Shown here one piece after another: positions 1-64,000 of a DNA stretch of 64,000 nt. How positions within the stretch are numbered: the first letter of the stretch is position 1; the number at the start of each line of letters is the position of its first letter. The stretch spans positions 32,001 to 96,000 of the IMG/VR virus record IMGVR_UViG_3300032053_000004; one strand, written 5' to 3'. The notes under the pieces were generated by a model, which saw nothing but the letters and a program-made list of their open reading frames with translations, did no database searches and was not told the origin of the DNA. Source of the stretch: a virus. Lineage: Duplodnaviria; Caudoviricetes. Made by a program: the position numbers and the translations under genes.

Positions 1-8047: not shown

Positions 8048-8539
8048 GTGTATATTTATATGGTTGATAATCGCATGTTCAAAGTAAAAGTTATTCCAAC
8101 AAAAGAAGCTCTTCCTGGTTTGAGCAGCAGGGTTAGTTATTTTGATAGTCCATCATATAAAGAACTTTTTCAAGGTTTGAATGCTGAAATAATTCTTATT
8201 CAAGAATTCGGTTCTTACCAAGGTGATTATCTTTATATTTTTCGGGCAGAAGAAGGAAGGTATTATGGTTTTTTGAATTTCAGTTATGGTTCTTGTTCAG
8301 CATGTGACTCTCTTCTCGGTTGCACATCTTATGAGGATTTGGACACTCTCAGGGTTAGTTTAATAAACAACATAGAATGGCTTTCTCCTATGAAATTGAT
8401 AAATTATTTGAAGCAAAAAGATTTTCCGGCTACTATTGCCGGGTGCGAACTTCATCAATCGGAAAAGTTCATAGCAGATGCTATGAAGATCATTTTAACA
8501 GAAGAAGAAATTAAGACCTTGGATGTACTCGATTGCTAG
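8048..8539 (+). CDS. hypothetical protein (GSYQGD / YGSCSACD motifs) with C-terminal tag (IKTLDVLDC)
   Basis: ORF track; start uncertain. Confidence 0.65.
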   Translation: MYIYMVDNRMFKVKVIPTKEALPGLSSRVSYFDSPSYKELFQGLNAEIILIQEFGSYQGDYLYIFRAEEGRYYGFLNFSYGSCSACDSLLGCTSYEDLDTLRVSLINNIEWLSPMKLINYLKQKDFPATIAGCELHQSEKFIADAMKIILTEEEIKTLDVLDC

Positions 8540-8577
8540 TCTTTTATAAGATCTATGAACAAGTGTAAACTGCTTTT

Positions 8578-9219
8578 GTGGAAATCACTTTTCGTATTGA
8601 TAATCGTAGGTATGAACTTTCTCCCTCCTCCATTAAAGCTGGCGATAAATTTGATTCTTATTCTAATATAGCAAAATTTCTTTATACTAAATGCGATGTT
8701 CATTTTATTCGTGACGGCGTTCCAGGTTCTTTCATCATGAGTCTTGACCCACGTTGGAAAACACCAACATGGAGCCGATTTTTTCGTAGAAATATTTCTG
8801 GTTTGCGCATAGTTTCCGATTCTGGAGACAAAAAGTTATTATTGTCTCTTTGGAAAGAGTTCATTGCTCGTCTCACAACTACTAAAATAGGAATTGCGCC
8901 AGCTCCGATATTGAAGTTATCTGATGAGCATAAAGCTCAATTTATTAAAAAAGCCAACGCTGTGTCTAAACAAAAAGTAAATCAAGCTAGAAATTTTATA
9001 TTTAAAACAATAAAAGATTCTATTTCTCATTTATCTAATGTTTCTGTCGGAGGTCATTATACTTATGCTAAAGCTGATATGAGTTCATTAATTTTAACGG
9101 AAAAACAAAAAGTCGCTCTTCTTGAGCATTTCATTTCTTCAATCTGTCCTGATTTGTCTGACGAAGCCGTATTTTCTGCTTGGAACTCTGTAAAAACTAC
9201 TTCAATTGTTGAAGGTTAA
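8578..9219 (+). CDS. hypothetical protein with C-terminal tag (VKTTSIVEG)
   Basis: GTG start 6 nt after TAAACT. Confidence 0.65.
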   Translation: MEITFRIDNRRYELSPSSIKAGDKFDSYSNIAKFLYTKCDVHFIRDGVPGSFIMSLDPRWKTPTWSRFFRRNISGLRIVSDSGDKKLLLSLWKEFIARLTTTKIGIAPAPILKLSDEHKAQFIKKANAVSKQKVNQARNFIFKTIKDSISHLSNVSVGGHYTYAKADMSSLILTEKQKVALLEHFISSICPDLSDEAVFSAWNSVKTTSIVEG

Positions 9220-9220
9220 G

Positions 9221-9621
9221 ATGGTAAAGAAAACTAAAAAGAAAGCTGAACCGACTCAAGAAGATGAAGAACTTCTAAAATCATTTTTTCTTGAAGATGC
9301 AAGAAAAGAAATGGAAGTGAATCCGGATGATATTACTGAAATAGAAAAAGACATGGGTGATTTTTATCAAACAGTTTTGGAATTGAAATCTACTTCTGAG
9401 ATTTAGAAGAAGAATATAATATCGATGTTGAATTTGAATTTGAAAAACAACTTCGTTGGGTGAAATATGAAAATGATAAAATAGAAAAAGAATTGGAAGA
9501 ATTTAGTATGTCTGCGTGGCAGAATTTAAAAACTACTACCGAAGTTCTTGAAGAAAGAATTTTTTGGCCGAAAAATCAAATTGTTGATGTTAAACTCCCC
9601 AAAAGAAAAAAAAGTGGGTAA
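9221..9621 (+). pseudogene. acidic hypothetical protein with a single frameshift near 9400
   Basis: frame from 9221 stops at 9406; the -1 frame is open 9400..9621 (DLEEEYNIDV...KRKKSG*) with matching composition. Confidence 0.6.
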
Positions 9622-9678
9622 GCAGACAGATGGCGACTGAGGGGGTAAGTCGCACTTTCTGTCTGCTTACCCACTTTT
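9610..9678. terminator. 21-bp perfect inverted repeat with 6-bp inner stem
   Basis: AAAAGTGGGTAAGCAGACAGA (9610-9630) / TCTGTCTGCTTACCCACTTTT (9658-9678); inner GCGACT/AGTCGC. Confidence 0.6.
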
Positions 9679-9721
9679 ACTGTACAATTAAAAACTTCAA
9701 TCCTATATCGTTTTCGATAAA

Positions 9722-10333
9722 ATGAAACCCAAACATGATTATAGGGGTGAAATTAATTTATTTATCCAAAGTTTTGAGAATTTTGAACCAAAAGTAAGAC
9801 ACTATATTATAGAAAAATTACTTCGGAGCCATTGGTCGGAGATACCTCCAGAATTCTCAGTTAGTGGATTGAAATATAAACTCGAAGAATTTCAGGCTAA
9901 TCTTAAACATTTACAAAATACTAATATGGTCATAAATAAACTTACGAAAATCAATTTTAAACTTCTTCAGAAAGAAATCAATTCTGTTAAGAATCATATA
10001 TTCAAAGATTTGTCTGATTTAAACATGAATGGATATGAATTTGTTGGATGGGCTTCCACTCACGGTAAAGGGATGTATTTTTGGTTTAAAGGTATGTATG
10101 TGAGAATTTCTATCAGATTCCATAACAGACGCCCCTACATTGGAGTTCAAGGATATAAAGATGATCATAATCCTGACCATGCACATGAGTGGACTTTAAA
10201 TTCAAATCATCGTAAATATGAAAACCCTTTGATTTTTGATTTCAGAATCAATGAATCAAATGAACCTTTCGATCATAGAAAAATTCTCGACGAAATAGAT
10301 CTTAAATTGACTGAGCAGATAATTCTTTCATGA
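9722..10333 (+). CDS. hypothetical protein (weak C-terminal tag KLTEQIILS)
   Basis: ORF track. Confidence 0.65.
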   Translation: MKPKHDYRGEINLFIQSFENFEPKVRHYIIEKLLRSHWSEIPPEFSVSGLKYKLEEFQANLKHLQNTNMVINKLTKINFKLLQKEINSVKNHIFKDLSDLNMNGYEFVGWASTHGKGMYFWFKGMYVRISIRFHNRRPYIGVQGYKDDHNPDHAHEWTLNSNHRKYENPLIFDFRINESNEPFDHRKILDEIDLKLTEQIILS

Positions 10334-10352
10334 CTATAGTAATGTAAAATAT

Positions 10353-10643
10353 ATGTTAAATATTATTTTAACAAACTGTGTTATAAATAGTTATTTTTAT
10401 GTAGATAAAAGAATTACTGATGGTCTATATGAAGGAAAAATTACAGATGTTTTTGTTGATAGTGAAATATTTAACAGACCAGTTGATTTAACGATTGATA
10501 AATTTAATCTTTTAACAGAAGGGATTTCGGGGAAAGTTCGTTTAGGTCCATGCCCTATTTGTTATAATTTAGCGGTTTATATTGAAAATAAACCTACTCA
10601 CAGAACTGATTTAGAAAAAACCATGTGTTTGATTGAAGGTTAG
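10353..10643 (+). CDS. hypothetical protein (CPIC) with C-terminal tag (EKTMCLIEG)
   Basis: ORF track. Confidence 0.6.
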   Translation: MLNIILTNCVINSYFYVDKRITDGLYEGKITDVFVDSEIFNRPVDLTIDKFNLLTEGISGKVRLGPCPICYNLAVYIENKPTHRTDLEKTMCLIEG

Positions 10644-10646
10644 AAT

Positions 10647-10877
10647 ATGTCAACAAAGAAAACTATAGAGGAGAAAAAAGAAGAAATTATAAAAAGTTAT
10701 TTAAGTACTCCTCAAGGTAGAATGAAATTAGCTCAGTCTATGGCTAACCCTATTAGAGGAAGAATAACCCCTAGTTTAATTTGTCCGGTTTGCGATCAAA
10801 TGATTAATGATATTTTCGAACACTCTAAAGAATTTGAAGATGATGAGCATAAAATTCTTTCTGTAGTTGGCGGATAA
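10647..10877 (+). CDS. hypothetical protein (GRMKLAQSM, CPVC) with C-terminal tag (HKILSVVGG)
   Basis: ORF track. Confidence 0.6.
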   Translation: MSTKKTIEEKKEEIIKSYLSTPQGRMKLAQSMANPIRGRITPSLICPVCDQMINDIFEHSKEFEDDEHKILSVVGG

Positions 10878-10915
10878 TATTTAAATATTCATCAAGAACA
10901 AAATTATCTATATCT

Positions 10916-11302
10916 ATGGTTCAACTCATTAAACGGTGGTTAAGTTATGCGGTTTTTGGGAGGCAATCATATAGATTTACAAATAAGAAAATACTCGGGT
11001 TTCGGCAGTTACAAACGGGTCCTATTAAATTTTGGCAAAAAGCTCAGATTTTCTATTGGAAAATATTTTTTAAATTATTCTCATTTTATGTTTATCATTC
11101 TGATTCGAAATCATATTGGAAAGTTTCGTTTAAATATTCTCAATCTGCAATAGGCATGAGACCGAAAACAAAAATAATTGTAATGGATTTTGTTTTCGGT
11201 CCTTCGCATTTATCATCAGTAAAAAAATTCAATTGTAACATTGAACTTTTGAGAAAATCTTCAATGAAAGAAATTGAGACCGCACAAGTTGTCGATAGTT
11301 GA
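10916..11302 (+). CDS. hypothetical protein with C-terminal tag (IETAQVVDS)
   Basis: ORF track; stop abuts convergent gene. Confidence 0.6.
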   Translation: MVQLIKRWLSYAVFGRQSYRFTNKKILGFRQLQTGPIKFWQKAQIFYWKIFFKLFSFYVYHSDSKSYWKVSFKYSQSAIGMRPKTKIIVMDFVFGPSHLSSVKKFNCNIELLRKSSMKEIETAQVVDS

Positions 11303-11614
11303 TCATCCATCAACAACTTCAGCAATTTCGTGTTCAATTGAAAAACCTTCTATCATTAAATAGTAGAGTTTAGAATTCAATTCTGTTACGATTCGGACCT
11401 CGGATGGGTCTTCTATAGTTCCTCTTTCCACATTCAAACTATTAGACATGTCCTCCCAGGAATTGAGAAAGCACTCTGATCTAAATTCATCTCTTACATA
11501 ATTGTTCATTTGACGTATTATTTTATCGTTCAAAGGATACCCTACAAATTCTGCTTGTAGTTTTTCATGACACTTCCTGACAGATGCTAAAACTTGTAAC
11601 GGTTCCGGTCTCAT
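11303..11614 (-). CDS. hypothetical protein with C-terminal tag (HEIAEVVDG)
   Basis: TACAAT 5 nt before ATG on minus strand. Confidence 0.65.
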   Translation of the reverse strand: MRPEPLQVLASVRKCHEKLQAEFVGYPLNDKIIRQMNNYVRDEFRSECFLNSWEDMSNSLNVERGTIEDPSEVRIVTELNSKLYYLMIEGFSIEHEIAEVVDG

Positions 11615-11620
11615 AATGTA

Positions 11621-11803
11621 TTGTACAGTTCGCTAGTGGATCTAATATCTAAAAAACTTCTTCGAATTTCTGTTGAGGTCTTGCCTAGTTTTGATAAAAT
11701 AGGTGGGCAAATAATGATTTTTGTGGACGGCCAATCGGTAAATATAGGATCATTTAAGCCTGATAAAGATGTGATTCGGTCTAATTTAAAGATTATTTAT
11801 TAA
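11621..11803 (+). CDS. hypothetical protein
   Basis: fills gap; start uncertain. Confidence 0.4.
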   Translation: MYSSLVDLISKKLLRISVEVLPSFDKIGGQIMIFVDGQSVNIGSFKPDKDVIRSNLKIIY

Positions 11804-11855
11804 TTGATATCGGGATTAGGAAAAATAATTTAAATCCAAAGCTTAATCTAAAATT

Positions 11856-12077
11856 TTGATACCCCCCTCTGTTACTAAGAAAATATATGATTTAACGAAT
11901 GAGTCTGTCCAAAAGATAAAAAAAGTCCGAGGAGAATCTAGAAGGATTTACGAACATCATGTTTATCAACAAGCTCTTAATAAATTTGAAAGCTCTGTAA
12001 AGTTGGCGTTGAAGAATGGAGTCAAATCGAAAGACTTGAGACTGTCTTTCGATAAACTCTTGCCAGAAAGTTCCTGA
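11856..12077 (+). CDS. hypothetical protein
   Basis: ORF track. Confidence 0.5.
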   Translation: MIPPSVTKKIYDLTNESVQKIKKVRGESRRIYEHHVYQQALNKFESSVKLALKNGVKSKDLRLSFDKLLPESS

Positions 12078-12091
12078 ACTCAGAGGTTTCC

Positions 12092-12352
12092 ATGGTCAAA
12101 AATAAGAAGAAAAAAGAAGAGAAGAAGAAGTCGAAGGAAATTTCTTTCGTTGTTTCTAAAATGGTTGAATTTTCAAATAAAGACGAATTTGAACAACAAA
12201 AGGATAAATTAGTCGAGGAGCTCGAGGAGCTCGATTATGAAGTTTCAGACCACGTTGATGACGAAACCGTAGATGACGACGGTCCTAATTTTGACGAGGA
12301 AGAGGAAGAAGAGGAAGAAGAATTAGAAGAAGATGATGATGATATAGATTAA
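12092..12352 (+). CDS. small protein with basic N-terminus and highly acidic C-terminus
   Basis: KKKKEEKKK ... DEEEEEEEEELEEDDDDID; GAGG upstream. Confidence 0.65.
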   Translation: MVKNKKKKEEKKKSKEISFVVSKMVEFSNKDEFEQQKDKLVEELEELDYEVSDHVDDETVDDDGPNFDEEEEEEEEELEEDDDDID

Positions 12353-12387
12353 TATATTATTCAGTCGTTTATTGAGTTACCGAATAA

Positions 12388-13098
12388 ATGGCAAAACGAT
12401 TACCTGACGTCATTACGACTTGCACTCCAGAACAGATGTTCCATGCTTTGGCATTAGCATGGGTCAATATGTTCGATGAAGTTCCCAAAATCAATTCAAT
12501 TTTGGTTCTTCTTTGCCAGTGGGTGCTTGAAACGGGTTGGGGTAAGAGTTGTCATTGTTGGAATGTCGGTAATTTTAAATCTTCTGATGGTGATGGATAT
12601 GATTATGTATATTATAAATGTGATGAGCGATACGATCCGGTACAGGCCCAGCATTACATAAATAATGCTGGGAAACGTAGTGATGGTTCTGGCCTTTCTA
12701 ACGTAGCTTTAGAATCGAAGAACAAAGATGGAACGTGGACCGTTTATTTTTGGCCTGATCATCCGGTGAGTCGTTTTAGAGCATCAAATACGATTGAAGA
12801 TGGGGTTAAGATTTATTTGTCCTCAATGTTCAATCGGTTCAGTAAAGCTTGGCCCGCTGTTTTAGCGGGTAATCCTGATGCCTTTGTTCATTTGTTAAAA
12901 ATTCAAGGGTATTTTACTGCGGACGAAGAGCAATATCGTAAGACTGAGCATTCTGTGTTCAATACATTATCCGTCAAACATTTTGATATGTCAGACCTTC
13001 CAATTTTGAGTGATGATCATAGGGCTCAAATCGAAGGTCTAATTGCTTTAACGTCCTCTCAATTTTCAGATACCACTCCTCCCGAAAAATTAACATGA
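12388..13098 (+). CDS. GH73/FlgJ-like peptidoglycan hydrolase (candidate endolysin)
   Basis: QWVLETGWG, WNVGNFK, FRA...EDG...Y, L...GYFTA...Y. Confidence 0.65.
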   Translation: MAKRLPDVITTCTPEQMFHALALAWVNMFDEVPKINSILVLLCQWVLETGWGKSCHCWNVGNFKSSDGDGYDYVYYKCDERYDPVQAQHYINNAGKRSDGSGLSNVALESKNKDGTWTVYFWPDHPVSRFRASNTIEDGVKIYLSSMFNRFSKAWPAVLAGNPDAFVHLLKIQGYFTADEEQYRKTEHSVFNTLSVKHFDMSDLPILSDDHRAQIEGLIALTSSQFSDTTPPEKLT

Positions 13099-13103
13099 TT
13101 TGA

Positions 13104-13445
13104 GTGTATTTATTTTTCATGACTGAAGCAACGATTAAGAATTTTACAGTGTCATATTCTTTGGAATTATATAGAGGGGGCGAAAAGTCTTCTTCTTTCG
13201 TATCTGCCGGAGTTGAATTTTTGAACCCAGTTTCTGTAGAAGATTTTCCTTTATCCCACATAGAAGCTTCTTACAAAGTTGCCGTTGCAACTATCCATGA
13301 CGCTTTAGTTCGTGGATATTTGACTTTGGAACAAGCAAACGGAAGAATTTCTGATCTTCGTCAAAATTGTGATAATCTTCGTGAAGCTCTTTCTAAACCA
13401 ATTCCTGTCGCTGATGGGTCAACCGAAGATCTGGAAAACAACTGA
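13104..13445 (+). CDS. hypothetical protein
   Basis: ORF track; likely start at MTEAT. Confidence 0.6.
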   Translation: MYLFFMTEATIKNFTVSYSLELYRGGEKSSSFVSAGVEFLNPVSVEDFPLSHIEASYKVAVATIHDALVRGYLTLEQANGRISDLRQNCDNLREALSKPIPVADGSTEDLENN

Positions 13446-14194
13446 TGAATCAAGATTTAACTCTTGAAAAAATAGATCAAATCCTTGAGGAAATTTCAGG
13501 ATATGAAGTAAAGCTTGAAGAAGATCCAACTCTTCCTGAATTGGGAAATAAATACTTACAACGTATTTTATCTCAATGTCGCCAATATTTAAATAGAGTC
13601 CAATATTATTTACAACTAGCTAAACGAACTGAAAAATCTCTTCGTTCTCAGGTTCGGGAATATGAACTTGATCTTGATTTAAAAACAAATAATCTCTTAG
13701 CCGATGACCAAATAGTAAGAAAACAGCCTAGCATTGAAGATAGGAAAGCCTTAGCGGCTTCTCAACTTAAAGATGAACATGAAAATTTAGCTAAATTAAG
13801 AGTCTTTCTTCTAAATGTTGAAGAAGGATCAAAAATCATTAAACATAAGTATGATCATCTTCGAGCCACCAATCAGGATATAAGACTTCAGAGAAATATG
13901 GTCCGGGACGATATAGGCCCTGGAGATGATGGGTATCAACCACCAACTAAAGATCGGGATGGTTCTGTTTTAGGTGGTTTGCCTCCAGTTGTTCGATCGA
14001 GAATCATAGACCCTAAAGATATTTTAGATCCGGATAAGCGTCCTGCGGATCTCCCAGAACCAGTTGATGCTGTTCATGCTCAGCAGATAGCAGAATTCTA
14101 TTCTCGTTCTCAACCAGAACCGATCGTTCAAAAATCTCAGTCTAGTGATTTTGAGAAACCTGTATCTGTTGACTATTCTGATCTTCTTAAATAA
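13445..14194 (+). CDS. coiled-coil protein (possibly UvsY-like recombination mediator)
   Basis: long heptad-rich helix; upstream of SSB/RuvC/RecA-like genes. Confidence 0.4.
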   Translation: MNQDLTLEKIDQILEEISGYEVKLEEDPTLPELGNKYLQRILSQCRQYLNRVQYYLQLAKRTEKSLRSQVREYELDLDLKTNNLLADDQIVRKQPSIEDRKALAASQLKDEHENLAKLRVFLLNVEEGSKIIKHKYDHLRATNQDIRLQRNMVRDDIGPGDDGYQPPTKDRDGSVLGGLPPVVRSRIIDPKDILDPDKRPADLPEPVDAVHAQQIAEFYSRSQPEPIVQKSQSSDFEKPVSVDYSDLLK

Positions 14195-14276
14195 TGTGGT
14201 CTTCAGTGTAATTTTTCTCTTACCCATTCAAGGGTAGTTCACCGTAACAGTTCGAAAGTAGAAGGAACATAGAAAA

Positions 14277-15143
14277 ATGTCAGATGTTGTTGATTTCAGT
14301 TTTGACGAAGCGAAGGTCATTAAGGCGCAGGGTATTGAACTTTTCAAGCAGACCAGGAGTGGTGAAAAGCATCGGGTATCTTTGATAGCATTCAAAAAGA
14401 TTCACGATATTATCCTCGCTGATAAGACCAGCCAGAAGGGTTCTCCTTTAACCGACGCGGAGAAGGCTGAATATCTGGCTAAGATTGAGAAGAATCTTGC
14501 CGGTCAGCTCAATAAGTCCGAAAAGGATTTGACTGAGGTTGACCGCCTTGACATTCGGCATCCGAAGTTTTCATACTCTTTCACCCATTATGGTGATGGG
14601 GTTGGGACTATCCGATGCTTAAGCAAGTATGAAGGTAGCAATGTTCTCAAGCAAGAAATTTGCTGTGATAAGTTCGGGGACGCGGATCAAACCGTAGCTA
14701 CGGTTTGCATGACCTACCCGGTTGACTCCAATTTCGGAGTTGATGAAGATCTCCTCAAGGCACGTAAATATACAAATGTTTATGTGTGGAGACTCGGATC
14801 GAAGAAATTCCAGAAGCTTGTTGCAACATACAACACGGCCAAAGAGGACAATAAGTCTGTTCTTGATCTGAAGGTTACGCTCGACGGTGATCCGAAGTAT
14901 CAGAAGCAGACTATTGAGACCGCAGCTTCTGCTTTTTGGGCTCGTGAGGGTGTGGATCCGGCCATCCGTACTTGGGTACTCGAGCAAGGTCTTCGTGCCT
15001 ATAAGCACGTGGCTGATAATCTTGGATACGCCATGCCTAAGGAGAAGTTGCTTGAGCGTCTCAGCGGGTCAAGCCCGTCCTTCTCCGGGGGAGAAGAAGA
15101 GAAGCCAAAGCTAACATCTGGATACAACTCACTTTTGGAGTGA
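14277..15143 (+). CDS. probable single-stranded DNA-binding protein
   Basis: 288 aa, AAGGA RBS, higher GC3 suggesting high expression, acidic/Gly tail, strong hairpin downstream, context next to ruvC/recA. Confidence 0.45.
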   Translation: MSDVVDFSFDEAKVIKAQGIELFKQTRSGEKHRVSLIAFKKIHDIILADKTSQKGSPLTDAEKAEYLAKIEKNLAGQLNKSEKDLTEVDRLDIRHPKFSYSFTHYGDGVGTIRCLSKYEGSNVLKQEICCDKFGDADQTVATVCMTYPVDSNFGVDEDLLKARKYTNVYVWRLGSKKFQKLVATYNTAKEDNKSVLDLKVTLDGDPKYQKQTIETAASAFWAREGVDPAIRTWVLEQGLRAYKHVADNLGYAMPKEKLLERLSGSSPSFSGGEEEKPKLTSGYNSLLE

Positions 15144-15154
15144 TAAAAATTTAG

Positions 15155-15189
15155 TGCTACGGAGCGGAAGTATCTTCCGCTCCGTAGCA
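15155..15189. terminator. 16-bp perfect hairpin after SSB-like gene
   Basis: TGCTACGGAGCGGAAG / CTTCCGCTCCGTAGCA with 3-nt loop. Confidence 0.6.
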
Positions 15190-15235
15190 TCGTGCTCTAG
15201 GTTATATCAGCTCTTAAATATTTGTTGAAAAATAC

Positions 15236-15958
15236 ATGATAGCACTTGGTTTAGACCCGAGTTTGAGATCATACGGGTGGTGTGTCTATGATAGTAAAGC
15301 GGGTCCCAGAACTCGTTTAGTGGCTAGTGGTCACGATGGAACGCTGAATTCTATTGTTCCTGTTGCTAGATTTATGCATTTTCGTGCTCTTGTTCGTGAT
15401 ATAATTAAAAAGTATTCAATCGAGGCTGTCGGGATTGAGAGTCCGGCATACGGAGGAGGGCCTTTTAGCGAAGCTCATTTTGGTCTCATGATGTTTTCTT
15501 TAGAGGCCACTTTTGAGAGTCGTTTAGATTGTGTTCTTTTCGATCCCGCTACATTAAAATATTTAGCCAAATCTGATCCGAATAAAAAAGGTATATTCGG
15601 TAAATCAGATATGCAAAAATTCGTTATGATGGATACGAATTCAACGAAAACTGTAAACAATAATGAAGCTGACGCTTATTGTGTTGCTCGTTTTTGTTCT
15701 CGTATGATAGATACTGTTAATGGTAGTCTTGACCCAAATTCCTTATCTGAAACGGAAAAATCGGTTTTTATAGGAAGAACGAAAACTATTAAACGTCCTT
15801 CAGGTATTAAAATAGTTAAACGTACTGCTTATGCATTTCGGGAAAATAGTAGATTTTTTCGTTTTAGTCATGTTCCTCATGGAGACTTAAATCTTCCTCT
15901 TAAAACTCAAATAGACGAAAATCTCTTGAAGTTTCTTGAGAAAAGTGAATCTGTTTGA
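15236..15958 (+). CDS. ruvC: RuvC-like Holliday junction resolvase
   Basis: LGLDPSLRSYGW, VGIESP, NNNEADAY acidic catalytic set. Confidence 0.75.
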   Translation: MIALGLDPSLRSYGWCVYDSKAGPRTRLVASGHDGTLNSIVPVARFMHFRALVRDIIKKYSIEAVGIESPAYGGGPFSEAHFGLMMFSLEATFESRLDCVLFDPATLKYLAKSDPNKKGIFGKSDMQKFVMMDTNSTKTVNNNEADAYCVARFCSRMIDTVNGSLDPNSLSETEKSVFIGRTKTIKRPSGIKIVKRTAYAFRENSRFFRFSHVPHGDLNLPLKTQIDENLLKFLEKSESV

Positions 15959-15985
15959 AATGTACGTTCGTTCACCGGAGGATTT

Positions 15986-17278
15986 ATGGCATCAAAGATA
16001 GCTCTTCACCCGAAACTTGCTCGTGTCATCAAAATGGTGGACGGCCAAGCAAACTTAAAAGACGTTATGGTCAATCCGAGTTTTCGGATTGATTGTATAA
16101 ATACTGGTAGCACAGTGATGAATATGCTCATCGGTGGGAGTCGTCTTTCTGACGGTTCGTTTGTTTGTCCTGGATGGCCTAGAGGGCATATTGTCGAGAT
16201 TTATGGTAGAGAAAGCTCTGGGAAAACGACTATTGCTTTGACTGCCATGGCGCAAGCTATTTCTGCGAACGGATGCGGTCTTTATGTTGATTTAGAATGT
16301 GCAGTTAAAGATCATTATGCCATGAAACTCGGTGTTGACTTTCGTTCTCCTGAACTTGGTGGAGGCGGTCGTGCTTTACGCGCTTCTCCTCACACGTTTG
16401 AAGAGACTGAGGCTATTGTCATGAGTGCCGCGTTAAACGGAGTCGATATAATAGTTATCGATTCTGTTGCTGGTTTAGTTTCACGTCGTGAAATATCAAG
16501 AAATCCAATCAATGAAACTGAAAAATTGGGTGTTGCTGAAATTCCTCGTTTAATGTCCGGTTGGATGCCGAAATTACAGCAAGTTATTTCACGAACTAAG
16601 ACTTTAGTTATATTTCTGAACCAGACCAGAGATAAAATCGGAGCCATGGGTTACACTGAAGAAGCTAAGAAGAGTACCACTGGAGGGAATGCTCTTAAGT
16701 TTTGGGCCGCTATACGTATGATGCTTAAGCCTAAACAATCAACAAAAGCAAAACTTTTCAACCCTCTTTTAAAGCAAGATGAAGATGTTCAAATATCGAA
16801 TGATATTGAAGCTAAAATGATTAAAAATAAGATCGATTCTCGTCAAGGACACTCAGGTTTAATCACTATTCGTTACGGGGTCGGTGTTGATGAGATGCGG
16901 ACCATGCTAAACGTTGCTCTTGCTTATGGTGTTGTGAAATCTGGGAAAAACAGCAGAAAACAAGATATTTTTTCTTTTACTTCCCCTTCAACTGGGAAGG
17001 TTATAGAAACCATCGGAATCGAAAAATTTCGTATGCAAGTTAATGCTGATAAAGATGTTTTAAATGACATGCTTTCTATAAGTACTGAGCATATTCTTCA
17101 AGGGTTTAAAGAAATTGATGATGCTCAACTTGCGGAACTTTCAGAAAATGCGGTAATCACTTCTGCTGAAGAAGAAGGAGGGGACGAGTATGAAGACTCA
17201 GGAGAGCCAAGTTTTGTTGAAGCAGCTCCTGAACAAGAAAGCGATATCAAGGCTCTCCAAGTTGAGATAGATTCATGA
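15986..17278 (+). CDS. recA: RecA/UvsX-family recombinase
   Basis: EIYGRESSGKTT Walker A, IIVIDSVA Walker B, FLNQTRDKIG, TTGGNALKF. Confidence 0.93.
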   Translation: MASKIALHPKLARVIKMVDGQANLKDVMVNPSFRIDCINTGSTVMNMLIGGSRLSDGSFVCPGWPRGHIVEIYGRESSGKTTIALTAMAQAISANGCGLYVDLECAVKDHYAMKLGVDFRSPELGGGGRALRASPHTFEETEAIVMSAALNGVDIIVIDSVAGLVSRREISRNPINETEKLGVAEIPRLMSGWMPKLQQVISRTKTLVIFLNQTRDKIGAMGYTEEAKKSTTGGNALKFWAAIRMMLKPKQSTKAKLFNPLLKQDEDVQISNDIEAKMIKNKIDSRQGHSGLITIRYGVGVDEMRTMLNVALAYGVVKSGKNSRKQDIFSFTSPSTGKVIETIGIEKFRMQVNADKDVLNDMLSISTEHILQGFKEIDDAQLAELSENAVITSAEEEGGDEYEDSGEPSFVEAAPEQESDIKALQVEIDS

Positions 17279-18567
17279 ATCAAGACTTACATCCTATTGA
17301 AGTTAGCATACAAAATTACCAATCTATAGATAACCTTAATTTTGAAATATACGGATTCACGTGTATTACCGGAAAATCTAATATTGGTAAAAGTGCCATT
17401 GTTAGAGCTATTTCTTCAGCTTTAGTAAACAACCCTGTTGTCGGTGCAGTCAGAAAGGGTGCTTCTTTTTGTTCTGTTTTAGTTCGTTCTAATGATTGGG
17501 AACTTATTTGGGAGAAAAGTGAAAAAGGATCTGGAAAGTATCTCGTTAACGGAAAATCATATGATAAAGTTGGTCAAGGTCAGATAGAACCAGTTCAAAG
17601 TTTAGGGTTTAAATCTGTTAAAGTAGGGAGCAAAAACACTTATCCTTGGTTGGCTTCTCAATTTTCTCCTATATTCTTGTTGGATGAATCCGGCCCGGCC
17701 ATAACTGACTTCATTTCTGAAGTATCTCGTTTAAATGTTCTTCAAAATTCGATCTCAATCAGTTTAAAAGGGAAAAAGAGTGCACTCGATGAAGCTAGGA
17801 TTAAGACACTTGATGTTCAAATCGCAAAAGATAAAATATCATCTTTAAATAAACTCGATGATTTAATAAATTTAGGTTTGGACCTTGAGGCTCAAGCCAA
17901 TTCTATTAGAGAGTATGAGAGCAAAATCCTTTCAGGTCAATCGTTTATTGAAAAAATCAGTTCTCATTCTAACAAAGTTAACTCGTTATCCAGTATTGAC
18001 GGTGTTAATGTTCCTGACGATAAAATAACTCCTCTTTTTGATTATTATTTTAAAGTCCATTCCCTTTGGAAGTTGATAGATAGCGCAGCGAATAAAGTTA
18101 TTTCTATTAGGAACGGATCTAAATTAATTATTCCTGATTTGCTGGAAAAAGAGTATGACACTTTCAAGTCTGTTCAAAGATTTGAAGGATATACTGATTT
18201 AAAACAATCGGTTTCTGATTTAGACAAGTCTATGGTCATTCCTGATTTAAATTTAAATCAGGAATTTGATGAATTTAAATCTATGTCAAATCTAAATGAC
18301 AAAATCAGAGTTGTTGCTGAATCTATCATTTTCTTAAATAAGAAACTCGACGTACCTGAATCGGATGCTGATTTTGATAATTTTTCTAAGATGTCAGTCT
18401 TAAATGGAAAAATTAAAGATATCACCGATGAAATGGACGATTTGTGTTCCTCGTTTAACACTTTTGATTTTGAGTTGAAAAATTTGGAAGAAGAAATTTC
18501 TAAAATACCCTCCTGTCCATCTTGTGGTAGACCTGTATCAGATAGTCATTCAACCCACGCTTCGTAA
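17275..18567 (+). CDS. SbcC/Rad50 ATPase, N-terminal half (Walker A, coiled coil, CxxC hook at the C-terminus)
   Basis: IQNYQS, ITGKSNIGKSA, Q-loop SQF, ends CPSCGRP; no Walker B. Confidence 0.8.
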   Translation: MNQDLHPIEVSIQNYQSIDNLNFEIYGFTCITGKSNIGKSAIVRAISSALVNNPVVGAVRKGASFCSVLVRSNDWELIWEKSEKGSGKYLVNGKSYDKVGQGQIEPVQSLGFKSVKVGSKNTYPWLASQFSPIFLLDESGPAITDFISEVSRLNVLQNSISISLKGKKSALDEARIKTLDVQIAKDKISSLNKLDDLINLGLDLEAQANSIREYESKILSGQSFIEKISSHSNKVNSLSSIDGVNVPDDKITPLFDYYFKVHSLWKLIDSAANKVISIRNGSKLIIPDLLEKEYDTFKSVQRFEGYTDLKQSVSDLDKSMVIPDLNLNQEFDEFKSMSNLNDKIRVVAESIIFLNKKLDVPESDADFDNFSKMSVLNGKIKDITDEMDDLCSSFNTFDFELKNLEEEISKIPSCPSCGRPVSDSHSTHAS

Positions 18568-18596
18568 ATTTAAATATTTTCTAAATATCATGTTTA

Positions 18597-19004
18597 ATGG
18601 GTTTCTTAATTAAAGAAAATTTATTATCAATATTTATTGATAATAAGATGGAAGGTGTTTTAAAGGTCAATTTGACTTTTAAAAATAACTCTCGTGTTTG
18701 TATTGCCGTTTATGACGGAATATCCATAGAACAAGCTGTTAATGTTACCGGTGATGTATCTTATAACCGGATGGAATTCATCAACAGTATTGCTAATGAA
18801 GTTAGCGACATCTGTGTAACCATTCTTGGGAGTGCAAATATAGCACTTCTTTCTGACCATGCAGAAAAAGAGTTTTTGTCTAAATGGGAGAAAGTCATAT
18901 TCTTTAATATAGTAAAAAGTTATTCTTTACATGAAAAAGTTTCTTATGAAGATGCAATTCAGGTTGTTAACGAGCTATACTCTATTCCAGTAATAGATGG
19001 ATAA
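18597..19004 (+). CDS. hypothetical protein with C-terminal tag (LYSIPVIDG)
   Basis: ORF track. Confidence 0.6.
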   Translation: MGFLIKENLLSIFIDNKMEGVLKVNLTFKNNSRVCIAVYDGISIEQAVNVTGDVSYNRMEFINSIANEVSDICVTILGSANIALLSDHAEKEFLSKWEKVIFFNIVKSYSLHEKVSYEDAIQVVNELYSIPVIDG

Positions 19005-19218
19005 TGTAAAGTGTTTTATGTTAACAAAACCTGTTATTGAATATACTGAAACTGAGTTATTTTCTATTTTAAATTCTGTTTCTAATGAAATTAAACGAAG
19101 AAATATTTTACTTGGATCTCCTAAAACTGCAAATAGTCCTAGTATTAATCTTCAAGAGAGTTTAAAAGTTCTCGTTGAAGTATTAGGTCCAGCTCTTCAA
19201 AATCTACAAAAGAAATGA
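18997..19218 (+). CDS. hypothetical protein
   Basis: ORF track, overlap-coupled. Confidence 0.55.
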   Translation: MDNVKCFMLTKPVIEYTETELFSILNSVSNEIKRRNILLGSPKTANSPSINLQESLKVLVEVLGPALQNLQKK

Positions 19219-19225
19219 GGCATAC

Positions 19226-19606
19226 TTGTCCGATCTTTCTCAGAATGGCAGTTGTGTTAAGATCATAGGTCCGGGGCCTGATCCTCAAGAGTTTACTCTA
19301 ACTTTCGATGGAGAGTTTTTATTTAAATATGGGCCGGAACGAGATATTGAAATAATTAATATTTTCTGGCATATTCTTGCGATCCAACCAGATGTTTTTT
19401 ATGTGAAAGATAATCCTTTAATCACTATCAGTTCCGGTAATCATTCTGATGGAACCGGAGGATCTTCTGTAGAAATTACAGATGGAAAATTTAAAACTAT
19501 AGGCTGTGTTGATACTGAACGCAGCAATGCGTTTTGGTCTGCTATAGCAGACAATTATTCTCAGTTTATTGATACTTTATTGACTAAAGACGTGGTTGAT
19601 GCTTAG
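19226..19606 (+). CDS. hypothetical protein with C-terminal tag (LLTKDVVDA)
   Basis: GAGG RBS, TTG start. Confidence 0.6.
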   Translation: MSDLSQNGSCVKIIGPGPDPQEFTLTFDGEFLFKYGPERDIEIINIFWHILAIQPDVFYVKDNPLITISSGNHSDGTGGSSVEITDGKFKTIGCVDTERSNAFWSAIADNYSQFIDTLLTKDVVDA

Positions 19607-19659
19607 AAGTTTTATGGATTGGGTTTCATTTTTTTTTAGTATCAAGGCAATATGCGCAT

Positions 19660-20139
19660 TCAATCGACGCTCAGTTCAACAGATTTAATCGGAGCGTTCA
19701 TTTCTTTTTCATGATTTACTATGTTATTTAACGAAATTCCTAATTGAGCTCTGGCTTCTTCTAGAAGTTTAACTGTTCTGATTAATGTTTCTTTATCGTA
19801 GTTAAAATCCCAATCTTCATAATGTCTCTTCATTGCATTTTGAGCATCTTTAATTGCTCGCATTGTTTCAACAGGGCCGATACGGTCTATTTCTATGTCT
19901 CTTAATGTTGAATAACATGTCCAGCCCTTTCTATGATAATACTGTGAGTGTTCCTTTTTCGGGTTTTCATCTATTCGGGCCATGGCTTTAATTCTGACCC
20001 AATCCATATACTTTAGACGTTTTTCAGTCATAACGCTTTTTGGTATTATGACTGCTACTTCGTCCTCTTCACATTCTATTGTCCCATCGAACATAATTTG
20101 TCCATATGGAATCGATATCGGATAATCTATTAATGACAT
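19660..20139 (-). CDS. hypothetical protein
   Basis: TAAAAT 5 nt before ATG on minus strand. Confidence 0.65.
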   Translation of the reverse strand: MSLIDYPISIPYGQIMFDGTIECEEDEVAVIIPKSVMTEKRLKYMDWVRIKAMARIDENPKKEHSQYYHRKGWTCYSTLRDIEIDRIGPVETMRAIKDAQNAMKRHYEDWDFNYDKETLIRTVKLLEEARAQLGISLNNIVNHEKEMNAPIKSVELSVD

Positions 20140-20471
20140 TTTTGATTTTACACTCGAGAAAGTTCTCGCACCATCAAAAAGCTAATTTCCAATCAACAGT
20201 CCAGTGTTCTTTTTCGGTTAGATTTTCATCGAGTCTTTTAAGTATGAGGCAAATCCTCTGGAGCCCTGAAAAAGGTGAATGTAGTTGTTGCGGGAGTCGC
20301 AATAGTTGCATACGTCGGTTTACTTCTGAGAATATTCACTTCATGTACTGTGTTGTGTGTTGGAATCATGTTCAGGATGATGTAGAGTTCAGTTCTGGAG
20401 ATTGGTCTAGTAGCGAAGCTGTAATTTTTGAAATAGATGGAAATCCACAAGAATCTTGGGTCTGGAACTGA
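20106..20471 (+). CDS. probable zinc-ribbon hypothetical protein (CSCC..CVVC)
   Basis: ORF track; true start probably internal (MRQILW). Confidence 0.45.
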   Translation: MESISDNLLMTFLILHSRKFSHHQKANFQSTVQCSFSVRFSSSLLSMRQILWSPEKGECSCCGSRNSCIRRFTSENIHFMYCVVCWNHVQDDVEFSSGDWSSSEAVIFEIDGNPQESWVWN

Positions 20472-21120
20472 AAAATATCGTCCGAATTTAGACGACGGGC
20501 CATCATCCTACTTTCAAAAAGCTGAAATATTCGCGAAAGAGTTTTATTCTGAAGAGTTGACTCGTATTTCTTCAACGAAATTTGAATCAGTTAGTCCTGA
20601 TTTCTTTTTTCGAGAATATATTTGGGTAGTTCATGCTACTGGCTTTTCTGCAAAAGCTGTCGGAAAATTTTTCGACAAACTTTTAAATGCTTATGGTTCA
20701 TATGCTATTTTAGCAAATGAAGATTTTTCTACTGCTTGGTCTCGAATTCAGCCTGTTTGTAATAATAAACTAAAGGCTTCTTCTATCCATAAGATGGCGA
20801 AGTTGATGACTTCTGAATTTTCCGATTGGGGAACTTTTAAATCAACCAGACTGATCTCTCCACAAACTCTTGCACAACTTCCACATGTAGGACCAGTTAC
20901 TTGTTTTCATTTAGCCAGGAATATTGGAATACTTGATTGTGTAAAGCCTGATCTTCATTTAGTTCGTATGGCTGAACACTGGGGTTTTAAAGATTGTGAT
21001 GAAATGTGTTTGAGTATTCAAAAAGAGTATGATTATCCTCTAGGAATCATAGACTTGATTTTATGGTATTCAGCCAGTACGTTTGGAACTTTAGAGATAA
21101 AGAAAGACGGTCAACGATGA
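20437..21120 (+). CDS. HhH-GPD superfamily DNA glycosylase-like protein
   Basis: LAQLPHVGPVTC HhH motif, VKPDLHLVR. Confidence 0.65.
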   Translation: MEIHKNLGSGTEKYRPNLDDGPSSYFQKAEIFAKEFYSEELTRISSTKFESVSPDFFFREYIWVVHATGFSAKAVGKFFDKLLNAYGSYAILANEDFSTAWSRIQPVCNNKLKASSIHKMAKLMTSEFSDWGTFKSTRLISPQTLAQLPHVGPVTCFHLARNIGILDCVKPDLHLVRMAEHWGFKDCDEMCLSIQKEYDYPLGIIDLILWYSASTFGTLEIKKDGQR

Positions 21121-21815
21121 AACATTATATCATTGCCTTTTCCGGGTATTCTGGTGTTGGTAAAGACGAATGCTCCGGTCAATTAGTTAGATCGTATAAT
21201 GCTATCCATACTGGTCTTGCTGATCCTGGGAAAAGACATATGGCTGACACTTATGGATGGACTGAGGAACAACTTTTCGGTCCTAGTCATTTTAGAAATG
21301 TTGGGGATATGAAATACCCTAAATTTGAAGAAATACTCCCTGGTGTTGAAGAAGGGGACCCGAAATATTATTTATCTCCTAGGGAAGCCCTTCAAAAATA
21401 TATGGGTCTCATGAATGATCTTTATCCGAATACCTGGATACAAAAAGGTGTTTATATCCATCATCAATTGGGTATAGGTGACTGTTTATATACTAGAATG
21501 GGTGGTCTTAAAATTTCATACTCAGTAATAAAAAGAAATGAGCCCGGAAAAATTTTTACGACTTTTTCAGATTTTAGGCACAAAAATGAAATATCCTATT
21601 TGAGAAAACATGGGCCTGATTCTCCGGCTAAAGTAGAGACTATCCCTATAATTGTTAGGGTCAAACGTCCATCTATACCAAATCCCCCATATGATCATCG
21701 ATCTGAAGTTGAACAATCAACTATTCCAGACTCTGAATTTGATTTTGTTATAAATAATGATTCGACTTTGGAAGAATTATATCGAAAGGTTGACGGAATA
21801 GTATCATCCCTATAA
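21117..21815 (+). CDS. deoxynucleoside monophosphate kinase
   Basis: FSGYSGVGKDE P-loop, REALQ, DFRHKNE, HRSE; ATGA coupling at 21117. Confidence 0.8.
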   Translation: MKHYIIAFSGYSGVGKDECSGQLVRSYNAIHTGLADPGKRHMADTYGWTEEQLFGPSHFRNVGDMKYPKFEEILPGVEEGDPKYYLSPREALQKYMGLMNDLYPNTWIQKGVYIHHQLGIGDCLYTRMGGLKISYSVIKRNEPGKIFTTFSDFRHKNEISYLRKHGPDSPAKVETIPIIVRVKRPSIPNPPYDHRSEVEQSTIPDSEFDFVINNDSTLEELYRKVDGIVSSL

Positions 21816-21838
21816 TAACCGTTTTTTCTTTCATTTAA

Positions 21839-22693
21839 TTGATGTTCACTCGTATATCAACGATCATTGAATTTGAAAAAATCTTTAAGTGGCTTAAAGA
21901 TAATCGTTGGAATCCTCAGAAAGAAAATGATGCCATAACTGGCACATACGGGAATCTTATTGAATTAGAAATTAAGTATTCTTATGAAGTTGAAATTCAT
22001 AGTATAGATGACCCATCAGACTCAGAATCTGGAGAAAATATTGAAGATCCTGTTGAATTTATCACTGAATTTGTTGGAGGAGGAGCATTGGGTGAAGAGT
22101 TATTAAAGAAGCTCCATTCTTCAAGTCCTGAAAACATTTCATATGTCCTTAATAGATTAGCTTCAAGAATAAATGAATTTTCAAAGAAAGAATTTTCGAG
22201 AGTATTAAAATTTGTTTTAGCTTCTTTAAATAAATTTCCGCCTGTTAGAATATCTACTTCTGATTTTAAAAAGCATCTTGAATCTATGAAAAATAAGCTC
22301 GAAGGAAAAGGGTGGGACGTTAAAGAAGTTTATGGGTCATTAGTTATAAACGTCGGAGATGTTTTTGAGGCTACTATTAAACCTGATGGATATATGTATT
22401 ATGTTGGTTTAACAAAGGACGAGGATGTTCATGAGATGGGGTTTTCAACCAATCCTCTTGAAAAGATAGAAAACTTCATGGGGTCCGACGAAGTTAACGA
22501 TACACGAGGAGCTCCTACTATTCCACCTCGTGGTTCTAAGCCCAAGGAAACCCCGTCCAAGGGCGAGGAAGCCCCATCTAAGAAAAAGGCGGAGCCTCCG
22601 CCTCTAAGACGTGCTCCGGATTTGGAAAGTGCTCGTTTGAAACGTTCCGAACTCCCTGAAATCAAAACCCCGAAATTTAAAGATAGAGAATAA
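21839..22693 (+). CDS. probable virion/prohead protein with internal KPSQV-like module and Pro/Lys-rich tail
   Basis: SPENISYVLNRLASRINEFSKKEFSRVLKFVLASL resembles the KPSQV leader. Confidence 0.6.
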   Translation: MMFTRISTIIEFEKIFKWLKDNRWNPQKENDAITGTYGNLIELEIKYSYEVEIHSIDDPSDSESGENIEDPVEFITEFVGGGALGEELLKKLHSSSPENISYVLNRLASRINEFSKKEFSRVLKFVLASLNKFPPVRISTSDFKKHLESMKNKLEGKGWDVKEVYGSLVINVGDVFEATIKPDGYMYYVGLTKDEDVHEMGFSTNPLEKIENFMGSDEVNDTRGAPTIPPRGSKPKETPSKGEEAPSKKKAEPPPLRRAPDLESARLKRSELPEIKTPKFKDRE

Positions 22694-22728
22694 TTGTAAA
22701 TTTAACTTTCTAGGTAGTAACAATAGAT

Positions 22729-23127
22729 ATGAATAGATATGAAGCAAACGTAGAAAATGGTTTTCTAAATTTATCTTTTGATAAATTTTTGTCTACAGAA
22801 ATCGTTTCTTTGCTCAAAAAGAGTATTAAATATCACTCTGATTACGATCCTATCATTTTTGGATATATCCCGCAACCGGATCATAGTGTAGAATATATGG
22901 ACCAGATTTTTAGATTAAGTCGCATGGCTTACGAGTTGATGATAACAAATAAAATTTCTAATATGTCTGAAAAAGATGTGGAAATTCTCATGAATTTAAA
23001 AATTCATTCTGATTGGACTAAGAATCTATCTTACTTTCTAAAAGGTCGGAGTTTGTCTAAAGATTGCAAGCACTATCCGATATTCGCGGATCAAGCCGGA
23101 AAATCTGTACTAGACGTTGTCATTTAG
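22729..23127 (+). CDS. hypothetical protein
   Basis: ORF track. Confidence 0.55.
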   Translation: MNRYEANVENGFLNLSFDKFLSTEIVSLLKKSIKYHSDYDPIIFGYIPQPDHSVEYMDQIFRLSRMAYELMITNKISNMSEKDVEILMNLKIHSDWTKNLSYFLKGRSLSKDCKHYPIFADQAGKSVLDVVI

Positions 23128-23735
23128 GCCGTTTTACTATAAATGGTTTTTTGTCCGGTTCAACTTGGATAGTTATTATCTTGTCAGTTTTTTGAATTTC
23201 CTCAATTTTTTCAATTTTTTCACCAGTTTCATTTACTTTTTTCTGAGTTTCTTTCGCTACCGTATTTGATTCATAAGAAGTAGATATTATTCCTCCAATT
23301 TTTGCTTCTAAATTTTCGAGTCTGTTTAATAATCCTAATTGAAAATACGCGGCTCCAATCACTCCTAACAAAACCAATATTGACTGAATAGTAATTATGC
23401 GTTGAGCGATCAACGTTTTTTTCATCATTACGAGAATTTGATTTAGTGGTTCAATTAGTCGATCGAACGATTCGATAAGTTGAGATTTCGTTTCCATTTT
23501 CTTCTCTTCTTGTCCCATTCTCTTCTTGTCCCATTCCCTCGTTTCTTATTGGAGGGTCTGAAGGTATACTACTCGCTCTTTCGTATACTTCTTGTGAAAT
23601 TGTCTGAAGTTCTTGTCTTAAAGAATCTATATCTAAGATCGTTGATTTAAATCCATTTAATGCTTCATCGAAATTTTTTTCTGAGCTCTTTACTTCTTCA
23701 AGTCCTTTTTTCGTCAAGAATTTCAGGAATTTCAT
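23120..23735 (-). pseudogene. membrane/coiled-coil protein split into two ORFs by a 16-bp tandem duplication
   Basis: TCTTCTTGTCCCATTC at 23505-23520 and 23521-23536; removing one copy fuses 23735.. and ..23120 into one 199-aa frame. Confidence 0.6.
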
Positions 23736-23745
23736 TTCGACACCT

Positions 23746-24081
23746 TTATTTTTTTACAGCATCCCTAACTACACTGTCTATAGTAGATTCAAGTTTATCT
23801 AAAGTTCTTCTTTCATCATCGGTAGCCGTTTTTAAGTTATTTATGGACATTGTCATGTCTTTTATACCATTTTTCCATTCTGTAGCTACTTCTAATAGCG
23901 TTAAAGTCATTTTTTGCTGGTCCTCTACTCTTTTTTCATTTACTTGGTTCCATTTATAAATAGCCCATATGGCAAAAGAACCGACAAGGACTAATAAAGT
24001 CCCCATTACCCCGGTTTTAATTAGTTCTACGGCGGCGTTTTCAACAGAGCTCATTGGGTCGATTGACGGTCCGATAGTCAT
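23746..24081 (-). CDS. single-TM membrane protein (holin-like candidate)
   Basis: GVMGTLLVLVGSFAIWAIY helix then coiled coil. Confidence 0.5.
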   Translation of the reverse strand: MTIGPSIDPMSSVENAAVELIKTGVMGTLLVLVGSFAIWAIYKWNQVNEKRVEDQQKMTLTLLEVATEWKNGIKDMTMSINNLKTATDDERRTLDKLESTIDSVVRDAVKK

Positions 24082-24115
24082 CTAAAATGATTTCCAATTA
24101 GGTTTCTAAAACGTA

Positions 24116-24466
24116 TTGTATTCTATGGCAGCAATACTTGCTATGAGATGTGATAAATGTCTTGTGAAGGAAACTTGTCCTCGGTTTGGATCAAGTCCTC
24201 TCATGATCTTAAATCATCCGCATTTATGTCAAGTAATAGGTGGATATGGGAGAATCCCAATAGATCAAAGCATTCTTTCTGAAGAGTCTAAACAATCATC
24301 CGCCCAGAACGGTCCTTGTTTGACTATTGCAGAAGTCCCGACTTATGATGAAGATTCAGGAAAAGTTCGTTTTGTAATAACTAAAATATTTCATAAACCA
24401 TTTTTAAATGAAAGGGAAAGATCAGATTATCCTGTTCATTTAATATATCCGAAAAGTCCTTCATAA
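24116..24466 (+). CDS. Cys-containing hypothetical protein
   Basis: CDKC...CP...C pattern. Confidence 0.5.
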   Translation: MYSMAAILAMRCDKCLVKETCPRFGSSPLMILNHPHLCQVIGGYGRIPIDQSILSEESKQSSAQNGPCLTIAEVPTYDEDSGKVRFVITKIFHKPFLNERERSDYPVHLIYPKSPS

Positions 24467-25672
24467 AATACTTTGTATTTTACACCATTTCATTTGTTCT
24501 GGAAATAGAACTTTTGATAATTCGTACATTTCGTATACTATTTTTCTATATGAACTATGTCCTTCTGGTTTAATTCGAGTTTCTATTATATGATAGAGTT
24601 CTTTCATATCCATTTGAAATATAGATCTATGTAAATAACCGAGTGGTATCATATACTGAAAATATGTTTGATTATTACAAATCTCTTCGTCTTCATAATT
24701 TGCAACAGACTCTAATGTTTTCTTATATTCAAATTCAAATTCAGACCCTTTAATTTCGTCTGGGACTACATAACCATAATCGATCGTTAGAAGTTCTGAA
24801 AATTTTTCACATCTCCTATGTCTTTGAAGATCTCTAAAAGCCCCATAATCCATCATGCAGTCAAAGCTTATTTTGATTGTTTTAAAAACATCCGGGACTT
24901 GGCCTTCTCTTTTTTCCATCATTTTCGAAAATGATTCCCAACTCATCCCGTACATATCTATCACTTGAGATTCGAATGATTTTGAAATTAACTCCGGGTT
25001 TATTAAGAATGATTTAAAGATATCAACATACCAGTTTGGTTCAGATATGTTAAACTTCGAGCTTAAATTTCCTAAATTTCTTGTCTGAAACAACATGTTA
25101 TTCGGTTTAATCTCAAAAAGATTTTCTAGTATTTTTTTCAATTCACCTCCTATATCGATGAACTCACTGTTTGAATGGCCGAGTAAATTTTCGGCCATTT
25201 CTTTAGCATCTTTTAAATTTAAAGAACATATGACATTAGTTCCTGTTCCGGCAGGTAGTAGATGTCGTACGCTGTCAAACGATTTTAGCTTAACTGCAGG
25301 ATCATCTATGTCTGTTTTCAGTTCCAGTGCGTATTTTTCTGAAATAGAATCATATAACTTTCCATATGAATCATATAATCTTAGTGCAAAATTCTTCATT
25401 GTATCAGGACAACCTGGAGGGACAATGAAATCGTATGAAAATTTTTCTTTTCTAGTGCTTTTTTCTAAATAACTCGGTCTTTGCCAGGATTCTATATACT
25501 TACTTGCTATTATAGATATTCCTTCAATATTCAGAACTATATTTACTAGTTCGTTTATATTATCCAACACCCATTCTTTATTTGACTCAGGTTTTACATA
25601 CCCCATCAATATCTCCATTTGGTTCTTAATGGAGATTATGTTGCCATCATTTGTCAGGCACGATACTTTCAT
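24461..25672 (-). CDS. thyX: tandem-domain ThyX-like flavin-dependent thymidylate synthase
   Basis: EKSTR and RHLLP in N-half; FRDLQRHR, YMIPLGY, R..PEGH.SYR in C-half. Confidence 0.72.
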   Translation of the reverse strand: MKVSCLTNDGNIISIKNQMEILMGYVKPESNKEWVLDNINELVNIVLNIEGISIIASKYIESWQRPSYLEKSTRKEKFSYDFIVPPGCPDTMKNFALRLYDSYGKLYDSISEKYALELKTDIDDPAVKLKSFDSVRHLLPAGTGTNVICSLNLKDAKEMAENLLGHSNSEFIDIGGELKKILENLFEIKPNNMLFQTRNLGNLSSKFNISEPNWYVDIFKSFLINPELISKSFESQVIDMYGMSWESFSKMMEKREGQVPDVFKTIKISFDCMMDYGAFRDLQRHRRCEKFSELLTIDYGYVVPDEIKGSEFEFEYKKTLESVANYEDEEICNNQTYFQYMIPLGYLHRSIFQMDMKELYHIIETRIKPEGHSSYRKIVYEMYELSKVLFPEQMKWCKIQSIL

Positions 25673-26277
25673 TTTTCTCCGGTAGTGTTAACTACATGGA
25701 CCAAGAGTTTCCTTCACTCCAAGATGAAGTTTCTAACATTAAGATTTTACACATGAAGAAACTTCATGTGTTTAAAAATGTCCCTGAATCTTTCCATCCT
25801 TGGGAGTCTAATTTATCCCCTTCAGCGTTATATAACTGTTCGTTGTCTTGTCGAAAACATATGAAAATTAAAACTCCTGAAGTAAAATGGATGAGTATTA
25901 AAAGATGGGTTACGTCAACTCCAAATGGAATAAATCTGCCGGATGGTGTATGTCTTTCTATAAAACGACGCGAATTTTTTATTGCTACTCCAGTCCCGAA
26001 AATTGAAAAACAGGAATTTATTCTTTTGATGTTCCCATACGGGAACGTTTGGAGTCAACGTTCTCTCGATGTTCCAATAGATGAAGATTGGATCTTTTCA
26101 AAGTCCAGTGATGGAAAATTGATTTTAGAATCTTTAATGTTAAAAGACGCTTCTAGACCAATACAAGGTTATTTTGAATCAGTATATAAATATATGACTG
26201 GAAATCCCGATCAAATCGGGATACACATGAAAAGGAAAAAAAGAGCGCAGACTCGGAAAAATCAAATAGGTTTGTGA
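25651..26277 (+). CDS. hypothetical protein
   Basis: ORF track; likely start MDQEFP. Confidence 0.55.
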   Translation: MSGTILSFFSGSVNYMDQEFPSLQDEVSNIKILHMKKLHVFKNVPESFHPWESNLSPSALYNCSLSCRKHMKIKTPEVKWMSIKRWVTSTPNGINLPDGVCLSIKRREFFIATPVPKIEKQEFILLMFPYGNVWSQRSLDVPIDEDWIFSKSSDGKLILESLMLKDASRPIQGYFESVYKYMTGNPDQIGIHMKRKKRAQTRKNQIGL

Positions 26278-27480
26278 TTATTCATCTAGAAGGTTTATCA
26301 CTTCTTTATGCAACGCTCCTGTTCCAATTAAGACAACCGGAACGTTGGCTATTTCTTCTACTTTTTCAATGAATTCTCGTGACTCTTTTGAGAGATCATT
26401 GAAAACTTTTCTCCCACCTTTAAGACCTGCATCTTTCCAATTCAAATATTGTACAAAATTTATGCAGATTTTTGTCGCTCCGTTAGTTCTAACGGCATCT
26501 TTCAATCCTATCCATGAAAACGTAGAAACACGTCTAACTCGTTTTGTGACTGTTGTTCGCTCGCGTTCTTCTAAAATTTTTGCTTCAGACTCTGGCATTC
26601 CAGATTGTTTTGCTATTTGACTCCAAGTCAGTTCTTCACAATCCGGGTAAAAGTCTCCTGAGTATCCTTTTTGAACACCGTCCTCATATACGTTCCCAAC
26701 GCGTATAGGGAAAGTTCGCAAATTTAAATAAACGTCCCCCACCATTGAAGGTGGAATCGCCATATAATCCATCGCGGCTTGAAGTGTGCAGTTACGTGAT
26801 GTACATGAAGGATAATGCGACCCGTGATCTATGGATAGAGCGTATCCTTGTGATCCTTCATGGAGCAATGTTGCTCCTTCTTCAATCATTGAATGAACGA
26901 TGTTCCTGAATTCCATCGGTTGAATAATTTTTATTTTTTCAATATCTTCTGGATTTTTTTCAAGAATTTTGTTGATATCTGGATCCGTAGCATTTAAAAA
27001 ATTCACATGATTCGGGAAAGAATCCATTAAACCAACGTCCGGTTTACGAAGAATTTTGTCAGAAATGGCTGTTCCTGACCCCTGCATAGTAGAAGCCACG
27101 TGCTTCGTGGAGTCTTTTCCTTCTCTTTCTCGAGCAGCGTGTTCATTGGTTACAATGCTTGCTCTAGAATGAACATATATGTTTGGTCTTCCTGTTTCAT
27201 CCCATTCTTTTATTAATTGTTTTGGAAACAACCCTGATCCTGGAGATAAGAAACACTCCATACCGAGTCCCATCACTTTTTTAAGAATTGCTGATGTTGG
27301 TATAGCTTTCGATATGAACTTCGTCCCATTTTCGAAAACTGCTGAGTGCCCTGCATTTGGAAAATTAGCTGAAGAAACTTTTGTTACGTTATAATGGTCA
27401 GCTAACCAAGTGGATATTTTCCCTTTTCCAGAACTTCCCCAAGCTTGATCTAAAACTACGTTAAACTTTCCTGTCTTCAT
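26278..27480 (-). CDS. purZ: PurZ-like N6-succino-2-amino-2'-deoxyadenylate synthase (adenylosuccinate synthetase family)
   Basis: DQAWGSSGKG (Ser where PurA has Asp13), PNAGH, EGSQGY.LS..HG..YP.CTSR, RTFPIRVGN, SG..YPD, TTVTK..RR..TFS, INFVQY in place of PurA TKLD. Confidence 0.8.
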   Translation of the reverse strand: MKTGKFNVVLDQAWGSSGKGKISTWLADHYNVTKVSSANFPNAGHSAVFENGTKFISKAIPTSAILKKVMGLGMECFLSPGSGLFPKQLIKEWDETGRPNIYVHSRASIVTNEHAAREREGKDSTKHVASTMQGSGTAISDKILRKPDVGLMDSFPNHVNFLNATDPDINKILEKNPEDIEKIKIIQPMEFRNIVHSMIEEGATLLHEGSQGYALSIDHGSHYPSCTSRNCTLQAAMDYMAIPPSMVGDVYLNLRTFPIRVGNVYEDGVQKGYSGDFYPDCEELTWSQIAKQSGMPESEAKILEERERTTVTKRVRRVSTFSWIGLKDAVRTNGATKICINFVQYLNWKDAGLKGGRKVFNDLSKESREFIEKVEEIANVPVVLIGTGALHKEVINLLDE

Positions 27481-27494
27481 GCTTAACAGTACAC

Positions 27495-28232
27495 TTACGT
27501 TCTTCTTCTAAGAGATTCTTGTTCGATTTTGGAAACTCTGGTTTGCCCGTGATTTTTTGAGATTCTCGCTAAATCAATTTTTTCCGAATATTTGACTATA
27601 CTATATTTACTGTCTTTATTCCCCAATGCTATTAATTTTGCTCCGGATATCTCTTTAGCGGTAAACTCTCTGCCTATTAGTTGAAGTTTTCTTCTTTTGT
27701 TCAATCTATTAGCCCATTTTATCTTTAAGTATCTTCTTATTGCTTTTTCAGACATGAATGATACTTTAATTGTCATATCCGAAGGAATTGTCCTATACAT
27801 TCTTAAGGACATTCGACACCCGAAATCACATGCCAGAGCAAAAGCTTCTTGATAAGAAACGGCTCTTATCAAGACATGTGATAATTTATACTTTTCAGGA
27901 TAAATAGCTCTCCAAATTTTTGTATCTTCAGTGCTTTCAGAAATTAATTTACTTAATGTGTCTTCTCCATAACTTGGGAAAGCTAAACTCATAGAGGCGT
28001 CATAAAGTTGGTCGAATCTTGTTTTCCCGATTTTTAATGCTTTTTGCGGGACGTTTTTTATCAATTCAATTGGTACAGCGTTATTTATTATTAAATCAAC
28101 GATCATATTTTTGAAGTATTCTGTATCTTTTTCTAGTCCGATGTTCTTTTTTAAATATTGTATTACTTCAGATTCTATTTCATGTCTTTTATGTTTTTTC
28201 ATTGTAATGTGTTTCCATGTCAGCTGTAACAA
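27495..28232 (-). CDS. hypothetical basic protein
   Basis: ORF track. Confidence 0.6.
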   Translation of the reverse strand: MLQLTWKHITMKKHKRHEIESEVIQYLKKNIGLEKDTEYFKNMIVDLIINNAVPIELIKNVPQKALKIGKTRFDQLYDASMSLAFPSYGEDTLSKLISESTEDTKIWRAIYPEKYKLSHVLIRAVSYQEAFALACDFGCRMSLRMYRTIPSDMTIKVSFMSEKAIRRYLKIKWANRLNKRRKLQLIGREFTAKEISGAKLIALGNKDSKYSIVKYSEKIDLARISKNHGQTRVSKIEQESLRRRT

Positions 28233-28477
28233 CGTTTTTAATATTTACTGATTTACCGAAGCATATTGAATGGAGAGTTGATGGATTTCCCGTATTGCAA
28301 GAAGGTGAAATAATTGAATTTGATATGAATTTAGTGAATCCTCTTAATATGAAACGTTCTCGTAAGGTTAATGGAAATTATGTCATTTCACGAAAAATTC
28401 TTAAATACTCTACTACAAAACCGATCGGTTTCACCCAATATTTAGAATTGACCCCGAAATTAAATCCGAAAAAGTAA
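28217..28477 (+). CDS. hypothetical protein
   Basis: ORF track. Confidence 0.5.
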   Translation: MSAVTTFLIFTDLPKHIEWRVDGFPVLQEGEIIEFDMNLVNPLNMKRSRKVNGNYVISRKILKYSTTKPIGFTQYLELTPKLNPKK

Positions 28478-28549
28478 TATAATAAAAAACAATTCAAGAT
28501 TAAACTAAATTGTGATTTTTTTGAAAATCCGACGGATGGAGCCACAGGA

Positions 28550-29047
28550 ATGACCAGAGCGAAAATCCTTGCTGCACTTTTAAGGTTACCGCAATGGAGT
28601 TTAGATCATGATACTAATGAAGAAAGAATTGAATTACTAACTCCTGTTGCTGAGGCAATTCATTTAGAAGCTCATTCTGCTGAAGAAGCAGCCGCTTTAA
28701 TCTCTCATAGTTGGAAGGAAACGAAAAATGCTCGTTTAGTTTTAACTGGGCATTGTGACCAAATGCCAAAAGGTCAACAATGTGATGGAGGTAAAGCTCG
28801 CGGGCCCTTTCAAGTACACCGTTGGTGTACTGCTGCTTGGGATTTTCCTGACGGTACTTTAGATAGTTATAGAGGTGGGGCACATTGTGTTTTGAGAGCT
28901 CTTCGTTTCGGTTATATTAATTGCCATACATGGGAAGGAGCTTTTGCTGGTTTGAGGGGTAAAGTGGTTTGTGATTGGGATCGAGCCCCGTCTTACGTTG
29001 AAACTCAAACACTAGTTCTTGTGTGGTGGAGAACCGGTGTCATTTAA
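28550..29047 (+). CDS. lysozyme/SLT-fold-like protein
   Basis: AAALISHSWKET (catalytic-Glu-like helix), CDGGKARGPFQVH; GGAG RBS. Confidence 0.5.
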   Translation: MTRAKILAALLRLPQWSLDHDTNEERIELLTPVAEAIHLEAHSAEEAAALISHSWKETKNARLVLTGHCDQMPKGQQCDGGKARGPFQVHRWCTAAWDFPDGTLDSYRGGAHCVLRALRFGYINCHTWEGAFAGLRGKVVCDWDRAPSYVETQTLVLVWWRTGVI

Positions 29048-29095
29048 ATTTTGCTTTCATTGTTCGTAGATCTTTTATTTATTTTTGTATTGACT

Positions 29096-29128
29096 GGAAG
29101 AGTTGCCTTGTGGTAAGGTAATTCTTCC
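29096..29128 (+). promoter_or_regulatory. 14-bp leader hairpin with two G-U pairs upstream of sigma-like gene
   Basis: GGAAGAGTTGCCTT / AAGGTAATTCTTCC. Confidence 0.45.
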
Positions 29129-29191
29129 AAATCCAACATCGAGTTGGGTCACCCGGTAAGTCGACGAGTCGATCGTCGCATGGAGGCTCCA

Positions 29192-30547
29192 ATGAAATTT
29201 CCTGTATCTATCCCGACGAATCAGTCGTTTCTGAAACAATGGCATAACTGGACTCATGCCCAGGTCGCCAAACATTTCAAGCGTGATAAAGAGAGGGTCC
29301 CTGACACGGTTCAGGGTGTTCGTGTACGTCTTTTAAGTAAAGACTTCATTGGAAGATGGTTTTTTAAACACCTAACTGGCGAATATGTGGATCGCACTCA
29401 GGCTGAGTATATTTTATATTCTGGTTGTCCTGATGACCATAGATTCAAGAATTTGATACGTGAGCAGCTTATCCGTCCAAGAGACGTTCGTAGTTGGCAA
29501 GCTCGCCTTCAACATGATACGGATGCTAAGAATCGCATTCAGTCATATTTGAATGAATCTCAGTCTGGCGGGATTGTTTTTAATGATGCTTTAAAACCTG
29601 TCGAAGGAGATCGAACCGATCCAAATTCAATTTGGAAAATATCTGATATTCTCGAATTTTCCAATTTCAACTATGAAAGATATTACTATTCAATTCAGAA
29701 TCATACTTTAAATACTGCTACGATTCTATATTTTCTCGGTTATGCTCCGAAGAATATGAATTTGCAAGAGGCGAAGAAATGCCCGGAGTGGTGTTTCGAT
29801 CATTTCGGATCTCTTCAGTCTCTTTATCGTCAAGGAAAACTGCTTCCGTCTGAAATGACGGAGCACGAGTGTTCTAAATCTTCTGATTGTCCTATCTGTA
29901 AATCTGGTCGGCTATCCTTAAAACTTAAGAATTTAAGTTTGGCTCATGATTGGAAAGATCCGTCCGTTGCCCACCAAATTCTTAAATTACGCTGGAATGA
30001 TAGTCAACTCAAACCATTTCTTCGTGATTGGAAGAAATCCAATAAAATAAAAACAACCCCATTGTATATTATGAGAGATTCGGCTGTTCAGGGGGTTGAA
30101 GCTGGTCTTTTGAAATACGCTAAGACAGTTATTGATAACGCTGTCAAAAATGATTTTAAACTTTTGTCTAGGAGTGACGATCTTGGTTCCATGGTCATGA
30201 ACGACGGAATTTCTCCAGAGGCCATGGATAGTGATTCCATAGTTTGGGAGAAAGATGAAAATGACGAGTCTAATATGATTAGGACTTTCGTTGATATGCA
30301 GTCTAATGCGGCGTTTTCCAACTTAGAAATCCGTCGTGATATTTCTAGTATAATTCATCTTGCTAATCTCGATGAACAAGAAGTTGATACTATAATTGGT
30401 ATAGATTTGTCAGAGTCTACTGTTCGAATATATGCCGGAAATAATGGACTGAGCATTCAATCTGTCCGAGAAATACGCTCTTCGGCTTTGAGGAAAATTC
30501 GAAAAGTAGTTGGAAATAGTTCAGAAGAGTATATCTCTCTCGAATAA
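29192..30547 (+). CDS. sigma70-like factor with large central insertion
   Basis: N-terminal region-2-like helices (DTVQGVRVRLL), C-terminal region-4-like HTH (GLSIQSVREIRSSALRKIR); GGAGG before ATG 29192. Confidence 0.5.
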   Translation: MKFPVSIPTNQSFLKQWHNWTHAQVAKHFKRDKERVPDTVQGVRVRLLSKDFIGRWFFKHLTGEYVDRTQAEYILYSGCPDDHRFKNLIREQLIRPRDVRSWQARLQHDTDAKNRIQSYLNESQSGGIVFNDALKPVEGDRTDPNSIWKISDILEFSNFNYERYYYSIQNHTLNTATILYFLGYAPKNMNLQEAKKCPEWCFDHFGSLQSLYRQGKLLPSEMTEHECSKSSDCPICKSGRLSLKLKNLSLAHDWKDPSVAHQILKLRWNDSQLKPFLRDWKKSNKIKTTPLYIMRDSAVQGVEAGLLKYAKTVIDNAVKNDFKLLSRSDDLGSMVMNDGISPEAMDSDSIVWEKDENDESNMIRTFVDMQSNAAFSNLEIRRDISSIIHLANLDEQEVDTIIGIDLSESTVRIYAGNNGLSIQSVREIRSSALRKIRKVVGNSSEEYISLE

Positions 30548-30570
30548 ATTTTTAGTGTCAAATAGAGAGT

Positions 30571-31740
30571 ATGGCCCCTATGATCCGTACTCGAATTGCT
30601 GCATCTGTCCGTTTCATATACGCAATGTTTCAGTTATATGCTGCGGTTGAAGATCAATTTGGGAAATCCTTAATAAGTATTTTGAAGAAAAATTATCCGG
30701 ATCAAGAAATTGATATAGAACCGGCTTCTTTAGGCCATAAACTTATGGCAATCGCCCGTAAGCAACTCCAATATAACGACACTGACGCCATGGATGCCAT
30801 TCAGGATTTATTAACATATTTGAGTGTCGGGTCTATGTATGAAACGGATGCTAAAGGTAGAATCACTTATGATGATGACACTGGAGAACCCCTAAAAAGG
30901 ACAACTCCTAAGCCTTGGGACTTTGCTAAAGATTCTCCTACATGGCAAAAAGCTCTAGATAAAATATACACTAATTTACGTACTACTGCCATAAGTCGGT
31001 CTATGGGGAAGACTGTTAAGCAGAAACGAGAAAAACCCATCGATAAAGCTTTTGGGGTTCGTCCGGAGGGCGGCGGGGCTCCGGAGGGCGGCGAAGCTCG
31101 CGTTCCTGATCTTGGAGATAGTAGTCCTTTTGGTGCAGCCTTGGACGACAAAGCCGCCATCAAAGAATTCATGGACTTGATTGATGAGCATATTGATGAT
31201 CTTCGTAATGGTTTAACTCCTGATTCTCGCGCTCTTTTTGATTTAGTTTTCACTGAAGGTGTCGGGTCTTTTGGTTCTGATATTAAAGAAAATATGGGTC
31301 AGGCTTCTGCTCTTAAAGAGAAGTATCCTGACATGTATGCGAAGAATCAGAAACGTTGGTCAGGGTTTGTTGGAGATCTTCGCAAAAGACTCCTTGATGA
31401 AATTTGGAGATATATAGACCGAGAAATGTCATATAGAGATTACCAAAGAATCAAAGAGGCTTTCTTTGGTGAAACTACTCCTTCTGATATTAAAAAACTT
31501 GAGCAGAAAAAGATTCAAGAAAAAGAAGGATATCAATCTGGTATCGATTCTAGGAAGCTCGCTGATTATAAGTGGATGGAACAACAAGGTGTTCTTCCTA
31601 AATCAGAAGAATCTCCATACGAAAGTTTGAAGAAGAAACTCATAAAGCAAAATGTTGATGTTGACTCTATAGAACCTACAAGGCCGAAAGAAGATAAATT
31701 GAAGCGACTCGGAATCCCCGAATCTATAGGAATGATGTAA
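30571..31740 (+). CDS. hypothetical protein, possibly sigma-like, with RIAAS leader
   Basis: DAMDAIQDLL..L and LTPDSRALFDLVF resemble sigma regions 2 and 4; weak. Confidence 0.35.
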   Translation: MAPMIRTRIAASVRFIYAMFQLYAAVEDQFGKSLISILKKNYPDQEIDIEPASLGHKLMAIARKQLQYNDTDAMDAIQDLLTYLSVGSMYETDAKGRITYDDDTGEPLKRTTPKPWDFAKDSPTWQKALDKIYTNLRTTAISRSMGKTVKQKREKPIDKAFGVRPEGGGAPEGGEARVPDLGDSSPFGAALDDKAAIKEFMDLIDEHIDDLRNGLTPDSRALFDLVFTEGVGSFGSDIKENMGQASALKEKYPDMYAKNQKRWSGFVGDLRKRLLDEIWRYIDREMSYRDYQRIKEAFFGETTPSDIKKLEQKKIQEKEGYQSGIDSRKLADYKWMEQQGVLPKSEESPYESLKKKLIKQNVDVDSIEPTRPKEDKLKRLGIPESIGMM

Positions 31741-32087
31741 TGGATGGAACGGTAGCTGGCAACAAAGTTAACGGGACACTTGTTAGACTAGCTACTCTTG
31801 ATCGTGCATTAGAACTGTATCCTAGTTTAATTCTTTTGATTGCTAGGATTCAGCTTCAAGCACCGCGTTTACTTCCTATAACAACAACTCTTTCAGCCAG
31901 TGGAAGAGAGATTTTCATAATCAAAGATCCTTTAAAGATAGAAATAAATTATTGTTTACTGAGTGAGGACTGGGAAAAATGCAAAGCAATAGCTTTAAGC
32001 CTTTTACCATTACCTCTATTTCCATCTGAATCTGATCAGTCTCTTCTTGCTAGAATCCGATCTGAAATCAAAGTAGTTTTCGCCTAG
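31740..32087 (+). CDS. hypothetical protein
   Basis: coupled to upstream stop. Confidence 0.55.
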   Translation: MDGTVAGNKVNGTLVRLATLDRALELYPSLILLIARIQLQAPRLLPITTTLSASGREIFIIKDPLKIEINYCLLSEDWEKCKAIALSLLPLPLFPSESDQSLLARIRSEIKVVFA

Positions 32088-32098
32088 TATAGTTTGTC

Positions 32099-32308
32099 AT
32101 GTCTGACAACCCAATGGTTTCTGCTGAAGGGCACCCGATCAAATTTGCGAAATGCAAACGTGGTTCTGATCGAGCCACCACAGGCCAAGAGTGTGACGGG
32201 AATTTAGCGGAGATTCTTTCCCCTCCTGGTTCTAATATTGTGCACTTCAGATGTCATAAATGTAAACATGCCTGGATCATTCCAGTAGGAGGAACATCTC
32301 CAATATGA
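32099..32308 (+). CDS. small zinc-ribbon protein
   Basis: C..C...FRCHKCKH; TATAGT 5 nt before ATG. Confidence 0.6.
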   Translation: MSDNPMVSAEGHPIKFAKCKRGSDRATTGQECDGNLAEILSPPGSNIVHFRCHKCKHAWIIPVGGTSPI

Positions 32309-32422
32309 ACTTTTTTTGCATGAAAGATAGCTCCTGTCTCGAATCGACAGGAACCGTTAATATACTTAGTTGTCCCGAATGTAATACTAAGTATTCAATA
32401 ACTGTTAGTATAACTGAAATCA

Positions 32423-33208
32423 ATGATGCAAATTCACGGGAATTCCCAACAACAAGAGAAAATCAAATCTCTTTTAATTTCCCCAACTCCTCCGAATCCA
32501 ATAATGATTTGTGGAGCTCAGGGAATAGGTAAATTTTCTTATATAAAACAACTCGTATCAGAAATCAATTCAGATACAGATATTCTCTTTCCCGGTTTAG
32601 ATGTTGACAGCGCGAGAGAATCCGTTAAATTTTCATGTTTAGCTCCCGTATTTAATGATTATAAATTCATAGTCATAAATGACGGTGATTTTTTGAGTCT
32701 TCAGGCTCAGGATGCTTATTTAAAATCCTGTGAAGAATCCCCTGATTGGTCTATTTTCATTTTTATTGCTAGTGATTCGTCTCATATCTCTTCAGCTTTG
32801 TTGAGCCGAATTAGAGAAACTATAAGATGGTCTATTTTATCAAATGAAGAAATGCGAAACTTCATATCTAAAGACGTAAATGAAAACGTCATGGATATTT
32901 GTAGAGGCAGACCTGGGATATATGAAACGATAATAAATAATGAATCTCTACTCTCATTTTCATCAGATGTTTCTGAATTTTTGTCTGATATCCCTAGGTC
33001 TTCAATTATTCCTAGTGCTATTATTGAAGCAAAGAAATCTGATAAAAATTATCGTTCTATAATATCTAGAATATGTTTCCATACTGCATTGAAACTAAAT
33101 CATAATGTAGACCGCGTTTGTTCTGTATTAGATTTTGCATCCAATTTATCTAAATATCCCTCCTTAGATATTGAGTCTTATTGGATTAAAGCAACTTTAA
33201 ATATCTGA
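32423..33208 (+). CDS. holB: DNA polymerase III delta-prime (HolB)-like clamp loader subunit
   Basis: GAQGIGK, AQDAYLKSCEE, ALLSR (SRC-like). Confidence 0.75.
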   Translation: MMQIHGNSQQQEKIKSLLISPTPPNPIMICGAQGIGKFSYIKQLVSEINSDTDILFPGLDVDSARESVKFSCLAPVFNDYKFIVINDGDFLSLQAQDAYLKSCEESPDWSIFIFIASDSSHISSALLSRIRETIRWSILSNEEMRNFISKDVNENVMDICRGRPGIYETIINNESLLSFSSDVSEFLSDIPRSSIIPSAIIEAKKSDKNYRSIISRICFHTALKLNHNVDRVCSVLDFASNLSKYPSLDIESYWIKATLNI

Positions 33209-33231
33209 ACGAATGTAATTTATTTATATTC

Positions 33232-34074
33232 GTGACTGTTTTAGTTATTGAGGGTGATGATGATTTCTTAGTTGAGCGTGCGGCTCGAGAAGAAGCCATA
33301 TCTTATCTTTCAGAAAACGAAAGTTTGGAGTTTTTTCTTCCTGGTGATTCTGATTCTTTTCAAGAGTATTTAAATGTTCCTTCTTTTAAAGAAGAAAGAC
33401 GTTCTGTTGTTATTCACGGAGCAACATTAATCCCTGATATTAAAAATGACGATCTATTGATTTTTACAAAAATTGGACAGAAACTAGACGCAACTAAACA
33501 TAAAATTGTAACAATTCGTTCTCCAAAAAATGAAAACGAAATTCTTCAATGGGTTTTAAGAGAAGGGGAAACGCTCAATATAGATCTAACGCGAGTCGCG
33601 CATGCTCTTTTTGTGAGCTGCGGATCTTGTCTCCGCAAAATCGTCATGGAAATTGAGAAAATTTCAATGATAACTCAAAAAGGAGGCGTTGTTACTCAAG
33701 AAGAAGCGAAATCTGTTTTATGTTTTTCAGCTGATCTTAAACCCATTCAAATGCTTGAAGCCATATTAGAAGGAAATTCTGCTAAAACATTAGCTTATTT
33801 TGACAAATTTGAAGAAAATAATGATATTGGATGGATTTTATCATACATGCATCGTCATGTATCTCAAGCTCTTCAATTTAAAAAGTTCCCAAATTCTAAA
33901 GTCCCATTTTTTGCGAAAGAGCTTTCATTTAAAATGAAATCTTTATCTCGTAGTGTAGACACATTTTGTGAATTAGACGGTCTTTTTCGTTCTGGAAAAC
34001 CGTCAGCTCGTTTAGGTTTGGGGTTTGAACTCGTGAGAATGGCGGAGGATATTAAAAATGTTAAGAGTGGTTGA
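33232..34074 (+). CDS. holA: DNA polymerase III delta (HolA)-like clamp loader subunit
   Basis: VIEGDDDFL, EIEKI, follows holB-like gene. Confidence 0.7.
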   Translation: MTVLVIEGDDDFLVERAAREEAISYLSENESLEFFLPGDSDSFQEYLNVPSFKEERRSVVIHGATLIPDIKNDDLLIFTKIGQKLDATKHKIVTIRSPKNENEILQWVLREGETLNIDLTRVAHALFVSCGSCLRKIVMEIEKISMITQKGGVVTQEEAKSVLCFSADLKPIQMLEAILEGNSAKTLAYFDKFEENNDIGWILSYMHRHVSQALQFKKFPNSKVPFFAKELSFKMKSLSRSVDTFCELDGLFRSGKPSARLGLGFELVRMAEDIKNVKSG

Positions 34075-36853
34075 TAGTTCTCAAATTGATCAAATTTCTT
34101 CAAACATTATGCTTGAAGCCGGTCACTGGCCTCGCGTTTTTACAGCAGAAGGCATACATCCATTTGAACAAATTGAATGGAAAATAGTAGACGCTCGTAT
34201 TGAAGGGAAGGGCGGAAACGTCGTTTTTGAGCAAAAAGGAGTAGAAGTTCCTATTTGGTGGGGTCAGTCCGCCATAAATATTGTTGCTGATAAATATATG
34301 AGGGTCATTAATGGAGTTAGAGAAAATTCTGTTAAGCAAATTTTTTCCCGCGTAGCATCGACGATCCGTAAATGGGCAACCGAACAAGAATATTTTAATG
34401 TTGAGAAAGATGCTCAAATTTTTGAAGAAGAGCTGATTTTTGCTTTACTCCATCAATATGGAGCATTTAATTCTCCTGTCTGGTTTAATTTGGGTGTTCC
34501 AGATAGGAAACAAGCAGCTTCTGCGTGTTTCATATCGAGTGTTGAAGATACGCTTGATAGTATCATGAATTTTCAATGTTCTGAATTAAAAATTTTTGCT
34601 TTTGGCTCCGGATCAGGTGCTAATTTATCTAAGATTCGTTCGTCTTATGAAAAACTTTCTTCAGGTTCTTACACATCCGGGCCTCTTTCTTGGATGAAAG
34701 GTCTTGATGATTATGCCGGGGCTATGAAATCTGGCGGATCTACTAGAAATGCCGCTAAAATGGTTGTTCTTGATATTGATCATCCTGATATCCTTGAGAC
34801 TAAGGATGGACGTCCTGGTTTCATTAAGGCTAAGTCAGCAGCCGAGCAAATTGCCCATGATTTGATTCAAAAAGCTGGGTATACCGGATCTTTCGACGAT
34901 CCGAATTCAGCCTATAAGATAGTTCCACTGCAAAATGCGAATAATTCGATCAGCATAACTAACTCCTTCATGCAAGCAGTTATAGATGATGGTCTTTGGC
35001 AAACCAAAGAACGTTTAACTGGCAAACCAGTTCACACATATAAAGCACGTGATGTTTGGAAAGAAATTTCCATCGCAGCTTGGAAATGTGCTGATCCTGG
35101 TGTTCAATTTAATGATACTATGAATGAATGGCATACTACTCCAAAATCAGGAAAAATACGTGCCTCTAATCCATGCTCAGAGTATTTGAATATCGACAAT
35201 ACGGCTTGTAATCTTTGCGCTATTAATTTAACTAAATTCTTCGAAGGAAAGAAATTTAATCACGAAAGATTTGAACAGTCTGTTCGTTTGTTCGTTACTT
35301 CACAAAACGCTATCATAGCTAAGGCTGAGTATCCGACTGATGAAATAACTAAGAATAGTATAACGAACCGCCCCATAGGTTTAAATTACGGGGATCTTGG
35401 TGCGTTACTTATGAAATTCGGATACGGTTATGATTCTGATGAAGGTCGTGCTATTGCTGCTCGTATGGCAAGCCTTATGACCGGTCATGCTTATTTGACT
35501 TCTGCTCGTCTTGCGGCTCGAGTCGGAGCTTTTGAAGAATTTAAAGATAATCGAGACGATATGATGCGAATTATGCGAAAGCATAAAGAAGCGGATTCAG
35601 TCATTCTTTCTCGGTGGAATTTAGAGAATGATCCGATTTCGGATGATGTAGTTTCTGCTAGTTCCAAACTTTGGGATGACGTTATAGATTTTGGCTTGAG
35701 ATATGGATATAGTGTTTCTCAGGCCACTCTCCAAGCTCCTCTTGGGACTATCTCTTTCTTGATGGAAATGAATACGACCGGAATCGAACCTGCATTTTCT
35801 CTTGTTTCATATAAGACTATGGTCGGCGGCGGCTTCATGAAGCTTGTTAATGGGGCTGTCCGCGATGCTCTTGTAAATCTCGGATATTCACAAGAGTCTA
35901 CTGAAGAGATATGTCAGTATATTCATGACAATGATTGTATTGAGGGAGCTCCCGGGTTTAAAGAAGAAGATTTACCAGTTTTTGACTGCGCCATGCCTTC
36001 TGGTAGATCTAAGAGATCTCTTTCTCCTATGGCCCATATTAAGATGATGGCAGCGATTCAGCCGCTCATTACGTGCGCCCAAAGTAAAACTGTTAATTTA
36101 CCTAATTCCGTAACTCCTGAGGATATTGGCAATGTTTATATGGAAGCTTGGAAGCTTGGTTTAAAATGTGTTGCTCTTTATCGAGATGGTTGTAAACTTT
36201 CGCAACCTCTTGCGACCAAAGAACGCTCTGATGAGCAGCATGATATTAAGATGGTTGATGAACCGAGGAAAGACATTGAGCTATCGTTCGGTGCTAAACG
36301 TCGTCCTATGCCGAATGACGCAGAAGGTACCAGACATGTATTTCACATTGATGGGTATAAAGGTTATATAATAGTAAACGAATATGCTGATAAAACTCCG
36401 GGAGAAGTCTTCCTAAGACTTGGAAAACCAGGATCGACAGTTGCCGGTTTGATTGATGGTTTTACTAAGCTTCTCAGTATTTCTCTTCAATTTGGTGTTC
36501 CTCTTCCGAAATTGATCCATAGTTTTGTCGACACGAAATTTGAACCGGCTGGATTTACTCAAAATCCGAATATTCGATTTGCTAAGAGTTTTTATGATTA
36601 TTTATTCAAGTATCTTGATCTTAAGTATTACGATGGGGAAAATACTGGTTTAAATTTGAAGAAACTTGTTGCTGAAGAAAGTGAGTCTATAACACCAAAT
36701 TCTGTTGATAGTTTATACCCGACTCCTATTCCTGTTGCTCCGATTAAAAAGAATCTTGATTCTCCCCCGTGTACACGGTGCGGATCCATTACGATTCGTA
36801 ATGGATCTTGCCATCTTTGTACAAATTGCGGCATAACAACAGGCTGTAGTTAG
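34058..36853 (+). CDS. nrdJ: class II (adenosylcobalamin-dependent) ribonucleotide reductase
   Basis: FNSPVWFN, ASACFI, SNPCSEY, APLGTIS, GIEP, SKTVN, C-terminal zinc ribbon CTRCG...CHLCTNCG. Confidence 0.95.
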   Translation: MLRVVDSSQIDQISSNIMLEAGHWPRVFTAEGIHPFEQIEWKIVDARIEGKGGNVVFEQKGVEVPIWWGQSAINIVADKYMRVINGVRENSVKQIFSRVASTIRKWATEQEYFNVEKDAQIFEEELIFALLHQYGAFNSPVWFNLGVPDRKQAASACFISSVEDTLDSIMNFQCSELKIFAFGSGSGANLSKIRSSYEKLSSGSYTSGPLSWMKGLDDYAGAMKSGGSTRNAAKMVVLDIDHPDILETKDGRPGFIKAKSAAEQIAHDLIQKAGYTGSFDDPNSAYKIVPLQNANNSISITNSFMQAVIDDGLWQTKERLTGKPVHTYKARDVWKEISIAAWKCADPGVQFNDTMNEWHTTPKSGKIRASNPCSEYLNIDNTACNLCAINLTKFFEGKKFNHERFEQSVRLFVTSQNAIIAKAEYPTDEITKNSITNRPIGLNYGDLGALLMKFGYGYDSDEGRAIAARMASLMTGHAYLTSARLAARVGAFEEFKDNRDDMMRIMRKHKEADSVILSRWNLENDPISDDVVSASSKLWDDVIDFGLRYGYSVSQATLQAPLGTISFLMEMNTTGIEPAFSLVSYKTMVGGGFMKLVNGAVRDALVNLGYSQESTEEICQYIHDNDCIEGAPGFKEEDLPVFDCAMPSGRSKRSLSPMAHIKMMAAIQPLITCAQSKTVNLPNSVTPEDIGNVYMEAWKLGLKCVALYRDGCKLSQPLATKERSDEQHDIKMVDEPRKDIELSFGAKRRPMPNDAEGTRHVFHIDGYKGYIIVNEYADKTPGEVFLRLGKPGSTVAGLIDGFTKLLSISLQFGVPLPKLIHSFVDTKFEPAGFTQNPNIRFAKSFYDYLFKYLDLKYYDGENTGLNLKKLVAEESESITPNSVDSLYPTPIPVAPIKKNLDSPPCTRCGSITIRNGSCHLCTNCGITTGCS

Positions 36854-36904
36854 GTTTATATTTCCATAATTAATATGATTAGGTTTTTTTTGTTATTAGT
36901 TAAT

Positions 36905-37324
36905 ATGAACCCTTCTCAGGTCGTCCAGTCCCTTCGTCGTATAGCTGCTGCCATCCAAGCTTCAAAGAATCCTGACCGAAGGCTTGTGGCTCGGGATTTA
37001 AAGAAGATTATTTCTATTCTTTTGAACAAACCGAAATCCGAAACATTTTATGTTGATTGGGAAGGGAGAGGTTATACATCAGATTTAATGAAATCTGACA
37101 TTCAAATAATGAAAAAAACAATAGGAGAAGGACCAATTTATGCTGGAAGTATTGATGATTTTACAGGTGAGTATTTTAGTTCAACAGGCGGACCTATTGA
37201 AAATTTGATAATTTTAAGAGGTGGACTTAAGAATACTGACAGTAGTCCTTTCATGAGAGACAATGTTCTTTGGAGAAAATTTTCTAATTGGGATGAACTA
37301 ATAAATGAATTTCAATTGTTTTAA
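36905..37324 (+). CDS. KPSQV/SKNPDR-leader protein
   Basis: MNPSQVVQSLRRIAAAIQASKNPDRRLVARDLKKIISILLNKP; start at 36905 by comparison with paralogs. Confidence 0.75.
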   Translation: MNPSQVVQSLRRIAAAIQASKNPDRRLVARDLKKIISILLNKPKSETFYVDWEGRGYTSDLMKSDIQIMKKTIGEGPIYAGSIDDFTGEYFSSTGGPIENLIILRGGLKNTDSSPFMRDNVLWRKFSNWDELINEFQLF

Positions 37325-37337
37325 GTAATGTTGTTTT

Positions 37338-37577
37338 ATGTCAGATAATGAACGTGATAGATATGCTTATGGATATGACGCCGGGACAATTGTAGATGGC
37401 GTCGTTCATTTGGATTTATCTACAAATAAATTTGTTCTCATAGATGACGATGGAGAGGTTTTTGACCCCAACGCTGTTTTACAAACATTAATGGGGAAAA
37501 AGGTTCGTATAACTATGATTTCTTTCGAATCCATGGAAGCTTTAGAAAAGCTTCTCGCAAATCAGCCTAAGAATTAA
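37338..37577 (+). CDS. hypothetical protein
   Basis: TAATGT 6 nt before ATG. Confidence 0.65.
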   Translation: MSDNERDRYAYGYDAGTIVDGVVHLDLSTNKFVLIDDDGEVFDPNAVLQTLMGKKVRITMISFESMEALEKLLANQPKN

Positions 37578-38695
37578 ACTTGATCATCACTAAGATTTTT
37601 CTCCAAATATGGGATGCAGTCGTTTCTTCTAGATATTAAAACTCTGCATCCCTTGTGTAAATTAAGATCTTTAAACATTGAAAGATTATGGAGAGAAACA
37701 TTTGTAATTGTTACTCCTCCTATATTTATGGGTTCAACAACCGCTACACCGGTTACACGACCTGAAGATCCGACCTGCCATTTCACATCTATAACTCTTG
37801 ATTCTCTCATTGAAGGATCAAATTTCCAGGCCACTTGACCGTTCGGACGAAGATTTAATTCTCCTAACTCTTGGAGATCATTTAAATTATTAACGGAAAC
37901 AACCATTCCATCGATTTCGTACGGAACACTTTCTCGATCTATACCTTTGAATATTTTAACTATATATTCTTTATCTGTACATGCGGCAGCCTCCGGGACT
38001 TCAAACCCTAAGGACTTGAGTTCCTTAAAAGCATATGATAATGTCGATGGTTGGTCTATTTCTTTTACCATCCAATATGCTAGAAAATTTAGATTAACAC
38101 AATCCTTTCCTCCACCTTTTTTGTCCCGGACTTTGCCTGCGGCAGTATTTCTTGGATTAGCGTAAGATTCTGAATATTTTTCTTCAAAAACTTTCTTGAG
38201 TATAACTATTTCGCCGCGAACTATGACATCTATTTCTATTGGAAGTTTTTTCGGTATACTTGGAACCTTTGACATATTTGATAGGACTTCTTCTCCTATC
38301 ATCCCATCCCCTCTAGTAACGGCCGATATTAACACGCCTTTTTGGTATACTAACTCCATGGAGGATCCATCTATTTTATGGGTTATATGGATAGACCCTG
38401 TGTTTAATTTCTCTGCCCATTCTAAAAATTCTGCCTCAGAATTAACTTTATTAAGGGATCCCATTGGTATTTTGTGCGGAACTTTTTCCCAGACAGAAAT
38501 TTCAGTTGGGGCTGCTCCGACCAAAATTAGTTCTTTATGATTAGGGTCGAGAGATTTTAATTCATCAATTAATGCATCATATTCTTGGTCCGACAATATT
38601 GTATTTAAATTATAATAACCTTCTCTGGCTTCTCGGATCTTTAAAGATAACTCTTCTATTCTTTCTGAGTTCATTTGATAATATTTTACATCCAT
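37574..38695 (-). CDS. ligA: NAD+-dependent DNA ligase, N-terminal half (Ia, adenylation and OB domains)
   Basis: YY...SDQEYD, HKIDGSS, TRGDG..GE, VRGEI, NPRN.AAG, YEIDGMVV, AWKF; ends right after the OB fold. Confidence 0.9.
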   Translation of the reverse strand: MDVKYYQMNSERIEELSLKIREAREGYYNLNTILSDQEYDALIDELKSLDPNHKELILVGAAPTEISVWEKVPHKIPMGSLNKVNSEAEFLEWAEKLNTGSIHITHKIDGSSMELVYQKGVLISAVTRGDGMIGEEVLSNMSKVPSIPKKLPIEIDVIVRGEIVILKKVFEEKYSESYANPRNTAAGKVRDKKGGGKDCVNLNFLAYWMVKEIDQPSTLSYAFKELKSLGFEVPEAAACTDKEYIVKIFKGIDRESVPYEIDGMVVSVNNLNDLQELGELNLRPNGQVAWKFDPSMRESRVIDVKWQVGSSGRVTGVAVVEPINIGGVTITNVSLHNLSMFKDLNLHKGCRVLISRRNDCIPYLEKNLSDDQV

Positions 38696-38727
38696 AAGCT
38701 ATTTGTTAATTATAATTTAGAGGAAAT

Positions 38728-39228
38728 ATGTCTCATCCTACATTCTCAAAAATAGCGGCCGAAATTTCAGTCATGATTCAGTCTCGGACTAGAATCAAAA
38801 CCGCAGCTGAAAGAGACGCTGAATGGCATCGAGTTAATAGTTATATAGCGGACATTTTGAAAGATGTTCATATGACTTATGCTAAACTCGCCCGACTTCA
38901 GAGCGATTTTACTGGGGATGAACTCGTTCAATTAGAAGAATTATCTGAAAGGATTCTTTCTCTCGGTTCTTCAATGTCTAAATTTTCTAAGGCTTTCTAT
39001 GAAGGTCAGTTTAATATGCTTCCTGCGGATACCACGTTTGGTGGCGGTGGCGGTGGCGGTGGTGGCGCTGGGATGCCCGGAGGAGGTTCTCCAATGCCCG
39101 AGGGCGCACCGGGTGGTATAGATATCTTCGAAGAGGAAGAAACCGCCCCGGGATCGGAAGAAGAGGTAGAGGTTGTAGAGGAGGATGAAGGTCAGGGTCA
39201 GGAAGAAGAGGAAGAGGAAGAGGAATGA
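38728..39228 (+). CDS. KIAA/KTAA-leader protein with Gly-rich linker and poly-Glu tail
   Basis: FSKIAAEIS, RIKTAAERD, GGGGGGGG, EEEEEEEE. Confidence 0.7.
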   Translation: MSHPTFSKIAAEISVMIQSRTRIKTAAERDAEWHRVNSYIADILKDVHMTYAKLARLQSDFTGDELVQLEELSERILSLGSSMSKFSKAFYEGQFNMLPADTTFGGGGGGGGGAGMPGGGSPMPEGAPGGIDIFEEEETAPGSEEEVEVVEEDEGQGQEEEEEEEE

Positions 39229-40025
39229 TCAATATATTTCGAATTGCCAGCAGAATTGCTGGCAAGAGTCTTCTTTTAATGGAAGAAATGGGATACAATC
39301 CATATATTCGTGTAGATAATATAAGTTATTTATTGCCTGAGGAGTGCAGCAGTAGTGAAATTATTGAATCTATATTCAATGCTTGGATAAAGTCTGGATT
39401 TTCAGGTGATTCTCTCATTTCTCAGAAAAAATTATTTGATACCCCAAGTAATTTTCTTCATGAAATTGAACATCTTGTTTTAGATCCTAATTTTGATTTA
39501 AGACTCCAAGCCCATAAATCAAAATTAACTGATTCTCCGTCTCATCATGGGATAGAATCTATGATGGAAGAAGTTATGACTCAACGTCTCTTTCGTTTCA
39601 TTCTTCCTGATGAAGCAGATTGTCATGATGCAATAGATAATAGTATATGGTTTTCACACAATAGTCGTTTAGAAAATGATAAACTGTTGGATATGATTTC
39701 TTCTGCTCCAATGTCTAATTCTACTTTAGAAAATATTAGAGATTCAGCTATATATAAAACAAAACAAAAATATGAGAATGGTGAGATAAATACTAGCCCG
39801 GATCGACCGGGGGTGATAGAAATGAATGTTCAAATCTTAATTGATTTTCTCATGAATGCTTTGAGCAAATTTGATATATGGAAAGAAATTATTTCTGATG
39901 AACAGGAAGAAAAATGGAGAAAATTTGCTCTTAATTTAAGAAATGAATTCAAGAAACTTTCTCGAATTTACGGAATTTCTATGGATTGGGATACTGATCG
40001 AATGATTCAATACGAAGAACAGTAG
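39225..40025 (+). CDS. RIASRIA-leader hypothetical protein with HEIEH motif
   Basis: MINIFRIASRIAG; FLHEIEHL is HExxH-like. Confidence 0.65.
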   Translation: MINIFRIASRIAGKSLLLMEEMGYNPYIRVDNISYLLPEECSSSEIIESIFNAWIKSGFSGDSLISQKKLFDTPSNFLHEIEHLVLDPNFDLRLQAHKSKLTDSPSHHGIESMMEEVMTQRLFRFILPDEADCHDAIDNSIWFSHNSRLENDKLLDMISSAPMSNSTLENIRDSAIYKTKQKYENGEINTSPDRPGVIEMNVQILIDFLMNALSKFDIWKEIISDEQEEKWRKFALNLRNEFKKLSRIYGISMDWDTDRMIQYEEQ

Positions 40026-40051
40026 ATATTATCTCAATTGTAAGTTGGTGC

Positions 40052-40849
40052 ATGGTCACACCGACTGTTGAATATTTTCAAATACCTAGTATATGTCCTG
40101 TTTGTTCCGGTCTTTTAACGATAGACGGGCAATTTTTATTTTGTAAGTCCAAAACTTGCCCTGGAAAGCTTTCCGGGGCAATAAGAGTATGGGTGGAACG
40201 TCTTGGGCTCCTTCATTGGGGTGATACTCTCATAGATAAACTATGTGAGAATAAGATTTCTTCCATATCTGATTTATATCGATTATCGATTGAAGATATT
40301 GCTTCCTGTTGTTCAGGAGTCAAATTTGCTGCTAAATGCCATAAAGTTCTACATTTAAATAAGTCAATTCCTTTACAATTATTGATTTCTGCCTTAAATA
40401 TTCCGAATTTAGGTATATCTACTGCTACTGACATAGTTTCATCAGGAATAAGCACTATTAGTTCACTTCTTAGTGTTTCTGTTGAAGATCTTGAAAAAGT
40501 TCCGAATGTTGGAAAATTAACTGCTCAAAAAATATATGATGGTATTCAAGAAAAAAGAGTAGTTATTCTTGAATTAGAAAGTGTGCTAAATATAATCGTT
40601 CCTACATCCGGTCCTCTTGTTAACTTATCATTCTGTATAACTGGTCCTCTTTCAAAACCTAGAAAAGCTATTGAAAAATTGATAATGGATGCTGGAGGAA
40701 CTGTTAAAAGTTCAGTCGGTTCAGGTGTAACCCACTTAGTGACCAACGTTCCAGACACGACTTCTTCAAAGATGCAAAACGCAAAGAAGCATGGGACTCA
40801 GGTTATTTCAGAGATCAATCTTTATTCGCTCATTGAGGCTACGAATTGA
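40052..40849 (+). CDS. ligA: NAD+-dependent DNA ligase, C-terminal half (Zn finger, HhH, BRCT)
   Basis: CPVC...C....CP, LNIPNLG, VPNVGK, FCITG..R...I...GG, SSK...AKK.G. Confidence 0.88.
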   Translation: MVTPTVEYFQIPSICPVCSGLLTIDGQFLFCKSKTCPGKLSGAIRVWVERLGLLHWGDTLIDKLCENKISSISDLYRLSIEDIASCCSGVKFAAKCHKVLHLNKSIPLQLLISALNIPNLGISTATDIVSSGISTISSLLSVSVEDLEKVPNVGKLTAQKIYDGIQEKRVVILELESVLNIIVPTSGPLVNLSFCITGPLSKPRKAIEKLIMDAGGTVKSSVGSGVTHLVTNVPDTTSSKMQNAKKHGTQVISEINLYSLIEATN

Positions 40850-43056
40850 TGGAACAACTTAATTGCAAGATTTCCAGCATTGTTTTTTCCAATAAACAAA
40901 CGGGGTTTTGTATATTAAAAGCAGTTCCTGAAGGTAAATCATCAATGATTACGGTCAGGGGTAATTTCCCTGGCGTTTCTATGAATATTGGACTCAAAGC
41001 CACTTTTACTGGTGAATTTGTTGAACATGCTAAGTTTGGACGTCAGCTTCAGGCTTCATCTTGCGAAATTAAACCGGAAAAAGGAAAAAACGGAGTAGTT
41101 TCTTATTTACTTTCTTGTGTTCCTTCTATAGGTCCTATAACAGCTTCTAAACTTTATGGACACTTTGGGGATGAACTTCTTACTATCTTAGAAACAGATA
41201 TTGAAAAAGTACGTGATCTCAAATTTTTAACTAAAACGCAGATAGAAGCCATTATCGATGAGTGGTCAGAGTCATCTGAAACTAGAACATCTTCAGTCTT
41301 CTTAAGAGATCTCGGTTTAAATTTCAATCAAATAAAACTAATTTACACAGCATTCAGGGCAGATACGAAAAAAGAAGTAACGGATGATCCTTATTCCATA
41401 TGTGAATTCCGTGGAATAGGTTTTATTACTGCCGACCAAATAGCTAGAAAATTGAACGTTGGAGTCGATGACCTTCGTCGAGTTCGCGCATTAATCCTTG
41501 CCGCCTTAAGGGATCTTTCTTCTATAGAAGGCCACTCTTGTGCCACTTCCGATCAAATCAAAAATTATATAAATCGAATGTTTAAGCGACAAGGAATTGA
41601 ATCTTTTTCTCACGGTGATTATGTGTCTGACGTTGCTTTTTACCCGTCACTTATTGAACTTGAAGCCTCGGAAGAGATCCACTCATATAATGGTTTCTTA
41701 TATTTAATGTCAAATTGGCAGTATGAATCTGAAATAGCTAAATACATATCTGCTATCGTAAATAACACTCCGAGAAATCTTGGGGATTTTGACTCTATTC
41801 TTTCTGAATTTGAAAAACTAAAGAATTTAGAACTTTCTGAAGATCAGAAAAAGGCTTTTTCTTTATTAAAGGATGGTCGTATTTGTGTTATTTCTGGATA
41901 TCCTGGAACTGGAAAAACTCTTCTTATGAGTGCTTTCGTTCATTTATTTGAGAAAAATAATATTGATTATACTCTTCTTGCTCCGACTGGTATTGCTGCA
42001 AAACGTTTGTCTCAATTAACCGGAAAATCAGCCTATACTATTCACAGAGCTCTTGGATGCGATAGAGAAGGAAATTGGGAATTTAATAGTAGTAATAAGT
42101 ATATTGTTGACGCAATCGTTTTAGATGAAAGCTCGATGGTAGACAATCAAACTTTCTACCATTTGATTTCTTCCATTTCTGACACAACTATAGTGGTTTT
42201 AGTCGGTGACGCTGCTCAGCTTCCTTCTGTCGGTTCTGGACAGGTTTTAAAAAGTTTCTTAAACAGTCCTAAAGTTCCTCATGTTAGTTTAACTCGTATT
42301 TATCGACAAGAACATCAGTCTGGAATTATTGATATTGCTCATAAAATTTTAAATGAAGAATTAGTTAACACAAAATTTGATGAGAAAAATGAGTTTTTGT
42401 TCTTAAATTTCAATATTGATGAAGTTGTCGATGAAATTAAGAAGATGACTTCTGTTATGTTAGTTAAAAATTCGAATTTTCAAGTCATATCCCCAGTTTA
42501 TGACGGAGAACTTGGTGTTGATAACTTAAATATTAAACTTCGGAGTGTTTTAAATCCTGGATATGAAAACCTTTCTAAATTAAAACATGGTACTACCGGT
42601 TTATATGAAGGTGATCGCATCATGATCATCAAAAATGATTACGGTAGAATGATTTTTAATGGAGATGTTGGAAAAGTTCATCGTATTTCAATCAAATCAG
42701 ATGAAGTTGAAGTAAAGATTTTTAATTGGTTTGATCAAGAGTCAAAAGTCTCAAGATATGTTGACAAAATTTTTACATTCACTATTGAAGAAGCTAGATA
42801 TATAATGAAAGTTGCTTATGCTTGTACGGCTCATAGAGCACAAGGACAAGAGTTCGATTATGTTCTCATGCCAATGACCATGGCTTATGGCCCAATGTTA
42901 TATAAGAATTTAATTTATACCGCGATTACTCGTGCTAGAAAGAAAGTTTTCATATTCGGTGACCCGAAAGCGTTTCGTTTCGCTATTCAAAACAATCGTG
43001 AAATGGATAGAAACACGAATCTGAAAAATTTAATTGAGGACAGTTTAAGTGTTTGA
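40846..43056 (+). CDS. recD2: RecD2/TraA-like SF1B helicase
   Basis: HhH N-terminus, GYPGTGKT, APTGIAA, TIHRALG, LDESSM, GDAAQLPSVG, TAHRAQGQE, YTAITRA. Confidence 0.92.
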   Translation: MMEQLNCKISSIVFSNKQTGFCILKAVPEGKSSMITVRGNFPGVSMNIGLKATFTGEFVEHAKFGRQLQASSCEIKPEKGKNGVVSYLLSCVPSIGPITASKLYGHFGDELLTILETDIEKVRDLKFLTKTQIEAIIDEWSESSETRTSSVFLRDLGLNFNQIKLIYTAFRADTKKEVTDDPYSICEFRGIGFITADQIARKLNVGVDDLRRVRALILAALRDLSSIEGHSCATSDQIKNYINRMFKRQGIESFSHGDYVSDVAFYPSLIELEASEEIHSYNGFLYLMSNWQYESEIAKYISAIVNNTPRNLGDFDSILSEFEKLKNLELSEDQKKAFSLLKDGRICVISGYPGTGKTLLMSAFVHLFEKNNIDYTLLAPTGIAAKRLSQLTGKSAYTIHRALGCDREGNWEFNSSNKYIVDAIVLDESSMVDNQTFYHLISSISDTTIVVLVGDAAQLPSVGSGQVLKSFLNSPKVPHVSLTRIYRQEHQSGIIDIAHKILNEELVNTKFDEKNEFLFLNFNIDEVVDEIKKMTSVMLVKNSNFQVISPVYDGELGVDNLNIKLRSVLNPGYENLSKLKHGTTGLYEGDRIMIIKNDYGRMIFNGDVGKVHRISIKSDEVEVKIFNWFDQESKVSRYVDKIFTFTIEEARYIMKVAYACTAHRAQGQEFDYVLMPMTMAYGPMLYKNLIYTAITRARKKVFIFGDPKAFRFAIQNNREMDRNTNLKNLIEDSLSV

Positions 43057-43090
43057 ACAAGTATGTGTTTTCAACTGTATACTTGTTTAG

Positions 43091-44092
43091 ATGTCGGAAA
43101 TCAGATTTGTTACGTCTTCTGATGAACATTTAGCCGATAATCCCCCTGGATATCGAAAAGACGATTATAGAGCTTCCATCTTCAAGAAACTTGTTTATCA
43201 GGGTGTTTTAGCCAGGAAATATCAAGCTAACGCTCTTTTAAGGGGTGGGGACTTTTTTCACATAAAGGCTGCGAATAAAACGACCCATTCTACTGTTTCG
43301 ATTGCAGCTAGAATTCATCAAGAGTATTCGTGCCCAACTTATGCTCTAGCTGGGAATCACGATATAGTCTATAGTGATTTAGAGACTATTTCTCGTCAAC
43401 CTCTTGGGGTTATGTATAACACTGGTGTTTTTAAAAATCTGAGAGATGAAGTATTCGAAGATGACTCCCTAAAAGTTCGTGTTGTTGGGATCCCTTATAC
43501 GGCCGGTTTAGATCCTGATTTCCTTCGTCAACAGGTGTGTAAGTTGCCGGATGATGGGTATGTTATCGCTTTTGTCCATGCACTAGCATCCATGGCTCCG
43601 AGTGAGAAGATCCAGTCATTTTTTAATGAACCAATTTTTGATTATCGAGATTTAGTTTTTGAAGGATGTCCTGATGCTTATGTTTTCGGTCATTATCATA
43701 AAGATCAAGGTATCGTAGATCATCTCGGAGTTAAATTCGTTAATTTAGGCGCTGTTTCTCGTGGAGCTTTAACTTTTGAAAATTTGGAAAGAAAACCGAA
43801 GGTTTCTTTAATTAAAGTTAACTCTCAAGGTCTTTTTATTGAAGAGCATATAGTTCCGCATGAAGATTCGAGCCAAATTTTCGATTTGGAAAGAAAACAA
43901 CAAATCGATAGAGAAATGAAGTCTCTCTCTGATTTCGTTGAACAATTTAGACTTAATGCTGCCATGAGTAAAGATAATGATTTGAAATCTAGATTGAATG
44001 GGACTGATTGGAATCTTTTTAGTGATGATTTAAAATCTTTGGCTATGGAAATTATTGAAGCTGCTGAATCCGGATCGATAGTAGATGAATAA
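43091..44092 (+). CDS. SbcD/Mre11-like metallophosphoesterase nuclease
   Basis: SDEH, GGDFFH, GNHD, HA, GHYH. Confidence 0.85.
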   Translation: MSEIRFVTSSDEHLADNPPGYRKDDYRASIFKKLVYQGVLARKYQANALLRGGDFFHIKAANKTTHSTVSIAARIHQEYSCPTYALAGNHDIVYSDLETISRQPLGVMYNTGVFKNLRDEVFEDDSLKVRVVGIPYTAGLDPDFLRQQVCKLPDDGYVIAFVHALASMAPSEKIQSFFNEPIFDYRDLVFEGCPDAYVFGHYHKDQGIVDHLGVKFVNLGAVSRGALTFENLERKPKVSLIKVNSQGLFIEEHIVPHEDSSQIFDLERKQQIDREMKSLSDFVEQFRLNAAMSKDNDLKSRLNGTDWNLFSDDLKSLAMEIIEAAESGSIVDE

Positions 44093-44921
44093 CTATTTGA
44101 GTTATTCTGGTCGTTATTCTTATATTCTTTGTCCAAAGAAATATGAATATTGCTATATTAAAAGACTTAAAGTTAAATCGAATCCTAAAGACGTCATGTT
44201 CGGTTCGGTTATTGGAAAAATATTTGAGTGGTTCTACAATAAAAAACTTTGGAGTTATCCTCAAAGCACTATTCTTTCTCTTATAGAACCGGCTTTAGAC
44301 GAAATTTCTGTTCAGGAAGGGTTCAATATTAGACAAACAGATCCTGAATTTGTTAAAAAGTTGATTGAAGAGCTTAATACTTATACAATTTCTACTATCG
44401 AAACTATTAAATCACATGGTTTTTTAACTTCAAATAGTCGATCTGAAATTGATTTAACAACTGATTACTATAGCCCAAAATATGATATGAAAATTCGTCT
44501 CGGAGGGCGAGTAGACTTCATCCATTATAAAGATGGAGAATCTTGGATTTTAGACGGAAAAGGCAGTAAGTATAGAGAACGTTATGTAGATTCTGAACAA
44601 TTGATATGGTACGCCGTTCAACACTACATATTATACCATATGGCTCCAACACGTCTTGGATTCATATTTTTCAAATTTCCGGAAGACCCGGTTAAATGGA
44701 TCGAGTATGACGATGATAGTATAAGAAAAAGTATAGATACGACCTTTAGCATTGTGAAGAAAATTCATTTAAGTATCTTTCCAGCCAATCCTTCTTCAGG
44801 ATGTCGTATGTGCGGGTATACGTCAAAATGTGAAGAAGGAACTAAATTTTTAGCGGCAAGAAAAGTAGAAACTGGTGGTCGAGTTGACGTTGACTCTTTT
44901 TTCGGTTTAGATCCAGTCTGA
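44085..44921 (+). CDS. PD-(D/E)XK (RecB/Cas4-like) nuclease
   Basis: CPKKY, GRVD...ILDGKG, QL..YA, C..C.Y...C. Confidence 0.8.
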   Translation: MNNYLSYSGRYSYILCPKKYEYCYIKRLKVKSNPKDVMFGSVIGKIFEWFYNKKLWSYPQSTILSLIEPALDEISVQEGFNIRQTDPEFVKKLIEELNTYTISTIETIKSHGFLTSNSRSEIDLTTDYYSPKYDMKIRLGGRVDFIHYKDGESWILDGKGSKYRERYVDSEQLIWYAVQHYILYHMAPTRLGFIFFKFPEDPVKWIEYDDDSIRKSIDTTFSIVKKIHLSIFPANPSSGCRMCGYTSKCEEGTKFLAARKVETGGRVDVDSFFGLDPV

Positions 44922-44930
44922 GGAGGCAAA

Positions 44931-45218
44931 ATGGGACAATCAATTGAAGATCTCGAAGCTACGTATAAAGATTTGGTAAATCGTCGTTCAGTCCTTGTTC
45001 AGGGGAAGCTCAGAGTTGACGCTGAGCTTGCTTCTCGTAAGCGAACCCTGAAGGATTTGATGGAAGAAGCTAAAAAGGCAGGATTTAATCCTGATGATCT
45101 CCCAGAAGAAATCAGAAAGGCTCGAGAAATACTTGTAACAAAAATGGATATTTTTTCTTCAGATATTAAAGAAACGGAACAGATCATGAAGCCTCTTATT
45201 CAAGAAATTGAAAAATAG
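44931..45218 (+). CDS. small coiled-coil protein
   Basis: GAGGAGG RBS, heptad pattern. Confidence 0.7.
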   Translation: MGQSIEDLEATYKDLVNRRSVLVQGKLRVDAELASRKRTLKDLMEEAKKAGFNPDDLPEEIRKAREILVTKMDIFSSDIKETEQIMKPLIQEIEK

Positions 45219-45232
45219 AGATTTCATAGAAC

Positions 45233-46342
45233 ATGCCTAAATATACTTTTCAAGCCCAAGAACTAAAACACTCTCTGGTCACTGTTCGGTCTGTGAAACC
45301 AGAAGAAGGAAATTTATATTTGAAGTTTTTTGGGTCAAATATGATTGTAGCTTCTGCTGATAAACGAAGATATGCTCAGTGTTCAGTCTCCGCATCGTCT
45401 ACTGATGCGGAGACTGATTATGAATCGGATTTCTTCGTTTTACCACTAGAACGAAGGTCATTATTTGAACATGACACTGATTTTGTAACCATATCAGTTT
45501 CTGATGTCATCAAAGTAAACGCTATTGAGAACGGTCAATCTAAGAAAGCTACATTAAAGAAAAGAGTCGGGTCAAAGTTTTCTTTAATTTCTTGTCCTTC
45601 CAGCCCATATCCTTCAATTGATTCAGGTGTTTTTAATGAAATACTTCAACATGTTTCTTGTTCTGCTTCAGTACGTGAAACGAAGACTGAAGAAGATATG
45701 AAAGTGAACCAAGTTCACTTTTTTTCTGAACATTTATGCGCTTCTTCTCAATCTAGATACCATGTAACTCACGTTTATTATTCGGGGCTTCTTTATGATT
45801 TTTCTTTAGTCAGTTCTGATATTCCTATCTTTAAGTCTTTTTGCGATAAGACTTCAGGTCCTATTAATATAATCCATGATGATAAGAAAATTTTCTTGTC
45901 GGGAAACAAGTCATTTGTTTCAACCAGTCGAGTTTCAATTCGTCGTCCTCAATTTGTATCTTTAGATAGAAGCGGATTTAAATATGAACTTGAAGTAAAC
46001 TCTGAATTCTTCAAGAATAGTTTCGATTGGGCGAAAGTTGCTATTGAAGGAACTAATAAAATCAGCATAGATTTTAAAAAACAGACCGGTGAGAATGGTA
46101 TAATGGATACTTACTATGGGTCAGATCTTATATCAAGTATTCCAATTTTGTTTAAAAACGGAGAATCGTTTCAAGCGGATTTTCCGGCCAGTGTATTTAT
46201 TAAAATATCTGGGCACATGGGTGAAGAACCGGTTCGTATGAAATATTCTCATTCGAGTTCTTCTAATTTGTTTGAAATTTCTCAAACAAGTAAAAACTCT
46301 ATGGAGACTGTCCATATGCTACAAAGTATGAGGACTAAATGA
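45233..46342 (+). CDS. probable DNA polymerase III beta sliding clamp-like protein
   Basis: 369 aa, repeating alpha/beta pattern, context with DnaX/HolA/HolB; no diagnostic motif. Confidence 0.5.
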   Translation: MPKYTFQAQELKHSLVTVRSVKPEEGNLYLKFFGSNMIVASADKRRYAQCSVSASSTDAETDYESDFFVLPLERRSLFEHDTDFVTISVSDVIKVNAIENGQSKKATLKKRVGSKFSLISCPSSPYPSIDSGVFNEILQHVSCSASVRETKTEEDMKVNQVHFFSEHLCASSQSRYHVTHVYYSGLLYDFSLVSSDIPIFKSFCDKTSGPINIIHDDKKIFLSGNKSFVSTSRVSIRRPQFVSLDRSGFKYELEVNSEFFKNSFDWAKVAIEGTNKISIDFKKQTGENGIMDTYYGSDLISSIPILFKNGESFQADFPASVFIKISGHMGEEPVRMKYSHSSSSNLFEISQTSKNSMETVHMLQSMRTK

Positions 46343-46980
46343 ACTTGGCTCAAGATAAACTAGACGGCATAATACACAATATCGAGAAACTTAAAAATTA
46401 TCGAGAATTTCTTCAAAACCGAGTTAATTTAGCTTCTGCTGAAGAGTCTAAATTAAGACATAAAGCTGATCTTTATCAAAAATGTTCAGAAATATTTAAA
46501 TCGTGGCTTGAAGAATCTATTGAAAAGAATATAACTTCTATTTCTGATTTGGCTACAAATGGTCTTCACCACATCATATATGATCAAAATTTAGAGTTTA
46601 AAATTACTCAAGAGATAAAATATAATCGTTTATCAATGAAATTTTCTTTAGAACAAGAGGGTGTCGAGGGTGATCCTTTAGATTCATTTGGTGGTGGAGC
46701 GGCCGTCATAGTTTCTTTAGTTTTACGTCTCGCTGTCATGGCTCGTCTAGGTATGAAAGATCTTCTTATTTTAGATGAATCAATGGTTGCTCTTGCTAAT
46801 CATTATGTTCCGTTTGCAGCTTCTTTCATGCGACGTCTTTCTGAACAGACTGGGATAAATATTCTCATGGTTACTCATAACCCTGAGTTTCTTCAACAAG
46901 CACATACTGCTTATGAAGGAACAAAGGACGATAGTTTAAAACTCAAGAAAATTAGAACTGAGGGGCATCGTGAAGTCTAA
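46339..46980 (+). CDS. SbcC/Rad50 ATPase, C-terminal half
   Basis: short coil, DSFGGG signature, LLILDE Walker B, VTH H-loop; no Walker A. Confidence 0.8.
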   Translation: MNLAQDKLDGIIHNIEKLKNYREFLQNRVNLASAEESKLRHKADLYQKCSEIFKSWLEESIEKNITSISDLATNGLHHIIYDQNLEFKITQEIKYNRLSMKFSLEQEGVEGDPLDSFGGGAAVIVSLVLRLAVMARLGMKDLLILDESMVALANHYVPFAASFMRRLSEQTGINILMVTHNPEFLQQAHTAYEGTKDDSLKLKKIRTEGHREV

Positions 46981-47530
46981 ATCTGACATCTCAAAAAGAC
47001 TTAGAAACCTTCGCGTTAGGTACGCAAAGCGTTTCATTTCTTTCTCTCAGGAAAGAAAACCGGAAAATTGTTCTTTTAATTTTGAACATAAACCGAATGG
47101 AATATATAATAACTCCAATTTTATGGAGATAGATCGCGCCCCGAAGACAAGCGTCACTTTAGTAGTTATTAACCCGGAAACTCCAACTCGTTTATGCATG
47201 TATGGATCGGAAAATCCGGAAACTTGGAATGGTGTTATTTGCGATCGAGATGAAATTTCGAAATCTTGTAAATATTTTAATCCAAAGAAAAGATTAAATG
47301 AAGCTAGAGAAGAATTTCTCAGCATCATGTCAGATGACGAATATGTCTATGAAAATTATAAAGATATCGCCACCCTCCAGTGGGTTTTAGGCGATAGAAT
47401 CCATAAATCTGGTTTAAATTTATTTGAAAAATTCATTTTTTGGATCCAATCCGTAAAGCTTCGATTATTTAAACCAAAGCTTATCCCTTCTAATGTAAAT
47501 ATATGGGAAGAAGAAAATGATAATCCATAA
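46970..47530 (+). CDS. Cys-containing hypothetical protein
   Basis: ORF track, coupled overlaps. Confidence 0.65.
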   Translation: MKSKSDISKRLRNLRVRYAKRFISFSQERKPENCSFNFEHKPNGIYNNSNFMEIDRAPKTSVTLVVINPETPTRLCMYGSENPETWNGVICDRDEISKSCKYFNPKKRLNEAREEFLSIMSDDEYVYENYKDIATLQWVLGDRIHKSGLNLFEKFIFWIQSVKLRLFKPKLIPSNVNIWEEENDNP

Positions 47531-48098
47531 TGTTCTTCATTATGACTTTCATATTAAAAAGAAAGACACTGCTTTACCTTTGGTAACGGAGTCTCCTGCT
47601 CAAGAGTCTTATTTTCCAGCAGTAATAAGTAATACTCGAGGAAAGTTCATAGTAATCGAAAAGATGGGGAAGGATAAACTTATAAGATCTGGAATATTTA
47701 CATATGATTCAGATAAAATTGACGATATTATTCCTGATCTTTTTAAATGTGCTTATGATCTATCTGTAAAACAAAACTGGTTAAATATTTTTCCTGACAT
47801 TGATTCAGCTTTTAAATATGTACAAAATTCTAGTGGGTTGACTATACAACCTCATGTTTGTTTAATTCCTGATTCCTGGAACATGAAGAAGATAGAGAAA
47901 ATTTTCAAAAAAGATAAACTTGATATAAATGATAGTAAAATAAAATATGATAAAATATGCTCCGTACATAAATGCAAAGTTTCTTTTCCTATTTTTCTTT
48001 CTCGTCCCGATTTCGTTGGGATGTATACTCAATTTATGGGAGGCTTGTCTTCTATTGTTTTACACAACATAAAACAAGGTATCTCGTTTGTTAAATGA
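47517..48098 (+). CDS. hypothetical protein
   Basis: ORF track. Confidence 0.6.
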   Translation: MIIHNVLHYDFHIKKKDTALPLVTESPAQESYFPAVISNTRGKFIVIEKMGKDKLIRSGIFTYDSDKIDDIIPDLFKCAYDLSVKQNWLNIFPDIDSAFKYVQNSSGLTIQPHVCLIPDSWNMKKIEKIFKKDKLDINDSKIKYDKICSVHKCKVSFPIFLSRPDFVGMYTQFMGGLSSIVLHNIKQGISFVK

Positions 48099-48874
48099 GT
48101 TTTGTTGATAAATTTGTTGACTGGGCTTATGAAGGGTTGCTTCAAAGTCCGGAAGCCCAAGAATATCTTCTTGGTCGTGGCATATCGAAAGATCAGTGGA
48201 AAAGACATAAACTTGGATATGTAATTGGTGATTTTGAAGTTGATCCAGATTTAGACTCAAAACATAGTTTCATATGCTCAGAATCAAATAAAGAAACCGA
48301 ATGCGATAGTTGTAAATATAATAGGTGGTCTTCTTCTTGGGAATTACAAGAAGGGATTCGACATAAAGTAATAGGTAGTCGTATCAAAAATTGTGTTGTT
48401 TTCCCGTTAACAACTTATTCTGGGACGATCATTGGATTCCAAGTTCGTTCTCTTGTTGAAAAGTCATATGACACTTTTGCCGTAAAAAGGCGTCCGGAAG
48501 GTTATTTTTTCGGTATTGCCGCAAATATTGAGTCTATTTGGTCTAAGAAAGAAGTCTGGCTTGTTGAAGGCCCGGCAGATATGTTGATTATGGAGAGATT
48601 AGTTATTCCTAATGTTTTGGCATTGACTACAAACGCTGTTAACCCAAATCAGTTTAGGTTTTTAGAACGTTTTGTTCATACGATAAATATGTGTTTAGAT
48701 CTCGATAAAGCTGGGAGAGAAGGCGTCCATCGTTTTATGGAAAAAACCGGTGGACGATTTAAAATAAATGATATAAAGTATCCTAAAGCCAACGAAACTT
48801 CGAAAGATCCTGGGGATCTTTGGAAAAATTGGGGAGATACGAAATTTAAAAATTATTTTAATCGGAAAGTTTAG
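48095..48874 (+). CDS. dnaG: DnaG-type primase core (TOPRIM) lacking N-terminal CHC2 zinc domain
   Basis: YLLGRGI, VFPL...G.IIGFQ.R, LVEG..D, LDLDKAG, KDPGD. Confidence 0.75.
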   Translation: MSFVDKFVDWAYEGLLQSPEAQEYLLGRGISKDQWKRHKLGYVIGDFEVDPDLDSKHSFICSESNKETECDSCKYNRWSSSWELQEGIRHKVIGSRIKNCVVFPLTTYSGTIIGFQVRSLVEKSYDTFAVKRRPEGYFFGIAANIESIWSKKEVWLVEGPADMLIMERLVIPNVLALTTNAVNPNQFRFLERFVHTINMCLDLDKAGREGVHRFMEKTGGRFKINDIKYPKANETSKDPGDLWKNWGDTKFKNYFNRKV

Positions 48875-48958
48875 TTTTTTATCATTCGGAAGGCTACTGA
48901 AGAAATTTTGAACATTTTCAGTTTGAACTGAAATTAAAATTCGATGTAATTTAAGATA

Positions 48959-50296
48959 ATGCTTGATATTAAATATCGTCCGAAATCTTTTAAAGAAGTT
49001 GTTGGCAATCTAGGTATCGTCAAACTTCTTCTAACTAGGAGTAAAAACAAAACTCTTGGTTCTCGTTCTATAATGTTTGGCGGTCCAAAGGGTTGTGGGA
49101 AAACAACTCTCGCTCGAATAGTTAGTCGAGCTATATATTGTGAAAATTTAAATGAAGGAGAACCCTGTAATTCTTGTATATATTGCCAATCTATAATTGA
49201 TGGGAGTTCTTCCAGCTTTGAAGAATTTGATGCTGCCTCCCAAGGAACTGTGGATAAGATTCGATCTATTGTTCAAGATCTTGATTATATTTCTCTTGAT
49301 GGGAAACCAAAAATTTGTATTTTGGACGAAGCTCAAAGACTTTCTGCTCAAGCCCAAGATGCTCTTCTTCGTCCTATAGAAGATAGGAGATTAGTTATTA
49401 TTTTATGCACAACTGAACCGAATAAAATTCGTCCTGCTGTTCGTTCAAGACTTGAAGAACATAGTGTATCCTCTCCTAATACAGATGATCTAGTTTCATT
49501 TTTGGTTAGAGTTTGCGATATAGAGTCCATAAAATATGACTTACCGGCTCTCAAGCTTTTACCGAATTTTTTAGAGAATTGTCCAAGAGTTTGTTTAAAT
49601 TCAATAGATACTATTTCTTCATATGGCCCAATATCTGTAGATGCAGTTCGTTCCTTTCTTAGGACTGAAAATTATGAATCTTTATCTCGATCTCTCACTT
49701 TTATGAAATTGGATCCCGCGAAGTCTTTTTCTTCTCTAGATAAACTGGAAGCCTCTGAAGGAGTGACTTGGATCCGTGATACTATTGTTTCCATCGTTGT
49801 AAATGAAATTCGAGTCCGAGTCGGGGCTAAATCGAAAATTAATACTAAAACTGATTTAGTTGATTTTTCATCCCATCAACTTTCAACTCTTGCTATGAAA
49901 CTTTCAGATTTAGATAAATTCAACATTTATGATTTGAGTTCAATTCTATTCTCTATACTAAATAAAGTTGAACTTGCTTCCGCTCCAGTTTTCGTTCCCT
50001 CCATTACTCCTACCTCTTCCTCTCCTATTCCAGTTTCTGTTCCCATATCATATAGAATACCGAAATCTGTTTCTAATGGAAAATCTGATTTTAAACAAAA
50101 AAAGTCTGTTGAAGTAGATGGGGTCATATATTCTTCGGAAGAAACATTGACTAGTTTGGATCATAAAATCGAGAAAGAATCTAATATTCATATTGAGCAA
50201 GAAAAATTAAGTTCTGTAGAGTATGATGGTAGGTTTCTACCTATTCCGGAGAAAGAATTTGCTCGTGGCCTTATCAAAAGAATTAAAGGTTCGTAA
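48959..50296 (+). CDS. dnaX: DNA polymerase III gamma/tau (DnaX) clamp loader ATPase
   Basis: KYRP..F..VVG, GPKGCGKTT, C..C..C zinc motif, DAAS, LDEAQ.L, SR. Confidence 0.9.
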   Translation: MLDIKYRPKSFKEVVGNLGIVKLLLTRSKNKTLGSRSIMFGGPKGCGKTTLARIVSRAIYCENLNEGEPCNSCIYCQSIIDGSSSSFEEFDAASQGTVDKIRSIVQDLDYISLDGKPKICILDEAQRLSAQAQDALLRPIEDRRLVIILCTTEPNKIRPAVRSRLEEHSVSSPNTDDLVSFLVRVCDIESIKYDLPALKLLPNFLENCPRVCLNSIDTISSYGPISVDAVRSFLRTENYESLSRSLTFMKLDPAKSFSSLDKLEASEGVTWIRDTIVSIVVNEIRVRVGAKSKINTKTDLVDFSSHQLSTLAMKLSDLDKFNIYDLSSILFSILNKVELASAPVFVPSITPTSSSPIPVSVPISYRIPKSVSNGKSDFKQKKSVEVDGVIYSSEETLTSLDHKIEKESNIHIEQEKLSSVEYDGRFLPIPEKEFARGLIKRIKGS

Positions 50297-50918
50297 AGGG
50301 AAATCTAAGGTTAAAAAACCTGAACCTGTCCCGAAGCCGCAGATTAAAGCGCGTAGAAATTCTGAAATCCCGAAACCGCCTGATCCAAATTCTGAATCGA
50401 TAAAATGGGCTATTGTTGAACTTACTTCTACCGGGGAAAAAGAAAAAAATCTTTCTTTAGTAATCAAATCGATCCGTCATCTTTTGAAGAGCAAAGTGGA
50501 AGTGTTTATACCTTCGGTTTCTCAAAAAGTTAGAGATGAATCTCATATCATGCCATATTTGGAAGGATATATTTTCGTGAGACATACTGAAGGAACGAAT
50601 TATTCCAGAGTTCAAGATACTATGTATTTCAGATCAGTTCTATCTAGACCTGTCGATTCAGCTCGTAAAAGAATTCTTTGTTTACTTGATGATAAAGATT
50701 TGGATAGAACTCGTGACGGGATGAAAAAAGTTGGGTCCGGGGTTTTTAAAGAAAATGAAAATGTTAAAATAGTTAGAGGTAACTACAAAAATTTAATAGC
50801 TCAAGTCATCCAGTCTTATGAAGATGGCCAACACGTTCAGGTTTATGTAAAATTGTCCTCAAAACAGCTTTTGTTAGATTTTCCAGTTTCATATTTGGTA
50901 AAACATGAAGTTGAATAG
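50223..50918 (+). CDS. NusG/RfaH-family transcription factor
   Basis: W.IV..., EVFIPS, PYLEGYIFV (NGN) and VKIVRGNYKN (KOW); start uncertain. Confidence 0.75.
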   Translation: MMVGFYLFRRKNLLVALSKELKVRKGKSKVKKPEPVPKPQIKARRNSEIPKPPDPNSESIKWAIVELTSTGEKEKNLSLVIKSIRHLLKSKVEVFIPSVSQKVRDESHIMPYLEGYIFVRHTEGTNYSRVQDTMYFRSVLSRPVDSARKRILCLLDDKDLDRTRDGMKKVGSGVFKENENVKIVRGNYKNLIAQVIQSYEDGQHVQVYVKLSSKQLLLDFPVSYLVKHEVE

Positions 50919-51858
50919 AAGCATTTTAGTTGATGGAAATAATCTTCTTCATCGTTCTAAATACGTATTTGTTACAAACAGACAAGAAGACCCACTAACT
51001 AATGATTTCGGCTATCCGACTGGTATCACATACGGAACTCTCTCCATACTTTTTTCTTGGATTTCAAAAATGCCTAAATGGGAAAAGGTCGTCTTTTTCC
51101 TTGACGGCTCTCCGACACGTCGTTTGGCTTTATACGAACAGTATAAAGAAGGTCGAGACAGTTCTGAACTTTTTGAAAATAGACCAATAACTCTTTGTGA
51201 TGGGACAGAGTGTCATTCAGAGCGCGATGTTTTAGTTCATATACTCAAACTTGTCGGTATCGATATTTATTTTAATCCAGATGAAGAAGCTGATGATCTA
51301 ATATCTAAATATGTAAAAACTAACCCCGGACATCATGTCATAATTTCTTCTGATAAAGATTTTTACCAATTAGTTGATGACAAAACTATTCTTTATAGAC
51401 CTGATGCACCTGGTAGCAGATTTTATGATTCTGAAAGAATTTTTAAAGAATTTGGAGTTTATCCAGAATTCGTTAGATTATATAAGAGTTTGATTGGTGA
51501 TAAATCCGATAATATAACTGGGGTACCGAGAATCCGTAAAAAAGTTGCTGCTGACTTAAGTATGAAGTATAAGACTGTGGAGTCTTTACTTTCTTCAAAT
51601 ATGTCTGAGTGTTCTGTTAAAGAAAAATCTTCAATCAAAGAACTTGAAGACAAAATTCGTTTAAATTATGAACTTGTCGGATTTTTTGATGAATTTGATC
51701 TATCCTCTTATCAACAAGAAGGTAAATCTGATTACGATTTAGCCAATAAAATATTAACTAAAGATCTGAATATTAAGGATATTAATGTTTCTTCTCTTAA
51801 AAAATCAGAGGGAAGAGTCATAATCTCTGATTTCTTCGGGTCTTTAGATTTAGTGTAA
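50905..51858 (+). CDS. 5'-3' exonuclease (FEN/Pol I N-terminal-like)
   Basis: LVDGNNL, YKEGR, EADDLI, SSDKDFYQL, GDKSDNI.GVP. Confidence 0.92.
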   Translation: MKLNRSILVDGNNLLHRSKYVFVTNRQEDPLTNDFGYPTGITYGTLSILFSWISKMPKWEKVVFFLDGSPTRRLALYEQYKEGRDSSELFENRPITLCDGTECHSERDVLVHILKLVGIDIYFNPDEEADDLISKYVKTNPGHHVIISSDKDFYQLVDDKTILYRPDAPGSRFYDSERIFKEFGVYPEFVRLYKSLIGDKSDNITGVPRIRKKVAADLSMKYKTVESLLSSNMSECSVKEKSSIKELEDKIRLNYELVGFFDEFDLSSYQQEGKSDYDLANKILTKDLNIKDINVSSLKKSEGRVIISDFFGSLDLV

Positions 51859-51866
51859 CATTTGAT

Positions 51867-52076
51867 ATGAGAGATATAGAAATACCAACATTTGAAGATA
51901 TTTATAACATCTCCCTTTTGGTTAAAAACGGATGGAAGCTTATTTTTGATGACAATTGGGAGCATCCTGAAAAATTAAAATATACTCCTAAAGACAAATG
52001 GGACTATAAAGGAGATGAAAGACCATCTCAAGATTACTGGCCTTATGAAGATGCTTTGGAAGAATTAAACAAATAG
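51867..52076 (+). CDS. hypothetical protein
   Basis: TAACAT 5 nt before ATG. Confidence 0.55.
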   Translation: MRDIEIPTFEDIYNISLLVKNGWKLIFDDNWEHPEKLKYTPKDKWDYKGDERPSQDYWPYEDALEELNK

Positions 52077-52217
52077 ATTGTTTTTTCAGTAGAGTTAAAA
52101 CGACGCTGTTGCTCTAGTTCAGCGTGATACCTATACAGAGAATTAAATCAGCTGCTCGGCTGAAACCCAGACCAATATTTACACAACGATCGGAAACCCC
52201 GATCAACTGGAGCATTC

Positions 52218-52985
52218 ATGTCCTCACACATTTTGATACAGAACCCTAGTGATATGTCCTCAAGATTTAGTACTCAGGACGGGCTCGGGCAGGAAGAATC
52301 TAACATTGAAGACGCTATGGGGGCTCTTATTGATCGGAGCCTAACCGTAAAAATTGAGGAGATTGATTATAAAAAATTAGAATTTGATGCAGTATCAAAA
52401 TACTTAGATAGAATTCCCGATAGAGAAGCCGATTTGATCCGGTTATATCATCGAGATAAGATGAAGCAAGAACAAATAGCAAGACTTTTTAGTATTACTC
52501 AAGCCGCCGTCTCTTATCGTTTACATCGTGGTATTAAGAGGATTCAATTTTTAAGGACTATTCCGGAACTTGATCAAGAAGAATTTGATGTTGATTTAGG
52601 CCATGTTTTTAATAATCAAGATCGAGAAATTCTTTGGCGGATGTATGAAACGACTTGTCAAAGTGAAATTGCTAAACAGATGGGTTTAACCCAAGGTCGG
52701 GTTCGTCATCGGTTTTTTAGGTCTTTGGCAAAGATAAAAGATCTTATTGCTGGCGAAGTTCGAGAAAAACAAACATATCTCGATGCCTTGAAAAAACATA
52801 ATAAGACGTCTGAGTACATTGAATCTGCTCAAACTGAACTTGATAATTGCATTGTAAATAGTAAATATGCTAGATATTATAGGGTATTCTTTGCCATTAG
52901 TGATAAACATTTCAACCTCTTACATGAGGTGAAATTTCCACAATTTGCTGATCGCGGCGACGCCCAGGTTTTGCCGATCGATTAA
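52218..52985 (+). CDS. protein with two tandem sigma70 region-4-like HTH domains
   Basis: QEQIARLFSITQAAVSYRL and QSEIAKQMGLTQGRVRHRF; GGAG RBS. Confidence 0.75.
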   Translation: MSSHILIQNPSDMSSRFSTQDGLGQEESNIEDAMGALIDRSLTVKIEEIDYKKLEFDAVSKYLDRIPDREADLIRLYHRDKMKQEQIARLFSITQAAVSYRLHRGIKRIQFLRTIPELDQEEFDVDLGHVFNNQDREILWRMYETTCQSEIAKQMGLTQGRVRHRFFRSLAKIKDLIAGEVREKQTYLDALKKHNKTSEYIESAQTELDNCIVNSKYARYYRVFFAISDKHFNLLHEVKFPQFADRGDAQVLPID

Positions 52986-53009
52986 ATTTTTTTTTGATTT
53001 TAAATTAAT

Positions 53010-53510
53010 ATGAAGCCTTCACAAGTCGCTATGGCTCTACGCCATATCGCTTCAGCTATTCAGGCTTCAAAGAATCCTGATCGAAAGCTTGTGGCCCGGG
53101 ATTTAAAGAAAATAATCTCGGTTTTATTAAACAAACCTAGAGAATTAGTTCACAAAAAATTTGTTGAAGCGTGGAAAAAGATCACGGAACCGTTCCGTGA
53201 TCTGGGTGTTAGCGACGAGCCTCTTTACACTGATCCTAAACAAATACCATCCTCAAAAAGAATAAAATATATTGACTTCGGGGATGGATTGGTATTTGTT
53301 TTAAAAGCCCAACCTGGAGTTTATGATAATAAAGATGAGTATAGTATTATATTAGATTTTATGAATCCTATCACTAAATCAGTTGAGCGAGTTTATACAG
53401 GTCCAAAGTGTACCTTGGGAATAACTAAAGATGAATTTGCTGAAATGGTAGACGCAGCATCTGATATTATGAATAATAATCAAAAAAATAAAGCATTTGA
53501 TATAAATTGA
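53010..53510 (+). CDS. KPSQV/SKNPDR-leader protein
   Basis: MKPSQVAMALRHIASAIQASKNPDRKLVARDLKKIISVLLNKP. Confidence 0.75.
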   Translation: MKPSQVAMALRHIASAIQASKNPDRKLVARDLKKIISVLLNKPRELVHKKFVEAWKKITEPFRDLGVSDEPLYTDPKQIPSSKRIKYIDFGDGLVFVLKAQPGVYDNKDEYSIILDFMNPITKSVERVYTGPKCTLGITKDEFAEMVDAASDIMNNNQKNKAFDIN

Positions 53511-53544
53511 TGTTTGGGCTTCTTTTAGCCTGTTCCGATGAATA

Positions 53545-54456
53545 ATGTCCTCGACTGTTGTAGGTGGCGGTTCATTTCAGTTCTCATTATCCTCTACTGG
53601 GGGTATTTGGCGCTGGTCTGTTCAGGCTGATAATATTCAAGGTGCTGGTCAATTTTATTCAGTCACTGATATTTTAACTCCATATGGGAAAATCATAGAC
53701 GCGGCCATTCCTCTCCCAGGGAATGTAGTTCTTTCCATGGCTGGTTCAATTGAACAAGTCATGCAACAGTTATCTTCTTATCTGGATGTTATTGGTCCGG
53801 TTATTTTCAATGTCATTGTAACTGAAGGCGGACCCCAAGTTATTGTGGGGGTTACTCAAATTCAGAATTCTGGAGCCATCGGTTCCTTCCTCACAGCTCT
53901 TTCTTCTTCAGATTCTCCTTGGCTGTTTTCTAACCCGACTGCCATAAGCGGGCTTGGGCGTGGACAATCGGGACAGTTTTCTTTAAAGATTAACCCTGGT
54001 ATCCTTTTGTTTACAGATTCGCCATATACCGGTCGCGTAAATCTCCAAAATAGTCAAAATTTGTCTACTGTTATTCCAATATTAGTAAATGTTACAGTTC
54101 TCCCAAGACCGGAAATTTTGGTTTCCCCAATAGTTATTAATCTATTTTTTAGTTTAATAACTGAATCTTCAAATGGTGCTCAACAACTCACTGTGACCAA
54201 CGATGGTCCTGTCGGATCTGTTTTGGATTTCACTACTGCTAAACTACAAAATAATAGCCCCTGGTTGGCTATCATACCCACCACAGGCGGTCCTTTAAAC
54301 GCTGGAGAGAGTTCCATCATAACTCTTTCCCTTATGAATTCTAATGTTCCGAGAATACCCGGAACATATTCTGATATACTTCGGGTGCAATCTTCTACTG
54401 CTTCCAACAATCCTATAGATGTGCCAGTCAATCTAATCGTGACTGGTCCGATTTGA
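53545..54456 (+). CDS. Ig-like/BACON-type domain virion protein
   Basis: two beta-rich repeats each with SPWL; L.V.N.G, L.V.S....NP..VPV.L.V. Confidence 0.6.
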   Translation: MSSTVVGGGSFQFSLSSTGGIWRWSVQADNIQGAGQFYSVTDILTPYGKIIDAAIPLPGNVVLSMAGSIEQVMQQLSSYLDVIGPVIFNVIVTEGGPQVIVGVTQIQNSGAIGSFLTALSSSDSPWLFSNPTAISGLGRGQSGQFSLKINPGILLFTDSPYTGRVNLQNSQNLSTVIPILVNVTVLPRPEILVSPIVINLFFSLITESSNGAQQLTVTNDGPVGSVLDFTTAKLQNNSPWLAIIPTTGGPLNAGESSIITLSLMNSNVPRIPGTYSDILRVQSSTASNNPIDVPVNLIVTGPI

Positions 54457-54496
54457 TCCTAAGCTTGTTGTCTTCCGTGTTAATAGGTTAGGTAAT

Positions 54497-54754
54497 ATGG
54501 TACTCAAGATAGAGAATTTCCGGTTTTCATCGAGTTCAGTCGATGATTTCCCATCTCCTGATTCTTCAACCATAAGATCTGCCAGTGGGCGGGTCAGAAT
54601 CGCCAGTTTAAATGATCTTGGTGGTTTCCGTGTCGCAGAAGATGACACTTTAGTTCGTATTTCCCAAAAAGATTTTTGGAAATTAGGTCAAGACGAAAAC
54701 GGGTTTTTCATAGAAAGACTTGTTGATGACGATTTAGGTCCGATATTAGGATAA
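54497..54754 (+). CDS. hypothetical (probable prohead) protein
   Basis: RVRIAS motif, DFW; in head cluster. Confidence 0.6.
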   Translation: MVLKIENFRFSSSSVDDFPSPDSSTIRSASGRVRIASLNDLGGFRVAEDDTLVRISQKDFWKLGQDENGFFIERLVDDDLGPILG

Positions 54755-54757
54755 CTC

Positions 54758-56008
54758 ATGCCTATGGATATCCGTAAAGTAGCTTCCAGAGTTGCGATCG
54801 CTAGTGGTCAAGTTAGGACCGCTGGTGTTATTCAATTCCAAAAAGACCAAGGCCCGGTTCGACGTGACATCCGTGTTGATGGGTATGAATGGACTCCTGA
54901 TAGTCTCCGAAATCTAGCCAAAATCCTGTGGGCGTCTCAAAGAGCCCATAGTTATGCCATGTCGGCGTTTAGAATTTTTTCTAAAATGCCATCCTCTCAG
55001 TTCAGCCCTGATGGTCTCATGGGCGGTCGTGGATATATACAATCTATCAAAGATTTGCGTGCGAATTTAGCAAGCTCTGTTGAAATATTATCTTCTTTTA
55101 CTGATACTGTCCATGACGAGATAAACGCGGATCACTGGCGTACAGCTGGTGATTCAGAAGAAGTTTCAGAAGAAGTTTCGGACGCTGTTGAAGACGCTGC
55201 AGATATTAAAGCAAACCCTGAACAATTTGTAGAAAACGAATATACTGAAGAAATTAAGAATCCGGATCCGGATGATTATAATCCATCTGTTGAGTCGGAT
55301 GAGGAAGAAGAAGACGACGAAGAGGATGAAGATTCCTCCGGATTTTCGCAGACTTCTTCAAAAAGAGAAAAAGACGAAGAATTAAAAAAAAAGTTAAGTC
55401 AATCGGCTTTGCCGACTGATGAGAAAGAACAAAGCGTCGGTCTTTCTGATGTAGAAAAACTGATGCATACAACTTCTAGTTATGATGAAATCATCAAGAA
55501 AAAACATATAATTCGTCGTATTGCCAATTCTATCCAATCAATCCCTGGCGGACTATATCCGAACCCTGTTCTTGATCGTCGTGGCCCGGGAGCAGGTACT
55601 GGAGACTTCGGATCCGGTTATAATCCGCCTTGTGATGCTCCATCCGATGATCCGATGGGCGATGGTATGTCTAGCGGAGTTGAAGAAACTCAGTATTTAT
55701 ATGAAGGTCCTGATGCTAATGGAGATGGCGTTACAGGGTACGATGCTCCAACGACCGGGGATCTGACTAAATTAAAAACTTCTGCGGAAAGAGTTGCTAG
55801 AGTTGAAGGATATTCTTGGCTTCCTGGTTCCAGGAACGAGAAGAGTATGGATTATTATCAAAGAGGTTTATCCGATATTGATGTAGCATGGATGCGCGCC
55901 CATGATTCTCCCAATTTAGGAGAGATTGATCCTGACGCTGTGCAGCGGAGGAAAGATAGGGAAGTTTCCAGTCTATTTTGGGATAAAGGAATAAATCGTG
56001 CCTTCTAG
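54758..56008 (+). CDS. acidic KVASRVA-leader protein (probable prohead core/scaffold)
   Basis: MPMDIRKVASRVA..RTAG; internal RRIAN and KTSAERVARVE; long acidic stretches. Confidence 0.6.
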   Translation: MPMDIRKVASRVAIASGQVRTAGVIQFQKDQGPVRRDIRVDGYEWTPDSLRNLAKILWASQRAHSYAMSAFRIFSKMPSSQFSPDGLMGGRGYIQSIKDLRANLASSVEILSSFTDTVHDEINADHWRTAGDSEEVSEEVSDAVEDAADIKANPEQFVENEYTEEIKNPDPDDYNPSVESDEEEEDDEEDEDSSGFSQTSSKREKDEELKKKLSQSALPTDEKEQSVGLSDVEKLMHTTSSYDEIIKKKHIIRRIANSIQSIPGGLYPNPVLDRRGPGAGTGDFGSGYNPPCDAPSDDPMGDGMSSGVEETQYLYEGPDANGDGVTGYDAPTTGDLTKLKTSAERVARVEGYSWLPGSRNEKSMDYYQRGLSDIDVAWMRAHDSPNLGEIDPDAVQRRKDREVSSLFWDKGINRAF

Positions 56009-57146
56009 TTTACCTACAGAAAGTGCTCTTCCGAAAGCTGTTAAGGATTTCGGAATTGGCCCTTATGATGCTTCTTTATCCGATTCACTTCATGGGGAAG
56101 ACGATGAAGGTCGGGACGGTCCGAAAACATCTTTACCAGATGGTGGCGGATCAACTGCTATCTCCCCCGAACTTTTAATTAGTTATCCATCCAATAGTTC
56201 TCCTAGATCTTCATCTGCATTAATTCCTGGAGACTATGATAGACCGCCCTCTAGTCCTCATGATGACAGAAAAAGAGGAATTTATTTATCTCAATCCAAG
56301 CTTCCTGACGGGTTAGAACCCTCAGCAAGATCAGATTATTATGATCATATGACTACTGGACAAAATGGGAAACATCCTCCCGGGCAAAGTATAAATGATA
56401 TATGGCCCTCAGAAAACTCTGGGGTTTATGCTCAAGAAGATAAAGAGGGATGCGATTCACTCCCATCTCCTAATAAAAACGATTTTTCTCATGGAAATAC
56501 TTTAGAACCTTATGGAAACGCTTGGTCTGGTTATGGGGTTGAAGATTTAAGTCAATTTACTGGAGCTCCGAATGCTCCCGATTTATATTACGAGCAGACT
56601 AACGAGCCGAACTCTGGAGGTACGATTTTGTCGAACATTAAACCGTTTCATTTAAACTCGGTTCTTTCATCTTTCGCAAAAGATGAAATTTCTCTTGGAG
56701 AAACTGTAGATCAATTGGATATTTATTTGAATAGTGCAGACAAGGTTAAATCAAATTTAAAAGTGTCTAAGACAGCCACTGATTTGGAAGCTTCAGGTAA
56801 GCTTGCTTCTGAAGTTTTGAAAGAATATGGGAAGAAGGATTTAACTCGTCGTCAAATCCTTGAATACCTCCAAAATAATGGTCTCGGTCATAAACAGTTT
56901 TTAGCCAGTGATATTATACGGTGTCTTAAACACCGGCATGAAGTTTACGTACAGGATAATATGGATACCTTCCCAATCGCCAAAAACGCTAGTGAGAATA
57001 GTTTAAGAGGTATTCACGCACAGCTCGTGAATCTTCATGTTGCTCATTCTCATATCCCTGAAGCTTCCGAAATTCTTTTAGAGTGCTCTGCCAGGATAGC
57101 CAAATCAATGGCTTTGGCTGAAAAGTCCGAGAGTCAAAATGGCTAA
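55998..57146 (+). CDS. low-complexity Pro/Ser/Asp-rich protein (probable prohead core)
   Basis: repeated S.S.LP motifs; KTA, KLAS, KNAS motifs. Confidence 0.55.
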   Translation: MPSSLPTESALPKAVKDFGIGPYDASLSDSLHGEDDEGRDGPKTSLPDGGGSTAISPELLISYPSNSSPRSSSALIPGDYDRPPSSPHDDRKRGIYLSQSKLPDGLEPSARSDYYDHMTTGQNGKHPPGQSINDIWPSENSGVYAQEDKEGCDSLPSPNKNDFSHGNTLEPYGNAWSGYGVEDLSQFTGAPNAPDLYYEQTNEPNSGGTILSNIKPFHLNSVLSSFAKDEISLGETVDQLDIYLNSADKVKSNLKVSKTATDLEASGKLASEVLKEYGKKDLTRRQILEYLQNNGLGHKQFLASDIIRCLKHRHEVYVQDNMDTFPIAKNASENSLRGIHAQLVNLHVAHSHIPEASEILLECSARIAKSMALAEKSESQNG

Positions 57147-59055
57147 GAAAATAGACGTATCAACCGGAATTGGTGATATAACGGACATCCTGAATGATCA
57201 GGGTGTTGCGGATCTTTCCTGGTTGAATGTCAGTGAAGCTGACTATAGAGCTTTGGAAACTCTTCCTAAGCAGAATCTTGATATGATTCCTGAGCTTTCT
57301 CATGCCTTGACTAGAGAGCCGGGTAGCAATGTCCCGTTTGTAATTCCTATACGTCCTAATGTTATTGTAAATCAACAACCGAGTCTTGGATGGAGTCCTC
57401 CTCGGGATACAACCTCTCCTGTTCGTGATCGGGTTTCCCGCCTTGTTATGGCCGGACATAAGCCGTCTGAAATTCAAGAGAAGCTTTCTCTTGAATTTTC
57501 TAATAAACAAATTCAGCTAGCCGGCTCCTTGATCAAGGAGGTTATCCAGGAGAGAGGTCTTCTGGGAAACGTTTATATAAATTCTGCTCATTTTCCTCGT
57601 TGTTCTCAAGGTTACTCAGAAGATAAAAAATTCGTAGCTTCTCACGCTAAGGAAGCTCTTTTTATTCTTGCAAAAGATGAGTGTGCTGGGTGCGTATGTG
57701 CTCGAGGCGGTACTTGTTCGGTATTTAAGAAGAGAATCACTAGTTCCATACCATATGATGATAAGACTCTTTCCTATTATTCTCCAAAATTAGCTTCCGA
57801 AGGGAAGACTATTTCTAAGGATGGTAATGCGAAGGTTCGTCTTCGTATGGCCTTCTTGGATAATCCAAGAAGAGTGTCTTCTGAGCCTGTCCTTAGGGTC
57901 CAAGAACAACACCATCCTAAACCCGTTCAAGCATCTGAAGCATCCGTCAAAGCCTATTTGGAGCGTGCGGCGACCCCTTCAACGAAGGTAGAACCTCTTC
58001 CAAGCCCGTCTTATATGGCTTATGCCCGCCGGATGATGGCAGGAGCTAATGATACTAAGATTTTAACCGGTTCCCCCGACCCTGATCTTCGGAAGCTTGC
58101 TGGTTTATATGGAATATTAGGACATACGTATCTAGATATGGATGTTCTTGGAGGATGTCGGAATACCGTTGCTTTTGTTAAAAAATATGGGTCTCCGGAT
58201 TTTATTATTCGCAGAAGAGCTGTTTGTGAAATATGTAAGGGGCTTCCTGACGGTGGTTGTGCCCAACTCTGCCATTCGTCAAGAATCGTTTCCAATACCC
58301 CTACTGTAGGGAAGGTTGCGTTTTTAGGCGCTGTTGAACGAGCAGTTCTTGAGAATCGTTTAACTACTAAATTAGCATCTTCTATTGTTTCTTCAATTAA
58401 ATCTGACTCTAATAATTGGGGTCGTTTAACTGCTACCATCAACCTTTTTAAGCCTGGGAATAAAGAAACCCCTATATATGAAAAGGGCAGCGTTTCTTTC
58501 TTCCATGGGAGCACCAGTTCTGAAAATACTTCTGTCGATATAGACCCTGAAGAAATTCGGAGATTTATATCTCATCTTATGAATACCGGAATGCGTGGTC
58601 AGAGTTTGACTTCTGCAGTCCTTAGTCGCTATACTAAATCAAATTTATCTGAAAATCCTACGGCAGTCCGTTCAGCGGCTGAAAACAATGGAATTCAAGG
58701 TTTCTATTATATAGATCCTACTGCTTATAACGATTACGGTCATGGTTGTACAGCGGGTTCTTCTCAATTTAGGAAGCGCGGAGCTAAATATATATTAGCT
58801 AGTTCTTCTTGCACCGGGTGTGTTCTTCAAACATCTCCTGGATGGTGCTCTAAATATGCTAAAGAAATGATCCGGCAGGTGCCGGAGTCAGTAAAAGCTG
58901 ATTTTAAGAAAAAGTCCCTACCGGTAATTCATGCCGCTGTTGAAAATCCGGTTGAAAAATATCAACTTGATGATGGCATGAATTTCGATGTTTCGGGTAG
59001 TTCGAAATCTGTTTTAGATATAAATATTTCGCATCCTGAATTGCAAAACATATAA
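57139..59055 (+). CDS. large Cys-rich protein with three internal repeats
   Basis: three copies of G[LI][LQ]G..Y[IL][DN]...C followed by Cys clusters. Confidence 0.7.
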   Translation: MAKKIDVSTGIGDITDILNDQGVADLSWLNVSEADYRALETLPKQNLDMIPELSHALTREPGSNVPFVIPIRPNVIVNQQPSLGWSPPRDTTSPVRDRVSRLVMAGHKPSEIQEKLSLEFSNKQIQLAGSLIKEVIQERGLLGNVYINSAHFPRCSQGYSEDKKFVASHAKEALFILAKDECAGCVCARGGTCSVFKKRITSSIPYDDKTLSYYSPKLASEGKTISKDGNAKVRLRMAFLDNPRRVSSEPVLRVQEQHHPKPVQASEASVKAYLERAATPSTKVEPLPSPSYMAYARRMMAGANDTKILTGSPDPDLRKLAGLYGILGHTYLDMDVLGGCRNTVAFVKKYGSPDFIIRRRAVCEICKGLPDGGCAQLCHSSRIVSNTPTVGKVAFLGAVERAVLENRLTTKLASSIVSSIKSDSNNWGRLTATINLFKPGNKETPIYEKGSVSFFHGSTSSENTSVDIDPEEIRRFISHLMNTGMRGQSLTSAVLSRYTKSNLSENPTAVRSAAENNGIQGFYYIDPTAYNDYGHGCTAGSSQFRKRGAKYILASSSCTGCVLQTSPGWCSKYAKEMIRQVPESVKADFKKKSLPVIHAAVENPVEKYQLDDGMNFDVSGSSKSVLDINISHPELQNI

Positions 59056-59077
59056 GTTTATAGTATAGTTTTAAAAT

Positions 59078-59647
59078 ATGGGTAATGTTTCGAACCGTAA
59101 TAATGGAAAAATCTTAAGATTACCTGGCGGATCGGAGGTAAATTCTTCAGATATAGGGGCAGAATATGTCGTTGGGCAAGGCGGGGACATGCCTTTGTCC
59201 GAAATCGTTGATCCAACTGACGCTAGTAAAGATTATAGAGAACGTGAGATATTTGTCCAAGATGAACAAATAGTTCAAGCTGTCATCAATAAATCTTCAA
59301 CCTCCGACTTAATTGATATTGTTTTATTAGAAATATCAGAAGAATTATCCCATCTAAAATGGGAGAGAAAACAATCAGCTCTGAATGGGAAATCAACCAT
59401 AAATCATACTATAGCTAGAATAGCTAGTCTTAAACAATTATCTGAAATTTTGATTAAAAGAAAAGAAATTAATTTAAATGATGATTTTAATTTAAAATCC
59501 CCCAAATTCCAAAAAGTATTTGAAATTTGGATGAATTTCTTCTATGACTCTATGGTTAAAGTTGGTGTAGACGAAAAAATCATAGATTTAGTTTTCAATC
59601 AAATGAAGGCAGATATGGTGGATTGGGAGCTTCAAATGAAGTCTTAA
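59078..59647 (+). CDS. probable terminase small subunit
   Basis: helical 189-aa protein upstream of TerL; positional only. Confidence 0.4.
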   Translation: MGNVSNRNNGKILRLPGGSEVNSSDIGAEYVVGQGGDMPLSEIVDPTDASKDYREREIFVQDEQIVQAVINKSSTSDLIDIVLLEISEELSHLKWERKQSALNGKSTINHTIARIASLKQLSEILIKRKEINLNDDFNLKSPKFQKVFEIWMNFFYDSMVKVGVDEKIIDLVFNQMKADMVDWELQMKS

Positions 59648-59660
59648 TGCTACTACCAAG

Positions 59661-60431
59661 GTGAATCCATTGATAGTTTATTGTCATATTCACGTTGAAT
59701 CAAACAGACGTTATATTGGTTTAACTAAACATTCCACCTTTTCAACGTGGAACAGACATGTTTATTCCGCAAATAAGATAAAGAATGGGAAATTTTATAT
59801 AACTAGTCATTTTTCGAATGCAATTAGAAAATATGGAAAGGATGCATTTTCCCATGAAATTTTAGGAAAAAATTTAACTTTGGAAGAAGCTAATGAATTA
59901 GAAAAAGAGAAAATTTTAGAATTTGATACTAGAAACCCAGAAAAGGGTTTTAATATAATGAAAGGAGGCGGATTTTATCAATCAAATAAAATAAAAAATC
60001 CTTGGGATAGACCAGAGTATAGAGCGAAGATGTTACCATTACTTCGTAAAACCCCAAAAACAAAAGCTAAAATATCCGCTTCTTTAATGGGCCACGTTAT
60101 GAATGAAGATACGAAGAAAAAAATATCTATCGCTGGTAAAGGAAAAATATTAAACTCTGAAATCAGGAAAAAAATCGCAGTATCAAATACTGGAAAATTT
60201 CATACTGTAGAATCGAAATTAAGAATGTCTAATATTCAAAAATCTATTGCGGCAACATCAGATTCTAAGGTTAAGAGATCAAAAGCGACTAAAGGCAGGA
60301 TTTTGAGTTTTGAAACTAAATTGAATTTATCGAAAATAAATACTGGAAAATCGATCTCTATTGAAACGCGATTAAAAATTTCCAATTCTATGAAGAAATA
60401 TAAAATGGAAAATTTATCATGCCTAGTGTAG
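59661..60431 (+). mobile_element. free-standing GIY-YIG homing endonuclease with NUMOD3 repeats
   Basis: IVY...RYIGLT, R...H, E, N..KGFN..GG; repeats G..H/L..E.K..IS. Confidence 0.85.
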
Positions 60432-62359
60432 AGAAGATCGAACAAAGCGTTTTAACGGGAACCATATCTGGTTTCTTGGATAAAAAACGATCTTCTCGAG
60501 CTCGAACCGAACAAGATTCAAATTTTCTAAATATTATTGATTTCATTGAAAGGTTTAAACTCCTACCTTATGGACTTTTTCCGGTTCAAAAATTTTTAGT
60601 CAAATTATATTATAGTATTCCCTTAGAAGATAAAGAAAAAACTATTAAAATAACTGATAGATTTAATACTAAAACTCTCTATAATTTGACTGAAGTTGAG
60701 TATCTTCATTATTTACACGACCAAGGTCGTTGCAATATTAAAGAACAAGATGAACGAATTCGAAATGAGTTAATTTTAGTTCTCGGAAGGCGTTCCGGTA
60801 AAAGTACTTTAAGTGCTCTTTTTGCAGTTTACGAAATGTATAAGCTTCTTTGTCGGGGAAACCCTCAAGCTTATTACGGTCTTCCTGCTGGTAACGAAAT
60901 ATTGCTTTTTTGTGTTGCTAACGATAAAGATCAAGCCTCTATCGTATATAACGAAATGAGTGGTCATATTGAGCAGATGGATTTCTTTAAATTTGCTCGA
61001 GCTAATTTTACTCAAACATATATTAGATTTAGAACTGATGCTGATAGACAAAAATTCGGAGAACGTGGAAAAGCTACTTTAAAAGCTACTTTCAAGAGTT
61101 CTATTGCTAAAGGCCTCCGTGGTCGCGGAACTATTCTTTTAATTTTAGACGAGCTTGCATTCTTTGTTGATAAGGGTAACTCTTCCGGAGAAAAAGTTTA
61201 CCGAGCGATTGTTCCTTCTACTGCTGCATTTTCTCCTAAAGACCCGATTAATAGACATATTCCACTAGGCCCATCTGACGGAAAAGTTGTTTCTATTTCA
61301 TCTCCCGATGCTAAAGAAGGGTTTTTTTATAAATTATATCAAACCTCTATGGAAAACTCTCCGGCCTCTAGAAATATGCTTATGATTCAAGCTCCGACTT
61401 GGGAAGTGAATCCAACTATTTCCAGTGATTATTATGAAGTTGAATATAGTAAAGATCCGAAGAAATTTGGAACTGAATTTGGGTCTGAGTTCTCTGACCG
61501 TGTTCGTGGTTGGATAGAAGATTCTAAAGATTTAACCGATTGCATAATTCCTGACCTTCGTCCTAAAACTCGTGGGATTCCGAGAAAGCCTCACTTTGCC
61601 GGGGTAGACTTTGGAATAGTTAACGACGGAACTAGTGTATCTATAACTCATTTAAATAATGGGAAAATTGAACTTGCATATCATGAAGTTTGGTATGCAA
61701 AAAAGAAATGGAAAGAATCAAACCCACATCTAGAGCATCCTCTTGTAGATTATGCGTTAACTCTTCAAGACAGAAACCGATTAGACCTCGATGCCATATC
61801 TGAGTGGCTAAAGATTCTTGCTAAAAATTTCTTTATTTATAAAGGAATTTTTGATCAATGGGCAGGTCCCGTTTTTGAGCAGGCGTTACATAAAAATGGT
61901 CTGACTCAGTTTGAACAACGAAATTTCTTTCCAACTGATTCTTCTAATATGTATCAGACATTCAAAATGTTTATGTACAATAAACAATTAGCACTATATG
62001 ACTGGCCTGTTCCTGAAGCTATATCATTTGATGCTAGTGCTTCCGTATTTCGTCATTCTCCGTTAATCTCAGAAATTCTTGAACTTCAGGCTTCTTCTGA
62101 AGGTAAAAATATAATTATAGTAGAAGCTCCGAAGGTTCCTGGAAAACACGATGATCAGTCTGACTCTATAGCTCGAAGTGTTCTTTTAGCTTCGGAGTAT
62201 ATTAAAGCTAACCCTGGTATATTGGAACATAACGTCACTATGTCAAATTTACCCCCAGGCGGGCCGTCTACCGGTTATCATCAATATTTGAAAATGAGGA
62301 ACAGGATGCATGGAGTTGTCCGGGAAAGAATTCCTCCTAGAATTCAGCGACGTCGCTGA
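60419..62359 (+). CDS. terL: terminase large subunit
   Basis: LGRRSGKS Walker A, LILDE Walker B, ISSP, GVDFG, FDQW, HDDQSD. Confidence 0.9.
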   Translation: MPSVEKIEQSVLTGTISGFLDKKRSSRARTEQDSNFLNIIDFIERFKLLPYGLFPVQKFLVKLYYSIPLEDKEKTIKITDRFNTKTLYNLTEVEYLHYLHDQGRCNIKEQDERIRNELILVLGRRSGKSTLSALFAVYEMYKLLCRGNPQAYYGLPAGNEILLFCVANDKDQASIVYNEMSGHIEQMDFFKFARANFTQTYIRFRTDADRQKFGERGKATLKATFKSSIAKGLRGRGTILLILDELAFFVDKGNSSGEKVYRAIVPSTAAFSPKDPINRHIPLGPSDGKVVSISSPDAKEGFFYKLYQTSMENSPASRNMLMIQAPTWEVNPTISSDYYEVEYSKDPKKFGTEFGSEFSDRVRGWIEDSKDLTDCIIPDLRPKTRGIPRKPHFAGVDFGIVNDGTSVSITHLNNGKIELAYHEVWYAKKKWKESNPHLEHPLVDYALTLQDRNRLDLDAISEWLKILAKNFFIYKGIFDQWAGPVFEQALHKNGLTQFEQRNFFPTDSSNMYQTFKMFMYNKQLALYDWPVPEAISFDASASVFRHSPLISEILELQASSEGKNIIIVEAPKVPGKHDDQSDSIARSVLLASEYIKANPGILEHNVTMSNLPPGGPSTGYHQYLKMRNRMHGVVRERIPPRIQRRR

Positions 62360-62380
62360 ATTGCTTATGCTCCATTACTG

Positions 62381-62647
62381 TTGATGGATGATTTAGGTCT
62401 TAAGGATACTATTGCTTGGCGGATAATTCGTCAAGTAGTAGATCATACTTGGGGTGATGAAGAATTTGACGATGAAGAATTTTTAGAGTTGTGTGTTAAC
62501 TTTGTGAAAAATGGCGGCTCTTGGCAAGCTCTTATGGACGGGGATATGGATAGCGTTAAAGCTCTTGAGAATTCTATAGACTCTTTTATGAAAGAAAGAT
62601 CTAAATCGGATGACCCGTCTGACCTTAAAGAATTTCTAAATTGGTAA
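62381..62647 (+). CDS. hypothetical acidic protein
   Basis: ORF track. Confidence 0.55.
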   Translation: MMDDLGLKDTIAWRIIRQVVDHTWGDEEFDDEEFLELCVNFVKNGGSWQALMDGDMDSVKALENSIDSFMKERSKSDDPSDLKEFLNW

Positions 62648-62985
62648 GGTTGTCCGTGGTTAAGAATAATCTCGCTAATAACCTCGAAATCCAAGAAAAA
62701 GTCGAAGAAATACTCTCAGCACTTAAAAGTGTTCAATCTGATATTGATCACCAAGACTCCTCATTAAATAATATTATGATTAATCTTTCAAGGTTGGAAA
62801 GAACTATTAAATCGGACCGGAATCTAAGACGGTTTAGGTTTGATAAAAGAATTCATTTAGATACTTTTCTAAAATCTATACAATCTATGAAATCCCAGCT
62901 TTCCAAGACCTCTAAAGATATGGAAAAGGTTTGCGCTTCTCATAAGGATTCTTCGTGGATACCTGAAGAATCGGTATTTGAATAA
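62641..62985 (+). CDS. hypothetical coiled-coil protein
   Basis: ORF track; TAATG coupling with portal. Confidence 0.55.
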   Translation: MVRLSVVKNNLANNLEIQEKVEEILSALKSVQSDIDHQDSSLNNIMINLSRLERTIKSDRNLRRFRFDKRIHLDTFLKSIQSMKSQLSKTSKDMEKVCASHKDSSWIPEESVFE

Positions 62986-64000
62986 TGGCAAGTAAGAAAA
63001 AAATAGGGGTTAACCCTGCTGCTCAAACAACTAGTGGCGGAAGAGTCATTAAACACGTTGATGAACAGGAAGTGCCGAAAAGGCGCTTGACTCGTTTAGA
63101 GAAACAAGCTCGTCGTGAGATGTCTCAGTCTATTCGTTTAGCAACTGGTGGTGGTGGGAATGGGAATTTCGGGAACGCTGGAAGTTCTTCCATAACCAAT
63201 GCTGATTTTTCTTTTTATAGCCCGCAGTTATCTACAGATTTCCTTGAACTCCCCCAATCAGAACGTGAAAAAAGAGAACTTTTTCGTTTTTGGTACAATA
63301 CCCACCCTATAGTTGGAGCAGCCATAGATTTTCATACAGATGTTCCTATGAGCAAGGTTCGTCTTTCCCTTCCTAAAGGGAAAGACATGAAAAGAAATCG
63401 TCAGATTCAACATTTTTACGAGAACATGTGTAAACGTCTGAGGCTTTTTCAGACTTTATATGATGCTACTCATGAATACTGGCTACACGGGAATGTGTTT
63501 GTTTTTTGTGAAGATCAGGAAGTTGATATTCCTGAAGAAATGCTTGTTGACGTAAAACAGGAAGAGGTCGGAGAAGTCGATTATGCCGGGAGGCCTCAAA
63601 AACGTATTGAAGTAGTAAGAGAACCAAAATCTCAATCTGAACAAATTTCAGCTATCAAAGATTATGTTGCAAAACATTATGAAGGATGGCAACGTCTTCA
63701 AATTTTACCCCCGGAACAAGTTAAACTTGAGGTGTTTCAATATACGAACAAAGTTAAGATGGAGCTCATACCATCTGAAAAAGATCGTTTAGTTGTCTTA
63801 AGAGCCCAAGAACAGCATGATGAGGAGGCTGCTCGTATCGCAGATGATATCCCTGAACAGATCAGGGAAAATCTTCTTAACGGTCAGCCAATACCGTTAA
63901 ACTCCAGTCCTTATGATGACTTTTTCTGTTCTTCTTTTTGTTATCATTTAGCGCATAAGAAAAGTCCATATGATGATCGTGGTATTTCAATTCTCGAGAG
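62985..64000 (+). CDS. portal protein (3'-truncated by window edge; not in ORF track)
   Basis: own translation: MASKKKIG...FYSPQLSTDFLELP...FWYNTHPIVGAAIDFHTDVP...EYWLHGNVF; downstream of TerL. Confidence 0.75.
   Translation, partial: MASKKKIGVNPAAQTTSGGRVIKHVDEQEVPKRRLTRLEKQARREMSQSIRLATGGGGNGNFGNAGSSSITNADFSFYSPQLSTDFLELPQSEREKRELFRFWYNTHPIVGAAIDFHTDVPMSKVRLSLPKGKDMKRNRQIQHFYENMCKRLRLFQTLYDATHEYWLHGNVFVFCEDQEVDIPEEMLVDVKQEEVGEVDYAGRPQKRIEVVREPKSQSEQISAIKDYVAKHYEGWQRLQILPPEQVKLEVFQYTNKVKMELIPSEKDRLVVLRAQEQHDEEAARIADDIPEQIRENLLNGQPIPLNSSPYDDFFCSSFCYHLAHKKSPYDDRGISILE

Follow-up and report, generated by a model that had tools for sequence, protein, structure and literature searches.

A PurZ-type synthetase gene in a lineage of about 400-kb sediment phages and a possible 2-aminoadenine genome

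RESULTS AND DISCUSSION

Genes surrounding the PurZ-type synthetase gene

We analyzed a window of 64,000 nucleotides, which corresponds to positions 32,001 to 96,000 of the virus record IMGVR_UViG_3300032053_000004 (hereafter G000) from an uncultured sediment phage. The synthetase gene (product P0001) and the nucleotide-metabolism and replication genes in its vicinity were located as follows:

21063..21815, plus strand: possible deoxynucleotide monophosphate kinase (PF21448 DNMK, E 5.6e-5; a weak match below the gathering score)
24461..25672, minus strand: ThyX-type flavin-dependent thymidylate synthase, long form (PF02511 Thy1, E 3.5e-20)
25696..26277, plus strand: conserved convergent gene, 193 aa by other callers, whose end lies one base ahead of the stop codon of purZ
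26278..27480, minus strand: PurZ-type synthetase gene, 400 aa (PF00709, E 4.9e-35)
27495..28232, minus strand: conserved gene with no family match, just upstream of purZ (14-nt gap)
32423..33208, plus strand: clamp-loader subunit, delta-prime/HolB-like (PF13177, E 1.7e-7; PHROG 5846 clamp loader)
34058..36853, plus strand: class II (B12-dependent) ribonucleotide reductase (PF02867, E 2.6e-115; PF08471)
48959..50296, plus strand: DnaX-like AAA+ clamp-loader subunit (PF13177, E 8.2e-25; PF00004)

The open reading frame of the PurZ-type gene is intact, with an ATG start and zero internal stops. More than 1000 homologues of P0001 were found; the 119 matches listed shared 62–70% identity with it, and many of them came from contigs of up to 445 kb. 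The gene just upstream, which encodes 245 aa from a TTG start (235 aa from the start chosen by other gene callers), has homologues of 44–53% identity adjoining purZ in 8 of 9 related loci, and is probably co-transcribed with purZ. Because of the many homologues and this retained gene order, we conclude from the sequence comparisons that the P0001 frame is not a chance reading frame. Independent assemblies likewise call the convergent gene on the other side at 193 aa; it could alternatively start at an upstream TTG at 25651 to give 208 aa, and it has copies (60–64% identity) between purZ and thyX in four related loci. Searches of Pfam, PHROG and Atlas returned no usable match for the upstream gene and no family match for the convergent one.

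The thyX gene is syntenic in seven relatives, and the presence of this long-form enzyme implies that ordinary dTMP is made. The ribonucleotide reductase, which shares 57–69% identity with its counterparts in six relatives and 25% in a seventh, belongs to the same conserved nucleotide-metabolism block as purZ. The DNMK-like gene is conserved in four relatives, and its product is a candidate for the step from dZMP to dZDP. Judged from these gene assignments, the conserved surroundings of purZ, with ThyX, a ribonucleotide reductase and a dNMP-kinase-like protein, fit a dNTP-supply module.

Residues that separate P0001 from PurA

Public databases annotate the homologues of P0001 as adenylosuccinate synthase, and the Pfam family that it matches is likewise that of adenylosuccinate synthetase. 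On this label, P0001 would be a standard adenylosuccinate synthetase that the phage uses as an auxiliary metabolic enzyme to boost AMP synthesis, together with a phage PurB in some relatives. Purine-synthesis genes have indeed been reported in huge phages (PMC7162821), and proteins of two relatives (G001 and G005) match Pfam Lyase_1, that of G001 scoring as a true PurB (TIGR00928, 474 bits); such a gene would complete the IMP-to-AMP branch. We nevertheless regard this explanation as very improbable, because the residues and profile scores described below and the phylogeny all speak against it.

Every motif quoted in the original prediction was present in the translation of the 400-aa frame, namely WGSSGKGK (residues 14–21), FPNAGHS (40–46), RTFPIRV (255–261), SGDFYPD (274–280), TTVTKRVRR (309–317) and INFVQY (340–345). 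Ser16, within GSSGKG, replaces the catalytic Asp13 of PurA; all 120 close homologues share this Ser, as do all 253 homologues that could be scored. The same Ser is found in 100% of phage PurZ (PMC12884076). Where PurA has the GTP-specifying motif TKLD, P0001 has NFVQY, an ATP-type NF..Y pocket (Phe342/Tyr345, corresponding to VpPurZ Phe295/Tyr298). Positions that distinguish PurZ of dZ-enriched metagenome contigs from PurA have been described (bioRxiv 10.1101/2025.10.22.683976), and P0001 carries seven PurZ-discriminating states: Ser16, Thr309, Phe342, Tyr345, Pro258, Tyr278 and Trp286. Thr309, Phe342, Tyr345, Tyr278 and Trp286 (VpPurZ T262, F295, Y298, Y244 and W252) were each kept in 120/120 close homologues, and Pro258 (VpPurZ P233) in 117/120. 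Trp14 provides an aromatic residue of the published PurZ list, alongside Ser16 and Thr309, and is also Trp in PurA. P0001 therefore has neither Asp13 nor the GTP-binding (S/T)KxD of canonical PurA, and its score against the TIGR00184 purA model was 133 bits, compared with a cut-off of 396.

The Arg of TTVTKRVRR had been taken as a PurA-like trait, which our comparison contradicts: TTVTKR[VIL]RR was the most frequent form among Ser-type homologues. At this position PurZ of Burkholderia phage Bm1 also has Arg and that of phiVC8 has Lys, and Leu occurs only in the S-2L/PMBT28 type.

Profile, structural and phylogenetic position of P0001

In a sequence search of the PDB, the best matches to P0001 were PurZ of phiVC8 (6.7e-31) and S-2L (4.7e-30), followed by archaeal PurA (4e-27) and E. 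coli PurA (~1e-16). The NCBIfam models ranked in the same direction, with the PurZ model NF038379 (189 bits) above the archaeal-type PurA model (175 bits) and TIGR00184. The PurZ score lies below the curated cut-off of 300 bits; in the same run, phiVC8 and S-2L scored 397 and 350 bits, and other huge-phage homologues scored 162–203 bits. Because of this shortfall, we call P0001 a member of an unclassified PurZ branch. An AlphaFold2 model (pLDDT 97, pTM 0.94) had the PurA/PurZ fold, with 6FM1 (E 5.8e-29) and 7ODX (E 6.2e-29) as the top Foldseek matches.

We placed P0001 among PurA, PurZ and PurZ0 in a careful maximum-likelihood tree rooted on bacterial PurA (8–16 bacterial PurA sequences across trees). 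The Ser-type clade was separated from bacterial PurA with support of 100/100. P0001 fell in a huge-phage clade (100/98) inside a 24-row group (97/90), which was sister (84/84) to a 16-row group (99/95) containing phiVC8, Bm1, S-2L and PMBT28; the two groups formed a 99/96 clade with PurZ0 outside. Constraining PurZ and PurZ0 to group without the P0001 group was 53 lnL units worse (AU p 0.041). In this tree, in which every PurA sequence is bacterial, the huge-phage clade is placed closer to the validated PurZ enzymes than PurZ0 is. Residues, HMM ranking, fold and phylogeny thus support the view, advanced in the original prediction, that P0001 is PurZ-type rather than PurA-type.

Archaeal PurA lies almost as near to P0001 as PurZ by sequence, HMM score and fold. 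The short archaeal PurA of Pyrococcus horikoshii (5K7X/2D7U; NF003295) matched P0001 at 4e-27 and 175 bits, with a TM-score by target of 0.89–0.90; canonical PurA has Asp13 and a GTP site, in contrast to the Ser and NF..Y of P0001. PurZ of phiVC8 and S-2L (DgsS; 6FM1/6FKO/6TNH, 7ODX; NF038379) has the fold of P0001 (TM-score by target 0.85–0.86) and shares with it the Ser at Asp13, the TTVT-loop Thr and the NF..Y ATP pocket, as well as the blocks NAGH, STxQG, YPxCTSR, PIRV, ELTW and TTVTK..RR. The two differ in that identity is only 26–32% and P0001 exceeds PurZ by ~40–55 residues; it has a helical insert at ~150–190, extra loops after RVGN and ELTW (one insert spanning 263–273) and a longer, PurA-like C-terminal region. 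PurZ0 (7VF6; Gordonia phage Archimedes, Arthrobacter phage type) belongs to the same Ser-type superclade and fold (E 1.7e-24), but its NTP site reads SMADQ in place of the NFVQY of P0001. The partner genes of PurZ0 are DutZ and DmtZ (PMC12884076). Within the 24-row group, the cultured Flavobacterium phage MaF61 (PQ858689, 168 kb) has a Ser-type PurZ-like gene (FGSSGKGK, NFVNY) located between scaffold and terminase genes; it differs from P0001 in its long branch, 27% identity and large insert after the loop equivalent to RVGN (PIRIHD), and MaF61 has only a sub-threshold YfbR-like match.

A scan of genome contigs recovered only bacterial PurA and Ser-type genes, and a plasmid search yielded Ser-type paralogues. 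Such paralogues lie within defence islands of bacterial plasmids and also on the chromosomes of myxobacteria. These carriers are unlikely to have a Z genome, and Ser13 alone is therefore no proof of Z-DNA synthesis. An alternative reading is that the Ser-type enzyme of the huge phages acts on GMP, dIMP/IMP or another 6-oxopurine nucleotide and yields a product other than dSMP, such as a ribonucleotide or another kind of modified base. The separate position of the P0001 clade, its scores below the PurZ cut-off, its inserts, its PurA-like C-terminus and the related Ser-type proteins of bacteria would agree with such a shift, whereas its place as sister of validated PurZ, to which PurZ0 is more distant, argues against it. 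Furthermore, seven related genomes contained no TGT/DpdA-type gene for 7-deazapurine synthesis, and a 7-deazapurine route was rejected on this ground. Overall, we judge a different substrate to be improbable, though less so than an ordinary adenylosuccinate synthetase.

Genome size and replication genes of the lineage

The source record measures 202 kb and is 47% complete according to CheckV, giving a genome estimate of ~400 kb, and the complete relatives with terminal repeats (G001, G002 and G003) are 377–436 kb; the expectation of a large phage was thus borne out. On the basis of these genomes, the PurZ-type gene belongs to the core gene set of a phage lineage with genomes of ~380–440 kb. 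Lineage genomes are 6–10 times larger than those of phiVC8/S-2L-type Z phages, and their purZ lies beside thyX and ribonucleotide reductase, not in a purZ-mazZ-datZ cassette.

The replisome had been described as Pol III-style, a description that our searches do not support: clamp-loader genes are present, but Pol III alpha was not found in G000 or the three complete relatives, and a family A polymerase was found in all six relatives searched (five of them at least 90% complete). A search for PolB found none, and guanylate kinase was absent from five genomes. The family A polymerase of G001 shares 21% identity with phiVC8 DpoZ (E 5e-10), which represents family-level similarity only.

We also counted 6-mer palindromes. 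Those composed of G and C only were depleted in G000 (median observed/expected ratio 0.61, n = 8; 1.0 for A/T-containing palindromes, n = 56), and the contrast was weak in G001 (0.89 versus 0.95). The pattern hints that A/T sites are protected, but it is so noisy that we do not treat it as evidence.

HD hydrolase and MazG-like partner genes

DatZ, MazZ and DpoZ were all absent from the window, as had been noted before, and the whole 202-kb record likewise contained none of the three and no polymerase. This apparent lack of partner genes holds for the record but not for the lineage, and reflects the incompleteness of the contig. In G001, G002, G003 and G005, a YfbR-like HD gene (PF12917, E 1e-18 to 1e-20) lies adjacent to a MazG-like gene, and the pair is located 8–10 kb from a family A polymerase of ~950 aa. 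In the complete relatives, the distance between purZ and this pair is ~185–230 kb. The HD gene of G003 was overlooked by the Pfam HD model alone and recovered with a protein query. The YfbR-like HD gene was absent from the PurZ-like phages G004 and G010.

Of the 10 samples listed for P0001, 4 also contained an HD protein (P0309), which has a MazG-like neighbour of 168 aa. The contig that encodes P0309 is collinear with positions 38.9–51 kb of G001 and has zero orthologues in G000, and carries the ~140-nt leader repeat of G000 at 72–87% nucleotide identity, compared with 64–88% among the copies within G000; G001 showed no nucleotide-level match to this repeat. Co-occurrence and the shared repeat, with no assembly join between the two contigs, suggest that the P0309 contig is probably the missing part of the G000 phage.

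The HD proteins (P0309 and those of G001, G002 and G005) keep R19, H34, H66, D67, G74, K81 and K116 of S-2L DatZ (6ZPA; likewise PF12917), which comprise the metal ligands and the triphosphate residues R19, K81 and K116. They are ~40 residues longer and differ at two selective positions: Trp20 is replaced with Tyr or Phe and Ile22 with Ser in 46 of the 47 homologues with a readable motif among 70 searched, the remaining one having Thr22. In DatZ, Trp20 excludes the 2΄-OH. Ile22 of S-2L DatZ excludes the 2-amino group and is the residue that spares dZTP (PMC8065100). An uncharacterised HD variant with Tyr20 and Ser/Thr22 was described from restriction-resistant, dZ-enriched contigs (Yang et al.). 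In the fold search, YfbR (a dNMP nucleotidase), OxsA and DatZ ranked almost equally. The sequence and fold thus point to a YfbR/DatZ-type hydrolase; a dATP-specific triphosphohydrolase activity is no more than putative, because Ser replaces Ile22 and the fold matches YfbR and OxsA as well as DatZ. The adjoining MazG-like protein is all-alpha and has weak matches to MazZ (E 0.003 to 0.1) and to PF12643/PF03819; it has no match to DUF550, the family of the MazZ/DUF550 helpers.

These features bear on the possibility that PurZ chemistry operates without full replacement of A by Z, either through partial incorporation of dZTP or through reshaping of the purine dNTP pool, for example by draining dGMP or by countering a host nucleotide-based defence. 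Such a role would be in line with the HD partner lacking Ile22 and resembling YfbR as much as DatZ, with the polymerase having no specific likeness to DpoZ, with the PurZ-like phages devoid of an HD gene and with the Ser-type paralogues in bacterial defence islands. On the other hand, PurZ, HD, MazG-like and PolA genes occur together in every complete lineage genome examined, the Tyr20/Ser22 variant is known from dZ-enriched contigs, and in S-2L a non-selective polymerase suffices for full replacement once dATP has been removed (PMC8065100). We therefore consider partial replacement or pool reshaping unlikely, although it is the most serious of the alternatives.

Proposed pathway for 2-aminoadenine DNA

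We moderately favor the interpretation that the lineage of P0001 combines a PurZ-type enzyme with a Z-DNA genome. From the gene content and residues, we infer the Z genome itself, together with the substrate choice of P0001, the activities of the HD and MazG-like proteins and the Z content of the DNA. In the proposed pathway, P0001 would phosphorylate the O6 of dGMP with ATP, and L-aspartate would displace the phosphate to give dSMP, so that the predicted reaction is dGMP + Asp + ATP to N6-succino-2-amino-2΄-deoxyadenylate. An adenylosuccinate lyase (that of the host, or the phage's own PurB in two relatives) would then produce dZMP, which kinases would convert to dZTP. The YfbR/DatZ-type HD hydrolase and the MazG-like pyrophosphatase, encoded elsewhere in the genome beside a family A DNA polymerase, would deplete dATP (or dAMP) and provide dGMP. 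As a result, 2-aminoadenine would take the place of adenine in virion DNA, and host restriction would be blunted.

The fuller form of this proposal, in which ~400-kb phages have completely Z-substituted genomes, six to ten times the size of any Z genome in the literature searched, and use an unclassified sister clade of PurZ unlinked from its helper genes, a Tyr20/Ser22 variant of DatZ and PolA with clamp-loader genes, is put forward more tentatively, at somewhat short of an even chance. The Tyr20/Ser22 variant would need to exclude dZTP by a means that does not depend on the steric gate formed by Ile22.

In the literature that we compared, the characterised Z-DNA phages are siphoviruses and podoviruses; the genomes retrieved here measure ~40–70 kb. 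A literature search for PurZ in jumbo, huge or megaphages found no paper that draws this link. As cited in PMC13128860, PurZ homology has predicted "over 2000 viruses" (Tong et al. 2023, Nat Microbiol, and two 2021 papers), and contigs of the P0001 lineage may already be counted among them. If the proposal is correct, ~400-kb genomes with their more cell-like sets of replication and repair genes would be able to accommodate complete purine replacement, and the DatZ variant would spare dZTP in a different manner, which is relevant to the engineering of Z-DNA synthesis. The P0001 clade would also constitute a third branch of PurZ, whose recognition would help annotation, since the NCBI model misses it and the public label is plain adenylosuccinate synthase.

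Z-DNA is resistant to many restriction enzymes and its melting behaviour is altered. In these abundant sediment phages, such properties can introduce bias into library preparation and into the signals of long reads. The DNA analyzed here was listed in 24 runs, all of them sediment metagenomes kept as contigs, and 22 of these contained at least half of the sampled words.

Identity of the purZ-type gene

We analyzed the following gene, whose product is referred to here as P0001:

Window 26278-27480, minus strand, purZ-type gene, intact open reading frame of 400 aa

The protein matched the Pfam adenylosuccinate synthetase family (E = 4.9e-35), and the motifs quoted in the original prediction were all found in its translation: WGSSGKGK (14-21), FPNAGHS (40-46), RTFPIRV (255-261), SGDFYPD (274-280), TTVTKRVRR (309-317) and INFVQY (340-345). 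Against PDB sequences, it scored best with the PurZ enzymes of phiVC8 (E = 6.7e-31) and S-2L (4.7e-30), followed by the archaeal PurA of P. horikoshii (4e-27) and the bacterial PurA of E. coli (about 1e-16). The NCBIfam models ranked in the same order, namely PurZ (NF038379, 189 bits), archaeal-type PurA (NF003295, 175 bits) and bacterial PurA (TIGR00184, 133 bits), with every score below the curated cut-off of its model. P0001 thus falls outside the curated PurZ family (189 versus 300 bits for NF038379), for which the PurZ proteins of phiVC8 and S-2L scored 397 and 350 bits in the same run. An AlphaFold2 model (pLDDT 97; input alignment of 94 sequences) had 6FM1 and 7ODX as its top structural matches, with archaeal PurA nearly as near. 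Judging from this model, the choice between PurZ and PurA is not decided by fold alone; as far as the aligned sequences tell, it is decided by residues.

Positions that discriminate PurZ were obtained in a 2025 preprint by comparing the adenylosuccinate-synthetase domains of restriction-resistant (dZ) contigs with those of ordinary ones; they include Phe295 and Tyr298 (adenine of ATP), Pro233, Tyr244 and Trp252 (bioRxiv 10.1101/2025.10.22.683976). We aligned P0001 with phiVC8, S-2L, PMBT28, Bm1, one PurZ0, E. coli PurA and 120 close homologues. At the scored columns P0001 carried Ser16, Trp14, Thr309, Phe342, Tyr345, Pro258, Tyr278 and Trp286, each kept in 114–120 of the 120 homologues; E. coli PurA had, in the same order, Asp, Trp, Gly, Lys, Val, Ser, Pro and Gly. 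Ser followed the first Gly of the P-loop in all 253 homologues with a readable P-loop. An Arg that had been regarded as PurA-like proved to be the commonest state among these Ser-type homologues, and Leu at this position was confined to the S-2L and PMBT28 type.

Phylogeny of Ser-type synthetases

A quick tree (99 rows) and a careful tree (66 rows, IQ-TREE LG+C20) were both rooted on bacterial PurA, and their scope is placement relative to bacterial, not archaeal Asp-type, PurA. The two trees agreed that Ser-type proteins form a single clade (100/100), in which PurZ0 (Gordonia phage Archimedes) and three plasmid-borne bacterial paralogues branched earliest and the remaining proteins formed one clade (99/96). 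Within the latter, a 16-row group (99/95) contained the validated PurZ of phiVC8, Bm1, S-2L and PMBT28, and its sister (84/84) was a 24-row group (97/90) comprising Flavobacterium phage MaF61, two myxobacterial chromosomal copies and a huge-phage clade (8 rows, 100/98) that included P0001. By these positions, canonical PurZ is a nearer relative of P0001 than of PurZ0; production of the Z precursor has been reported for PurZ and PurZ0 alike (PMC12884076). Forcing canonical PurZ and PurZ0 together without the query group cost 53 log-likelihood units (AU p 0.041), which is weak support because the group was named after the tree was seen.

Residues, match ranking and the tree, in which P0001 lies on the PurZ side and apart from bacterial PurA, all bear out the predicted PurZ-type enzyme. 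We consider it likely that the gene encodes a true PurZ-type synthetase, highly conserved and belonging to a sister branch not yet classified.

Ser-type proteins outside the lineage

The Ser signature alone is no proof of Z-DNA, because bacteria also carry Ser-type copies. Such proteins were found by tblastn in 82 plasmid records, and the following regions were inspected, together with a cultured phage:

L113:3428-5771, fused Ser-type gene region, Burkholderia thailandensis plasmid
L114:3455-5748, fused Ser-type gene region, Rhizobium plasmid
L052:2836-5212, myxobacterial PurZ-like gene region, Chondromyces apiculatus DSM 436
L053:3001-4113, myxobacterial PurZ-like gene, Sorangium sp. So ce131 chromosome
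L020:7983-9326, PurZ-like gene (FGSSGKGK, NFVNY), cultured Flavobacterium phage MaF61, 168 kb

In both plasmids, a single protein combines an AAA_18 kinase-like domain at the N terminus with the Ser-type domain, and a DUF7002 protein is encoded next. This Ser-type domain occupies a basal position in the Ser-type clade, close to PurZ0. SIR2, AbiE defence and transposase genes lie nearby, and the fusion and the DUF7002 protein possibly form a two-gene defence cassette. The myxobacterial copies are 42% identical to P0001 and have host-like G+C (65-68%); in Chondromyces, genes for a dUTPase-domain protein and an AAA_25 protein come next. It is improbable that these bacterial copies serve a Z genome. 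The MaF61 gene contains a big insert and sits between scaffold and terminase genes, and the YfbR-like match in this phage was sub-threshold.

A lineage of huge phages

A word-indexed search returned 1025 homologues of P0001 (E below 1e-5), the best 119 of which shared 62-70% identity with it and in many cases lay on contigs of 240-445 kb; an exhaustive search gave 239 homologue clusters (E below 1e-30). Several PurZ-like homologues of 734-1197 aa (P0121-P0123, P0128, P0129, P0139, P0142, P0145, P0151, P0154 and P0218) aligned to P0001 in two to four separate stretches, suggesting that some copies of the gene contain inteins or large inserts of another kind.

Of ten IMG/VR loci retrieved, three belong to genomes that are complete and have terminal repeats: G001 (426,960 bp), G002 (436,316 bp) and G003 (376,674 bp). 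The IMG/VR virus record that contains the window at its positions 32001-96000 (G000) is linear, 202,143 bp long, without end repeats and 47% complete (CheckV), in agreement with the large phage originally proposed. At least 22 runs of sediment metagenomes, available as contigs, contain DNA of this phage.

Relatives share the order of genes around purZ: a 245-aa gene directly upstream on the same strand, purZ, a convergent 193-aa gene and thyX, with two large genes without assigned function, clamp-loader-like genes and a class II ribonucleotide reductase on the other side. The two flanking genes had no family, PHROG or Atlas match:

Window 27495-28232, minus strand, 245-aa gene, adjoining purZ in 8/9 relatives
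Window 25696-26277, plus strand, 193-aa gene, 60-64% identical in 4 relatives

Partner genes in the record and its relatives

DatZ, MazZ and DpoZ had not been visible in the window, and nothing similar to those of phiVC8 and S-2L was found in the whole 202-kb record. Nor did this record contain an HD, YfbR-like, MazG or MazG-like gene, a family A or B polymerase, or a Pol III alpha; we attribute the missing partners to the incompleteness of the contig. Among the complete genomes G001, G002 and G003, no Pol III alpha or PolB was found. The proposed Pol III-style replisome, for which clamp-loader genes were the sole basis, is accordingly not sustained.

In G001, G002, G003 and G005, a gene for an HD protein (210-227 aa) lies beside a gene for an all-alpha protein (153-170 aa) with a weak match to MazG or MazG-like families, and this pair is 8-10 kb from a family A polymerase of about 950 aa. 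The HD proteins belong to Pfam YfbR-like PF12917 (E = 1e-18 to 1e-20), which also includes DatZ of S-2L and phiVC8, and matched these two with E values of 1e-5 to 2e-7 (small database). They keep R19, H34, H66, D67, G74, K81 and K116 of S-2L DatZ, which are metal ligands and holders of the three phosphates (PMC8065100), but differ at the specificity residues, where Trp20 is replaced by Tyr or Phe and Ile22 by Ser. Tyr20 with Ser/Thr22 was prevalent in YfbR-like proteins of dZ-enriched contigs (Yang et al.). A model of the HD protein (pLDDT 92) matched YfbR, OxsA and DatZ about equally well; the protein is a candidate dATP or dAMP hydrolase, and the modelled fold does not tell which.

In the Z pathway, the second step belongs to adenylosuccinate lyase. 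Lyase_1 genes, one of which scored as this enzyme, and a gene for nucleoside diphosphate kinase, all absent from the 202-kb record, were located in relatives:

G001:82045-83466 (L032:2045-3466), Lyase_1 gene, scoring as genuine adenylosuccinate lyase (PurB; TIGR00928, 474 bits versus cut-off 326)
G005:126380-127183, Lyase_1 gene (Pfam Lyase_1)
G003:152866-153252, nucleoside diphosphate kinase

Two PurZ-like phages, G004 (251 kb, 91% complete) and G010 (100 kb, complete), had no YfbR-like gene.

A co-occurring contig

Whole-genome protein comparison showed that 52-202 kb of G000 is collinear with 246-411 kb of G001, and that 45-50.6 kb (RecA block) corresponds to 52-59 kb of G001, inverted. Of the 52 open reading frames in G001 0-52 kb, which holds the PolA, MazG-like and HD genes, one was matched in G000. 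Because all relatives have a polymerase and G000 has none, the PolA/HD block must be in its unrecovered half.

Using the G001 HD protein as query, we found P0309 (213 aa, 45% identical), whose contig count was close to that of P0001. Among the ten places listed for each, four samples were common to both (ERZ27247916, ERZ27247875, ERZ27247977 and JGI 3300037137); in ERZ27247916, the contig with P0001 is 103.6 kb long and that with P0309 168 kb. The P0309 locus (L109) aligns collinearly with 38.9-51 kb of G001, PolA through the HD gene, at protein identities of 26-57%, similar to those between G000 and G001 (23-87%), and has no orthologues in G000. A repeat of about 140 nt, encoding a 40-aa leader (MKPSQV...IQASKNPD...ARDLKKI) fused N-terminally to unrelated proteins, was present in two copies in L109 and at least eight in G000:

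Window 7272-7408, 36879-37030 and 52980-53126, leader repeat
G000 146.8-150.1 and 161.7 kb, further copies
L109 7946-8086 and 10363-10515, leader repeat

Identity was 72-87% between L109 and G000 copies and 64-88% among G000 copies, and G001 gave no nucleotide-level match. The L109 contig is a probable, not proven, missing part of the same phage population. The search for partners beyond the window thus found none in the 202-kb record, and candidates (HD, MazG-like and polymerase genes) in the relatives and the co-occurring contig.

On balance, we lean toward the view that Z is substantially incorporated into the DNA of this lineage, the present phage included. No paper linking PurZ to huge phages appeared in the portion of the literature searched, whose scope excluded the homology survey cited for more than 2000 predicted Z viruses.

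Other features of the record

Window positions 1-2000 have a G+C of 53% versus 31-46% over the remaining window, and long open reading frames overlap on both strands at 178-1377. Across G000, GC-only 6-mer palindromes (GGCGCC, CCGCGG, GCCGGC) are depleted (median observed/expected 0.61), whereas those containing A/T are not (1.0), a difference that G001 shows weakly.
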